Assembly (NCBI RefSeq): GCF_964213995.1 | Contig: NC_135803.1 | Span: forward strand, 121,086,001 to 121,150,000 | Length of the DNA stretch: 64,000 bases | Reading direction: 5' to 3' | Source: Mustelus asterias | Taxonomy: Eukaryota | Part shown: positions 1 through 64,000 of the stretch, one piece after another | Position numbering within the stretch: position 1 is the stretch's first letter | How the letters are laid out: each line of letters opens with the position of its first letter | Notes under the pieces: generated by a model | What the model was told of the DNA's origin: nothing | What the model saw: the letters and a program-made list of their open reading frames with translations, nothing else | The model's database searches: none | Program-made: the position numbers and the translations under genes

Positions 1-84
1 AAATAAACCTGTTGGACTTTAACCTGGTGTTGTGAGACTTCTTACTGTGCCCACCCCAGTCCAACGCCGGCATCTCCACATCAT
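1..84 (+). mobile_element. 3' arm of Penelope-like pseudo-LTR fold-back element (family 1), cut by window edge
   Basis: aaataaacctgttggactttaacctggtgttgtgagacttcttactgtg...ggcatctccacatcat is nearly identical to 45603-45686. Confidence 0.8.
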
Positions 85-1074
85 AATGATTTCAACAGAT
101 TTCTGTAGGACACAGCTTGATTAATAGAATTCAGGGTGTTTGAAGTGTCAGACCAATCAATCACTGCAATGACTAATGTGCAAAGGATTGATGTGATATT
201 TTCAGCCGTTCCATTTCTCTGGAGGTGGTAAAGTGGGAGGCGATGTGCACCAGAAAGAAATAGCTGATCATACAACATGCTTGCATTCTGCAGTGGCCTT
301 TTGCTTTGTAGTTGGCAATCCTGGTTTCTCGGAATAAGACATTTCGGATGTGGTAAGCTCAACTGACTTCCATTTCTGCATTCAGATAGTCGACCACAAC
401 AGCAATTTGGGAAAACTTGATGCATAAATGAGAATCAACTTACTATACAAGGTCTGTGCTAATCAAAGAAAACTCTTTATCTTCAAATCACTCTGGACTT
501 CAGTGGTCTTCCACATTCAGACAAATTATACAGAGTCTGCCTGAAACTGTATGATGTTAACATCTGGAGAGAGATTCCTGAGAACTTATAGAAAAGATTA
601 GCTGTTCTCAATTTCTCCCAGGCTCTCATTTAGACAACATTCTTTCTCGGAAACATCACGCAAGCCAGGATAATGATTCTGTCAAACAAAAGATGGACTT
701 TACATAGAGCATACCAATCAAAAGAAAGGGTACAAGGTTGATGTTATCTTTTATCCTAAACCTTTTTAAGGTTATGGTAAAAACATGACTTTGCATTGGC
801 CTTTTGGTTTCCTTCAAGTTGTGTTTGTTTAAAAAAAAACAGATTCCACCTTGTGTTTTGATCCACTATCTAGTATGTATCTGTTTGTTTGCGGAAACTG
901 ATAATGGAAGAAGAATGATTGACCATGCCGTTTGCACTATTATTTGAAAAATAAGAAAGATTGTTCAGTATCCCAAACAATTAGTTCTCTGCATGTTCAC
1001 CTCATCCTTTTCATTTCATGACGAAGAGTTGAAACTCCAGCGTGCGTTATTCTGCTGGTATATGTAAAGAAGAC

Positions 1075-1270
1075 GTCCGGGTGCTCCGATTTCCTCCCAC
1101 AGTCCAAAGATGTGCGGGTTAGGTTGATTGGCTGTGCTAAATTGACCCTAGTGTCAGGGGATTAACAGGATAAATACTTGGGGTTACAGGAATAGGGACT
1201 GGGTGGGATTGTGGTCGGTACAGACTCGATGGGCCGAATGGCCTCCTTCTGTACTGTAGGGATTCTATGA
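1075..1270 (+). mobile_element. HE1-type V-SINE, 5'-truncated
   Basis: ttcctcccacagtccaaagatgtgcgggttagg core; tail gggccgaatggcctccttctg...gattctatga. Confidence 0.85.
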
Positions 1271-1303
1271 GCTAATCATATCTGAAGGAACTATGATATA
1301 TTT

Positions 1304-1697
1304 AGGGTGGCATGGTGGCACAATAGTTACCACTGCTGCCTCACAGCGTCAGGTACCTGGTTTCAATTCTGGCCGCAGGTGACTGTGTGGTGTTTGCACA
1401 TTCTCCCCATGTCTGCATGGGTTTCCTCCGGGTGTTCCAATTTTGAAGAACAAAGTAAAGTACAGCACAGGAACAGGCCCTTCAGCCCTCCTAGCCTGTG
1501 CCATTTCCTCCCATACTCCAAAGATGTGTGGATTAGATTGATTTGCCATATAAAACTTGCCCTATAGCGTCAGGGGAACTAGCAGGGTAAATACGTGGGG
1601 TTATGGGGATAGGTGCCTGGGTGGGATTGTTTTCGGTACAGACTCAATGGGATGAATGGCCAAATGGCCTCCTTCTGCACTGTAGGGATTCAATGAT
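1304..1697 (+). mobile_element. HE1-type V-SINE containing an inverted CR1-tail fragment (about 1446-1505)
   Basis: tRNA-like head, V core and tail; internal aagaacaaag...caggcccttcagccc matches CR1 3' ends in reverse. Confidence 0.8.
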
Positions 1698-1797
1698 ATT
1701 TCAGTATGAGATGCCATCCACAATTAATCAGGATCCTTCTGGCAGGCATTTACCTGTGCAGAAGACAGCACTTGTATTCAGAATATTCTGCAGCTAT

Positions 1798-1957
1798 CCC
1801 TGAGTCTAGGTTACCCTGAGTGCAGATTGACATGGCCCCCTGAGTCTAGGTTACCCTGAGTGCAGTTTGACATGGCCCCCGAGTCTAGGTTACCCTGAGT
1901 GCAGTTTGACATGGCCCCCGAGTCTAGGTTACCCTGAGTGCAGTTTGACATGGCCCC
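1798..1957. repeat. Minisatellite, 4 x 39-40 bp
   Basis: (t)gagtctaggttaccctgagtgcagtttgacatggccccc repeated four times almost perfectly. Confidence 0.95.
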
Positions 1958-3075
1958 ATGTAATGTTCATTGTGGAGTTCAATATTAAGCAGGGATTTTT
2001 TTTTAGTTTGATGGCAATGCGATGATGTCACCAGAATGATGACACCTGAGCATTCCAGACAGTGTGTGTCAGGACAGCTTTAAATTCAGGGAGATGTCCT
2101 GACTCCTTTAACTGCTGTTGTCACAACTTTTTATTAAGCAGGTGCTAGTGCAAACCCAATTCCTGTCTGTCAGCACTTGTCGGCTTGAAAGCTATAACAT
2201 ACTCTAATTTTCTAAATTGGCAATTCACTGAACAGTTAGACATTGTCAAGAGTTGATAATTACATTCAAGATGTACAGGTGAGTATTTCCCTCATCACTG
2301 CATCACGCCTCTTGTGATGTTTGATCTGCTTATCTCTTGACTGAAGATCTAAAATTCACTTTGAGGTCCGAAACTTAATTCACTGAATAGTGGAGATGTT
2401 GGAACAGATATGAGGTAAGTGAGTTAATTCTATGTCATTGATTGCCTGATGCACAAAATGATACTGGAATGTGCCTTAAGAATTGCTTGCAAAATACTAA
2501 TTGGTGTTAATTAGACCTGTTGGTTTCATTACTCCACAGAAAGCACTTTAATTGTTTTTTGTGATGAGACAAACCATGTTAAGCTAATCAAAGGATTTAA
2601 AAATCCAGTTAAATTTCTTACAATTGATTAAGATTGAATTATTTTCATTTGAAAGTATTATCACTAAATTCTTCTGAGGTAATCAAAAATGGATTAATAA
2701 CACACAGGTGTATAGACTTGTGACAGCATTACTTTTCATGTTGTGCCAGAATCAATCTTGAAAGAAGAAATGTCTCAACAATAAAGCCCTTTGTGAGTTA
2801 TTTATATAAATTAGATTATAGAAGATGCATAAAGCTGTGGAGAAAGAGCAAAGGATAGGGACTAATTGGATAATTCTTTATGGAACTAGCACAGGCAGAA
2901 TTAACTCCTGCACTGTAAAACCCCAGAGCTTTTAAAAAGCATCCAAGGGATGTGAGGGTCACTGGTAAGGCCAGCATTTATTGCACATCCTTAATTGTCC
3001 AGGAGAAGATGGTGATGAGCCACTTTCTTAGCTGCTGCAGATCGTGTGGTGAAGGTTGGACAGTTTTGATATGTT

Positions 3076-3211
3076 GGGTGGGATTCTTCGGCTGTTCACG
3101 CTAGTGGGATTCTCCTGTTCTGCTGCAGTGAATGGAGATTTCGCTGAGTGCCAAATTCTCTGTCCCCTCCGGCAGCGCTGGCAGAGCGTGAATAGCAGGA
3201 GAACTCTGGCC
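3076..3211. mobile_element. Short MITE-like element
   Basis: Termini gggtgggattct / agaactctggcc resemble the TIRs of the other GG-starting MITEs in the window. Confidence 0.45.
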
Positions 3212-3479
3212 ATTGGGTGGCTTGCTGGGCCATTTCAAAGGGAAGTTAAAAGGCAATCACATTACTGTGGGAAAGGAGCCACACAGAAGATCATAAAGCT
3301 CACAAGAAATAGGAGCAGGAGTGGGTCATTTGGCCCATCAAGGCTGCTCTGCCATATACTGAAATCATGGCTGATCTGATCTGATGTAGCCTTAACTCCA
3401 CTTTCACGATTATGAACTTGGCTATGTGCCTCCAAGTGGGTTAATTAATCAATTGCTTTTTAATTGTACTTGGACTTCT

Positions 3480-4250
3480 GGGTGTCTACATTATGTCTCG
3501 GAACCCTGCCTATATTGTTACCCAATCCCTTGTGACATCACAAGTGGTAGAGAATGTGGGCATAGGTTGTGGGTTGGTAACAGAGACTAAAAAGAGACAT
3601 GGACGTCTCTATTCAGCAGCTCACCCAGGCATTGCTGACTCAACACAAGGCAATCCAGGCGCTACAAGAAGCAACTCAGACACAAGCCACTACAAACCAA
3701 TTGCTGTTGGAAGTGCAAAGACAGGATTAAGAGCAGCTCCACGTAGAACTTCAGAAACTGGAATAGTGTAGATTAGAGGGGCTTTAGATTGGTTTCACTG
3801 GTCGGCGCAACATCGAGGGCCGAAGGGCCTGTACTGAGCTATTATGTTCTATGTTCTAACTCAATGCCATGCTCTCCAACCCATCTCCACAACTTCATCT
3901 GGAATGTCTGGAGATGCCAGGCTACAGAAAATTACAGATACGGATGATGTGTCGGCATAATTGAGGATCGTGGAGAGAACTGCTAACTGGAAAGCCTGGC
4001 CCAAAGAACAGTAGGCTGCCATCATTGCTCCTTATCTGACTGGGGAAGCACAGAATATCGACCATGATGTGGAGGAGGCTGCGCTGAGGATTACAACTGG
4101 CTTAAAACTGAAATCCTGTCACGACTGGGGGTCACCACAGTTGTGAGGGCTCACTACTTCCATGCTTGGGCCTTCCGTTCTGACCAATCTCCTCACTCCC
4201 ACATGTGCGATTTGATTCACCTTGCTCGTTAGTGGCTCCAGCAGGGGACA
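3480..4250 (+). mobile_element. Decayed Gmr1-like Gypsy element: LTR end, PBS and gag remnant
   Basis: Translation with stops DDVSA*LRIVERTANWKAWPKEQ*AAIIAPYLTGEAQ...DYNWLKTEILSRLGVT...DLIHLAR*WL resembles Gmr1-type capsid; PBS at 3545; a CR1 tail interrupts at about 3765-3858. Confidence 0.7.
3545..3563 (+). promoter_or_regulatory. Primer-binding site complementary to tRNA-Ala 3' end
   Basis: tggtagagaatgtgggcat versus tggtggagaatgcgggcat (17/19), 2 nt after a putative LTR-terminal CA. Confidence 0.7.
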
Positions 4251-4322
4251 CTGCGGATATGGTTACCAAGGATTCACCTGCACTTGCATGCAGTTTAACT
4301 AGTTACAGTATAAATGGAAGAG

Positions 4323-4516
4323 CTGAACCCAGGAGATAATTAGATGAGCATTAAATGGTGAGTTTTATTTTTTTTCCTCTCTCTAAATTGGGGCTTAAAC
4401 CGGTACAGGGGAAAAATACTTATTTTTCCCCTGTACCAGTTTAAGCCCCAATTTAGAGAGAGGAAAAAAAACAAAACTAACCATTTAATGCTCATCTAAT
4501 TATCTCCTGGGTTCAG
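4323..4516. repeat. Near-perfect 194-bp palindrome
   Basis: Arms ctgaacccaggag...gaaaaata and tatttttc...ctcctgggttcag with a 2-nt loop at 4419-4420. Confidence 0.95.
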
Positions 4517-4564
4517 TTCTCAGGTCTCCCCGTCTTTGCCTTCCTCTCTTGAACCACTCCTTTA

Positions 4565-4950
4565 TGAACATACAAATTAGGAGGAGTCGGCCACTCAGCC
4601 CCTTGAGCCTGCTCCGGCATTCAATAAGATCATGGCTGATCTGAGTGTAACTTCAGCCCACATTTCTACCTACCCCCAATAACCTTTCACTCCCTTGTTA
4701 ATCAAGAATCTATCATGCTCTGCCTTAAAAGATACAAAAGCTCTGCTTCCACTGCCTTGTGAAGAAGACGCACAATCTGCTGAGTACAAAAACATTCTCC
4801 TCATATCTGTCTTAAATAGGTGACTCCTGATTTTTAAACTGTGAACCCTGGTTCTAGATTCTCTTACAAGAGGAAACATCGTCTCCACATCCACCCTGTC
4901 AAGACCCCTCAGGGTCTTAAAGGTTTCAATCAAGTCAACTCTTACTCTTC
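4565..4950 (-). mobile_element. CR1 3' fragment, degenerate
   Basis: DLIETFKTLRGLDRVD...RESRTRVHSLK...KGYW followed by a CR1 3' UTR. Confidence 0.85.
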
Positions 4951-5310
4951 TTGTAAAAGAGCAGACAGCATGTCCTCTCTCACTGTGCCAGATTCCTGAA
5001 GTTAAGCATTCAGCCTTGCTGCAGTCAGACAAGGCTGTGTGTTTGCACCATTAACTACTATAGGTCAGATTGGGTAAGGATGATAGAGTTCCTTTCCTCA
5101 AGGACATTAGTGAACCAAATGGCTTTTTTTCCCCACTAATTCTGTAATTCTAATTCAGTTAACTTATAGATCAAAATGACGACGCTCTGCTTAACTTTAC
5201 CTCTAGAACAAAGTATGGAACTTCAACATCCAAATAAGTTACCTTTCCAGGCAAAGAAACAAACTTTTCTTAAAATTATTATTGTTGTTGTGATGAGGAC
5301 AAAGTTCCAC

Positions 5311-5853
5311 CAGAACAAAGAGAACAAAGAACAATACAGCACAGGAACAGGTCCTTCGGCCCTCCAAGCCCGTGCCGCTCCCTGGTCAAAACTAGACTAT
5401 TCTTTTGTATCCCTCCATTCCCATTCCGTTCATATGGCTATCTAGATAAGTCTTAAACGTTCCCAGTGTGTCCGCCTCCACCACCTTGCCTGGCAGCGCA
5501 TTCCTGGCCCCCACCACCCTCTGTGTAAAATATGTCCTTCTGATATCTGTGTTAAACCTCCCCCCCCCCTTCACCTTGAACCTATGACCCCTCGTGAACG
5601 TCACCACCGACCTGGGGAAAAGCTTCCCACCGTTCACCCTATCTATGCCTTTCATAATTTTATACACCTCTATTAAGTCTCCCCTCATCCTCCGTCTTTC
5701 CAGGGAGAACAACCCCAGTTTACCCAATCTCTCCTCATAACTAAGCCCCTCCATACCAGGCAACATCCTGGTAAACCTCCTCTGTACTCTCTCCAAAGCC
5801 TCCACGTCCTTCTGGTAGTGTGGCGACCAGAACTGGACGCAGTATTCCAAATG
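5311..5853 (-). mobile_element. CR1 3' fragment with open ORF2 C-terminus
   Basis: HLEYCVQFWSPH...RRRMRGDLIEVYK...FTQRVV; (agaacaa)n tail. Confidence 0.92.
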
Positions 5854-8327
5854 CAAATGCACCAATATCAAATGAGAATCTGAACTGTTAGGATTTATCA
5901 ATATGACTTGCCCAGCTTTCCGAGTTTAACTATAGCACCTTTTATGTCTTGCAGCAATAACCTGGATTTCACATCTGAACTGTTTAAACATACATGTGGA
6001 GTACAACTACGTGAACACATGCAGGTAGGTGCAACTGTGAATGGGGGAATTTCTTCCAATTTCTCCCATTTTCTGAAGAAACTGATGGGTTAGGGAAATG
6101 TTCTACAGGCACGAGGATTTCTAATTTACTATGACAAGTGTGCATTCTTCCTGTGTGAGTTTGGTAAGTGATACAACCTGGGGGAACATGTAGAATTAAA
6201 TTCTATTGTCATGTTTTCCAAAACAAGAGGAGAAATCCTGGTTTGGTGTTTTTAGGGGTGCCAATATCAATTGGTTTTTTTTACCTTGCAACACACTGGC
6301 TAATTTAGCACAAGCTTATAATCAGAAAATTGGGCTTTCTTTAGTCTCTAAATCTCAATTTCATTCTCACAGTGTACGTGCCTACAGAGCCATTGGAGAG
6401 CTAAAGTGAAATTTGTTAGAATCATGAAATGTGCCCTCCCAAATATGAGACAGGTGATATACAGTAAAGCATAGCTCATGCTGCACAGCAAGGGGTTGAG
6501 AAATTTATATTAAGGTGATGACAGCTCCTAAACAAAGTCTGTATTATGCGCAACTCAACTACTTCACTGCACCTGACATGAAGATAGCCAGCTCATTTCT
6601 TTCAATCTTTTTTATTAGAACAGCTCTGTATCTAGCAACGAGTAGATCAGAGTAAGAGAGTGTGTCCATCCTGGGAGTAAATGCATAATGTCCCAAAGCA
6701 CTAACTTTGTGAGATTATTCAACCTTGTCCCTTCTCCCTCCCCCACTCTGCCTTTGCAGAAATGTACACAATATTCCAGTATTGTAGATGAAACAGCTAA
6801 CAGCAATTTTGGTCAAAGTGGCACTTTCCCTACTCAAAATTAAAGAGAATTACTGAGAGCTGAGTGAGCTGTGTCCTTGGAGGAACTAATTGACCTACTG
6901 AAATTATTTTTGTCTCAGTAATTCCTGAAGACCTGTCATTCAGGTCACTGCATCCCACTTGCAGCCATCTGACACCTGGTAGGCATCACAATGAATCTGA
7001 CTATACCTTTTATTATCTAGTTAGCAACAGGGAAGTGATAGGAAATGGCACAAATGTTACTGGCCTCTTTACAAAAGTTACAACACTTCCCCAAATAGGT
7101 TAATACATTAGACAGAAGAAGCTCTTAATAAAGTAAGTCCTTGATTCCTACACTTTCAAATAGCTTTTTCCTTGCTTTGTAAACACCTCTCACTAAGAAA
7201 GCAGATAGTCACCTGCCCTGAGGTTAAGCCAATTGCATTCTGTAATGAGATGGGTGTTGAATGCGCCATTAGCAACATAAATTGACTTCCTCATGTTTTT
7301 ATTCATAATGACCCATTCGTATTTTGTTTTCCTGTCATAATGAAAGGACATGTTTCTGAGCAAGATTCAATAAAGGTTTTTCAATTACAGCTGTGAAATA
7401 TCAACTTAGAATTCATTATGTTCCATAATATGTTATGTAATTGTGTCACAAATACCTAGATTCAATTGACATTGATCGGACTTCATACCTTATGCACATT
7501 CTAATATTACTGCATAAATCTACTGATTACGCTGGTGTTTTGATCCAACACTATTGTGCAAAATGTCTGAAAATTGCTCTTTTCATGGCCAATGTAAACA
7601 TACTTTTACACATTTTTTCAGAATGTATTTTCAGTTCTTGCATGAAAGAATCATATTTTTGCCCTGCAGCCTTCACCATCTATGGCTCATTCAGCCTTTT
7701 CAGCGTTGTCCAGAGATCGTCTCGAGCCACTGTCATCAACTTGTAAAGAGAAGCAAGTTTAATGCCATTTCAGTCAGTTGGAAGTCTATCACAGGAAAAG
7801 ATAGCGGCATTTGGTCTGTGAACACCAATGAATTGAAACTAAATTAATCAATTCCTGTCACTGTCTTTCCCCACATTTTTAGTGAGGTTTCAATTGTTGG
7901 AAATATTGTTCTTTGATCGGCACAACACTTTAAAAATTTTTTCGCAGAGCAAGTTTTCAAGGCTTCGCGAAGGAAAAATGTTCTGTCATGAAAAAGACCT
8001 TTTTATCATGTACAGTATATTAGGAGGCCTTTTCTATGGGAAAATCTAAAGGCAGTTACTGACACCGCTTCAGTTGTGTGATAACAAAAGCATGTCTAAG
8101 TTCATTGTTTACTTCAAAAAGAAAGAAATGATTTAAATCTGAAAAAAATAAGCTTCTTGAATTATTGACAATGACTTAGCTATTGAATCCTTCATTCTGG
8201 AAAAGTAGGCATCAATTTGTGGTTGATGTGAGTTATGCTGCTGAACTCTTGTCAGGCAAGCTAACCTCTCTGTATGCTGCCCAAAGCTTTCACTACATGT
8301 GCACAAAAATTTCAGGGAAGAAGAGTT

Positions 8328-9091
8328 GATGTTTACTTGTGCAAATAGTTGACTATCTCAAAATCAGGTTTAAACATTGAACCAGCTAGGAACATCCTAA
8401 GATCCACTATTTCTTTAAAAGGATTTTAGTGCCGAACATCACAAGCTTAACAACTATGAAGTACAATGTGGAAAAACATGAAGTGATTGATTTTGGCAGG
8501 AAGAACATGGAGAGACGACACAATGTTAAGGGTCCAACTCTAGAGGGACACATGTGCATAAGTCATTGAAGGTGGCAGGATAAGTGGAGAGCACAGTTAA
8601 TAAAGTATACAGTATCTTGAGCTTTATTAATAGGGTCATAGAGTAAATGAGCAAGGAGGTTATGTTGAACTTGCATAAGGCATTAGTTCAGCTTCAGCTG
8701 GAATATTGTGTCCAGTTCTAGGCGCCGCACTTTAGGAAGGATGTGAAGGCATTGGAGAAAGAGTGCAGAAAATATTCACGAGAATGATTCCAGGGAACAG
8801 GAACTTCAGTCATGAAGAAGTATTGGAGAAGTTAGGACTCTTTTTCCTTCGAGACAAGAGACGGAAAGGAGATTTGTTAGAGGTATTCAGAATTGTGAGG
8901 GGGGGTCTGGACAGGGTAGCTTGGGAGAAGCTGTTCCCATTTGTGAAAGGAGAGGCACAGATTTACAGTATTTAAAATAGTTTAAAATATTGATCTTTTT
9001 TAAAGAAAGAATGGATTTTAGGATGTTCCTGGCTGGTTCAATTTTTAAACCTGATTTTTAGATAGTCAACTATTTGCCCCAAGCGAACATC
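8328..9091. repeat. About 95-bp inverted repeats flanking a decayed CR1 fragment (about 8455-8960, plus)
   Basis: 8328-8424 is the reverse complement of about 8992-9091; the spacer encodes CR1-like QLEYCVQF...RMIPG. Confidence 0.85.
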
Positions 9092-10189
9092 TTTTGTTCA
9101 TAATGTTTTTGTTATCACAAGACATTTGGTAACCTGAAGTAGTAAACTGCATATTCACAAACCAAACTGAAGTTGGAATTTCATGTAATTTGGGTTTGGA
9201 AATTGGTTCAGGCTGCAGTCCTGCTGATTCCTGATTTGCTCTTTTTATTTCAGGAGAAACACTGCTTAATAATTGAACAGTATTTCCTTTAGGCTACTGA
9301 AAGCGTGATGCAATGGTGTGACTGAGGATTGTTAATGCTCTTCAATTACTAGGAAAAGCCAAATTGCTTCCATGACAATATCATCCAAGTTGCTTCATAA
9401 GAATTTCTTTAGACCTTAAAACTCTGGCAGTTCATGTAAATCAATTTATGAATCTTTTCTTAAACGTGCACATTTTTTTACACTGTGTGTGAAAGAACGA
9501 ATCACTTTTATTGTCTAACGTTCAAAACCAGCACTGTGTGATAGCAGTAGATGCTTGCTTCATATGTTTGTAGTTCATGATTTAATGTCTGCTCCACGCT
9601 TGAGTCCACAATCTCACACACAACGAAATTTGTCAGTTCTGCTGTTTGGCTACAGAAGTAAATATGGAGGTGAGAGGCCTTGAGGGGGAAAATGAAACAA
9701 ACATTCATAACATGAATATGCAACCACACTCATATTACACCCTTCCTTCTCACAGCACTTTGCTAATATTTATATAGTTTAATATTTGCATAATCAAGCA
9801 TGGTTTTTACCGCTGAAATTCAAATCCGGAATATGTACAACTGCCACTTGATTTTTTTTGTTCAAGTTAATTACTTTTAATCCAAATTTGTGTTACATTA
9901 TTCACCCATGGAGCAAGAGATTGGCAGCTCGCTGACCTGTTTTCAAAGCTTCACTGTATTGATTTTGAACCTGACAGACTATGTATGCAGGAACAGACCA
10001 AAGGACTAGAACTGTCAAAGACGACAGATCTGCTAAGCGACAGAGCACTTAAAATGAGGATAAAGAATGTGCACATTAACGTGTATAGAATTAAATCTAC
10101 TACTTGATGTGCTGCAACCTTGGATTACTTTGCCAAGGTTAAAGCTGACTTGTTTCTGCAGGAATATGCAATGCCACACCTCAACTCCG

Positions 10190-10488
10190 ACAGGCAGGTG
10201 GCACAGTGGTTAGCATTGCTGCCTCACAGCGCTAGGGACCCGGGTTCAATTCCCAGCTTGGGTCTCTGTCTGTGCAGACTCTGCACGTTCTCCCCATGTC
10301 TGCGTGTGTTTCCTCCAGGTGTTCAAGTTTCCTCCCACAGTCCAAAAGACATGCTGGTTAGGTGCATTGGCCGTGCTAAATTCTCCCTCAGTGTACCTGA
10401 ACAGATGGCGGAATGTGGCAACTAGGGGATTTTCACAGCATGTTAATGTAAGCCTACTTGTGACACTAATAAAAAAACTTTAAACTTA
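10190..10488 (+). mobile_element. V-SINE with alternative (non-CR1) tail
   Basis: Same tRNA head and V core as HE1, but tail gttaatgtaagcctacttgtgacactaataaa. Confidence 0.8.
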
Positions 10489-10491
10489 AAC

Positions 10492-11620
10492 AGACAATGG
10501 TCACGATAGTGGTCTCACAGCCATCAATCTGGTTGGACGGAAGCAATGCATGTTTCTTTGGCCTGGGTATTCTGATGCAGGGAGGCAACTTCACCACTTA
10601 TGAAGTTAATGAGGTGGTGGGCAGGCGTCTTCTCATACCAAATGTGTTGTACAATAATGCTGCGCTCTGGTTAATTAACATGTATGCCCTGGCTCAAAAC
10701 AGCAAGGGGCTATTTGTCCCACTGTTGCTGGCAACTTCCAGGCTGGTTATTCTGGGTGACTACAACTGCATCATTGATGTGGCTGGAAACTCTGGCAGAG
10801 CCAACAGCAGACTGAATGCCATGTCCAGACTCCTGATGGAAAGAGTAAAGAATGCCAAGCTGCACAGCATCTTCAGCAACCCTGCAGATAGTAAAGATAC
10901 ACTTGGTCACGGCCAGACGGGTCTATCCATTCCACAATAGACTCTCTGTTTGTGTCCTGAGCATTCACAGTCAGATCCACTGCTGTTCCTCTCACTTCCT
11001 CCTACTGGCAGACTGTCACTTACAGAAAGACCAGAAGGTTGGGAGGGGAAATGGAAGCTGAACTTGAAACTGTTGACCTCAGGTGCCTGTGGAGACCGTT
11101 ATCCACCTCCTTCTGAAATGTGCCTTTGCAAAGAAGATCTGAAGAGACACGCTGTGGTTTTTGTCGAGGTCATCCCGAGCAGTTCTGTGATGCAGGACTC
11201 TGTGCTCCCGGGGATGCACATTGAGACAAACATCAACTGGAGGAGCTGGAGGACCATTAACTCAGTTCTTTGGTCTGCCCAAGACCTTTTGGTTGTCCAG
11301 CGCAAAGAGTTATCTGTGACTGATTATTGCAGAATGGTGCAATGCAATCCTGGACTATGTGCATTAAAGCTTGGGACCCCACCGGAGAGGCGCAATGGGG
11401 AACGGACTCTCTCTAAGACTTTCCAGCTGCAGTGCACCGAGGGGCTGGAAATTTTATAAAACCCCCTGGGCGGTGTGAATCAGATTGAAGAATACAGTAA
11501 ATATTACATGTATCACAATTGTATTGAAGAACCTCAGAGTGTAACATGGTCTATGTCAAAAATTGGGATAGCATTTAACTTTCTGTAATGACCATTTTGA
11601 AATGTTTTGTAATATTCTTT
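10492..11620 (+). mobile_element. Tx1/L1-clade LINE remnant with RT region deleted
   Basis: Endonuclease motifs LINMYA, ILGDYNCII and WKLN joined to C-terminal WRTINSVLWSA; no RT motifs between them. Confidence 0.7.
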
Positions 11621-11806
11621 TAGAAGGAAAAAAAGTGACCTTCCTTACTGATTCCCTTCACTCCCTGTAATGCAGAAACTGTTTGATCATTCCCTGGATA
11701 ATCCCTCCAAAAGCAGGGCTCAACATCTCATGCAACATGTTTGTACTTCAGGGTTTCTTGTTGTAAAATTCACAGGGTTTTAACTATTTTGTAGAAGTGA
11801 TGTTTG

Positions 11807-13495
11807 AACATAAGAACATAAGAAATAGGAGCAGGAGTAGGCCATCTAGCCCCTCGAGCCTGCCCCGCCATTCAATAAGATCATGGCTGATCTGACGTGG
11901 ATCAGTACCACTTACCCGCCTGATCCCCATAACCCTTAATTCCCTTACCGATCAGGAATCCATCCATCCGCGCTTTAAACATATTCAGCGAGGTAGCCTC
12001 CACCACCTCAGTGGGCAGAGAATTCCAGAGATTCACCACCCTCTGGGAGAAGAAGTTCCTCCTCAACTCTGTCTTAAACCGACCCCCCTTTATTTTGAGG
12101 CTGTGTCCTCTAGTTTTAACTTCCTTACTAAGTGGAAAGAATCTCTCCGCCTCCACCCTATCCAGCCCCCGCATTATCTTATAAGTCTCCATAAGATCCC
12201 CCCTCATCCTTCTAAACTCCAACGAGTACAAACCCAATCTCCTCAGCCTCTCCTCATAATCCAAACCCCTCATCTCCGGTATCAACCTGGTGAACCTTCT
12301 CTGCACTCCCTCCAATGCCAATATATCCTTCCTCATATAAGGGGACCAATACTGCACACAGTATTCCAGCTGCGGCCTCACCAATGCCCTGTACAGGTGC
12401 ATCAAGACATCCCTGCTTTTATATTCTATCCCCCTCGCAATATAGGCCAACATCCCATTTGCCTTCTTGATCACCTGTTGTACCTGCAGACTGGGCTTTT
12501 GCGTCTCATGCACAAGGACCCCCAGGTCCCTTTGCACGGTAGCATGTTTTAATTTGTTTCCATTGAGATAGTAATCCCATTTGTTATTATTTCCTCCAAA
12601 GTGTATAACCTCGCATTTCTCAACGTTATACTCCATTTGCCATATCCTCGCCCACTCACTCAGCCTGTCCAAATCTCTCTGCAGATCTTCTCCGTCCTCC
12701 ACACGATTCACTTTTCCACTTATCTTTGTGTCGTCTGCAAACTTCGTTACCCTACACTCCGTCCCCTCCTCCAGATCATCTACATAAATGGTAAACAGTT
12801 GCGGCCCGAGTACCGATCCCTGCGGCACACCAGTAGTTACCTTCCTCCAACCGGAAAAACACCCATTTATTCCGACTCTTTGCTTCCTGTCGGACAGCCA
12901 GTCCCCAATCCACTTTAACACACTACCCCCAACTCCGTGTGCCCTAATCTTCTTCAGCAGCCTTTTATGGGGCACCTTATCAAACACCTTTTGGAAATCC
13001 AAAAACACCGCATCCACCGGTTCTCCTCCATCAACCGCCCTAGTCACATCTTCATAAAAATCCAACATGTTCGTCAAGCACGACTTTCCCCTCATGAATC
13101 CATGCTGCGTCTGATTGATCGAACCATTTCTATCCAGATGCCCTGCTATCTCCTCTTTAATAATGGATTCCAGCATTTTCCCTACTACAGACGTTAAGCT
13201 GACCGGCCTATAGTTACCCGCCTTTTGTCTCCTTCCTTTTTTAAACAGCGGCGTAACATTAGCCGTTTTCCAATCAACCGGCACTACCCCAGAATGCAAC
13301 GAGTTTTGATAAATAATCACTAACGCATCCACTATTACCTCTGACATTTCTTTCAATACCCTGGGATGCATTCCATCCGGACCCGGGGACTTGTCCACCT
13401 TCAGTCCCATTAGTCTACCCAGCACTGCCTCTCTGGTAACATTAATCGTATTAAGTATTTCTCCTGCTGCCAACCCTCTATCGTTAATATTTGGC
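11807..13495 (-). mobile_element. Young 5'-truncated CR1 LINE
   Basis: (aagaacat)n tail, uninterrupted RT ORF, 7-bp TSD atgtttg at 11800-11806 and 13496-13502. Confidence 0.95.
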
Positions 13496-13497
13496 AT
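11902..13497 (-). CDS. CR1 ORF2 fragment, reverse transcriptase without endonuclease (531 aa)
   Basis: KSPGPDG, NYRPVSLTS, QHGF, GVPQGSVLGP, FADD, LEYCVQYW motifs. Confidence 0.9.
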   Translation of the reverse strand: MPNINDRGLAAGEILNTINVTREAVLGRLMGLKVDKSPGPDGMHPRVLKEMSEVIVDALVIIYQNSLHSGVVPVDWKTANVTPLFKKGRRQKAGNYRPVSLTSVVGKMLESIIKEEIAGHLDRNGSINQTQHGFMRGKSCLTNMLDFYEDVTRAVDGGEPVDAVFLDFQKVFDKVPHKRLLKKIRAHGVGGSVLKWIGDWLSDRKQRVGINGCFSGWRKVTTGVPQGSVLGPQLFTIYVDDLEEGTECRVTKFADDTKISGKVNRVEDGEDLQRDLDRLSEWARIWQMEYNVEKCEVIHFGGNNNKWDYYLNGNKLKHATVQRDLGVLVHETQKPSLQVQQVIKKANGMLAYIARGIEYKSRDVLMHLYRALVRPQLEYCVQYWSPYMRKDILALEGVQRRFTRLIPEMRGLDYEERLRRLGLYSLEFRRMRGDLMETYKIMRGLDRVEAERFFPLSKEVKTRGHSLKIKGGRFKTELRRNFFSQRVVNLWNSLPTEVVEATSLNMFKARMDGFLIGKGIKGYGDQAGKWY

Positions 13498-13999
13498 GTT
13501 TGGTTGTATTAGGTGAAGATACCCATATTGGGAAAGTATGTACTTTAGCCTACAGTCAGCCGAGATGTAATCAACACTATCTAGTTGAAATTTTAAATGC
13601 GTACTACATTTGGCTCAGATCAATTTTTTTTTTTAACCATATTTAATACTCATTTACAAACTGTTCACACCACCAAAGTGGGCACGGCAAGTTTCCACCA
13701 AATATAACCATTCAAGAAGGCTTTTCAAATTGAGCTTTTTTTTTAGCACGCAGGAATGTTTTTAAATTTTCTTAAATATGAAAATAAATTTACTTTACTA
13801 TGAAACTGATATGTGCAATCAATGAAACTAGTAAATGGTTTAGTTTGTTTTCAAGTCACTGTCAGGTTAGATACTTATAAAATATTTATTATGATTTTAA
13901 ACACCCTTTATAGTCGTATTATTAAAACTCATGAGTTCCCACTTTTAAGTGCATCAATAGAGATATTTTTTGTAATGCAAGTAACACAAGTAAATGATG

Positions 14000-14351
14000 G
14001 ATGGTATGGTGGCACAGTGGGTTGGCACTGTTGCCTTGCAGTGCCAGGAACCGGGTTCGATTCCGGCCTTGGATGACTGTCAGTGTGGAGTTTGCACATT
14101 CTCTCTGTGTCTGTGTGAGTTTCCTCCAAGTGCTCTGGTTTTCTCCCATAGTCACATATATGCAAGTTAGATGGATTAGCCATGGTAAGTTGCCCCTTAC
14201 TGTCAAAAGATGTGTATGTTAAGTGGATTAGCCAAGGTAAATGCATGGGTTACCATAGAGGAGAGGACCTCGATGGGGTGCTCTTTCGGAGAATCAGTGC
14301 AGGCTTAATGGTCCGAATGGCTTCTTCCTGCACAGTAGGAGTTCTATGATT
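14000..14351 (+). mobile_element. HE1-type V-SINE, diverged
   Basis: A box tggcacagtgg, B box ggttcgattcc, V core, ttctatgat tail. Confidence 0.85.
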
Positions 14352-14474
14352 ACATTCCACTATGCTGGTTGACCGTGCTAGTTCATAGAAGGTTTTGGGT
14401 TTGTGTTTCAGTAAAACTGGAACCACAATTTAAGTCCAGAAAAGCAGTGCAATTTCAACCATCATTTGTGCTCC

Positions 14475-15663
14475 TTTTGAAGATTGTGGCCAAGTGATTG
14501 GCCCAAATAGGGGACCCAGACGAGCACTCAGATCCTGCGCGGATCAGCTGGCGGAGGTATTTGCAGATGTCTTTAACCTCTCTTTACACCAATCTGAGGT
14601 CCCTATCTGCTTCAAGGAGACGACCATCATCACTGTACCAAAGAAAAGCCAGCTAGCGTGCCTTATTGACTATCACCTGGAGGTTCTGACATCCATCATT
14701 ATGAAGTGCTTCGAAAGGTTAGTTATGACACGAAGGCCTTCCAGATTGCCTGGATCCACTATAGTTTGCCTATCTCCGCAACAGGTCCGCAGCAGACACC
14801 ATCTCCCTGGCCCTACACTCAACCTGGAACACCTGGATCACAAAGACACTTATGTCAGACTTCTATTTATTGAGTACAGCTCAGCCTTCAACATCATTAT
14901 TCCTACAAAACTCATCTCCAAATTCTGTGGCCTAGAACTCAGCTCCTCCCTCTGCGACTGACTGGATAGGAGAGAGTTATCGACTTCATGAAGCGTAGTG
15001 GAGGACATGCCCTTGTCTATATCAATGGGGATGAAGTGAAAATGGTTGAAAGTTTCAAGTTTTTAGGTGTCCAGATCACCAACAACCTGTCGTGGTCCCG
15101 CCACACCAATGCTATAGTTAAGAAAGCCCACCAACACCTCTACTTTCTCAGGAGGCTAAGGAAATTTAGCATGTCGACTACGACTCTCACCAACTTTTAC
15201 AGATGTGCCATAGAAAGCATTCTTTCTTGTTGTATCACAACTTATTGTGGCTCCTGTTCTGTCCAAGACCACAAGAAACTACAAAGGGTCGTGAACAGAG
15301 CCCAGTCCAGCATGTAAACTAGCCCCCCATCCATTGACTCTGTCTACACTTCCCGCTGCCTCGGAAAAGCAGCCAGCATAATTAAGGAGCCCATGAACCC
15401 TGGACATACTCTCTTCCACCTTCTTCCGTCGGGAAAAAGACACAAAAGTCTGACATCATGGACCAAACCAACTCAAGAACAGCTTCTTCCCTGCTGCCAT
15501 CAGACTTTTGAATGGACTTATCTCATATTAAGTTGATCTTTGTCTACACCCTAGCTATGACTGTATCACTACATTCTGCCCTCTGCTTTCTTTCTCTATC
15601 TATGGTGTGCAAGAAACAATACTTTTCACTGTATACTAATACATGTGACAATATCAAATCAAA
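14475..15663 (+). mobile_element. Rex1/Babar-like LINE fragment with internal deletion
   Basis: [59 protein letters not shown]; tail aatatcaaatc. Confidence 0.85.
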
Positions 15664-16518
15664 ACAGAAATTTTACCCTAATACTTTATCTGTAATCTTT
15701 GACAACTGGCAGCAGAATTCTTCTGTTTGCTATTTGTAGTGAAAGTGTAAATATAAATAATGTGCAGCAGAAATCTTTTCTATCTACCGCACCCCCCAAC
15801 CCTTTTGTGGTTGTGTTAAATAACAAACACACTAAAATCCAAGTGTAGCCAGGGCCCAAAGACTATTCTGTGACAGTTGGGTAATTCTTGTGACATACAA
15901 GTACAGATTCTGCAGCCAATCTATCCAAGGTTTTGGGACATCTCATTCTGTGTATGTAATGTTTTTTAAAAATCTGTCTAAAAAGTGTTACATTTGCCAT
16001 GGAAAAATCTGTGTATTTTGAGTTAATTAGAAGAAAAAGGGACTGCGGAATTTCTGGAATTCCTAATAATAGCCATCAATTAACACCTAGCTGCCTCATT
16101 AGCTTTACCACCTCGTCAGGCGAGACAACAGGATGTTAACCAACATTTTGTGTAGGAGGTAGATAACCAACACCTGGTCTACCAAAACTTAAGTGTTCTG
16201 GATCCAAATGGCATCATTTGACACCCATCTCCTAAATCCCCATTGAGATGCAGCTGGTTAATCCGCATACATTTCACACCTTTCACATTCTACAATTTGA
16301 CATAAAGCTTCTTCAAAGTCAGTTGATTAAAGAGCTGAGATAATAGGTAACATAATCCCCAAGCATTTCACATTTTACAACAGGCAGGACAGCATTGGAA
16401 ATAACTTGAGCTGACAAAGGCATGAAAGAAATGTTTCATGGTAGTTCAATTAAGGGAGGTGGCTGATGATCAAAGTGTAAGTAGGCAGGCTACATATTTA
16501 TACATATATATTTATATA

Positions 16519-16836
16519 CCGGCACGGTGGCACAGTGGTTAGCACTGCTGCCTCACAGAGCCAGGGACCCAGGTTCGATCCCTGACTTGGGTCACTGTAT
16601 GTGTAGAGTTTGCACATTCTCCCCGTGTCTGCGTGGGTTTCCTGCCGTTGCTCCGGTTTCCTCCCACAATCCAAAGATTTGCGGGCTAGGTGGATTGGCC
16701 ATGCTAAATTGCCCCTTAGTGTCAAGGGGACTCGCTAGGGTAAATGCATGGGGTTATGGGGATAGGGCCTGGGTGGGATTGTGGTTGGTGCAGACTCAGT
16801 GGGCCGAATGTACTTCTGCACTGTAGGATTCTATGA
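16519..16836 (+). mobile_element. Full-length HE1-type V-SINE
   Basis: A box 16528-16538, B box 16572-16582, V core, tail gggccgaat...gattctatga. Confidence 0.92.
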
Positions 16837-17134
16837 TAGGCACCCATCCATTTCAGGAAATGATGGACTACGCCCAGGGTGTATCCCACTTCTGTATTGA
16901 ACATCATCTGTTGTGGCTGTAGAGGCCAATTTGTCAATGGCTGATGAGCAGAGTGGAAAGAGGCGGGTTTAATGATGGAGAGAGCACATGGTTGGAACTA
17001 GGTATTGGTTCTTATACAGTTACAGTGAGGAATATTGTACAGTTGGAGCTAAATTCTATGATATCTACCATGGCAACGAGCTCATAGAACGCCAGAAGTC
17101 ATGGGTAAGGTATGGGCAGATGTGCAGTGGAGTT

Positions 17135-17620
17135 AAAAAGAAAGATTAGCATTTATATAGTCCCTTTCATGACCACTGGACATGCTAAAACACTTTACAG
17201 ACACTGAAATACTTTTGAAGTGTAGTCACTGTTGTGAAGTAGGAAACACAGCACAGCCAACAGCAATGTTGTTAATGACCAGATAATTTGTTTTTGTGAT
17301 GTTTGTTGAGATAGAAATATTGGCCAGGACATTAGGAATATCTCCCCTGTTCTTTGAAATTGTAAGAGTTTTAACAACATCAGGTTAAAGTCCAACAGGG
17401 TTATTTGGTAGCAAATGCCATTAGTCGTAAGGTTCCATTTGGTAGCAAATGCCTTTGAAATTGTGCCATGGGAGCTTTTATGTCCACCTGAGAGGGCAGT
17501 CTAGCCCCAGTTTAACATCTCAACCCAAAGTCAGCATCTCTAACAGTGCAGCACTGGACTTGCAGCCTGATTTTTGTGCTCAAGTCTTGAAATGGGCTTG
17601 AATCAAGAAACGTCTGACTC
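17135..17620 (-). mobile_element. DeuSINE-like element, interrupted by a PLE fragment
   Basis: Reverse complement of the family at 54449-55150 (ggccaatattt, ccatggcac, gtgctgcactgt, ctatataaatgc tail). Confidence 0.65.
17364..17452 (-). mobile_element. Short Penelope-like pLTR fragment (family 1) with 12-bp TSD
   Basis: caggttaaagtccaacagg...ggtagcaaat; TSD ctttgaaattgt at 17352-17363 and 17453-17464. Confidence 0.8.
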
Positions 17621-18232
17621 AGTTTTTAGGTGTCCAGGTCCCCCCATGCCGACACTATAGTTAAGAAAGCCCACCAATGCCTCTACTTTCTCAGAAGACG
17701 AAGGAAATTTGGCATGTCAGCTACGACTCTCACCAACCTTTACAGATGCACCATAGAAAGCATTCTTTCTGGTTGTATCACAGCTTGGTATGGCTCCTGC
17801 TCTGTCCAAGACCGCAAGGAACTACGAAAGGTTGTGAATGTAGCCCAATCCATCACGCAAACCAGCCTCCCATTCATTGACTTGGTCTACACTTCCCGCT
17901 GCCTCGGCAAAGCAGCAACATAATTAAGGACCCCACGCACCCCGGACATTCTCTCTTCCACTTTCTTCCTTCGGGAAAAAGATACAAAAGTCTGAGGTCA
18001 CGTACCAACCGACTCAAGTACAACTTCTTCCCTGCTGCTGTCAGACTTTTGAATGGACTTACCTTGCATTAAATTGATCTTTCTCTATACCCTAGCTATG
18101 ACTGTAACACTACATTCTGCACTCTCTTGTTTCCTTCTCTATGAATGGTATGCTTTGTCTGTATAGCGTGCAAGAAACAATACTTTTCACTGTATGTTAA
18201 TACATGTGACAATAATAAATCAAATCAAATCA
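17621..18232 (+). mobile_element. Rex1/Babar-like LINE 3' fragment
   Basis: KKAHQCLYFLR...YRCTIESILSGCITAWYG; (aaatc)n tail. Confidence 0.88.
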
Positions 18233-18691
18233 GAGACAAGAATGTTACCAACAGAACCATGGCCGATTTTTCTCTGTATGTAACAAAAATGTGGTTTAAG
18301 CTCAATGTTGGGGAATGAATTATTTTTGATCTTCCACAGCAGCCACCCCCGGAGTGAGAATGGACTCTCTGCACTAGCTATTGTTTAATTATAGGCAGTC
18401 AGAAATGATCAATTTGTACTCGCTAGGTACTGGATTCAGGCTGCGCACACATTTCGGGTGACTTTCATCCTATTGATCCAGGTGGATTTGTCTATATATT
18501 TCATTCATTCATTTACATGCCTTGCATCAGCAACATGCAGACACCAGTACCATGCCTTCCCCAAGACCATCCTAACAATATGCAAAGGAAAGGCAATTTC
18601 GAACCTACTTACTTCCCATGTTACTATCTTTGACAAATTCAACCACCTACATCTATATCTAAAATATAGGTGGTAAATAGCCTGCATGCAT

Positions 18692-18997
18692 ATCATAGAA
18701 TCATAGAATCCCTACAGTGCAGAAAGAGGCCATTCAGCCCATGGAGCCTGCACCAACAACAATTCCACCCAGGCCCTTAACCCCACGTACTAACCCTGCT
18801 AATCCCCCTGACACTAAGGGTCAATTTAACTTGGCCAATCAACCTAACCTGCACACCTTTGGAGCATGAGAGGAAACCCATGCAGACATGAGGCCAACAT
18901 GCAAACTTCACACAGACAGTCACCCAAGGCTGGGATCGAACCCAGGACCCTGGCACTGTGAGGCAGCAATGCTAGGCACTGTGCCACCATGCCACCC
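18692..18997 (-). mobile_element. HE1-type V-SINE
   Basis: (tcatagaa)2 tail and reverse-complement head. Confidence 0.88.
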
Positions 18998-19538
18998 ATA
19001 CTAGTAGAAAATATGCGATTATTAGTCCAAACCTACATCATGTCAAGTAACGCACACACAATTGGGATATGGTTTTCTCTTATTGGGAATCATTCATTGT
19101 AGAGTATTCAAATCTCATTAATCCACTGTGTCAGAACATTTTGAACTATTTGTAACTCATCACAAAATGATTTCCTGGAAGGTTTTATTGGCCACAAAGA
19201 AAATTACACACTCGCAACATCTGCAGTATTACAACAGGAAAAGAACACTTTTGTGGCCTAATGTTCAAACCAGTTCTCATGGATTTGGAAGATAGAAATC
19301 TGCTGACCAGTTGGTTACTTATTTGTTCATGATGATTAAAGCCATATTAGCTAACGACATCTCAAAGAGTTTAAAAAAAAATCTTTTGACCCACGCCTTG
19401 TTTTAATTTAATCTCCAAACTAAATGGGCTGGATTATCCAGTTTTAGAACATAGAACATAGAACATTACAGCGCAGAACAGGCCCTTCGGCCCACGATGT
19501 TGCACCGACCAGTTAAAAAAAAACTGTGACCCTCCAAC

Positions 19539-22358
19539 CTAAACCAATTTCTTTTCGTCCATGAACCTATCTACGGATCTCTTAAACGCCCCCAAACTAG
19601 GCGCATTTACTACTGATGCTGGCAGGGCATTCCAATCCCTCACCACCCTCTGGGTAAAGAACCTACCCCTGACATCGGTTCTATAACTACCCCCCCTCAA
19701 TTTAAAGCCATGCCCCCTCGTGCTGGATTTCTCCATCAGAGGAAAAAGGCTATCACTATCCACCCTATCTAAACCTCTAATCATCTTATATGTTTCAATA
19801 AGATCCCCTCTTAGCCGCCGCCTTTCCAGCGAAAACAATCCCAAATCCCTCAGCCTCTCCTCATAGGATCTCCCCTCCATACCAGGCAACATCCTGGTAA
19901 ACCTCCTCTGCACCCTCTCCAAAGCCTCCACATCCTTCCTGTAATGTGGGGACCAGAACTGCACACAGTACTCCAAGTGCGGCCGCACCAGAGTTGTGTA
20001 CAGTTGCAACATAACGCTACGACTCCTAAATTCAATCCCCCTACCAATAAACGCCAAGACACCATATGCCTTCTTAACAACCTTATCTACTTGATTCCCA
20101 ACTTTCAGGGATCTATGCACACATACACCTAGATCCCTCTGCTCCTCCACACTATTCAAAGTCCTCCCGTTAGCCCTATACTCAACACATCTGTTATTCC
20201 TACCAAAGTGAATTACCTCACACTTCTCCGCATTAAACTCCATCCGCCACCTCTCGGCCCAACTTTGCAACCTGTCTAAGTCTTCCTGCAAACTACGACA
20301 CCCTTCCTCACTGTCTACCACACCACCGACTTTGGTGTCATCAGCAAATTTGCTAATCCACCCAACTATACCCTCATCCAGATCATTAATAAATATTACA
20401 AACAGCAGTGGCCCCAAAACAGATCCCTGAGGTACACCACTTGTAACCGCACTCCATGATGAATATTTACTATCAACCACCACCCTCTGTTTCCTATCCG
20501 CTAGCCAATTCCTGATCCAATTTCCTAGATCACCCCCAATCCCATACATCTGCATTTTCTGCAGAAGCCTACCATGGTGAACCTTATCAAACGCCTTACT
20601 AAAATCCATATATACCACGTCCACTGCCTTGCCCCCATCCACCTCCTTGGTCACTTTCTCAAAAAACTCAATAAGGTTAGTAAGGCACGACCTACCTGCC
20701 ACAAAACCATGCTGACTATCACCTATCAATTCATTACTCTCCAAATAACTATAAATCCTATCCCTTATAATTTTTTCCAACATCTTGCCGACAACAGAAG
20801 TGAGACTCACCGGTCTATAATTCCCGGGGAAGTCTCTGTTCCCCTTCTTAAACAATGGGACAACATTCGCTAACCTCCAATCTTCTGGTACTATACCAGA
20901 GGCCAACGACGACCTGAAGATCAGAGCCAGAGGCTCTGCAATCACTTCTCTTGCCTCCCAGAGAATCCTTGGATAAATCCCATCCGGACCAGGGGATTTA
21001 TCTATTTTCAGACCCTCCAGAATATCCTGCACATCCTCCTTATCAACTGTAATACTGTCTATTCTACTCCCTTGCAACCCAGTGTCCTCCTCAGCTATAT
21101 TCATGTCCCCTTGCGTGAACACCGAAGAGAAATATTGGTTCAATGCTTCACCAATCTCCTCCGGTTCCACACATAACTTCCCTCTGCCATCTATAACTGG
21201 CCCTAAACTTGCCCTAACCAACCTTCTGTTCTTGACATACCTATAGAACGCCTTAGGATTCTCTTTAACCCTATCCGCCAAAGTCTTCTCATGTCCCCTT
21301 TTAGCCCTTCTAAGCTCGCTCTTCAACTCCCTCTTAGCCAATCTAAAGCTTTCTAGTGCACTACCCGAGTGCTCACGTCTCATCCGAACATAAGCCTCCT
21401 TTTTCTTTTTAACCAACAACGAAACTTTTTTGGTGCACCACGGTTCCCTAGCCCTACCAATTCCTCCTTGCCTGACAGGGACATACCTATCACAGACTCG
21501 CAGTAGCTGCTCCTTGAAAAAACTCCACATGTCGGACGTTCCCAGTCCCTGTAATCTCCTAGTCCAACCTATGTTTCCTAATTCTCTCCTAATAGCCTCA
21601 TAATTACCCTTCCCCCAGCTAAAACCACTGGCCCGAGGTTCATGCCTATCCCTTCCCATCACTAAGGTGAACGTAACCGAATTGTGGTCACTATCACCAA
21701 AATGCACACCAACTTCCAAGTCTAGCACCTGGTCTGGCTCATTTCCCAGCACCAGATCCAATATAGCCTCACCTCTAGTTGGCCTGTCTACATACTGAGT
21801 CAAAAAACCTTCCTGCACGCTTTGAACAAAAACTGACCCCTCTAACGAGCTAGAGCTATAACAATTCCAGTCAATATTAGTCAAGTTAAAATCCCCCATA
21901 ACAATTGCCCGATTACTTTCACTCCTAAGCAGGATTGACTCCGCAATCCTTTCCTCAACCTCTCTAGAACTTTTAGGAGGTCTATAAAAGACTCCCAACA
22001 GGGTGACCTCTCCTCTCCTATTTCTAATCTCCGCCCATACTACCTCAACAGATAAGTCCTCATCAAACCTCCTCTCTGACACTGTGATACAATCTCTGAC
22101 CAATAATGCTACCCCTCCCCCTCTTCTACCTCCTTCCCTACTTCGACTAAAACATTTGAACCCCGGGACCTGCAGCATCCATTCCTGCCCCTGCTCTATC
22201 CATGTCTCTGAAATAGCCACAACATCGAAGTCCCAGGTACTGATCCACGCTGCAAGTTCACCCACTTTATTGCGAATACTCCTGGCATTGAAGTATACAC
22301 ATTTCAAACCCTGCTCCACCCCACCTCTGCAATGCCGTGCATTGCAGTCCCCATCCAT
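19539..22358 (-). CDS. CR1 ORF2: AP-endonuclease plus reverse transcriptase (939 aa)
   Basis: YFNARSI, ISETW, YRPP, GDFN, LDLVL, SDHN (endonuclease); QHGF, PQGSVLGP, FADD (RT). Confidence 0.96.
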   Translation of the reverse strand: MDGDCNARHCRGGVEQGLKCVYFNARSIRNKVGELAAWISTWDFDVVAISETWIEQGQEWMLQVPGFKCFSRSREGGRRGGGVALLVRDCITVSERRFDEDLSVEVVWAEIRNRRGEVTLLGVFYRPPKSSREVEERIAESILLRSESNRAIVMGDFNLTNIDWNCYSSSSLEGSVFVQSVQEGFLTQYVDRPTRGEAILDLVLGNEPDQVLDLEVGVHFGDSDHNSVTFTLVMGRDRHEPRASGFSWGKGNYEAIRRELGNIGWTRRLQGLGTSDMWSFFKEQLLRVCDRYVPVRQGGIGRAREPWCTKKVSLLVKKKKEAYVRMRREHSGSALESFRLAKRELKSELRRAKRGHEKTLADRVKENPKAFYRYVKNRRLVRASLGPVIDGRGKLCVEPEEIGEALNQYFSSVFTQGDMNIAEEDTGLQGSRIDSITVDKEDVQDILEGLKIDKSPGPDGIYPRILWEAREVIAEPLALIFRSSLASGIVPEDWRLANVVPLFKKGNRDFPGNYRPVSLTSVVGKMLEKIIRDRIYSYLESNELIGDSQHGFVAGRSCLTNLIEFFEKVTKEVDGGKAVDVVYMDFSKAFDKVHHGRLLQKMQMYGIGGDLGNWIRNWLADRKQRVVVDSKYSSWSAVTSGVPQGSVLGPLLFVIFINDLDEGIVGWISKFADDTKVGGVVDSEEGCRSLQEDLDRLQSWAERWRMEFNAEKCEVIHFGRNNRCVEYRANGRTLNSVEEQRDLGVCVHRSLKVGNQVDKVVKKAYGVLAFIGRGIEFRSRSVMLQLYTTLVRPHLEYCVQFWSPHYRKDVEALERVQRRFTRMLPGMEGRSYEERLRDLGLFSLERRRLRGDLIETYKMIRGLDRVDSDSLFPLMEKSSTRGHGFKLRGGSYRTDVRGRFFTQRVVRDWNALPASVVNAPSLGAFKRSVDRFMDEKKLV

Positions 22359-22409
22359 GCATCCCTCACTTTCAGCCCCACTACTCAGGATCCCTCCCCC
22401 CCCCCCGAA

Positions 22410-23339
22410 TCAGTTTAAACCTCCCTGCATGGCCTTAGCAAATTTACCCCCCAGGATATTGGTCCCCTTCTGATTAAGGTGTAGACCATCCTTCTCATAG
22501 AGGTCACACCTTCCCCAGTACGAGCCCCAATTGCTTAAGTACCTGAACCCCTCCCTCCTGCACCATCCCCTCAGCCATGAATTCAAACCTTCCCTCTCCC
22601 TATTCCTCTCTAAACTATCCCGTGGTACAGGCAAGAGTCCAGAGATAACCACTCTGTCAGTCTTGGCCTTTAGTTTCCACCCCAACTCCATAAATCCCTG
22701 CCTAATATCCCCTTCCCCTATCCTCCCTATGTCGTGTGTCCCCACATGTACAATAACTTGTGGTTTATCTCCCTCCCCCCTAAGAGTCCTGAATACCCTG
22801 TCAGACACATCCCGGACCCCAGCCCCTGGTAGGCAACACACCAACCCTGAGTCCCTACCTTTAGTTCCGACCCTCCTATCTGTCCCCTTAATTGTGGAGT
22901 CCCCAATCACAAGGCCCAGTCTTTTACAGCCCTTAACCACCTGAGCTTTCTCACTCGGCTCACCCCCAGAGATCTGCTCTCTATGCTCAGTTGATTCCTC
23001 CTCAACTGTAGCCTCCAGCACCGAAAACCTATTATGGAGGGGAACCGCCCCAGGGGATTGTCTTCCCGATTGCTTCTTACCCCTCCTCCTGGCATTGACC
23101 CAAGCCTCATTTCTAGGAGTTACTATTTCTCTATAACTCCTATCAACTTCCACCTCCGCCTCCCGAATTATGCGGAGTTCCTCTACCTCCCCCTCCAGCT
23201 CCTTTACACGCTCCTCCAGAAGCTGCAATCTAATGCACTTCTTACAACTAAAATCTCCTGAAACACTACTGGATTTCCTCACCACATACATCCCACAGGA
23301 GATGCAGCATACTGCCTGAACTGCCATCCCTGAAGCCAT
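22410..23339 (-). CDS. CR1 ORF1p: zinc finger, coiled coil and SGNH-type esterase (309 aa from MASGMAVQ)
   Basis: CISC...CKKC, heptad LEERVKELEGEVEEL, PLHNRF, IGDS, PGA, GTHD, DGLHLN; first ATG at 23339. Confidence 0.92.
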   Translation of the reverse strand: MASGMAVQAVCCISCGMYVVRKSSSVSGDFSCKKCIRLQLLEERVKELEGEVEELRIIREAEVEVDRSYREIVTPRNEAWVNARRRGKKQSGRQSPGAVPLHNRFSVLEATVEEESTEHREQISGGEPSEKAQVVKGCKRLGLVIGDSTIKGTDRRVGTKGRDSGLVCCLPGAGVRDVSDRVFRTLRGEGDKPQVIVHVGTHDIGRIGEGDIRQGFMELGWKLKAKTDRVVISGLLPVPRDSLERNREREGLNSWLRGWCRREGFRYLSNWGSYWGRCDLYEKDGLHLNQKGTNILGGKFAKAMQGGLN

Positions 23340-23535
23340 TACCAGCAAGAAAAAAAGAAAACAAAAAAAAAAAGAAAACAAAAAACAAAAAACAAAAAGA
23401 AAACAAAAAAAAAAAGAAAACAAAAAAACTTCCCCACACTTATAATTAGGTTAGAGGAGGATGGAAGGGTGGGATCCTCTACCAGTGTAGAGGATCGGGT
23501 ATCTCCTCTGCACCAATTTATAGGGCTAGGGGCCC

Positions 23536-23938
23536 TATTAAATCCAAACAATTGATATTAAATCCAAACAACTGATATTAAACCCAAACAACTGATATTA
23601 AACCCAAACTGATATTAAGTCCAAACAACTGATGTTAAACCCAAACAACTGATATTAAATCCAAACTGATATTAAATCCAAACAATTGATATTAAATCCA
23701 AACAACTGATATTAAACCCAAACAACTGATATTAAACCAAAACAACTGATATTAAATCCAAACAACTGATATTAAACCCAAACTGATATTAAGTCCAAAC
23801 AACTGATATTAAACCCAAACAACTGATATTAAATCCAAACTGATATTAAATCCAAACAATTGATATTAAATCCAAACAACTGATATTAAACCCAAACAAC
23901 TGATATTAAACCCAAACTGATATTAAGTCCAAACAACT
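23536..23938. repeat. Tandem array of 21 units of 17-20 bp at the CR1 5' end
   Basis: tattaaa(t/c)ccaaac(aac)tga units with a roughly 7-unit higher-order period. Confidence 0.95.
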
Positions 23939-24139
23939 TTTGCCATCAGATGGTGAGCATTGCATCCATAGTGACAAATACGTGAGCAGAAATTATTAAT
24001 CAAGGGCAGATATGAACAGTTATTGATCATCCCAGTTTTTGGAGTGGTAGTAACTGAACCTTACGACTAAGTTATGTTTGAGTTTGTGTGGATAGGATGA
24101 CCCACAGTGACTCAGGTGCCCAGAAAGCAGAGGAAATAT

Positions 24140-24780
24140 ATTTTTACACGCAGCTCTTCAATTCTTGGAAGTGGATATTTACTTAGCTTGGCAGCCTGAT
24201 TAACCGCAAACATGGATGCTCTTATCTGGTTTCAATATGGGGACAATCGATGTTGCCCATTCCATAAACTGAAACAGCTGGATGCTTTGTGCTTCCAACC
24301 TGTTCAACTCAGCATCCATTTTTCTCAAAGGCATATGGTACCAGTCTTGTCCTAAAGAATCAGGGAGTTGACTCCAGATCAACATAAATCTTAGGTTGCA
24401 AGCGTTTGATTTTGCCTAATTCATCACAGAAAACATTCTTAACAATTCGAGCAGTCTCCTTGTCTGCACTTGAAACATTGCCGACCAATTCAGTTTGATT
24501 TCTTTACACCAAGCACAGCCCAGAAGTCTTGGTCTTTCACTTGTCACTATTATTGCCGGGAGCTGGGCAGACTGTTGCCCATAGCTCACAAGTGCTATTG
24601 TGGTGCCTTTTACTTTTATTGCTTCTCCTGTGTACATCTTCAACTTGGCAAAAGTGCTCTCCCAAGTTCAATGGTTTGGCCCCCTCTCTCAGGTACTGGA
24701 AATGTGTGCTCACCCATCACAGGGACTGATGCTCCCTGTACCCACTTGCATGCTTCCCATTTACACGGAGTATTACAGTA
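24140..24780 (-). mobile_element. Decayed Gypsy pol fragment (protease to RT start)
   Basis: YTGEAIKVKG, PRLLGCAW, EWATSIVPILKPDKSIHVCG; frameshifted. Confidence 0.75.
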
Positions 24781-25349
24781 ACAGGATCTGGCATGGCAAT
24801 GTCCTTGTCATGTTTCAAGATTCTGTGACTATTTTTTCAATGTTCTGTTACAGAGTGTACTCATAAAAGTACTTTTTGCAAAAAAGGGGCTGAGAAGAAA
24901 GGTGGGTGAAGTGTTAATTTCCCTCACAGATTGTGAAAGGTAGCATTTCCTTAACTTCATTTGGTAATCGATAGACCCCTCACACCTACTCTGTCGTGCA
25001 AGTTTCTGGCCTGGTTGGCAGAGGTTGCCTGGAAGGTTTTCCCCTTTGGCTGTGAGCACAAGAAGTTAAAAATAGAGCTGAAGACGTGGGAAGTCAGCCA
25101 AAGCCAAGAAAGGCTGCAAAATCAGCCAGAAATTGAAATAGAAAACCGTGAGGGCAAACTTTGGCTTTAGAAGGAGGATGCAAGAGAAGAAGTCCACTGA
25201 TGTACAGAGTAGCATGTTAATTACCTTAATATGCAAAGGTGAGTTGCTCTAATTGACACACTTAATTCTATTTGAACTGTTGCTCTGTAGGTTCACTTGC
25301 TGTAAAGTTAAGTACCTTAACAACTCAGATGGAGCCTCTGTCTGCTGTG

Positions 25350-25690
25350 GCGTCCACAGCAGACACCACCTTCCTGGCCCTACACTCAAGCCTGGAACAC
25401 CTGGATAATAAGGATACTTGTGTCAGACTCCTATTTATTGACTACAGCTCAACCTTCATAACCATTATCCCAACAAAACTCGTCTTCAAACTCTGTGGCC
25501 TAGGACTCGGCTCCTCGCTCATAGATTCCTAGCCCACAGACCACTATCAGTAAGGATAGGCAATGATACCTCCTCCGCGATTAACTTCAACACCGGTGCC
25601 CCACAAGGCTGTGTCCTCAGCCCGTTACTATACTCCTTATACACTTATGATTGTGTGGCCAAATTCTGCTCCAACTCCATTTTTAAGTTA
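25350..25690 (+). mobile_element. Rex1/Babar-like RT fragment
   Basis: [22 protein letters not shown]; nucleotides for TGAPQGCVLSP. Confidence 0.8.
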
Positions 25691-27900
25691 AAACCCATTT
25701 CGGATCTAATTGGAAACATGTCTACAGAGCTGCAGGGATCTAGCCAATGCCAAATAGAGTCCCTAACGAGACTGAAGCCTGGTAGCTAAGCAGAGACAGC
25801 ATCCCAGCAGTAGGCTGGGAGGGCCATTGATGTCTCATTTAAATCCCACCACTCCCAGAGCCTCTATATTCACCAGCCCACAACTGTAGCCACAAACTAC
25901 CCATGGGAGAGTTTCCATCTTCACGCTGATGGCTTGGCAGCTTAGGCCACATTGATTTTTTTAAAAAACTATTTTAATTTTCGAGAAGGTTTTGCCTTCT
26001 TTGTGGTCATTCACCTGCCTGGGCAGCAACCCACATTTCCCAGTGGGGCCTTAATTGGCCACCTTCAGGCAGGTCATGACACAGTGTTCGAGCGGCCACC
26101 ACTATCAGAGTCAGGACCCGTACTTGTCCCTGATGGCAGAAAAATGTCAAAGACTGGTAAATTCCACTGTCACATCCCTGAGTTAACGAATTGTAAATTA
26201 GATATTGAGCAGTCAATCACACTCCTGAATAATAAAGAGTTCAATCCTTTGAAGGTGAAAGAATACTTAAAGCAAAGAGACTAATTAGTATATGTGTGGT
26301 TGTTCTGGATGTGAGGAATATGTCAGATTTTTTGGTGATTACGTTATAGTGATCTTGTATTTGACAACATTCAGAATGCGCGCCAAAGAATGTTACTCAG
26401 AGAAAGCTACCAGGATGATACAATCTCAAATCCTGGAAAGGTGAGGCTGAAGGAATATTTTCTTTTGGGAAAATAATCCCTTCCTGACCCACATTTTTCT
26501 CTTTTTAAATGTCAGTTGGTTTCCGATATCAGAGGCTTTTCTCTCAATACCCTGATAAAGATTGATTGTTTTGCAAGTATTTATTTGGAACCAATGCACC
26601 AATGTTCTTTCAATCTGCTCAATAAATCTGTGGTGTTTTTTGTTTGTTTGTACAGAGAGGAAACAAGTCCAATGGTTTGAACTCCTGCCTCATGTTTTAA
26701 TTAGAAATCACATTTCCTCAAAAAACACGTGTTCCCAAATACTGAGCCATGGCACACTGGTGTGGCAAGGGTGCAAGTGCGCCGCGGCAACGGGTACTCC
26801 CATGCACGTGACCTTTCATCAAACCACCCGACAAGCCCCAGTCATTTGGATTAAATTTCCTTCGGCCAAGCTCCCCCTTGAGCCCCCGGCACTGCCCCAG
26901 CCCAGGGGGTAGTGCCAAGGCACTGCCTGACCATGTCCCTCTCCCCTGGAGGCTATCATGACCTTTGTATCCTGGAGGGATCCCCTTGATATTTCGTGTT
27001 GGGGTAAACTTGTTGAGAACCTCGCTGATGAGATGTCATGTCAGCGAGGCATGAAGATTTAGTGAGGGGGCATAATTTGGCAAATACATTTCAATAATGT
27101 TGCCAGCGAGGGGCAGGGAAAATCACAGATCACAATCTCGCTGGCGAGATTTGCAATTTCCAGTTTTTGCCAGATTTTGAGCCCCCTCTGACGATCTCGC
27201 ACTCAGAGTGCAGGCTCAAGATTCCGCCCACTGTCTTTATTCAAAAGGTTAGTGGGACCATTCTAGATCAGATTAAAATAGGTTTATTTCATTTCCCTTA
27301 TTCTGACACTGCTGTGGTTTTCTAAGCTCCCTGAGCTGTGGAACGCAAGTTGCATTTTGCCTCCCAACATTGTAACGATACCATGCCTTTAAGAAATGTA
27401 TTTGTGTCATGTTTCCTGTGAAGGAAATGTTAAGATTCAACCCTGTCTAAACAGTGCCGCTTTGTCTGCTCCGGACAGTCCACCTGCTGAGAATGCAGAA
27501 CAGTAATTGCTCTAATTATTGGGGTGTTTGTTTTAATATCAGTTAATGCAGTTTTATTTTTTTGGGTTGTCCCCTGGGGTTTCAGAGTAGGGTTTAATTA
27601 GGTTGATTGACAAGAGTGTGCCATGTACCAATGGGAGGAGCTAGGCTTACAGGTAAAAAGGCAGGCAGTTTCTTTTGGATTTGCAAGAAGCAGCAGCTCT
27701 TCTCTCTCTCTTCGGAGATTGAAGTCTAGGACCTGCTAGTAAAAGGTATCTCTTTCTCCAGAGGTGTTAAAAGGTTTAAGGATTGGCAACCCACGGAAGC
27801 CTGTATGTTTTTGCTAACTGATTTGAAGAGGAGTTTATGTCTAAGAGGAATATTGCTTAAATTGCAATTCATGGAGATAGACTAACAGTTAAGAATTATA

Positions 27901-28432
27901 AAAGAAAATTACTGCAGATGCTGGAATCTGAAACCAAAAGAGAAAATGCTGGAAAATCTCAGCAGATCTGGCAGCATCTGTATCATAGAATCATAGAAAC
28001 CCTACAGTGCAGAAGGAGGCCATTCGGCCCATCGAGTCGGCACCAACCACAATCCCACCCAGGCCCTACCCCCACATATTTACCCACTAATCCCTCTAAC
28101 CTACGCATTTTAGGATTCTAAGGGGCAATTTTTAACCTGGCCAATCAACCTAACCCGCACATCTTTGGACTGTGGGAGGAAACCGGAGCACCTGGAGGAA
28201 ACCCACGCAGACACGAGGAGAACGTGCAAACTCCACACAGACAGTGACCCGAGCCGGGAATCGAACCCGGGACCCTGGAGCTGTGAAGCAGCAGTGCTAA
28301 CCACTGCGCTACCGTGCCGCAGAAAAGAACTGATGTTTCAAGTCCAGATGACGCTTTGTCAAAGCTTTAACAAAGGGTCATCTGGACTCAAAATGTCAGT
28401 TCTTTCTTTCCTTACAGATGCTGTCAGACCTG
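27901..28432. mobile_element. Penelope-like fold-back element (family 2) with nested SINE
   Basis: Palindrome centred at 28364/28365; TSD agttaagaatt at 27887-27897 and 28433-28443. Confidence 0.7.
27983..28320 (-). mobile_element. Young full-length HE1-type V-SINE
   Basis: Consensus-like, CpG-retaining head and (tcatagaa) tail. Confidence 0.92.
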
Positions 28433-29015
28433 AGTTAAGAATTGTACCTTGTCATGTTGAACTGATGCAATGAAATCCAGCAGAGCAAATACATGGGGTT
28501 ATCAGGATAAGACCTGGGTGGGATTCTTGTTGGTGCAGGCTCGATGGACCGAATAGCCTCCTTCTGCACAGTGGGGATTCTATGATTCCATGTTCAAATC
28601 TTTCAGTTGGTAAAAGTTGCGCTAATTCTTTGTTATAGTTAAACTATATTGTTAAATAAAGTTTGTTATAATAAATGCTTCCTAGTGGGTCAATAAAATC
28701 AAACCTGGGGTGAAACACCTTATGCTCCCACTAATGTCAAAATCAAAAATAGTTGGGGTCTCGGCTAACTTCATAATATACCTTGGGGTTTCTGAACTGG
28801 TCCCTAACAATATCATTCATCCACTCATTTTAAGCACCAAGACTAGTCTACCTCCTAGGATGTCTTCTCTCGTTCTACAGACACCTAAAAATGGCCCAGT
28901 CAGTTTATCATCAGGGGAGATGGGTGAAAGTGTTTTCTGTATAAATATGTACACATCACCAATTCACACAGCAATGGTTTTCACATTTAAAGACTAACAA
29001 ATTTTAAAAGACAAC

Positions 29016-30097
29016 GGTCGGGATTCTCCTAAAAAAAATGAAGTGCCCAAACGACGGGTAGACAGAAGAATTTGAACATAGTGCAAGAATCCCTCGCCCT
29101 ATGTGCATCACAGAGTGCCTCAGAGAAACTCACAATGATAAGTAGGGGGCGGGGCCTCATCCTGCCAAGAGGTGGGCAGCATAGTGCTGAGCGGGCCACT
29201 TCGCAGGCAGTGATCTGTCAGTGGGGAGATCGGTGCATGTGCACTGGCCTCCCAATCTCTGGTCTCCCAATTTATTTTGCTGCCCACCCCCCTACCCGCC
29301 ATGGCCAATCCCGTATGCCCCCTCCCTCCCTCTCCCACTGATCCCCTTGCAGCGGGTCCCCCCATCTCCACTACTGACTGTCCACCCCCAGCAGGCCCCA
29401 CCCCCTTGGCATTGCCCAGTGCCCCCTTGGCACTACCATCCCGAATCTACTAATCATATGGAAATAGTGATTTGGCTGATTACGTGGGGAAAAAAGGGCC
29501 TGGAGGACTCGCAATCAGCCGGACGCCAGTAGTGAGTCCCATCACAGCCCACCCACCAGCCCCCCTGCACACCCACCTCCCCACTGATGTCTCCCGGCCT
29601 GCTGTGCTGCTTGAGCAGTCGATGGTAGTCATGATGTGGAGATGCTGGCGTTGGACTGGGGTAAACACAGTAAGAGTTTTAACAACACCAGGTTAAAGTC
29701 CAACAGGATTATTTGGTAGCAAATACCATTAGCTTTCGGAGCGCTGCTCCTTTGTCAGATGGAGTGGAAATCTGCTCTCAAACAGGGCACAAAGACACAA
29801 AATCAAGTTACAGAATACTGATTAGAATGCGAATCTCTACAACCAACCAGGTCTTAAAGATACAGACAATGTGAGTGGAGGGAGTGGCTGCAGAGATTCG
29901 CATTCTAATCAGTGTTCTGAAACTTGATTTTGTGTCTCTGTGCCCTGTTTGAGAGCACATTTCCACTCCATCTGACGAAGGAGCAGCACTCCGAAATCTG
30001 ATAGTATTTGCTACCAAATAAACCTGTTGGACTTTAACCTGGTGTTGTTAAAACTCTTACTGCTTGAGCAGTGCAGTGGGCTGGGAGAATCCCGGCC
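29016..30097. mobile_element. MITE, probably Harbinger-derived, hosting a PLE insertion
   Basis: 14-bp TIR ggtcgggattctcc / ggagaatcccggcc; 3-bp flanks aac/gac. Confidence 0.65.
29620..30059. mobile_element. Penelope-like fold-back insertion (family 1) with hammerhead motif
   Basis: Inverted arms; ctgacgaaggagcagcactccgaaa near 29972; TSD ctgcttgagcagt at 29607-29619 and 30060-30072. Confidence 0.85.
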
Positions 30098-33000
30098 GAC
30101 ATCAGTTATCCAAATGGTGTCATCCTGGGAGAAAACAGTGATTCTTAGATTTGTTCTATCTTGTGTTTTAAATGCAGAAATAATAAAAGTTGCCTTTCAG
30201 TCATTTGATTATGTTCTGATTATTATTATTAATGAACAGATGACTGCTGTCGCCCCACCCCCCTCGCCTCTATTATTTCAACATGATTGAATACAATGCA
30301 AACCAAAGGTTTTAGCCATTTTTACTTAAACAATTTATGTCAGATATTTGATAAAGTAAGTTTTCAGTTTGAATATTTTCCTGATTATTTGACAGATCAA
30401 TTCCTCTCCTTAAATATCTTCCCACTCCTAATGGCTTTTAATCCTCATCCACTAATTCATTCTGAACGACTGTCCCACAGCACAATTTACTTCCTTCTTT
30501 CTGAGCTCAGGGTTATGTTCCAGAAGTCCACTTCTGTTTCTGTCCATGTCAGTCTTTCCCTCTGGCCTGGAGACCAGTAAAATCCGAGATGTCCTAAAAC
30601 AGAGGATGGAACCTTCCCTAACTAACACCATGAGGCTGTTTCGCAGCCACTTCTCGCCCACCTTCTGTTCCTGGGAAATTACGAGGACCTCATTTGGAAT
30701 TGAATCATTCGGTTTGTTCCACTCTCCATTTCAGCTGGAAGTCACCTCTTCCTCACAGGTCCTGATCTGGGAATGAAAAACCTTGCACGTTCATCGTCTT
30801 GATCTCTGCACAAGGAGCCTGTTGTGCAGCGTGGGTGTGTAGACCCCGGGTCTAAACATAGGGATGTTACACACTCAGGTTGTCCCACTGAGAGAGCCTG
30901 TATATGTGCTAGCTATCTTCTCTTTGTGTAGGTTTTAAAATTACGAATGGTCTCCCCACAATTCCTTCCTCTACTTGCTGACTTGTAAAAGGATAATTTG
31001 TGGCACTATTGCATCCTGATGATGTCTGGAGTTACTTTTGCTGCATTTTTTAAACAACTTGGGCTGTATTTTGTGGTCAGTGGCAAAGCAATGACATTCG
31101 CCACTGACCTTGAAGAAATCTGCCACAAAGATACAGCGGTCTCTGTGGCAAGTATTTCCCCTTTCCTCACAACAGTTCAACTCTGCAGCCAAGTCAAAAG
31201 ATTATCCAGAATTCCAGCAGCAATGTTAGCAAATGGGATGAGCAGCCAAACACATTGAAGTATTCTCACAGACAGCAAATCAGGAAATTAAAAGCACTGA
31301 TTATTGCCTTTTTTAATTTAAATTTTCAGATAGCAAAATAAATTATGGTTGGATTAAGGTGGAAGCTCAAATATCCCAAACTTTTGAAAACCATCCACAT
31401 ATATTTTAAATATTTTATAATGGAGAAATTCAAAATTTCACAAATATAAAATGAGCTTGGGATGAATAAGGGTGTTGAACTATAATTATGAATTACACCA
31501 TTAAAAATCCGATTAGACCTTTTTCAACAAAGTGTCACTTAAAAGGGTTTTACAGTGAGACTAACAGTGCAAAAGTTGAAGTGTTCATCAATTCGCTGAT
31601 TGCTTAGATTCTGCGCTCTGATGGAACCTCTGAAGTAATGTAGAATCACTGACAGTAATTTCTGTATTTCTGCATCATTTTGGAATCCTGATGTTGCTGT
31701 CTGTGTTAAAATGATAAAATACATGGGATTGGATTTTGTGGTGGTAATGACAGTAAAACTCTTAGCACTCACTTTCATTACTCCTCTAACAGTTTTACTG
31801 TCATTACCACCACAAAGTCCGAGCCAAAGTATTTTACCATGAACAGTATTCATCAAAGTAAACACATATGTATAATCTCATATAGCTAAGAAACAAAAAT
31901 CACAGGAAGATTACCATTGTGGAGGTGGATAATTGTGATGTTAAGATTGAAGCTCAGATTAGGTAGATGGATTATTTAAAAATATATTACAGCGCTATGG
32001 GAACAAGGTGGATAAATGTGATAAGAACTGTTGGCTTGCATAGAGTGTGACCGCGGGGTGAACATTGACACCTATATTTAAGAAGCTGGCGTGAATATTT
32101 AGCAATTAACTCTAGGATAATTTCTTTGAAGACTATAAAAGGCAGCATTTCTGGACTGCAACTTCTCTACAAAAAATGCAACATCCAGACTTCCCAGTTA
32201 GATAAACACTTTAACAAACAGTGCATTATTGTAAAGCAAATTGGGACAGAAGACATGCACTTGGATCTATCTGGGATTTAAGCCTAAGTTAATATGTGTG
32301 ATGTCAGGCATTTTAAAGCATCTAAACCTAAAGCATCTGGAAAGCTATGCTTTTAGAGAAAGTTTTTAATGGGGCACTTAAGCGAAATGTGTCTGTGGGA
32401 TGATGTAGCTTTAAAATCACCCTCTTGTATACAGCTGTAGTGTAATATATTGTGCCATGTATAGTCCTTATGTTTGGCACAAGATAAATGCTATGTGCTC
32501 CATGTGTATATAAGCCAATCTCAATTGACTTTCAGATACTGTTCGCCATTACTTTTTCACAATATTCTTTCAGAAATTAAACTACAATAAAATATCTGTC
32601 TTCTGGCATGTTCTAGGAATGGATGTACTGGTTAATTAAAAATGCCAGTTAACTAAAATGAAAGATGACTTCTGCATTTCCATCCAATCAGAAAACTTCT
32701 GATATTGACCAATTAGTGAGTGGCTGGGTGATTTCACAGTGATGTGGGTTTTGAGCTATCACTGAAGGTGTGTGAGTGTGTGGATCTAGTGAACAGTGTG
32801 GAGGGTACATGGTGCCACAGAACGGTGGGAGGCTGAGACCAGAGCAGGGCAGGTCACTGATAATAACTACCTGTGGGTTTCACAATTACTCGCGATTGTG
32901 TTAAGAGTGGGACTGATGAGGAACGGTGAACATAACCATTCGGCAACAAGTGTTAGCATCAGCTTCTGAGGGATGAGAAACATCTGCAATCAAAAGACAG

Positions 33001-33681
33001 ACCCTACATAGCAATCCTGGTTACTGGATCATGCCAATTGGTACAGTACTGGATAACACTGATTTAACTGTCTTGCAGTACAAAAGCCATCGGAGTTGAT
33101 CTACAATCTGGTGGAATGATTGAATTTTAAGATTTGGATGTACGAAGATTAAACATAGTGAATTCTTAAATCTGTTGTTGTAGTGGTGATGTTGACCTGT
33201 CTTAAATAAAAGTTAATGTCACTTAACATTGAACAAATAAATATGTTCATTTTAAAACCCACTATCTTTCTAACATGATTCATTCAGGATAAGCTAATGG
33301 TTTTATCCAAGAGTTTTATCTGTCTAAACATTGTAACTATGTTAAATTAAAATACTTCCAGTACTTAGAAAAATCCTTTTATCTATGGCTAACTTTACAA
33401 TAGGAGTCAGCCATCCTTCTTTCTACTTCAGTGTGTCTGGAGCTTCTACCGCCAGATTTATAGCATTAAGTCCTGCCTTTGCAGCATATCTCAATGAAAT
33501 GATCCATGCAAATTAGTGATTGGTGTGACAGAAAGGGACCTTTTCATAATCCTCCTTCTTGTGTCTGTAGCAAGACTACAGTTGCCTTAAGCTTTAGAAT
33601 CCGCAATGAACAAAGCTTTGTACAGGAAAGTACCCTGATAAGGTTATGTCACTTGTGGGAGAATCTGTCCTACAGTCTAAT

Positions 33682-33865
33682 GATGTGTAGGTTAGGTGGA
33701 TTGACCATGCTAAATTGCCCCTAGTGTCCAAAGGTTAGGTGGATTAACCAGGGTAAATATGCGTGGTTATGGGGATACGACGGAGGGGAGGGCCTGGATA
33801 GGATGCTCTTTTGGAGGGTCAGTGCAGACTCGACAGGCCTGGTGGTCTCTTTCTTCACTGTAACG
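33682..33865 (+). mobile_element. V-SINE 3' fragment
   Basis: gttaggtggattgaccatgctaaattgcccc and gtgcagactcga tail. Confidence 0.7.
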
Positions 33866-34044
33866 CCTTTGTGGCATTCCTTCTAATTACATTTTTCAAT
33901 CACCCACTGCAGGCAAAAAATAAATTGCTGCCACAGTACTGTGAACTACACCTAAATCTATTTATTTTTCTAAAAGGAATTGGAAGAAAAATGACATCAT
34001 AATAATTAACCAGCACAATGACCAACTTTGACCAACCCCAAAAA

Positions 34045-37000
34045 AGGGATGAGGTCCTAAAAGCAGAATACAGGGAGAAAGTTAAGAAATCGGACCTCAA
34101 AGGTAGTGATCTCAGGATTACTACTGGTGCCACGTGCTAGTCAGAGTAGAAATGACAGGAGACATTGGATAAATACGTGGCTGTAGAGATGGGTGTCAGG
34201 GGGAGGGTTTCAGATTCCCAGGGCATTGGGACCGGATCTGGGGGAGGTGGAACCTGTACAAATTGGAAGGGTACACCTGCGCAGGACTGGGACTGATGTG
34301 CCGGGCGACTGTTTGAGGGGGATGGGAACCTATGTAAGGAGTCAGAGAAAGAGGGAGCAAGGACAAAAATAAAAGGTAGAAAAGGAAATTTAAAAAGTGA
34401 TAGGCAGGGAAACCATGGACAAAGTTCAAATAGGGCTATAGAGAAAAATATTGGGAGCAGGGCAAACAATGTTAAAAAGACAAGCTTCAAGGCTCTGTGC
34501 CTTAATGCACGGAGCATGTGCAATAAAGTGGATGAACTAATCACACAGATAGATGTAAACGGGTACAATATAATTGGGATTACTGAGACATGGCTGCAGG
34601 GTGACCAGGGTTGGGAATTGAATGTCCCAGGGTATTCAATATTTAGGAAGGACAGGCATAAAGGAAAAGGTGGTGGAGAGGCACTGCTGGTTAAAGAGGA
34701 AATTAACACAATTGCGAGAAAGGATATTAGCCCTGACAACCTGGAGTCTGTATGGGTAGAGTTGAGACATACCAAGGAGCAAAAAACATAAGTGGGTGTC
34801 ATATATAGACCCCCAAACTGCAGTGGTGATGTTGGGAATGGTATTAAACATGATATTAGAGATGCATGTGATAAGGGAATATCGGTGATCATGGGTAATT
34901 TTAATCTGCACATAGATTGGGCAAATCAAATTAACCACAATGCCGTAGAGGAGGAGTTCCTGGAGTGTATATGGGTTGGTTTTCTTGACCAATATGTGGA
35001 GGAACCAACTAGAGAGCAGGCCATCTTAGACTGGGTACTGTGTAATGTGAAGGGAATCATTGCCAATCTAGCTGTACGAGACTCCTTGGGAATGAGCGAC
35101 CACAACATGATAGAATTTTTTATCAAGGTGAAGAGTGAAGTAGTTTATTCGGAGACTAGGGTGCTGAATCTTAATAAAGGAAGTTATGAGGCATGAGTTG
35201 GCCTTGATAGATTGGGGAGAGTTACTTAAAGAAATGATAGTGGATAAGCAATGGTAAAATTCAAGGAACACACGGGGGAACTGCAGCAAATATTTATTCC
35301 TGTCTGGCACAAAAGCAAAATGGGTAAGAGGACCAATCCATGGCTTACAAAGGAAATTAGAGAGAGTATCTGATTTAAGGAAGAAGCATACAGATTGGCC
35401 AAGAAAAATAATAGGTCTGAGGATTGGGAGCGGTTTAGAATTCAGCAAAGAAGGACCAAGGGATTGATTAAGAAGAGGAAAATACAGTATGAAAGTAAGC
35501 TTGCAGGAACATAAAGACTGACACAAAGAGTTTCTATAGATACGTGAAGGGAAAGAGATTGGTGAAGACAAATGTAGGTCCCCTACAGACTAACGGGGGA
35601 AAGTATAATGGGGGACAAAGAAATGGCCGAGCAACTGAATACATACTTTGGTTCTGTCTTCACAAAAGAGGACACAAATCAAATGCCAGAAATGTTGGAG
35701 AATGCAAGATTTAGTGAGAGGGAAGAACTGAGGGAGATCAATATTAGTAGAGAAATGGTGCTGGGAAAATTGATGAGATTGAAGGCAGATAAATCCCCAG
35801 GGTCTGATAGTCTACATCCCAGAGCACTTAAGGAAGTGACTCTAGAAATAGTGGATGCATTGGTGGTCACCTTCCAGAATTCTATAGACTCTAGAACTGT
35901 CCCTGCAGATTGGAGGGTAGCGAATGTCACTCCAATATTCAAAAAGGGAGGTAGAGAGAAAACAGGGAATTATAGACCAGTAAGCTCAACATCGGTAATG
36001 GGGAAAATTCACGAATCCATTATCAAGGACTTTATAGCAGAGCATTTAGAAAGCAGTGGCAGGATCAGACAGAGTCGGCATGGATTTATGAAGGGGAAAT
36101 CATGCTTGACAAATCTGTTGGAATCCTTTGAAGATGCAACTAGTAGAGTTGACAAGGGGGAACCAGTAGATGTGGTATATTTGGACCTTTAGAAAGCGTT
36201 TGACAAAGTCTCGCACAAGAGATTTTCGTGCAAGATTAAAGCGCATGGGATTGGAGGAAGTGTATTGAGATGGATAGAAAACTGGTTGGCAGAGACGAAA
36301 CAAAGAGTAGGAGTTGATGGGTGCTTTTCAAATTGGCAGGCAGTAACTAGTGGTGTGCCACAGGGATCGGTGCTAGGACCCCAACCATTCACAATATATA
36401 TTTATGATTTGGTTGAGAGAACAAAATGTAACATGTCAAAGTTTGCAGATGATACCAAGTTGGGTAGGAGGGTGAACTGTGATGAGGATGCAGAGATCCT
36501 TCAGAATGATCTGGACAGATTGGGTGTGTGGGTTAATCAATGGCAGATGCAGTATAATTTGGATAAGTGTGAGGTTATTCACTTTGGAAGCAAAAACAAG
36601 AGGCAGATTACTACCTGAATGGCTGTAAATTGGGAGAGGGGAGCATGCAGCAGGAACCTGGGTGTCCTTGTGCACCAGTCATTGAAGGCGGTAAAGAAGG
36701 CAAATAGCATGTTGGCCTTCATTGCAAGAGGTTTCGAGTAGAGAAGCATGGATGTGTTGTTGTAATTATATAGGGCCTTGGTGAGGCCACACCTAGAGTA
36801 TTGTGTGTCGTTTTGGTCTCCTTTTCTGATGAAGGATGTTCTTGCTCTTGAGAGAGTGCAGCAAAGGTTTACCAGGCTGATTCCGGGAATGGCGGGGCTG
36901 ATGTATGAGGAGAGATTGAATAGGTTAGGATTGTTTTTGCTGGAGTTCAGATGAATGAGGGGGGATATCATAGAGACTTATAAAATTCTAATAGGACTAG

Positions 37001-37345
37001 ACAGGATAGACGCAGAGAGGATATTCTCAATGATGGGACAGTCCAGAACCAGGGGTCACAGTCTGAGGATTCAGGGTAGACCATTTAGGACAGAGGTCAG
37101 GAGACATTTCTTCACCCAAAGAGTGGTGAGCCTGTAGCATTCATTACCACAGGAAGTAGTTGATGCCACAACATTGAATTTATTCAAGATATAGCACTTG
37201 GGGCGAATGGGATCAAAGGTTATGGGGAAAAAGCAGGATTAGGCTATTGAGTTAGATGATCAGCCATTATCGTAATGAATGGCAGAGCAGGCTTGAAGGG
37301 CCAAATGGCCTCCTCCTGCTCCTATCTTCTGTGTTTCTATGTTTA
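34045..37345 (+). pseudogene. Degenerate CR1 LINE: ORF1 C-terminus plus disrupted ORF2
   Basis: Consecutive ORF fragments GITETW, YRPP, SDHN, RHGF, PQGSVLGP, FADD, FTQRVV with stops and frameshifts; tail tgtttctatgttt. Confidence 0.93.
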
Positions 37346-37775
37346 TAAATGGTCTATTTAAAACAAAATGCAAATCTTAAACCCTTAGCTTTTCAAAGCA
37401 AATTCTTGGAGGAGAAAAATAAGTGATTATGAATGTTGTGTGTGAATAATTACAAATGAAGTCATCATTGACACATAAATTCAGGTGAACAGAAAGTGTT
37501 AAGATCCAGTTAGGGACTATCAACATTTAAAGAGAAATCCAAAGACCTCTTCTTCCCCAGTCAAACTGCGCCACACAATTTCACTTTTTATTAAATAAAA
37601 CACAGACTTTATTGTATACAGTTTAAATTAAACAAAGCAAATACAATTAAGTTCGTACTCTAGCTTACGCCCATATATGCCAGATCTTAGATTTGCTTCT
37701 TACTTCCCCAAATAATTCTCTCGTATGTTAAATGTTAAAATTATATACTTCTAAAAGGAATAACCATAGCTCTGA

Positions 37776-37970
37776 TTAGCACTGCTACCTCACAGCGCCA
37801 GTGACCCGGATTCAATTCTGGCCTTGGGTGACTGTCTGTGTGGAGTTTGCATGTTCTCCCTGTGTTTGTGTGGGTTTCCTCCCACAGTCCAAAGATGTGC
37901 AGATTAGGTGGATTGCCCATGCTAAATTGCCCCTGAGTGTCTAGGGATGTACAGGTTAGTGGATTATCTA
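37776..37970 (+). mobile_element. Partial V-SINE
   Basis: ttagcactgctacctcacagcgcc head and V core, no tail. Confidence 0.75.
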
Positions 37971-37999
37971 AGGCAAGTATGTTACAGTCCTTTGGAAAT

Positions 38000-40030
38000 T
38001 ATCTTTAAATCTCCTCATCTCCAGCTTTTCTCAAAAGTAAAAATTTGATTTCATATCTTCATAGCTGAAGTTCCTCATCTTTGGAACCATTCTCGGAATC
38101 TTTTCTGTGTCCTCCCTAATACTTTCACATTCTTCCCAAAGCACAATGCCCAGAACTGGATGCAGTGATCTAGCCGAGACTAACTAATATCGTGTATAAA
38201 TTGAACATAACCCCCTTGCTCTTGTACTCTATGCCCCTATTAATAAAGCCTTTGATACTGTATATTTTATGAACCGCTCTCTCAACCTGTCCGACCATCT
38301 TTAATAAGTTATATACATATACACCCAGGTCCCGCTACTCCTGCACCCCATTTAGAGTTATACCCTGTTTATTGTCAATTCATATTCTGTCTACCAAAAT
38401 GAATCTCATCACATTTCTCCACATTGAACTTCAGCTGTCATGTGTCAGCCCATTCCACCCACTTGTCTATGTCCTTTTGTAATTCTACACTATCCGCCCC
38501 ACAGTTCAGAATACTTCCAAGTTTTGTATCATCGGCAAATTTTGAAACTATACCAAGAGTCTCAGTCATTAATATATATCAGGACAAGTAAGGGTCCCAA
38601 AACAGACCTCTGGGGAACTCCACTACAAGTCTTACTCCAGCCCGTAAAACATCCATTAACCACTAGTCTGTATTTCCTGCCTGCATTTCCTGTCACTTAA
38701 TCAATTTCATTTCTATGTTGCTACTGTTCCTTTTATTCCATGAGCTCTAATTCTGCGTACAGGTCTGAACTATATCAAATGCTTTTTGGAAGTCCAAGTA
38801 TGGTTATATCAGCAACTTTACCCTCATCAACCTCTTCTGTTACCTCTTCAAAAACTGTTACAAGTTAATTAAATATGATTTTCCCTTGAGAAATCCATGC
38901 TGGTTTTCCTTAATTAATCCTTAGCATTTGTCCATGACTATTACTTCTGTCCCAAATTATTGTTTCTCGAAGTCTCCCTACCACTGGAGTTAAATTGACT
39001 GGCCAATAGGTGGTGTGCTTCTATTTACAACCTTTTGTGAACAAAGATGTATCATTTGCAATTCTCCGGTCCTCGGGCAAAACCACTGAGTCTACGGAAG
39101 ACTGAAAAATTGCATCTGCAATTTCCACTCTTGAGTTCTCAGTATCCTTGTGTGCACCTCATCCATTCCTGGTGACTTATCCACTTTATCCAATACCTTT
39201 TCATCAATTTTAAAACCTTCAAATGTCTGAATTACCTCCCTTTTCACCATGATCCTGGTAGCATCTTCTTCCTTGGTAAAGTCAGGCGCAAAGTATTAAT
39301 TTAACACCTCATCCATGTCCTCTGCCTCAATGCAGAAACTCCCCTTTTTGATTCCTACTCAGACCTACTACTTTTACACAATTTTACCACCCTTTTACTA
39401 TTTACATGCCGATAGAAAACTTTGGAATTCCTTTTCATATTGGCTGCCAGTCTTGTTTCATAGTCCCTCTTTGTTTCTCTTATTTGCTTTTGCATCCATA
39501 ACCCTGGCACCAGGGAGACAACTCACCATCTTGGATTCACATTTATGGCCAAAGAAATACCTATCTTTTCCCTTAACTATAATATCACTTACAACTGTTG
39601 CTCTTCCAGTCTTCCTTGTACAGTTGAACCAATCGTGGTTCCATGGACTTGGCTCTGGCTGCACACCTCAGATGAACCATCACTCACATTAATATTCAGA
39701 ACTGAATACTGGTTGAAGAATGCAATGCACTCACAGGGCCCCTGCAAACCTGCCTATTCCTTTGTGACTGCCTGCTGGTCACTCATTCCCTCTGTCCAGC
39801 ACACTCTTCAGCTGTGTGTTGGCCATATTTATAAATGTGCTATCCACAAAGCTCTTAATGTCCACGGATTCACCACAGAGACTTTAGTTGCTGCTCTGAA
39901 CCCAGAGGTCAAGCTATTGCAGGTGACAACACTTCCTGCAAAAATGGTTTTCCAGGACACAAGAAGAGTCCTGGAGTTCCCATGTAGCACAGGATGTGCA
40001 CTCTAGAGGTTGGAGCAGCTCTGCCATTCC
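38000..40030 (-). pseudogene. Old CR1 remnant with ORF1 N-half joined to mid-ORF2
   Basis: MAELLQPLECTSC at 40026, VSCLPGARV near 39500, then decayed RT sequence at 38000-39480. Confidence 0.75.
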
Positions 40031-40282
40031 TGTATTATAAGTTAACCTTCCTACTGCTGATAAACCTTACCAATACTAATACACTTCATCAATATAATAG
40101 ATTTTACTACTGTTGACAAACCTTACAAATACTGATAAATTGTACTCATATTTAACACACAGTACAACTAGTAATAAACCTTACTTAAAAATAAAAGATA
40201 CAACTTACCAGCTACCTACTTGTTACTTATGATTAACATTTGATATTTTTAATGCTTTTAATCTGCCAGTTGTTTGGACTCC

Positions 40283-41366
40283 GGGCTCGATTTTACCATT
40301 GCATTGCGCCCGTTTTTGGACCCGAAAACTTGGTAAAGTCGGGCGTGAGGCAAGTAGCGCGATCCGTGCCTGCCTCTGTGCTGGTTCCCCCTTTACCAAG
40401 GTCCGAAAATGGCCCCGATCGGGACCATGCCCGAAATGGGCACGACGGCCATTTAAATGCATCTGCATGCATTTCAATTGACTTAATGGGCTGTACACCC
40501 AACTTTACCGACACTTCCCCCTTTACCACCGCGTTCGCCCATCCCGAATCGGTGTGAAACAGACATGCCCTATAGAAGTCCAATTCAGGCGCTCCAGTTA
40601 GTGAGGAGGTAAGTGTCGAGCGTCTGACGGTTCTCTGCTTGAGATTGGTGGGGTGGGGAAGGGGGGTCCACTGCCACTCTGCCTGTGATCAGTGAGGGGA
40701 AGGGGGGGGTCTGCTGCCACTCTGCCTGAGATCAGTGGGGTAAAAGGGGGTCCGCTGCTCTGCCTGAGATCAGTAGGGGTGAAAGAGGATCCGCTGCCAC
40801 TCTGCTTGATATCAGTGGGGGTGAAAGGGGGTCTGCTGCCACTCTGCCTGAGATCAGTGGGGGTGAAAGAGGATCCGCTGCCACTCTGCCTGAGATTAAT
40901 GGGGGGTAAGGGGGGTCCGTGCCACTCTGCCTGAGATTAATGGGGGGTAAGGGGCGTCCGTGCCACTCTGCCTGAGATCGATGGGGAGGAAGTGGAGGAG
41001 GGGCCCGTGATAGGTCTGGGTGGCAGAGGTGTGGGGGGATAAGGGAGCCAGTAATGTTGAGGGAGTGGGGCAATGTCTGTGGGGGCCAGGGGAGGCATTA
41101 TCCGGCCCAGGAGGGATGTGGCATGGGAGCAGCATTCAATCTTTTTTTTTTGCGCATGCGCAGTTGGAGGCACCGATTGGAGCTGCAGGGTTTCAGGCAC
41201 GTTTAGCCCCGTCCACAGGCTGCTGCAGCACAATTCACACTCGCTGATATGTTTGCAGGCAGAGTGTGTATGGGGGCGCCTCAGAACGGGTCTAAAAGTC
41301 GAATTTGAAACACTCCCAGTTTCAAGTCCGCCCAGCACTTAGAATCAAAATGGTAAAATAGGACCC
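40283..41366. mobile_element. About 1.08-kb non-autonomous DNA transposon with internal minisatellite
   Basis: TIR gggctcgattttaccatt / aatggtaaaataggaccc (15/18); GC- and CpG-rich; right end recurs at 58000-58087. Confidence 0.75.
40640..40980. repeat. Minisatellite, about 9-10 x 34-36 bp
   Basis: gccactctgcctgagatcagtgggggtgaaagggggtccgct-type units. Confidence 0.9.
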
Positions 41367-42318
41367 TCAGTCCCCAAGCAGCATACTCACCAGCCAATAA
41401 ACAAACCAATTCCCTGTGATATTGTATCTCCATTTCTGTTTCTGTCCACAAGCTTGGCCCTCTGCCCTATGAACTCTTGGCACGTTTGTACCTGCTCCCA
41501 GTTAAAACTTTGGTTATTAAAACTACAGTTATATCCTAAAACTAAAACATATATTCTAAAACACAGGAAGCATGAACGAGATATTTGCCACAAAAGTGAA
41601 AAAACCCCAAGGAAAGTTTGTTTTTGTTTGTGGCACATGCGAGCAACTGTAAGACCTAATGTTATCCACATCATGTAACCAATAAATTTTATGGGAACGC
41701 AGAGTTCTTTAGCTGGGAATCAGATGAAGTTTCTCTGAACGATAGATAACTTCTTTGAAAAAAAATACACTTTTTGGGATTCCATCTTGAATTGACAAGT
41801 CCAAGTAGATGTATCTTTTGTACCTATATGAAAAATCTTTGATTGTGCATGTTTTTTGTCACTTATTTCATGTGTCACAATTTTATCATGCCCGACATGG
41901 CAGTTTTTTCAGGCTTGTGATAACAACAGGAAATTTTATTTTTAAAACTAAGTGCTTTCTTATACTCAGAATTACTGACCTTGTAGCTCTACAGGTCATT
42001 GTAAAAGTCCATGTTACTCCCACCCAGCATTGCTTGGTATACAGTGGAATGGTGGAGGAATGAACATTTCACAAAGATGTTTTGGATTAGTGGACATTGC
42101 GGCATATCACAGTGTCCACCACTCTTGCTCAACCTCAGCTCTTTTGTTCCCTCACTCAATGTCACACTTGCTCTCTTTGACCACCCCCCCCCCCCCCCCA
42201 ATGCCATCCTTCAAAATGGTGCAGTCATTATTATCCCTCATCTTCAAACCACAATGCCTTGACTTCCCCTGCAGCTTGCCACCAATGTTCCAATCCCAGG
42301 ATTCAGTGCGTGCAAAGT

Positions 42319-42673
42319 TAGAATCATTGAATCTGTACAAAAGGAGGCTGTACGGCCCATCGGGTCTGCACCGATTCTCAACACAACATCTTATCCTGGC
42401 CCTCTCCTCCGCCCCATCCTCATAACACCTCGCATTTATCCCCATTAATCCCCCCAAACTACATGTTGAGACGCTAAGGGGGCAATTTAGCAAAGTTAAT
42501 TCACCTTACCTGCATATTGTTGGACTGTGGAAGGAAACCGGAGCACCCGGAGGAAACTCACACAGACACGGGGAGAACATGCCAACTCCACACAGACAGT
42601 CACCCAATGCTGGAATTGAACCCAGGTCCCTGGCACTGTGAGGCAACAGTACTAACCACTGTGCCACCGTGCT
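42319..42673 (-). mobile_element. HE1-type V-SINE
   Basis: ggaaaccggagcacccggaggaaac core; head ending gtgccaccgtgc. Confidence 0.85.
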
Positions 42674-43282
42674 AAGAGAACTAAGTTCTCTTAATTCCGC
42701 ATGCCCTTGGTCAATCTGATCCTCCCCACCCCTCCCAGCTTCCTGTCAATCCTAGTTGCTAGGCAATTTCACCCACTGCGGACTGCTCCAGGCCCTCACA
42801 TTCTAGTCCCACCATCATCCAATTTACTATCATCTCACTGAGCAAACCCGCTGGTGTTTGCCATTGTGTCCTAACCCCAGTGCCAGTCAGGGCACTTCAT
42901 GCATGGCCTATAGGCCTCTTTCCTGGTCCTGCTTCTTGCTGTGGTGCCAGGCCATGCCATTTTCTTTTTGTCACTTCCCAAACCCTGAAATAAAGCTAAG
43001 AATTACAGTGGAAAATAGTCTTCATTTATACCTAGCTTAGAATTGCTCACTCGCATTTTAGCTTGTTTCAACTTATTTGCTGCAGCTCTTGAGAGGATGG
43101 GGATCAGAGCTGGAAGGAAATAAGGAATAATAAAAACAATATCTCAATTTGGTGTGGTGAAATAAATTTATCTTGATTAAAATAAGTGTGATCATGATTA
43201 ATAGTGAGAAAGAATGAGTACAGATAGTGTTATATGTGTATGATGGCAAGCTACAATTTTAGTTCATTAAGGGTAGATCATA

Positions 43283-43570
43283 TGTGGCACAGTGGTTAGC
43301 ACTGTTGCCCCACAGCACCTCACAGTGCCAGACACCCGGGTTTGATTCCCAGCTTGGGTCACTGTCTGTGTGGAGTCTGCGTAGGTTTCCTCCACGTGTT
43401 CCGGTTTGCTTTCACAGTTCAAAAGACGTGCTGGTAAGGTGCATTGGCCATGCTAAATTCTCCCTCATTGTACCCAAACAGATGCCAGAGTGTGGTGACT
43501 AGGGGATTCTCACAGTAACTTCATTGCCGTGTTAATGTGAGCCTACTTGTGAAACTAATAAATAAACTTA
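43283..43570 (+). mobile_element. V-SINE with alternative tail (same family as 10190-10488)
   Basis: tRNA head; tail cttcattgccgtgttaatgtgagcctacttgtgaaactaataaataaac. Confidence 0.8.
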
Positions 43571-43694
43571 ATAAAAAAACTTAATGTGTGGCTCACAGTT
43601 TATCAGTGCAAACAGTTTATTTATCCATTGTTCTTCCTCCCACCCATTTCCTGGCCTTAGGACATGTTTATGAACTGTTAAATATTGAACATTT

Positions 43695-43803
43695 TCCAAT
43701 TCTGATGAAAGGCAATTGGCCCTGAAATATTAACCCTGTTTCTCTCTCCACAGTTACTGCCTGAGCTGCTGAATATTTACAGGATTTTCTGTTTTTATTT
43801 CTG
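43695..43803 (+). mobile_element. Penelope-like pLTR fragment (family 2) with degenerate hammerhead motif
   Basis: ctgatga-aagg...cct-gaaa then tctctctccacag...tttttatttc; related reversed pieces at 48215-48285 and 61192-61310. Confidence 0.6.
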
Positions 43804-44627
43804 GGATATGGGTTTGTTGTCTTCTTGCTGGGTTTTTTTTTCTTCTGTTTTTCTGACTTTGTTTATATGTTTCTCTTGTCCTCTGAATGACTTTCACTTT
43901 CTTTTCTTGGTGTCCGCTTTCTTTTGTAGTTCCGCCTTACCTTCTTAGTAATTCTGGATCCAAGAAAAGCATTTCAGGTTATTGGTGGAGTTGCAGTGTA
44001 TGGCTTGAAATCTGCTTTGGGTTTGAGCCAGAGAGAACCACATCCAAACTGCATGGTTTCTAACTACCTGCAGGTGTGAGAGTTTTGGCTGGACACAGAC
44101 TAGGGCAGAACTCTGCTGCAAATGTTTAAATACTTAAATGTTTGAAAAGTGGGGAGGGGTGACTCCCCGCATATTACACATTTAAATTGTTATTAGGTGG
44201 TTTATTGAGCACATCATAAAACAAAGTTTGACACGCCAATGGATTTACACTCCATTTGGTGTCAAACAGAACTGGTAAGGGCTACCTTCAAGGAGTCTTG
44301 GTCTGCTGTTGTTGGGTGTCAGTTGGGGCACTGAACGTGGGTTTTGATTCCTTGTTTGGTGTTCAAATTGTCTTGCACCAGTGTTGAGTGGGAAATGTGA
44401 ATGCATCCTGAAAGTACGTGGAAGGAAACTAAACATGTTTCAAAATAGGCACGGGAGTTAGTTCCTGTGTTGAAGAAATGAGGGTAAATTCGCAGCAATT
44501 GAAGTATTGCAATTTTCTTATTCCTGATTAAATTTCACTTTATCTTCCTGTAAGTTTCTTGTCCTGAAATATTAAACCATTAAGCTTCTACAGCATTGAT
44601 ACATAATCACATGCAGTCATCCATCAT

Positions 44628-45698
44628 GGGTGGAAGTTTAAGGAAGGATGGCGCTTGCCATCCTGTGAGTCGGTGTGTAACGCGCTACTGCCATCTCTCA
44701 GAAGCCCACTTCCATTTCACGCTTACTTCAGCGCCTACCCTTGGAAGGAAGTTCCACCTGTGAGAGCTGTTGGATAATCAGATTGGCAGACAACTCTCCA
44801 ACCCAGCCAGGCACAGCGCTGCAGTGGCCAGAGGAGGTACTGCAGTGCTCTCGCTGGAACCAAGTTCAGGGACCATTGTAAAGCTAAGTCCTGGGGGCGG
44901 GAAGGGGAGGGAATCACGGCTTTGGGGAGGTTGGCTGGGTAGAATGGGGGTGAAGGCCAGAATGTCAAGGTCCCAGAGGGAAGGGTGCCCCAAATCTGAA
45001 TCACATATCCAGTCCGAGATGGAGAAAAGTTTTTTTCGCTGTTTCCCACCTTACTTGCACCCAATCCCGCCAGCCTAAAAATACTTAAGTGACCTTAAAA
45101 CATACTGTGGACTTACCCACCTCCCCCACTCTCTTCACCAAACCCCCGCTCCCTGCACCCTCAATTAACTCTGGGCTCTGGGGCAGGATGGGACAACGTC
45201 TTCTTCCTTCCACTTGGCCAAATGAGGCCCTTAAGTGGCCAATTACGCGGCACTTATGAATCGCATACCACCGTCATTTGTATTCTACCAGTGCCAGGCT
45301 GTTTGGGTGCAGCTGTATCCTGTGGGCAGGCTGCCGGGTATACAATAGAGGGCCCTGCAGCAGCTGGAGGTGGGATATCTATCATGTAGGCCATTGGAGA
45401 CACCTGAGAAAACCATGGCAAAGTTGTCTCTGGCTCTCCAGCTGATGGATGGGTTTATTGCTATGGCCATTAAATCCAGTAAGAAGTCTCACAACACCAG
45501 GTTAAAGTCCAACAGGTTTATTTGGTAGCAAATACCATAAGCTTTCGGAGCGCTGCCCCTTGGCCCTTGGCAGCGCTCCGAAAGCTTATGGTATTTGCTA
45601 CCAAATAAATCTGTTGGACTTTAACCTGGTGTTGTGAGACTTCTTACTGTGCTTACCCCAGTCCAACGCCGGCATCTCCACATCATTAAATCCAGCCC
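44628..45698. mobile_element. Old MITE-like element
   Basis: Termini gggtggaagttta / taaatccagccc; GC-rich interior. Confidence 0.45.
45480..45686. mobile_element. Penelope-like fold-back insertion (family 1)
   Basis: Near-perfect inverted arms around 45557-45569; TSD cattaaatccag at 45468-45479 and 45684-45695. Confidence 0.9.
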
Positions 45699-46207
45699 AT
45701 AGCTATTGAAAGCAGTTTCAAAGCTTTATTTCCAAACTTTATTTAAGTTGCTTTTATTTCTACTGCACAATTATTTGAACCAATTTCTCTTTTGTTCAGT
45801 CCCAACTTTACTACTGCAAACACTTTAGTCTTGATCATACAGCTAATGAAATCCTCCCCTCCCCACCAACCCCCCGCCACCCCAACCACCCCTGCCACTG
45901 GTGTATTTAAAGGCAGGGTGCTTGTGAAATACAATCATTCCCTCCTTTACCTCCCCCCTCCCCCACACTGCCTTGGCCTCTCAAAAACCAGACTCCAATC
46001 CTCTCAACCCTTCACTGGAATCTGCCAGCCAGGCTCAACTGACACCCTGAATTTACCTTGAAGCCAGCTCCATAACCTCCTTTTCTTTGGGGACTGCTTG
46101 TAGTCCCAGCAGTGGCCACCGCTTGAACATGGTACTGCTGGGACTACAGAGCTGCTGACAGGAGTTTCAGTCTGTGGGACTGAGAATCCTGGCCAGTGTT
46201 GCTACCA

Positions 46208-46447
46208 TGATGTGGAGATGCCGGCATTGGACTGGGGTAAACACAGTAAGAAGTCTCTCAACGCCAGGTTAAAGTCCAACAGGTTTATTTGGTAGCAAAA
46301 GCCACTAGCTTTCGGAGCGCTGCTCCTTTGTCAGGTAAGACGTTAATTTTTCGTTACCTGACGAAGGAGCAGCGCTCTGAAAACTAGTGGCTTTTGCTAC
46401 CAAATAAACCTGTTGGACTTTAACCTGGTGTTCTGAGACTTCTTACT
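46208..46447. mobile_element. Penelope-like fold-back insertion (family 1) with hammerhead motif
   Basis: Inverted arms; ctgacgaaggagcagcgctctgaaa near 46358; TSD gtgttgctacca at 46196-46207 and 46448-46459. Confidence 0.9.
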
Positions 46448-46689
46448 GTGTTGCTACCAACATTCAATGGTTGTGAGCGGGGCAGCAGTCTTTTATGTGG
46501 GTAAGCTCCTCAATCCTTTGTCTGGTACTGCCAGGGAGGCTGTCTTGGCCCCTTTGTTCATCGGATTTATGTCTCAACTCAGCACTCAACTCAACAGTAG
46601 AGACTGCTCAATTTCAAACCTTTTCCACCAACAGGAAGTACATTAAGAAGCTGTATCTGTATATTATTGTTCCTACTCGGTTATCCTCC

Positions 46690-46992
46690 TCGTGGAGAAA
46701 TCCAGAACCAGGAGGCACTTTTTTTAGGATGGAGATGAGGAGGAAATTCTTCTCTCGGAGGCTATTAATTTAGGAATTCTCTACACCGGACAGCGGTGGG
46801 AGCTGGCTCATTGAATATATTCAAGGCTGAGTTCGACAGATTTTTTTTGCTGGACTGTGGAGCTGAGGGTTTTCAGGGGGCAGGCAGGAAATTGGAGTTG
46901 AGGCCACAATCGGATCAGCCATGATCTTATTCAATAGCGGACCAGGCCTCAGGGGTTGAATGGGTGACTCCCGCTCCTATTTCTCATGTTCT
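46690..46992 (+). mobile_element. CR1 3' fragment
   Basis: ggagatgaggaggaaattcttctctc...gatcagccatgatcttatt...ctcctatttctcatgttc. Confidence 0.75.
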
Positions 46993-48459
46993 CGCCGTCC
47001 CTCTTCTCTCACCTGCGAAGTCTCACCGCAGGGTACAAATCGCATTGTGTATGTGCTGTGTATGTCCTTGTGTATGAAGGGCTATAACAGGATGGCCCCC
47101 AGTTTTCAGTGCTGATTGCAAGCAATTATCCTTAATTAGCTATTCAATGACAAATTTGTGCAGCATTCTGATCATAGTGTGCTGTCTCCAGTCTGAAATG
47201 AGTGCTTATTAAAACTGGACTGTCGTTTTTTTGTTGGCTGTTTTGCTTTGGTGAAATGAAAAGGCTATTTGCTTTCACAGAACATAATGAATTCAATGCT
47301 AATTTTGGAGACTGAAAATGCCCTGTTGCTTTGGAAAATGTAATTTTATATTTCTCAAATCTTGCTGTTAATCCCCCAGTGATTGTACTTGTTTGTTTTT
47401 TTTTTCTAAGTTGACATTGCAGCAGCCAGCTAGGTTCAAGTTCCATGAAGTTGAGGTGGGCAAACGAAACCGAACATCGCAATTTTTGGCCTTTGGCTCC
47501 TTCTCTCCTACATCTGGATTGCAAAAAAAAACCTCAAACCCTAGCATAAAATTCTTGCAGCCTGATGCTGGCTTTCTTGCCTAAGACTGCATTCAATATG
47601 CACTAATTTAGAGTGGGACCCAACTGTGCGCTGGGGGAACTCCCTGTGTACCCTTTCCAAATAACAAAGTTTCCACGATTCACAGCCAATGAACGAATGA
47701 AGAAAGATATTTCTTCCAGTTATTTCGAAGTTAATCGCGGTAGAACATGGTGGATTCTAGAAATTCTGTGAAGCTTGCCTGAAATCTGAATTCCTGTCTC
47801 ATTAATGTGTTTTATCTAACGATGCCACAACCATAGCACATTAATTTTACAAAAATATATCAATAATATGTCTCTGGATGTTGTACATAACCTAAAATAT
47901 CTCTCGCATGGCCCATCAGGAAATATTTTGGTGATAATTTGTAAAAATGCTGTAGGGTTAAGATATTGCATCAGTAAAATATTATAGTAAGTATTTCCAA
48001 ATGTTGCCTGATCTTATCTTCATCCTTGCAGTGTCTTTTTTTCTGCAGCAAATTCCCATTATACTCCAAGTTTGTCAGTAAAACATTAATCAGTACTTTG
48101 AGATCTGAATTTATATAAATAAAACGTTTCGATATGCAACCAAGTAAAAATGAGATCTCACTGATAAGTCCATGTCGGAAATGTGTGTGCCTCTGAACAA
48201 TTATCATTTTCACAAAAAAAACCCAGAAAGAGCTTGAAAAACTCAGCAGGCCTGGCAGCATCTGTGGAGAGAGAAACAGAGTTAATGGGCAGGATTTTCC
48301 GGCCATCCCTGCCGGCAGGTACTTCCGATCATTCCCACCAGTGGAATCTTCTAGCCTCTTTGATGGCAAACCTCCCCCCCAACCCCCTCGTGACTGTGGT
48401 GAATCATAGAATGGATTCTTTCTGCTCCCGTGGAGCTGTCTTCTTGGTGGGATCTTGAG

Positions 48460-49870
48460 ACTCGTATGTTTAAACATGTTGAGACAGGTTGAGTGAGTGG
48501 GCAAATATATGACAGATGTAGCATAATATGGATAAATCTAAAGTTACCCACTTTGGACAGAGAAACAGAATGGTAGTGTATTGATTAACCGATGATAGAT
48601 TGGGAAGTGTCCTAGTACACCAGTTTATGAAAGCAAACAGGGAGGTACAGCAAACAGTTAGGGTGATAAATTAAATGTTGGCCTTCATTGCAAGAGAACT
48701 TGAGTACAGGAACAAGGATGTCTTACTGCAGCTGTACAGGGCCTTGGTGAGACCACACCTGGAGTTTTGTGTGCAGTTTTGGTCTCCTTATCTAAGGAAC
48801 ATATATATATTTATCATATTGATATATATATATCTATATCAATACATTTGCCATAGAGGGAATGCAGCAAAGGTTCACCAGACTGATTCCTGGGAGGGCA
48901 GTGTAGACGGGGTTTCCTCTTGAGGCTATGTGTAGCTACTAAATCTAATACAAAGACTCAAAATGAGTGTACTGATATTGAAGACATGACTTTATTCAAC
49001 CAAATGATCGAATGGGGAGAATGATATGAGGAAGCCCTGTACTCAAGGTATAGAATGCGAGCAGCCGGATATCTATCTGAAGAACAATGCCCCTGTGAAA
49101 GCAATTATACATTCCCAAAATTATATTGCCTACCTTTCCGGTGGGCATTATCCAGTAAACATTAATACAAATCAGTCAATAATCATCCTGTCATTAACTC
49201 CAGCCAATAACAATACACATCATGACCTAATGGGATTTCATTTGTTATTAAAATTATGAACGTTACCTCCCTTCTGTTGCCCAGCAATATGGGATGCTGG
49301 ACAGTGAAATGATTCCCACCGAATTGAACCCATGTGATTCTCGTTTGATTCTGAGAAATTCTTCATGTCAGCTCATCACTTGCGTTAGCTCTCGGAGTTG
49401 TATGACCCGATTCGTAAGGCTAGCATTGGTAGCCATCTTGTCCCCGACCACTGCTGATAGCATTACTGCTTTCAGTGAATCTATTGTTCCTGCCCTCTCT
49501 TTGTATTTTGTCACTGACTGAAGTTTCACAAAATGTAACCAAAAGCAAAACACATCCATCTTGTAAATTCAAAATACATGTTTTAAATGAGAAATATTTG
49601 TTAATTAAGCAGAGCTGTCTTCTATGGCAACAGCCTTGGCTGATTTACATTCCCATAATCCAAGATCATTCATTCTAACGTTAGTGTCGTGTTAGTGTTC
49701 CTAAATCTATGGTTATGTGTTTATTAACCTAATTCGCCCCCCTACATCAGGCAGGATCATCCTATGAGAAATGATTGGATCAAATGGGCCTGTATTCACT
49801 GGAATTTACAAGAATGAGAGAGGTTCTAATTGAAATATATAAAATTCTGACGGGGCTGGACAGACTGGGT
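48460..49870 (+). mobile_element. Decayed CR1 RT fragment split by a solo LTR
   Basis: MLAFIARELEYRNKDVLLQLYRALVRPHLEF before, GLYSLEFTRMRE after the LTR. Confidence 0.8.
48902..49749 (-). mobile_element. Solo LTR (848 bp)
   Basis: TG...CA termini, perfect 5-bp TSD ggcag at 48897-48901 and 49750-49754, minus-strand AATAAA at 48991-48996. Confidence 0.8.
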
Positions 49871-49946
49871 GTTCTTCCTATCACAATACAATTTTTACTT
49901 CCTATCCCTACTCCCACAAAATCAAACAATAACTCTGTGGTAGAGT

Positions 49947-50253
49947 ATCCCACCCAGGCCCTATCAGCCCCCCTCCCTCCCCCACCCCATCCCATCCCCA
50001 CAACCCCACACATTTACCGTGGCTAATCCACCTAATTTACACAACTTGGAACACTAAGTGGCAATTTAGCATGGCCAACTCACCTAACTTGCACATCTTT
50101 GGACTGTGGGACGAAACCAGAGCACCTGAAGGAAGCCCATGCAGCCACAGGGAGAATGCTCAAACTCCACACAGACAGTCACCCGAGGCTGGAATTGAAC
50201 CCAGGTCCCTCGAGCTGTGAGGCAGCGGTGCTAACTACTGTGCCACCAAGCCG
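49947..50253 (-). mobile_element. HE1-type V-SINE
   Basis: Reverse V core and tRNA-like head. Confidence 0.82.
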
Positions 50254-50409
50254 ATTATGATGTTATAATTCATCTCACGGAATTATTTTTACTCTACAAA
50301 ACACATAAACCAAAATATGTTATGTGGTGCTGGTTAAATGTCAAAGCCATGTGACCAAATGTCACATGATTAAATCTTAAGGAATGTGTCCAACCAGAGT
50401 TTGCAGTGA

Positions 50410-50775
50410 TCTTATTGAAACATGTAAGATCATGAGGGAACTTGATGGGGTGGGGGATGTTTCCCCTTATGGGGAACACAGTTTAAAAATTAGGGGCCTC
50501 CCATTTACTGACTGAGGTAATAAGCAGTTTTATTTTTCTCTGAGAAGTTTGTTTGCCTGTGGAATTCTTTTCTCCAGAGACAGTGGATGCTGGGTCTTTT
50601 GAATATACTCAAGGCACAGTTCGACTGATTTCTGATCCACAAGGGCACCAAGGGTTATGGGAAGTGGGCAGAGGGGAAAGTGGAGTTGAGACCACAAACA
50701 AATTAGCCTTGATCTTATTGAGTGGCAGAGCAACTTTGAGAGGCCGAATGGCCTACTCCTGCTCCTAATTCTTGT
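50410..50775 (+). mobile_element. CR1 3' fragment, old
   Basis: gatcttattgaaacatgtaagatcatgaggg...ggccgaatggcctactcctgctcct. Confidence 0.7.
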
Positions 50776-51269
50776 GTTGTGTAATCCTACAAACAGGTGT
50801 TGGTGGGAAGCCAATGACGAACCCCCAGTGACTCCTCAGTTGAAATTCATCCCATTTTCTTTTTTACAGGATGAGAGCAAAATAAGGTCTGGTGAGCTTA
50901 TTGTAATTGGAGCGATGTCGGGCCTGGCTATTAGTTCAAAACCTTCCAAATAATTGGACTCAGTCCTCTTGCTGAACAGTCCACAGCTGTCACGACTGTG
51001 AATATTGGAAGCAGTTTTCTCTGCATGCCAAGGGAGGACCTTGTCTGCACATGTGCGGAGCCAGGTTTCCAAGAATTTTACCCTTCTTAAAGTCAGACAT
51101 TGAAAGCTTGAATTTAAAAACTCACATGTTGGAAGTTTACTGCCTCGCCCACCCCAGAATCAGGGCGGACGAGGTTCACGGAACAGAATTCTCCGTTGTC
51201 CTCGGGTGGGATTTCACGAGCCTCTCCCGAGTGAGGCTGTAAAATAGGGCCAACAGTGTAGAACCTCAG

Positions 51270-51562
51270 CCTAAAACTGTCCTGCTGGTGGAAGGATCAG
51301 GAACAAGAGGGCGCAAATTTAAGATAATTGGCACAAAGAAGCACTGATGGCATGAGGAAAATCTTTTTCACGCAGTGAGTTATAAGGATCCAGAATGCGC
51401 TGCCTGAGAGTGTGGTGGAGGAAGGCTCAATCAAGGCAGTCAAGAGGGAATTGGATTATTATCTGAAAAGGAAGAATGTGCAGGGCTAGAGGGAGCAGGT
51501 GAGGGAACGGTACTTGGTGAGCTGCTTCTTCATAGAGCTAGCACAGACATGATGAGCCGAAG
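51270..51562 (+). mobile_element. CR1 3' fragment, old
   Basis: tttttcacgcagtgagttataaggatccagaatgcgctgcctgagagtgtggtggagg. Confidence 0.65.
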
Positions 51563-51930
51563 ATGCATCTGTGATTTCCTGTTTGACAGTTGCAGAGCAG
51601 GAAATTGCAGAGATTAGTGGTATGTTGACATGAGTAACTGTCAGATATAGAGAAGATGTGACCCAGTAAAAGAATTAAATGTCAACGGCCTGCATGTTGT
51701 ACAACACTCAGTCACATTGACTTGATTTCAGCAGCATGTGAAAGATAACTATCTGTATTATGCTAAGTTGCAACATTCTTACATTGCCAGTACTAAATCA
51801 TACCTTTTCTCTCTGCCAGCAGAGTTTTGGATGAGCTCAAGTCTATGTAAGGTGGAAGATGGGAGGTCAGGAGAGCAGTGAAATAGTCAAGGTGTCCATC
51901 TCAGCTGAACTGGCAGGGATGGATTTAGGC

Positions 51931-52240
51931 ATCGGTGGCGCATTGCTGCCTCACAGCGCCAGGGACCCAGGTTCAATCCCGGCCTCGGGTCACTGTGTGG
52001 AGTTTGCACTTTCTCCCCGTGTCTGCATGGGTTTCCTCCGGGTGCTCCGCTTTCCTGGCACACTCCAAAGGTATGCGGGTTAGGTTCATTGGCCATGCTA
52101 AATTGACCCTAGTGTCAGAGGGATTAGTAGTGTAAATGTGTGGGGTTAGAGGAATAGGGCCTGGGTGGGATGTGGCCGGTACAGACTCGATGGTCCGAAT
52201 AGTCTCCTTCTGTACTGTAGGGATTCTATGGATTCTATGA
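51931..52240 (+). mobile_element. HE1-type V-SINE
   Basis: B box ggttcaatccc, V core, (ggattctat)2 tail. Confidence 0.88.
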
Positions 52241-53254
52241 TTGCTGTGGTGAAATGGACAAGTCACAATGATGCAGCACATTGGTGGCCAGGAACGCAAC
52301 TCAAGGTCAAATGTGACACCGAGGTTGCAGACTATCTGCTTCAACCTCAGACAGTTGCCATGGAAAGAGACAGAATCTGTGACATGGGGACAGCGTTTGT
52401 GGTGGGGAGCAATGACCAGGAGAGGAAATTTATCCCAAAAATCAATGGACATTTTACCGAGTTGCCAAATTTTGCATCCCTCCCATGACGGTGAACGGAA
52501 ATTTCCAGCCAATGATTGTGGTTGTCAGGTGGGTATTAGTAGTCAGTGGAACACATGGCTGAAAATTCTTCAAGAGGAGTTGATTCCTTCCGAGAGCGCA
52601 CAATCTAATGGCTACCTTGAACTAGCTCAGATACACACTTCAGACAGGTAGTTCGTTTTCAGCCAGTGACTCACAAGTGAGCATAAGCAAACTGGTGACA
52701 GGGACAGGAGTTGAGATTCCACCTTGGAGAGAACAGGCTTCTTCAAACTCTGCTCAGCCAAACACCTACTGTGCCCGGGTGCCATCAATGAAATTGATGA
52801 TCATTGAAGGTGAGCAGAAAATCTGCAACACAGTAGGCAGCCTTTCATGCTCACTGTCCATGATTGCAGAGAGGATGGAGGAGGTTAGCTCAGGCATCAA
52901 TGGCTTGATGTCACAGGCCGACACTGCTGGTCTGACGACATCCACGCTGGATGATCAATGATTTCCTTCAAATGAACACTGGGAAGACTAAAGTCATTGT
53001 CCTCTTTCTCTGGCACAGACCTGCTTCCCTAGTCTCACTGGCAAGTTGTAGCAGTGATTAACTGAACCTTACAGTCTTTAAAGGAATCTCCAACATGCCA
53101 GGCAGTAACGTGAACAGCGATACTGCAGTAAGGGCATCATCTTCACCCTCCACCTTTATCTTGTCCCCTCCTCCGCTTGACTGAAAATCTCTGCAGATGA
53201 TGCATGCTCAGTGCTTCGTTCCATTCTTCAGTGTTGACCCATGTTGGATAGAAT

Positions 53255-53520
53255 CTAGCATGCACACCACAAATATCCTGGACACCCTTGTTGGTGAATA
53301 GTGTAGTGTACCTCCAGATTAGAGCATGCAGCTGAAATATATCTTGAACATATCAATTGCTTGCTCATTGGCACTTTCAATGCTGATCTAGGTGTCATTT
53401 TATCACTCTTGGGTTTCGTTGGTGGGTCTCAAGATGTCAACAGCTAAGTTTGAAGGTCTTATTCTTTGTCTCCTAGCAGCTATCCCTCAGCTTCAGGGAG
53501 GTTGGGGAGCTTGGAGAGCT
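53255..53520 (-). pseudogene. Harbinger/PIF transposase remnant (HARBI1-like C-terminus)
   Basis: G*LLGDK...EQAIDMFKIYFSC...SGGTLHYSPTRVSRIFVVC parallels the family motifs WLLGD, IE..IG.LK.RFRCL, SGG.LQY.P. Confidence 0.7.
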
Positions 53521-53566
53521 TCAGCATGAAAACCTGCTGGAATCTGACTCACAGCTGCATATATTA

Positions 53567-54148
53567 GTCATAAAATCATAGAATCATAGAATCCATACAG
53601 TGCAGAAGGAGGCCGGTCAGCCCATCGAACTTGCACTGACAACTGTCCCACCCAGGTCCTATCCCCATAATCCCACATATTTACCCTGCTAGTTCCCCCT
53701 GACACTAAGGAGCAATATAGCATGGCCAATCAACCTAACCCGCACATCTTTGGAACATGGGATGAAACCCGGAGGAAACCAACACATATATGGGGAGAAA
53801 TTCCACACAGGTCACTGTGACCTGAGGCTGGAATTATAGAATCCTACAGTAGAGAAGGAGGCCATTCGGCCCATTGAGACTGCACTGACCACAATTCCAC
53901 CCAGGCCCTATCCCCATAACCCCATGCATTTACCCTATCTAGACTGCCTGACACTCAGGGGCAATTTTAGCATGGCCAATCAACCTAACCCACACATCTT
54001 TGGACTGTGGGAGGAAACCGGAGCACCCGAAGGAAACCCACGCAGACACTGGGAGAACGTGCAGACTCCATACAGACAGTGACCCAAACTGGGAATCGAA
54101 CCCGGGTCCCTGGTGCTGTGAGACAGCAGTGCCAGCCACAGTGCCACA
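53567..54148 (-). mobile_element. Two tandem HE1-type V-SINEs (53567-53835 truncated, 53836-54148 full)
   Basis: Two tails and two V cores in direct orientation. Confidence 0.88.
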
Positions 54149-54448
54149 CTTGTTTCTGAACCAACTGAACATCGATGGAGTTGAAGCTTTGGCATTCGAC
54201 AAATACTCCCGTTTGATTCTGGGAGTGTGACCATTCCCACATGTGTTCAGTATTTAAAATCCTGCACCTTTTGGAAACCAATCGGAGACGCAAAGCTGGG
54301 CATCCATGTCCCATCTAGAAACAGCCTGGGTGAAATTGACAGAATTGGTGGCCCTGGAAAACAACCCATCAGTGATGTGTCTTGTGTACAGGTTAGATTT
54401 GTTATGTCTCTGATAGCACCTTGAAAGGATCTAGAGGCGAGGTCTCAG

Positions 54449-55150
54449 TTATGGCTCAGTTGGTAGCACTAAGGTTCTGGGTTCAAGTTCCACATCCACA
54501 GCTTGCTCAAACAAATCAAGATTGACACTACAGTGCAGCACTGAGGGAGTGCTGCATTGTTGGAGGTGCCCTCTTTTAGATTCAAGTTCCATCTGCCTGC
54601 TTGGGTAGATGTAAAAGATTCCATGATACTCTTTTGAAGAAAAGCTTACCCCTGGTGTTCTGGCCAATATTTATCCCTCAATCAACATCACAAAAAAAAC
54701 GGATTAACTGGTCATTATCACATTGCTGTTTGTAGGAGTTTGATGTATGCATATTGGTTCTGGGGTTTCCCACATTACAACAATGATTACACTTCAGGAA
54801 TACAGTGATTCTAAAACGCTTTGAGATTTTCTCATAGAGTCATAGAATTATACAGCACAGTAAGAGGCCCTTCAACCCATCATATCTGTGTCAGCCATCA
54901 AGCATCTATCTATTCTGATCTCATTATCCAGCACTTGGTCTGTAGACTTGTCTGTAATGCATTTCAAGTGCTCAGTTAAATGTTTCTTAAATGTTGTGAG
55001 GGTGCCCGCCTCTACCACCCTTTCAGACAGTGAGTTCCAGATTCCCACCACCCTCTGGGTGAAAAAGGTTTTCCTCAGATCCCCTGCTGCCCCTTACCTT
55101 AAATCTGTGGTTGTGAAAAACACTATATAAATGCAAGTCCTTTTTTTTCC
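54449..55150 (+). mobile_element. DeuSINE-like element interrupted by an inverted CR1 3' fragment (54833-55106)
   Basis: Head tggctcagttggtagc and ggttcaag; gtgctgcattgttggaggtgcc, gtaaaagattccatg, ggccaatatttatccctcaa; tail ctatataaatgcaagtc. Confidence 0.7.
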
Positions 55151-55734
55151 CTTTCAAAATGTTGAGGCCGGGAACGCTTTCACAGCCACTGGTTACCTCT
55201 GGCCACCAGACCCTGCAGAGACCAAGCCTTCTGAGAGGCTGAGGATGTTTATCATGACCTGACGTGATAACCTTAGCTTTCAGAAGCATTCCTGTTCTGA
55301 AACATCAGGAAGCTGAGTAGTTTTGTACGTGGTACTTCCTGCAACCCCTCTATATCTTCCCTTTCTGCTGACTACCTGCGGGTCTCTGCACAGCTGTTTA
55401 TTTCCTAAGGCAGCTTCTTTCTCAACACAAGCATTCTCAACAAACTCCTTCCTAGTGAGAGGCAAGAAAGTAGCAGTGAGTACAGCATTTATTGATGACG
55501 TCTCTATTTGTGACTTTTAATTAACCCCACAAAGTGCCATACAGTCTTCTCACCTCCCTTTCACTGGCAAATTCCAGGTAGCCCAGGAAACCAATGAATG
55601 GGATATTACATTTAAATGTTGGTCCAAATCATGTTAAAGATATTTAGATATTATCAATATTAAATATATCGTTCATCAGTCTCCCTGGGGGGAGGGGGGG
55701 TGGTCTTGGTTATGTGCACACAATCAAATGCATG

Positions 55735-55990
55735 TAGGGGGCAAGATTTAAAGGAGATGTACGAGGCAAGTTTTTTACACAGAGGGGGGCGGGTGCCTGG
55801 AACTCGTTGCCAGGGGAGGTCGTGGAAGCAGATACGATAGTGACTTTTAAGGGGCGTCTTGACAATAGAGGGATTCGGTCCCCGGAAGGGTAGGGGGTTT
55901 TAGTTCAGTTGGGCAGCATGTTCGGTGCAGGCTTGGAGGCTGAAGGGCCCATTCCTGTGATGTAAATTTCTTTGTTCTTTGTTTGTTCTT
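55735..55990 (+). mobile_element. CR1 3' fragment
   Basis: tttttacacagaggg...gaagggccc...(ttctttg)n tail. Confidence 0.8.
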
Positions 55991-56821
55991 TTAAACCTAA
56001 TGCCTTTTAAAATGCTAACAATGAATTTAGCATCCAATTAATGTATTGGACTTAAACAAGAAGGTGTTATTTTGCAGTTTATTGTGTGTAATCATATTAT
56101 AATATATATCTATTTTTCAATTAACACTGGAAAGCAATGGGCTTGCTTAAGTGCATGTTATTTAACAGTTAATTGATCCCATGCCAATTCCAAACCAAAA
56201 CAGTGAGATGTACCAAGGAAACACTTTCTTGGTATCTCTTTCTTCAAGGAATATTACAAAGTACGAAAGGTATTTGGAAATCTGACAAGGAACACATTAA
56301 TACATTGAGTTCACCATGCCTCAGTAATGAAAATTACTTTGTTGTAGCAACACTGGTTTTAAAAATGTGAACTTAATTAATTGTTTCATTACTTCATTGT
56401 GTTTCCTGACAAAGAGCAGATTTGTATACTTCTGTTTTCCACAGCTTTTCAATTTTACACAGTTGGAGGCACCCCATATAGAATAAACAGTGTGAGTTTT
56501 AAATGTATGTATTTCAGAGACAGCCCATTTTGGAAAACAAAGATACAAGTAACAGTCCAGCTTTAAGCAATTCACTGTAACATCTGAACATTTAAAAAAG
56601 AACTTCTCTCAATTTTGTTGCTTCATCTTTCTTCTCCTGAAGGTTGTGACGTGTTGGGGTATCACTCAATAGACAACAAAAGCCCAGAAATATAATATCC
56701 AACTAGTTATTTTTCATCTCTGAGCTGGACACTGAATGTCGGTCAGATTTTTAACCATGAGAGCTACCAGTTGAGCCTAAGCTGGTCATCATCAGGCTTT
56801 TGCCAGTTAGTCCAAGTTATG

Positions 56822-56983
56822 CAATACAATCCCTACAGTGCAGAAAAAGGTCATTCGGCCCATCGAGTCTGCACCGACCACAATCCCACACAGGCCCTAT
56901 TCCTGTAACCCCACATATTTACTCTGCTAATCCCCCTGACACTAGGGTCAATTCAGCACGGCCAATCTACCTAACCCACACAT
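56822..56983 (-). mobile_element. HE1 3' fragment
   Basis: ccctacagtgcag...cattcggcccatcgagtctgcacc. Confidence 0.8.
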
Positions 56984-56999
56984 CATTTTATCATCTGTA

Positions 57000-57830
57000 T
57001 ATACCACTGGATGTATTTCTCTTTCATCTTGTTGAGGTGTGTTAGATCAACTCCAATATGGATGGAACCGTTTGACTTTGGGACTGATACCATACTGGAG
57101 CAACCCCTGGTTGTGTTAATGACTGAGGAAATGACTCTTTGATAGAGCATTGCCTCAATCTTACTTCTAACTCTTTGCAGAAGTGGGTATGGAACCTCCC
57201 TTAACGTGAATAGACAAGGGGTTTAGCATCTACCTCGAGTATAATGAGATACGCAGTCCTCATTTTACCCAACCCTGTAAAAAGTGTGGCGAATTCTCTC
57301 CTAAATTCATTATTGTGAGTTTTTGTGATCTCACCAACTTTTAGCAGCAGATTCAAAGCTACGTAGGCTTTTCTGCTCAACAAAAAAATCCTTTATTAAT
57401 AATATACAGCATTTCAAAAATTTCATCATTGTCTCCTCTAGCAGGCCTTAAATATTTAACTTGAGTTAAGTAGAGAATAGAGTTAAATAGGTGACAGTTG
57501 TAGTGGCACTTCATTCAGCCAGATAACTCTAACACACTAGCTCCTGTGTCTAGCTTTAATTCAGTCAGATGCCCAATTCCATCAATGTCAGCACTACGAT
57601 AATGTTTGTGTTTTCTGTTATTTCTTCTAGGAATGGGCTTTGCTAGTTGTCGTGCCTTGTATTTCTTGAATGAAGGTTAATTTAACAGATTTCTCCTTCT
57701 GTCTTGTAAAGACATATTTCCTGGAATGGCAGACCACTTTTAAAATGTCCTAACTTGCCATATCTATGGCACTGTGTAATATGAATGGAGCATTCTTCTC
57801 ACCAGTAGATCGCAATGGCTCATGTCTCCC
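57000..57830 (-). mobile_element. Decayed Gypsy gag-pro-RT fragment
   Basis: GKLGHF zinc-knuckle remnant, protease KLDTGASV near 57540, LFTGLG, VPKSNGSIHIGVDLT. Confidence 0.72.
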
Positions 57831-57897
57831 AAATAAGAATCACGATCAAGTTAGTGCTTTGCTGTAGACTGTGTTGGAAGCAGAGTAGATGATGTCA

Positions 57898-58725
57898 GGC
57901 GGCACGATAGCACAGTAGTTAGCCTGCTGCAGTGCAGCGCCAGTGACCTGATTCAATTCTAGCCTTGGGTGGCAATCTGTGTGGAGTTTGCATTTTAATT
58001 TGATTTGAAACACGCCCAAAAGACAGATCTGAAACTCTCCCAGTTTCAAGCCCGCCCAGCACTTAGAAAAAAAAGGTAAAATCGCCCGAGAGAATCTATT
58101 AAGGCAAGGGCCTCGCAAATATTCCTTTTAACACATAATGGCCAGGACGTTAGCAGTCCTGAAGACCAAGTCAAATTCCAGACACTGGATAAAGATTCTT
58201 CGTTGAACACCTTGTGGAGAGGTAAGGTCACATGACCTAAGAACAAGTCCAAAGCTGTGCACATTAGGTGGATTGACCATGCTGAATTACCCCTTGGTGT
58301 CCCAAGATGTGTAGGTTAGATGGATTAGCCATCTAAATGGCTAATGGGAAATGTGTGGAGTCACAGCGATAGGTGTGGTGAACCACTGTTACTACATGTA
58401 TCTGCCTGGACACACCCATGCTGCACCTGGCCTGAGACTCCTCCCTTTCCACCTGAGACCCCTCCCTTTCCACCCAGAGTGGGGTATAAAGGTGATGGTC
58501 CCTCCTCCTTGCCTCAGTCTAGACCAGGTCAGCTGCAAGGGTGTGCTCCTGTTCTCTGTGAATAAAAGCCTATTAGTTTCCCTCACTCTCAGAAGTCTTT
58601 GCATCGTAATTGATAGTGCATCAGTAGGGGAGAGGGCCTAGGTAGGGTGTTCTGTCCGAGTGTTGGTGCAGACTTGATAGGCCGAATGTCCTCTTCTGTA
58701 CTGTAGGGAATCTATGATTCTATGA
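57898..58725 (+). mobile_element. V-SINE pieces separated by nested insertions
   Basis: Head 57898-57993, body 58253-58373, tail 58624-58725. Confidence 0.65.
58374..58623 (+). mobile_element. Solo LTR (250 bp)
   Basis: TG...CA termini, flanks atagg/gtagg, TATAAA near 58485, AATAAA at 58561. Confidence 0.82.
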
Positions 58726-59064
58726 AGGCTCTAGCTTGTTGAACAGGTTAGTGTTGCCTTCTTGAGCTGCACGCTTCAATCTGCTGCTTTAACATCCAAC
58801 TGGCAGGCCACACAGCAGCCTGGACAACTGACCCCATCTACTCAGCATCTGCTGAAAATTCTGTACCATCACCTATAAACTGATCATCTCTGCCTGCCTA
58901 TTTCATCTTCTGAAGTCGACACCACCAGAAAAGTGAATCTAACACCACTAGCTTTCAGACCACCGACCTCTGTGTAGGAAGTCCTCATCAGATCTTATTT
59001 CTAGACTTAACATGAACCAATATTTATTTTTGCTGTGGTCTCTGTAAAACCTTCCTTTCTCTAT

Positions 59065-59590
59065 CCTGTTATAGGAAAGATATTGATAAACTGGAAAGAG
59101 TGCAAAGAAGATTTACGAGGATGTTGCCAGGACTAGTGGACCTGAATTATAGGGAGCAGTTGACCACATTAGAGCTTTATTCCTTGGAACATAGGAGAAT
59201 GAGGGGTGACCTTATTAAGGTGTATAAAATCATGAGGAGCATAGATAGGATGAACACACATAATCTTTTTCCCAGGGTAGGGGAATTGAAAACTAGAGGG
59301 CATAGGTTTAAGGTGAGAGGGGAAAGATTTAAAAGGGACCTGAGGGGCAACTTCTTCACGCGGAGGGTGGTGCGTATATGGAATGAGCTGCCAGAGAAAG
59401 TGGTTGAGGCAGGTTCAATAGCAACATTTAAAAAGCATTTGGATAAGTACATGGATGGGAAAGGATTAGAGAGATATGGGCCAAACGCAGGCAATTGGGA
59501 CTAGCTGGGAGGGCACCATGGTCGGCATGGATCGGTTGAGCCGAAGGGCCTGTTTCCATGCTCTATTGCTCCATGACTCTATGACTCTAT
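59065..59590 (+). mobile_element. CR1 3' fragment with open ORF2 C-terminus
   Basis: QRRFTRMLPG...RRMRGDL...FFTRRVVRIWN; (atgactct)n tail. Confidence 0.9.
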
Positions 59591-60135
59591 CCATCTTTTT
59601 ACTGTATGTATCCCCACGCTTTGAATCATTTTGCACAAGATAACGTCCAACTGCCCAGTATACCTGAAGTTTCCTGGTATAAGACCGCAGCTTTGTTTGG
59701 TAGACTGGGCCATCAGAGTCGACACTTGAGAGCTCTGCACCAAAGCAAGTATACAAACCCACCCTCAGGAGTGCTCGTATTCTCATTTCTGCATATTTGT
59801 GACAGCTGATTCACCAAGTGAAAATCTTCCTCTAACCTATCCTTTGAAGTGTGTGTGGTGTTAGTCACTGACTTGCTGCAAGCTAGAGTTGGATTGATTA
59901 ATGTATCTTCAGGAAGACTGACCCTCAAATGGCAGAGGTGTCCACTTGAGATGAATCAGAAGGGTAAGGGTTAACTTGCAGTGTGGAAGAAGAGTAGAGA
60001 GGTAATTGGCTGCTGTTAGGCTATGACCAAAATGAGAGGCATGATGTGGAGATGCCGGCGTTGGACTGGGGTAAACACAGTAAGGAGTCTAACAACATCA
60101 GGTTAAAGTCCAACAGGTTTATTTGGTAGCAAACG

Positions 60136-60171
60136 CCACTAGCTTTCGGAGCGCTGCTCCTTCGTCAGGTG
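60136..60171 (-). ncRNA. Minimal type I hammerhead ribozyme motif (mirror copy)
   Basis: Exact reverse complement of 60259-60294. Confidence 0.7.
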
Positions 60172-60258
60172 AGTGGGAGATCTGCTCATAAACAGTCAGG
60201 TGAGTGGGAGATCTGCTCATTAACAGGATATATCCTGTTAATGAGCAGATCTCCCACT

Positions 60259-60293
60259 CACCTGACGAAGGAGCAGCGCTCCGAAAGCTAGTG
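60259..60293 (+). ncRNA. Minimal type I hammerhead ribozyme motif
   Basis: CAC-CUGACGA-A-GGAGC(AGC)GCUCC-GAAA-GC-UA-GUG: stem I CAC/GUG, 5-bp stem II, palindromic AGCU helix III. Confidence 0.72.
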
Positions 60294-60544
60294 GCGTTTG
60301 CTACCAAATAAACCTGTTGGACTTTAACCTGATGTTGTTAGACTCCTTATCAAAATGAGACTCAGACACCTTGGGGTGGCAGTTGGCTGGATCGCTGGTG
60401 TGGTTCAGATTGGTGTCAACAGCATGAGGTTGATCTATGTTCTGGTTGGGGTGTGTTCGGGACCTGCCTCCTTGCCCCATCCATGGTGAAGGTTGTGGCA
60501 TTGTGGCGTGGACCTGCCTGCGGGCAGATAATTCAAGAAGGAGA

Positions 60545-60905
60545 ATTAATGGTCTGAGGACATAAATTCAAATTCCACATGCAGCTGGGTGATTTAAATT
60601 CAGGAAATTAAATAAATCTGTTATAAAAAGCTAGTATCATTAATAATGGCCATAGCACTTACTCATTGTCATTAAAAAAAATGCTTATCCTTGCGCTAAT
60701 GCACTATAAATCAGGAAATCAGCGGTCCTTGCTTGGTCTGGCCTATATATAACTCCAGGGCCACAGCAATGTGGTTGATCTTAACTGCTCTCTGAAATCA
60801 TTAATTCAGTTGTATTCAAAAAGGTGACTCACCACCATCTTCTCAAGGGTAATGAGAGATGGGCAATAAATTAAGGTTTTGCCAGCAATGCTCACAATTC
60901 ATGGA
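60545..60905 (+). mobile_element. Old SINE-like repeat
   Basis: ggcaataaa...ttgccagc 3' end shared in reverse with 2945-3030; middle shared in reverse with 5060-5140. Confidence 0.45.
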
Positions 60906-61325
60906 TTTGTTTTTTAAATTGAGATGAAAAATAGGATTTTTAACCTTCGCAACCCTGGTGAGGTCATTGAATTTTCCACTGCATGGCAGCCATACCCTGG
61001 AAGCTAAGCTCCTAGCATTGGCCACCACAACAATATCTTACCAATGACAATGGAAATGTTGCCTAGAGGTCTTTTTGCTTTCAAAGAGGTCTTGTAGACA
61101 ATAAATACAAGTCAAAGGTAGATCACAATGTTAAGCAAGGAATAAAAGTTGGGCATAATTGTTGAGTAAGCATTGAAAATATCATACATACAACAAAAAC
61201 AGAAAATGCTGGAAAATCTCAGCAGGTCTGACAGCATCTATGAACTACTACAATCCAGCATTTGCTGTTTTTGTCTCAGATTCTAGCATCTGCAGTAATT
61301 TACTTTTATCTTTTTTGAAAATTTT

Positions 61326-62700
61326 TGATTTTGATTGGATTTATTATTGTCACATGTATTAGTATACCATAAAAATTATTGTTTCTTGTGCGCTATACAG
61401 ACAACGCATACCATTCATAGAGAAGGAAAGGAGAGAGTGCAGAATGTAGTGTTACAGTCATAGCTGGGGTGTAGAGAAAGATCAACTTAATGCGAGGAGG
61501 TCCATTCAAAAGTCTGATGGCAGCAGGGAACAAACTGTTCTTGAGTTGGTTGGTACATGCCATCAGACTTTATATCTTTTTGATTTGATTTGATTTGATT
61601 TGGTTTATTATTGTCACATGTATTAACATACAGTGAAAAAAATTGTTTCTTGCGCGCTATACAGACAAAACATACCGTTCATAGAGAAGGAAATGAGAGA
61701 GTGCAGAATGGAGTGCTATAGTCATACCTAGGGTGTAGAGAAAGATCAACTTAATGCAAGGTAAGTCCATTCAAAAGTCTGACAGCAGCAGGGAAGAAGC
61801 TGTTCTTGAGTCGGTTGGTACGTGATCTCAGACTTTTGTATCTTTTTCACAACGGAGGAAGGTGGGGGAGAGAATGTCTGGGGTGCTTGGGGTCCTTAAT
61901 TATGCTGGCTGCTTTTCCGAGGCAGCGGAAAGTATAGACAGTGTCAATGGCTGGAAGGCTGGTTTGTGTGATGGATTGGGCTTCATTTACTACCCTTTGT
62001 AGTTTCTTGCGGTCTTGGGCAGAGCAAGAGCCATACCAAGCTGTGATACAACCAGAAAGATTGCTTTCTGTGGTGCATCTGTAAAAGTTGGTGAGAGGCA
62101 TAGTGGACATGCCAAATTTCCTTAGTCATCTGAGAAAATAGAGGCGTTGGTGGGCTTTCTTAATTGTAGTGTCAGCATGGGGGGGCCAGGACAGGTTATT
62201 GATGATCTGGACACCTAAAAACTTGAAGCACTTGACCATTTCTACTTCATCCCCATTGATGTAGACAAGGGCATGTTCTCCACTACGTTTCCTGAAGTCA
62301 ATGACTACCTCCATCGTTTTGTTGACATTGAGGGAGAGATTATTGTCATCGCACCAGTTCACCAGATTCTCTATCTCATTCCTGTACTCTGTCTCGTCAT
62401 TGTTTGAGATCCGACCCACTGCAGTGGTGTCATCAGCAAACTCGAAAATCAAGTTGAAGGGGAATTTGGCCTCACAGTCATAGATGTATAAGAAGTATAG
62501 TATGGGGCTGAGGATACAGGCTTGTGGGACACCAGTGTTGAGGATAATCGTGGAGGAGGCGTTGTTGCCTCTCCTTACTAATTGCAGTCTGTGGGTTAGG
62601 AAGTTCAGGATCCAGTTGCAGAGGGAGGAGCCGAGCCCCAGGCCATGGAGTTTGGAGATGGGTTTCATAGGAATAATGGTGTTGAAGGCTGACCTGTAGT
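61326..62700 (-). mobile_element. Rex1/Babar-like LINE with tandemly duplicated 3' end
   Basis: [24 protein letters not shown]; (gattt)n tails at 61326 and 61581. Confidence 0.9.
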
Positions 62701-62991
62701 TAATAAATTAGTGTTATGATAGTTCTCAGCAGTAATTGCTAAAGTGCCACGATGTACAATGGGGAAACTCATCGCATATTGGGTTATCAATTTGCTTGCA
62801 AGTGCAACTCAGCACTTCTAGTCATTTGTCATTTTACTTCTTTATCCCAATCTGACTTTTACCCATCTATCTTTGGACAGCTTCAGTGAAGCTCAATGTA
62901 ATCACACCGACCCTTACTGCTGGAAGTCTGGTTGTTTGCCTGCATTGTCTACCTTGCGATTTTTGTGGTGAACATATCAGAATGAAACTTA

Positions 62992-63770
62992 TTACATAGA
63001 AATCTAGAAAATAAAAGCAGGGATAGGCCATTCAGTCCTTCAAGCCTGCTCTGCCATTCATTTTGATTATGGTTGATCATCAAATTCAATATTCTGATCC
63101 TGCCTTCTCCCCATATCCCTTGATCTCTTTAGCCCCAAGAGCTATATTTAATTTCTTCTTGAAATCACACAATATTTTATCCACAACTACTTTCTGTGGT
63201 AGTGAATTCCACACATTCACCACTCTCTGGGTGAAGAAATTTCTCCTCACCTCAGTCCTAAAATGTTTACCTCTTATCCTCAAACTATAACCCCTAGTTC
63301 TGGACTCCCCCACCATCGGGAACATTCTTTCTGAATCTGCCCTGTCTAATCCCGTTAGAATTTTATAAGTCTCTATGAGATCCCCTCTCACTCTTCTAAA
63401 CTCCATTAAATATAATCCTAACCAACTTAGTCTCTCCTCATTTAACAAACCTGTCATCCCAGAAATCAGTCTGGTAAACGTTTGCTGCACTCCCTCTATA
63501 GCAAGGACATCCTTCCTTAGATAAGGACACCAAAACTGCACACAATACTCCAGGTGTGGCCTCACAATGCCCTGCAAAATTGCATCTCTATTCCTATATT
63601 TAAATCCTCTCGTTATGAAGGCCAACATACTATTTGCCTTCTTCATTGCTTGCTGTACCTGCGCACTTACTTTCAGTGACTGATGCACAAAGATGCCAAG
63701 GTCTCGCTCAGTATCCATCTCTCTCAATTTACAGTCATTCAAATAATAATCTGTCTTCCCATTATTGCTA
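62992..63770 (-). mobile_element. CR1 3' fragment
   Basis: ERDLGIFVHQSLK...HLEYCVQFW...FFTQRVVNVWN. Confidence 0.92.
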
Positions 63771-63774
63771 CCGA

Positions 63775-64000
63775 CAGTGTCAGGAAGGTGGTGGGAATCT
63801 GGAACTCGCTGTCTGAAAGGGTGGTAGAGGCAAAAATCCTCACATTATATAAGAAGCATTTAGATGAGCACGTGAAACACCATAGCACTCAAGGCTATGA
63901 ACCAATTACTGGAAATGGGATTAGAATAGATAGGTGCTTGCTGGCCGGCACAGACATGATGGGCCAAAGGGCCTCTTTCTGCACAGTAGAACTGTATGAT
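63775..64000 (+). mobile_element. CR1 3' fragment
   Basis: ggtggtgggaatctggaactcgctgtctgaaagggtggtagaggc...gggccaaagggcct. Confidence 0.8.

Follow-up and report, generated by a model that had tools for sequence, protein, structure and literature searches.

The CR1 retrotransposon family described here very probably makes its endonuclease/reverse transcriptase (RT) as an ORF1–ORF2 fusion protein, through programmed -1 frameshifting on a U_UUA_AAC heptamer at the end of ORF1, to judge from its sequence. Synthesis of the copying enzyme by frameshifting appears likely because shark-type and bird-type CR1 elements end ORF1 with the same slippery sequence and share a G motif. The copy of the family found in the window – the whole stretch of 64,000 nucleotides of DNA that was analysed – itself carries a one-G expansion and is out of the family's -1 phase.

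The CR1 element in the window

The element is a nearly full-length, young CR1-type LINE on the minus strand (23535–19446). At least two types of 5'UTR exist in the family; the window copy has the 3' part of one of them (23340..23535, minus), with an expanded U-rich tract, and its 5' end appears to be cut. ORF1 (22410..23339, minus) encodes 309 amino acids followed by TGA, with N-terminal Cys pairs, a predicted SGNH/GDSL esterase domain at residues 168–292 (PF13472, E 1.1e-07) and a C-terminus reading G-L-N. The ORF2 frame (19539..22409, minus) is stop-free over 956 codons and specifies first an APE endonuclease (PF03372, 39–242) and then an RT (PF00078, 522–739). At its 3' end, the element has a short 3'UTR (19446..19538, minus) consisting of a U-run and terminal short (ATGTTCT)-type tandem repeats, which recur in sister copies, and no poly(A). 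A short 3'UTR ending in short tandem repeats is presumably a CR1 hallmark. Protein homologues of the window ORF1 are named from cartilaginous fish and birds, the closest named ones being from cartilaginous fish. By its ORF1 esterase, its APE–RT ORF2 and its 3' end, the element is thus classed as a CR1 LINE of the esterase-ORF1 type. Canonical vertebrate CR1, dominant in shark and bird genomes, pairs an esterase ORF1 with an APE–RT ORF2 in the same way, and poly(A) is attributed to Zenon only within this LINE group, in the sections of a 2026 CR1 survey that treat these points (PMC13343379).

Several other repeats surround or accompany the element. Directly adjoining its cut 5' end is an array (23536–23938) in which a 20-bp unit is repeated about 21 times, with higher-order periods of 57 and 77 bp, and short contigs related to this array occur at high depth in one public run. 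A second, older CR1 of another family lies on the plus strand (34073–37188); a deletion has removed its heptamer and stop, and its G motif remains. There are also many further 5'-truncated ORF2 fragments of CR1/L2 type, among them those at 11953–13536, 38096–39346 and 63122–63772 (all minus). Elsewhere, at L159 (G000:C1:44397400-44407399), full-length copies of the family form a head-to-tail array, about 4 kb apart, with the 3' end of one joined to the 5'UTR of the next.

The ORF1/ORF2 junction

On the minus strand, the heptamer TTTAAAC (22413..22419) abuts the ORF1 stop and lies in the X_XXY_YYZ register of ORF1, read GGT TTA AAC. A 6-nt spacer (22407..22412), composed of the stop TGA (22412–22410) and TTC, separates it from the G tract G11-A-GGG-A (22391..22406, with G11 at 22406–22396). 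This arrangement, an in-frame T_TTA_AAC just before the ORF1 stop with a G tract six nucleotides on, had been singled out in the preliminary description and is confirmed. It is a real feature, far from chance: the combination of heptamer, stop, spacer and GGGG occurs at one site in the window (as three overlapping matches), against 0.05 expected from shuffles.

In the window copy, the -1 frame is closed after 12 codons by a TAG (22381..22383), and ORF2 is in frame with ORF1 behind a single TGA, with 17 sense codons preceding the ATG at 22358 (22356..22358). This is the first ATG of the ORF2 frame in the window family, and its position is not kept in other families. Both frame assignments agree with what had been described for G11, and the accompanying prediction – that ten Gs would lead the -1 frame into ORF2 – is borne out by the full-length G10 copies checked, in all three of which no stop interrupts the -1 frame over 959 codons, counted from the heptamer. 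The computed ORF1–ORF2 fusion of a G10 copy has 1266 aa.

Ten Gs are also the norm of the family. Searching the 3.68-Gb genome with a 23-nt junction pattern gave 2429 exact matches (reversed control, 0), and tabulation of the G-run in sister copies, as had been proposed, yielded 2664 junctions with fixed anchors on both sides. The run is of G10 length in 2002 of these and of G11 length in 340; G10 is thus modal and the spacer phase is not random. A hand count of the first 100 listed junctions gives 76 with G10, 16 with one G more, 3 with two, 1 with three and 2 with four more, and 2 with one fewer, and about 25% of family copies differ from G10. The window copy, 99.7–99.8% identical to the three full-length G10 copies, therefore represents a 1-nt slip from the family norm, one of the readings originally offered for it. 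Among five public runs with contigs spanning the G-run, four (X13, X3, X5, X4) have one base fewer; the fifth, X1, has a low-depth contig that matches G11 and may itself come from the source of the window DNA. In a further run, X2, the contig ends within the G-run. G11 at the window locus may be either a genomic slip or an assembly slip.

Conservation of the heptamer across CR1 families

To sample junctions blindly, a pattern was placed in the upstream DGLHLN motif (5655 matches versus 10 in the control) and the first 30 loci were taken; these form five clusters at 80% identity, and copies within families are not independent. TTTAAAC stands at the end of ORF1 in 28 of the 30, the other two differing by one synonymous change each, so the heptamer is conserved in related CR1 elements. 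The preceding codon ends in T in every one of the 30 (GGT 11, GAT 11, CGT 7, GCT 1), and the residue it encodes varies among Gly, Asp, Arg and Ala. Background codon use, computed from few elements and mostly from the window family, puts TTA at 0.11 of Leu codons, AAC at 0.24 of Asn codons, CGT at 0.04 of Arg codons, and GGT and GGG at 0.30 and 0.43 of Gly codons. On these codon patterns, the heptamer site is conserved beyond amino-acid need; some of the constraint on the LN ending may still come from the protein.

A separate set of 30 loci, chosen by the heptamer, is uninformative on its conservation. Genome-wide, heptamer-stop-N7-GGGG-N3-GGG has 22,335 matches, versus 8 in the reversed control. 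When the first base must be other than T and the Leu and Asn codons are left free, this frame gives 916 matches, versus 423 in its control, and the CR1 matches in the first 30 loci of this pattern look like single-base decays of the same families.

Bird-type relatives show the same ending. A metagenome scan gave 54 bird-type loci, 17 of them with a readable ORF1 end, which bears the heptamer in 13 and a decayed form of it in 4; the 11 bird-type junctions analysed below are those with an exact heptamer at the projected ORF1 end. At the protein level, LN is the C-terminus of 27 of 35 ORF1 relatives matched in one protein search, of 74 of 120 mostly bird-named relatives, and of 54 of the 72 representatives (among 150 listed) whose C-terminus is covered, the other 18 not ending in LN. 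A T-ending codon before LN is absent in 1 of 54, which is a weak test, positions -6, -7 and -10 being similar. Five further ORF1 representatives end in QGN: these are distant esterases (P0250, P0252, P0261, P0281, P0288), known from protein alone, whose ending fits a G_GGA_AAC slippery site.

A motif scan of prokaryotic genomes returned 53 loci, 52 of them without CR1 similarity. L203, a contig in a Metamycoplasmataceae bin that only the motif brought up, carries a distant CR1-like element (32% endonuclease identity). Its heptamer lies exactly at the ORF1 stop and precedes a run of eleven Gs, and the element is out of phase. A CR1-like protein, P0011, is named from Pseudomonas aeruginosa. The CR1-like sequences L203 and P0011 in bacterial records are most likely host contamination. 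No relative was found in a scan of viral contigs.

Reading phase, linkers and start codons

The phase between ORF1 and ORF2 was compared over 68 unique junctions, namely 30 heptamer-selected, 26 unselected and 11 bird-type junctions and one from the window family. The start of the endonuclease is recognisable in 50 of them and falls in the -1 phase in 42, in the 0 phase in 5 and in the +1 phase in 3; the 8 junctions out of the -1 phase are read as decay. From junction to endonuclease, the linkers measure 33–81 codons, and the linker frame is open in -1 in 38 of 42 junctions, in 0 in 6 and in +1 in none. The endonuclease could be scored in five bird-type junctions, every one of which is in -1 and open. 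On the 5' side of the heptamer, a stop mostly closes the -1 frame within about 5 codons, and 37 of 43 listed cases have no AUG there. In the family mode and in other families, though not in the G11 copy of the window, ORF2 is thus open in -1 from the heptamer and has no conserved start of its own.

The phase and the start codons also bear on the most serious alternative, which we consider improbable: that ORF2 is translated separately by termination–reinitiation, from an AUG 51 nt past the stop or from a non-AUG codon over the stop, with LN a protein constraint. L1 ORF2 tolerates loss of its AUG, a point in favour of such a route. Human L1 and silkworm SART1 resemble CR1 in having a bicistronic LINE RNA, and translation of ORF2 in dependence on that of ORF1 is their documented mode, as described in the relevant part of the source (PMC2881922); unlike what is proposed for CR1, however, they make a separate ORF2p and have no slippery site, whereas CR1 has a fixed -1 phase and many linkers without AUG. 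In the window family, CUG overlaps the UGA stop and codon 20 of the -1 frame is an AUG, which lies 51 nt past the stop, so that an in-frame AUG precedes the endonuclease there as it does in four of the five open bird-type linkers. Yet AUG is absent before the endonuclease in 28 of the 38 open -1 linkers and, where present, lies at codon 3, 4, 20, 22 or 25, and the codon overlapping the stop is CUA rather than CUG in most families. Reinitiation, moreover, needs no fixed -1 phase, no frame open all the way back to the heptamer and no fixed synonymous bases within it.

The G-rich motif and RNA structure

In 23 representatives, hand-picked from 73 junctions as the best preserved of each cluster, every sequence has G at +11 to +14 and at +19 and +20 after the heptamer, and conservation fades past about +27. 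Without picking, GGGG at +11 to +14 with GG at +19 and +20 occurs in 50 of the 68 junctions, versus 1 of 955 positions of the same phase within ORF2. The G10 form, unlike G11, keeps the register of this pattern, with G at +11 to +14 and +18 to +20 as in other CR1 families; the latter have no long G-run, most having four to six Gs, and keep the heptamer. In the -1 frame, three of the conserved Gs occupy third codon positions, and the residue specified by the codon that finishes at +11 is variable (Gln, Lys, Arg, Met, Leu, Ser or Gly), which points to a constraint acting on the RNA.

Since no conserved stem-loop or pseudoknot was found, a classical structured 3' stimulator appears to be absent. 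Consensus folding gave an RNAalifold energy of 0 in four alignments and z-scores from -2.2 to +1.6, in models without pseudoknots. A local stem-loop was considered as the stimulator and rejected (z -1.14, not conserved). No long-range partner of the post-shift sequence was shared across 13 elements (the window element and the 12 of 20 fetched loci with a pattern match), and no pairing of the junction with the 3' end of the element was found in the window copy or at the junctions of 12 of the 20 fetched loci. Within the type A 5'UTR, a C-rich stretch (23460–23500, minus), about 1.05 kb away, is complementary to the junction G tract (22380–22410, minus); the predicted duplex (-38.5 kcal/mol) overlaps and competes with a local 10-bp hairpin, is limited to one 5'UTR type, and is absent in an intact copy with the other 5'UTR. 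As to these 5'UTRs, L013, L015, L019, L026 and L028 have near-identical coding regions to L010, L012, L016 and L023 and unrelated 5'UTRs, one of which is a tandem-repeat type; the occurrence of two unrelated 5'UTRs with near-identical coding regions suggests recent promoter swapping.

The preliminary description proposed a G-quadruplex as the stimulator, a proposal that survives in part. A quadruplex is predicted for the window family, two-tier with G10 and three-tier with G11 (G11-A-GGG: -40.8 kcal/mol, versus -6.9 without the quadruplex), and the window junction, with a G4Hunter score of 1.92, ranks in the top 0.2% of the scoring windows along the element. Prediction extends to only 7 of the 23 representatives, however, and the conserved feature is a G motif in the primary sequence, from +11 onwards. 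A UGGGA in the junction, which we take to match the calicivirus reinitiation motif, was rejected as a motif of that type: in CR1 it follows the stop, and no more than 15 of the 23 have U at +17.

Variation in G-run length within the family

The copies of the window family that differ in G-run length could, in principle, be translated in different ways. The preliminary description had suggested that the length of the run switches between frameshifting and readthrough; in its fullest form, G10 copies would frameshift, G11 copies would fuse the two ORFs by readthrough of UGA aided by a three-tier G-quadruplex, and both would propagate. G11 is indeed common (340 of 2664), ORF2 is intact in 34 of 38 G11 copies, as it is in 29 of 37 G10 copies, a three-tier quadruplex is predicted for G11-A-GGG, and a synthetic quadruplex gave 1.5% readthrough in vitro in the experiments of that kind reported by PMC3919603. 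When 40 G10 and 41 G11 copies (the window copy included) were compared over ORF2, however, G11 copies were interleaved with G10 copies and formed no clade. Both groups have the same divergence (mean substitutions, 2.6 and 2.9); of 20 shared variants, 16 are found in both, with 2 confined to G11 and 2 to G10; same-G pairs number 26 of 68, versus 33.5 by permutation; two rare variants are common to the window copy and a G10 copy; and both 5'UTR types are found with G11. This absence of a clade and sharing of variants indicate that G11 arises repeatedly from G10 sources, by copying slippage or assembly error, and with other families lacking a long G-run, a length switch is very unlikely.

Least credible of all is a frame change in the RNA by polymerase slippage on the G-run, with no ribosomal slip: the run does often slip (about 25% of copies are not G10, and the 3'UTR U-run ranges from 8 to 15 among copies), yet most families have four to six Gs and keep the heptamer, and slippage in the run cannot fuse the ORFs because the ORF1 stop lies upstream of it.

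Of 75 full-length copies sampled, 63 have an intact ORF2, and substitutions number about 3 per copy, so the family appears to be very young and is probably still active.

A model for ORF2 synthesis and its precedents

The recoding proposed in the preliminary description thus probably stands, as -1 frameshifting at the heptamer; the readthrough switch attached to G11 is not supported. Under this model, most ribosomes would stop at UGA and release ORF1p, and a minority would slip back by one base, with tRNA-Leu in the P site and tRNA-Asn in the A site, so that much more ORF1p than ORF2p would be made, in the manner of Gag-Pol. The likely 3' stimulator is the G motif. As for how it would act, we give roughly an even chance to the preferred mode, in which a protein or a component of the ribosome binds it as a linear motif at the entry channel for mRNA; a G-quadruplex is a somewhat less probable mode and may contribute in the G-richest families, the window family included; and the small share of probability that is left falls to a role through the encoded Gly-x-Gly peptide alone. 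Whether canonical CR1, which is the dominant LINE in most vertebrates, carries a single cassette that predates the shark–bird split – U_UUA_AAC, stop, 10-nt spacer and a linear GGGG-NNN-GGG, with a G-rich stimulator working via a bound protein or a G-quadruplex and not via a hairpin or pseudoknot – is, in our judgement, evenly balanced.

Frameshifting of this kind has precedents. U_UUA_AAC is listed among the most shift-prone heptamers in the part of a frameshift review that ranks them (PMC5009743). The retroviral gag-pol and coronavirus 1a/1b systems, as covered there, resemble the proposed CR1 arrangement in combining X_XXY_YYZ with the fusion of a structural protein to a polymerase; CR1, by contrast, is a LINE, and no conserved stem-loop or pseudoknot was found in it. 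The arterivirus PRRSV, in the corresponding section (PMC5009743), has a protein-stimulated frameshift with a linear CCCANCUCC motif 11 nt downstream. CR1 likewise has an unstructured, base-biased motif at about the same distance (10-nt spacer), which is a positional analogy only; its motif differs in being G-rich, and protein binding is putative. In a synthetic system, with results as summarised in the source, G-quadruplexes promoted -1 frameshifting on UUUAAAC at about 7% in vitro, with an optimum spacer of 6–8 nt and four G tracts required (PMC3919603). The heptamer is the same as in CR1 and the start of the G-run in the window family fits this optimum, whereas a quadruplex is predicted in just 7 of the 23 CR1 representatives. 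Interrupted G-rich repeats are stated to give no stimulation without ligand (PMC12710887, in the relevant part). Natural use of G-quadruplexes for productive frameshifting was anticipated, not known, according to the passage on the subject in the 2016 review (PMC5009743).

Among LINEs, the Dictyostelium APE–RT elements TRE5-A and TRE3-A are stated to need a -1 frameshift for ORF2 (PMC5911963), and by this precedent -1 frameshifting is not new to LINEs. These elements differ from CR1 in their unrelated ORF1, their targeting of tRNA genes and their amoeba host, as given in the same part of that source (PMC5911963).

For CR1 itself, the main text of the 2026 survey contains neither 'frameshift' nor 'overlap' nor 'translation' and gives no mechanism of ORF2 translation (PMC13343379). 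Full-text searches returned no report of CR1 frameshifting among the papers they covered; the early chicken and turtle CR1 papers (1997–2003) may mention overlapping ORFs or frameshifting.

Implications for CR1 biology

The mode of ORF2 translation is known for few LINEs, and none was found for CR1 in the literature searched. If the -1 frameshift is true, the active CR1 enzyme would be an ORF1–ORF2 fusion, and annotations of CR1 ORF2 that start at the first Met would be wrong; 'intact' CR1 copies would then have to be scored by junction phase, and engineered CR1 assays would have to keep the junction. The many intact copies of so young a family, with ORF2 open in 29 of 37 G10 copies, are plentiful natural test material, and the G motif at +11 is a compact candidate for a natural G-quadruplex or protein-bound stimulator. 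If the cassette reading also holds, it would provide a natural G-rich frameshift stimulator and a Gag-Pol-like esterase–RT fusion in a vertebrate LINE.

Follow-up and report, generated by a model that had tools for sequence, protein, structure and literature searches.

The stretch of DNA analysed here (the window) comprises 64,000 nucleotides of the genome of the shark Mustelus asterias (NC_135803.1, positions 121,086,001 to 121,150,000, forward strand), and it carries a head-to-head insert at 60038-60350, the parts of which are listed in Table 1. The two arms (60081-60195 and 60235-60349, 115 nt each) are 99% complementary, and the hairpin fold has a z of -31.5. The motif CUGACGA / stem II / GAAA / UA, which the first-pass annotation had described as complete on each strand, was found in full on both. 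In the plus-strand copy, stem I is formed by 60258-61 and 60291-94, followed inwards by the core (60262-68), a bulged A (60269), stem II (60270-74 with 60278-82) and GAAA (60283-86), with a palindromic AGCU and the predicted cut after A60290. The 36-nt insert at the junction probably arose when the end of the tail-less arm snapped back locally, as fill-in during end joining.

All six related inserts reported earlier for the window, this one included, were recovered by blastn, and five have their own target site duplication (TSD) in the reported range of 10-13 bp (10, 12, 13, 12 and 12 bp). Four had been described as head-to-head, which is right for those four but short as a total, because 1-84 is an arm of a fifth such copy (5/6). 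The window also contains two unrelated near-perfect hairpins (4319-4520 and 31711-31840), which had no second copy in the sequence compared and gave only sub-threshold matches to microRNA families in Rfam. In addition, a short palindromic, MITE-like repeat with few copies elsewhere lies at 28324-28405, and the minus-strand open frames of 956 codons (19542-22409) and 570 codons (11905-13614) probably belong to young LINE copies.

Table 1. Features of the focal insert, related inserts of the window and selected copies elsewhere
Feature	Position	Strand	Remarks
Left TSD copy, 10 bp	60028-60037	+	CAAAATGAGA; TG half-site 60024-60025; from sequence
Tailed arm, PLE 3' end	60038-60195	-	From ~14 nt above candidate 3' splice site, via hammerhead, to tail end
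Tail, ~40 nt, left arm only	60038-60080	-	ORF start codon at 60042-60040, minus strand; tail stops at the element's ATG
Minimal type I hammerhead motif, tailed arm	60136-60172	-	Predicted cut between 60140 and 60139; from sequence
Junction insert, 36 nt	60195-60230	+	Perfect reverse complement of 60231-60266; central palindrome
Tail-less arm	60231-60350	+	Stops 37 nt before ATG
Conserved CAG	60246-60248	+	Candidate 3' splice site of retained 71-72 nt intron; 13 nt before core; motifs only
Minimal type I hammerhead, tail-less arm	60258-60294	+	Sequence, motif parse, pairing across copies, folding
Right TSD copy	60351-60360	+	CAAAATGAGA; CA half-site 60363-60364; spacing here TG-N14-CA
Tailed (right) arm of head-to-head copy	1-84	+	Left arm and TSD just before window start
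Single tail-less copy	17364-17452	-	12-bp TSD; templated 5' insert
Head-to-head copy, older subfamily	29620-30059	.	Stem I U-A pair; 13-bp TSD
Head-to-head copy, truncated inside stem II	45480-45686	.	12-bp TSD; TG-N16-CA site
Head-to-head copy, hammerheads mutated	46208-46447	.	12-bp TSD
Candidate intron GTAAGT...CAG, 72 nt	L061:8130-8201		Ends 13 nt above hammerhead core
Copies from internally deleted templates	G000:C1:100062194-100062725; L171:1174-1895; G000:C3 block at 173991-175106 from window start		

The insert had been proposed to belong to a young shark Penelope-like element (PLE) family with a minimal type I hammerhead, and copies adjoining an ORF for a reverse transcriptase (RT) with a GIY-YIG endonuclease (EN) were to be expected. 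Such an ORF was found in the genome, where a walk upstream on the ribozyme strand enters a GIY-YIG and RT frame. At one locus (L061:5324-8002), an intact ORF of 892 aa is followed by the same 3' end as in the hairpin inserts; the intact copy there (L061:5319-8320) starts at the tail end, that is at the ATG, and stops at the tail-less site. The ORF carries DKG, YIDD, a CX4CxxC linker (C754-x4-C759-xx-C762) and VYLIRC..WYIG. DKG and YIDD were invariant in 50 aligned proteins, 48 of which had the linker. RVT_1 was the only Pfam domain found on the ORF (E = 1.3e-9); GIY-YIG gave 5.9e-4 on the C-terminal piece, below the cut-off, and PF01541 was present on many homologues. With the C-terminal 242 aa as a query, 96,212 first-look candidates were obtained in the genome, and the 150 of them that were scored were 91-95% identical (the query's own locus aside), with open frames of up to 939 aa. 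The best named protein relatives were shark proteins (85-94% identity), which supports the shark origin read in the first pass.

The single ORF with a PLE-type RT plus a GIY-YIG at its C terminus is that of an EN+ PLE. Furthermore, the copies show the pLTR or partial tandem, the 5' truncation, the adjacent inverted copy and the tail of 30-40 bp known from PLEs, and some read past the tail end into the ORF, the start codon of which forms the tail boundary. A CX2-5CxxC linker between RT and EN marks Neptune or Nematis and is absent in Penelope/Poseidon, according to the relevant part of Craig et al. 2021 (PMC8557442), and vertebrate PLEs fell in Neptune or Poseidon in the part of bioRxiv 10.64898/2026.07.22.740005 cited here. 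The family was therefore classed as Neptune-type on these two observations. A microsatellite target bias, hypothesised for Neptune and not defining for all of its members, was not observed; the targets are TG-N16-CA sites with a non-repetitive core. A MITE-like DNA transposon was rejected as an identity, since its two ends differ and the interior runs on into the RT/EN ORF. The long ORFs beside several top matches, which we take to be similar to those of CR1-type LINEs, were set aside as unrelated host sequence of the insertions.

The abundance of the family was estimated from 864 kb of contiguous sequence in four contigs, chosen irrespective of the family save that one block includes the window. 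This census gave 49 insertions (57 per Mb), which extrapolates to about 209,000 per genome (3.68-Gb assembly; Poisson 154,000-276,000). Head-to-head copies accounted for 29 of the 49, 26 of them at first pass and three with a short or cut second arm. The first-pass copies had a median length of 255 bp (n = 26), and all 26 had a TSD, in 25 cases of at least 12 bp with no more than one mismatch, compared with 9% of 400 random pairs in a chance control. The earlier statement that the usual product is a tiny ORF-less hairpin thus holds for the commonest product. It does not hold for the family as such, because head-to-head copies range continuously in length from 108 bp to 5.2 kb, and the longest (L070) has a 765-codon open frame in each arm; the same layout at every size indicates that the short hairpin is a truncation product of an autonomous element. 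The arms of the youngest pairs differ at 0 of about 660 bases, and the activity is therefore recent.

The hammerhead motif was compared across 172 parsed arms. Each core position was kept in 161-172 of the 172, and N7 varied freely; the first pair of stem I was C-G in 149 arms and U-A in 15, by a fuzzy motif match that is partly conditioned on the core. The first three pairs of stem I and the five of stem II were paired in 94-99%, with compensatory changes, in counts inflated by related copies. In a pairing test on 14 distinct rows, 99% of the cells were paired and three pairs showed two-sided change, a result reached in 2 of 500 shuffles. Covariation in both stems, as anticipated in the first pass, is thus present. 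The core, the bulge, helices I and II and a palindromic remnant of helix III are those of a minimal type I hammerhead, lacking a stable helix III; core, stems and AGCU were all kept in 108 of the 172 motifs. Rfam returned no hammerhead family among 12 matches at E ≤ 10, and a single hammerhead folded no better than its shuffles (z -0.02).

Long double-stranded RNA had been suggested to compete with self-cleavage. According to folding calculations, adopting the active hammerhead fold within the focal copy would cost 67 kcal/mol relative to the hairpin, and the hairpin is predicted to win outright, since, in addition to this cost, the antisense arm is transcribed first on either strand and the opposite-strand motifs cannot dimerise in cis. 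The hammerhead is predicted to be buried and inert inside the hairpin, a passenger that would be copied uncut as part of the pLTR. Cleaved RNA was rejected as the template: among 239 arms, at loci many of which were chosen with hammerhead-containing queries, 218 continue above the cut site, and a start within 2 nt of that site occurs once (2.7 expected), with no pile-up of 5' ends there. The strongest reading of the first-pass annotation, in which the hairpin itself is a mobile, ribozyme-regulated mini-element, agrees with hairpins being the majority class, with the 108 motifs kept and with the existence of deleted tandem mini-templates; yet the junctions are private to each copy among the copies listed, the lengths are continuous, the motif is buried and the arms pass the cut site, and we find this reading scarcely credible. 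It is the source elements that are under selection, rather than the insertion scars, and the mirror-image ribozyme is an ordinary by-product.

Some copies come from internally deleted templates, in which pLTR, tail and about 90-105 nt of the ORF lead back to the 3' part (Table 1). They resemble non-autonomous, retrozyme-like units, and only a few such partial tandem mini-units were seen. The focal copy is head-to-head and does not have the head-to-tail units, each with a hammerhead, of non-LTR retrozymes.

A GTA...CAG pair spaced by 71-72 nt is conserved across the subfamilies and forms, on the motifs alone, a candidate retained intron. An exact-pattern search for an intron-less genomic copy gave 0 matches, and no splice joint was present among the 15 joints listed of 206 in contigs of sequencing runs. 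Among hammerhead-bearing arms of the unselected set, 26 of 48 stop 0-15 nt above the CUGA core (for example at window positions 46346-46360), near the conserved CAG, and these stops may correspond to the template RNA's 5' end.

The outer ends of the copies proved to be of two kinds. After deduplication, 239 arm ends from all loci, many long copies among them having been picked with tailed-end or EN-domain queries, fell within 5 nt of the tail end (137), 25-40 nt short of it (98) or elsewhere (4), and the tail ended at ATG -2 to +7 in 61 of 64. Every one of the 72 TSD-bounded head-to-head pairs combined a tailed with a tail-less end, without a single pair of two tails or two short ends. The unselected 864 kb gave mixed ends in 26/26, plus three short-armed pairs. 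This rule was not found in print in the open-access literature searched. When the TSD filter was removed, six further mixed pairs appeared, and four other pairings were internal tandems or separate insertions; two pairs had an outer end beyond the locus, and one L1-type inversion (L034/L051) had its outer end inside the ORF. The single, unexplained exception to the rule is a head-to-head copy beside an ORF fragment (L178:816-1642), which lacks a TSD and has each of its arms tailed. The copy at L034:245-3400 is near full-length, and its template was uncut, since the inverted part extends above the hammerhead cut site.

Of the single tail-less copies, nine are flanked by a TSD, seven of these with the TG half-site, which indicates that the tail-less end is an independent start site. 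Among single tailed copies, the motif stood at the expected offset in only 2/11, at TSD edges that are uncertain. Loose ends at both 3'-end positions were also seen in contigs of four sequencing runs (three guessed to be RNA, and one further, large run).

The target of the insertions is palindromic and two-fold symmetric, with TG-N16-CA around a duplication of 12 bp. The exact TSD length had its mode at 12 bp (27/68). Empty sites were rebuilt for 60 insertions with a TSD of 10-16 bp, leaving out L180, which is nearly identical to L170. At 40 of these sites TG and CA lay 16 apart, where 2.2 would be expected; spacings of 14 (12 sites) and 17 (13 sites) formed minor classes. CA stood at +3/+4 on 39 and 36 of 60 sides, against a background of 7.7%. 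A few of these sites are copies of one host repeat, and the sites are therefore not fully independent; the core is AT-rich (63%) and non-repetitive. At L069, L030, L170/L180 and in census copies, abundant host repeats had been hit independently at one and the same position, and such hot spots are consistent with sequence-specific targeting.

With the nicks fixed by the target motif, primer-template matches in 37 sites came to 49 nt at the tail end and 53 nt at the tail-less end, compared with 14.7 and 17.4 nt for permuted primers (0/2000 permutations). Primer microhomology is thus present at both outer ends, at about three times the permuted level; neither this nor the palindromic target was found in print in the open-access literature searched. 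Published accounts explain the inverted copies and the tail, in the parts cited, by endonuclease resolution (PMC8557442) or by antisense self-priming (PMC3846280). The latter was put forward by Arkhipova et al. 2013 (PMC3846280) for Penelope copies arranged head-to-head. It is a hypothesis for the same architecture that explains junction palindromes and intron retention, and our search found no intron-less copies; however, it predicts neither the target-primer microhomology at both outer ends nor fixed outer ends matching two start sites mapped on the sense RNA, which makes it very improbable here.

Both arms of a pair come from one source sequence. In 12 young pairs, minority variants common to the two arms occur at 7.7/kb, six times the 1.3/kb of randomly paired young arms, and differences at non-CpG variants that also occur elsewhere amount to 1.2/kb, compared with 10.4/kb. 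A tree of 58 arms, with rough support, placed both arms of a pair in the same subfamily, and one copy has a private deletion whose junction is crossed by each of its arms. The likeness of the arms could also be due to gene conversion or to polishing of the assembly. Priming of the two strands by two separate RNPs, each with its own RNA, would fit the symmetric target, the microhomology at both ends and the finding that either arm may be the longer. However, it predicts pairs of two tails and of two short ends, seen in 0/72, and arms from different source copies, whereas the arms share source variants. It would survive only with an obligately asymmetric dimer loading RNAs from one locus, and we judge it quite improbable.

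Arm lengths bear on the fold-back mechanism assumed in the first pass. With a difference of more than 20 nt counted as longer, the tail-less arm was longer in 19 of the 72 pairs and the tailed arm in 17; 26 were equal within 20 nt, and 10 were complex, leaving 62 simple pairs. A stricter pass gave 10, 14 and 22, respectively (46 pairs). Some copies with arms only 1-2% apart in sequence have a tail-less arm that is 0.7-1 kb longer than the tailed one, and longer tail-less arms (19/62) were not found in print in the open-access literature searched. Simple fold-back cannot give this result, because a snap-back copy never exceeds its tail-primed cDNA; nor can the tail-less cDNA have been the source, as its copy could not gain the tail. 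A deletion that removed sequence asymmetrically around the palindrome centre once the copy had inserted could produce the same appearance.

A fuller snap-back scheme would have the tail-primed cDNA fold back and copy itself, the second target strand prime on sense DNA near the tail-less site, and a later central deletion make the arms unequal. It explains the pairing of one end of each kind and the shared variants, is compatible with the microhomology at the tail-less end, and agrees with the 26 of 62 equal pairs. The junctions, which have short overlaps or templated inserts, frequently hold a short stretch of snap-back sequence, of 36 nt at the focal junction, also as this scheme expects. On the other hand, it has to meet the 19 longer tail-less arms in copies with such similar arms, near-perfect palindromes of 3.8 and 5.2 kb persist undeleted (L071 and L070), and a TSD and motif of their own accompany single tail-less copies. 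We consider it unlikely.

The fixed anatomy, with one long and one short end at a symmetric target, suggests that the RNA was likely copied from both cut strands at once. The insert derives from a Neptune-type PLE, as a head-to-head copy truncated at the 5' end, and we think it probable that both nicked strands primed on one RNA and that the cDNAs were end-joined. In this mechanism, a two-fold symmetric endonuclease complex, putatively a protein dimer, would nick both strands about 12 nt apart; as the duplication is primed from both sides, we infer that the nicks leave 3' overhangs of about 12 nt. Each target 3' end would then prime reverse transcription on the element RNA, at the tail end in one case and about 37 nt inward of it in the other. 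PLE RTs are not known to have RNase H, and one RNA could serve both enzymes, the trailing, tail-primed RT presumably displacing the leading cDNA. The two cDNA 3' ends would finally be joined by microhomology and templated fill-in, presumably much as in polymerase-theta joining. In LINE-1 twin priming, both target strands also prime on one RNA and the cDNAs are joined by microhomology. The second L1 primer lands anywhere inside the element and gives an inversion of non-overlapping parts, whereas the second primer of the shark PLE, at a fixed site 37 nt from the first, would give an inverted duplication.

Minimal hammerheads, inverted copies and the tail are already published PLE traits; the shark family is a very abundant addition to the known PLEs, and it is the end-pairing rule together with the palindromic target that gives it its value. 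In the parts of Craig et al. 2021 (PMC8557442) cited here, Neptune-clade EN+ PLEs likewise have a C-terminal GIY-YIG, the CX2-5CxxC linker, DKG, 5' truncation, an adjacent inverted copy and a tail of 30-40 bp at one end. The shark family differs from them in its palindromic TG-N16-CA site instead of a microsatellite target, in the strict one-of-each rule, compared with an optional tail ascribed to endonuclease resolution, and in its roughly 200,000 extrapolated insertions. The head-to-head Penelope copies of Adineta vaga (PMC3846280, part cited) are also similar, with an inverted pLTR, a tail on one end, a TSD of 8-10 bp and junction palindromes, but they are few and were explained by self-priming on an antisense template.

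In the part cited of Frangieh et al. 2024 (PMC11167929), the Poseidon element PAc of Anolis carolinensis nicked and extended both strands in vitro and used uncut RNA, two RT start sites delimited its tail, and a dimer was predicted. The two start sites delimiting the tail are shared with the shark family, and the hammerhead was not needed for PAc insertion. However, PAc belongs to a different clade, its ORF starts inside the hammerhead, its start sites lie about 111 nt or more into the ORF instead of at ATG and ATG-37, and it prefers ATT, unlike the TG-N16-CA motif, and showed no difference in start site between strands; the last two points count against the mechanism proposed here. That part of the paper (PMC11167929) does not tie the two start sites to inverted copies.

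The metazoan PLE hammerheads of Cervera and De la Pena 2014 (PMC4209133, in the part cited) share with the shark motif the short helix I, the bulged base before helix II, G10.1-C11.1 and the palindromic 15.2-16.2, and differ in the helix II of 5-6 bp. The same part reports that minimal PLE hammerheads need a dimer and cleave weakly, and that opposite-strand pairs 100-700 bp apart occur in Schistosoma (PMC4209133). An intron end adjoins helix I in D. virilis (PMC4209133), as does the candidate intron in the shark family. The hosts named in that part are fishes, coelacanth, Xenopus and reptiles, and not sharks (PMC4209133).

A wider claim is that PLEs integrate mainly by symmetric double priming, with a dimer, a palindromic TG-N16-CA target, 12-nt 3' overhangs and RT starts 37 nt apart on one RNA; to us the case for it and the case against it are evenly balanced. 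If it is true, the inverted duplication with its one-sided tail would be the direct product of the reaction, because of the spacing of the two starts on one RNA, and some 10^5 shark insertions would record symmetric double priming. PLEs are the sister group of telomerase, and the natural intact ORF and the defined target motif make their integration step testable in vitro. Moreover, the about 120,000 perfect or near-perfect hairpins per genome (59% of the extrapolated 209,000) would be a substantial potential source of dsRNA in sharks. The end pairing, the symmetric target, the stagger and the microhomology are quantitative rules that point to one mechanism for PLE integration.
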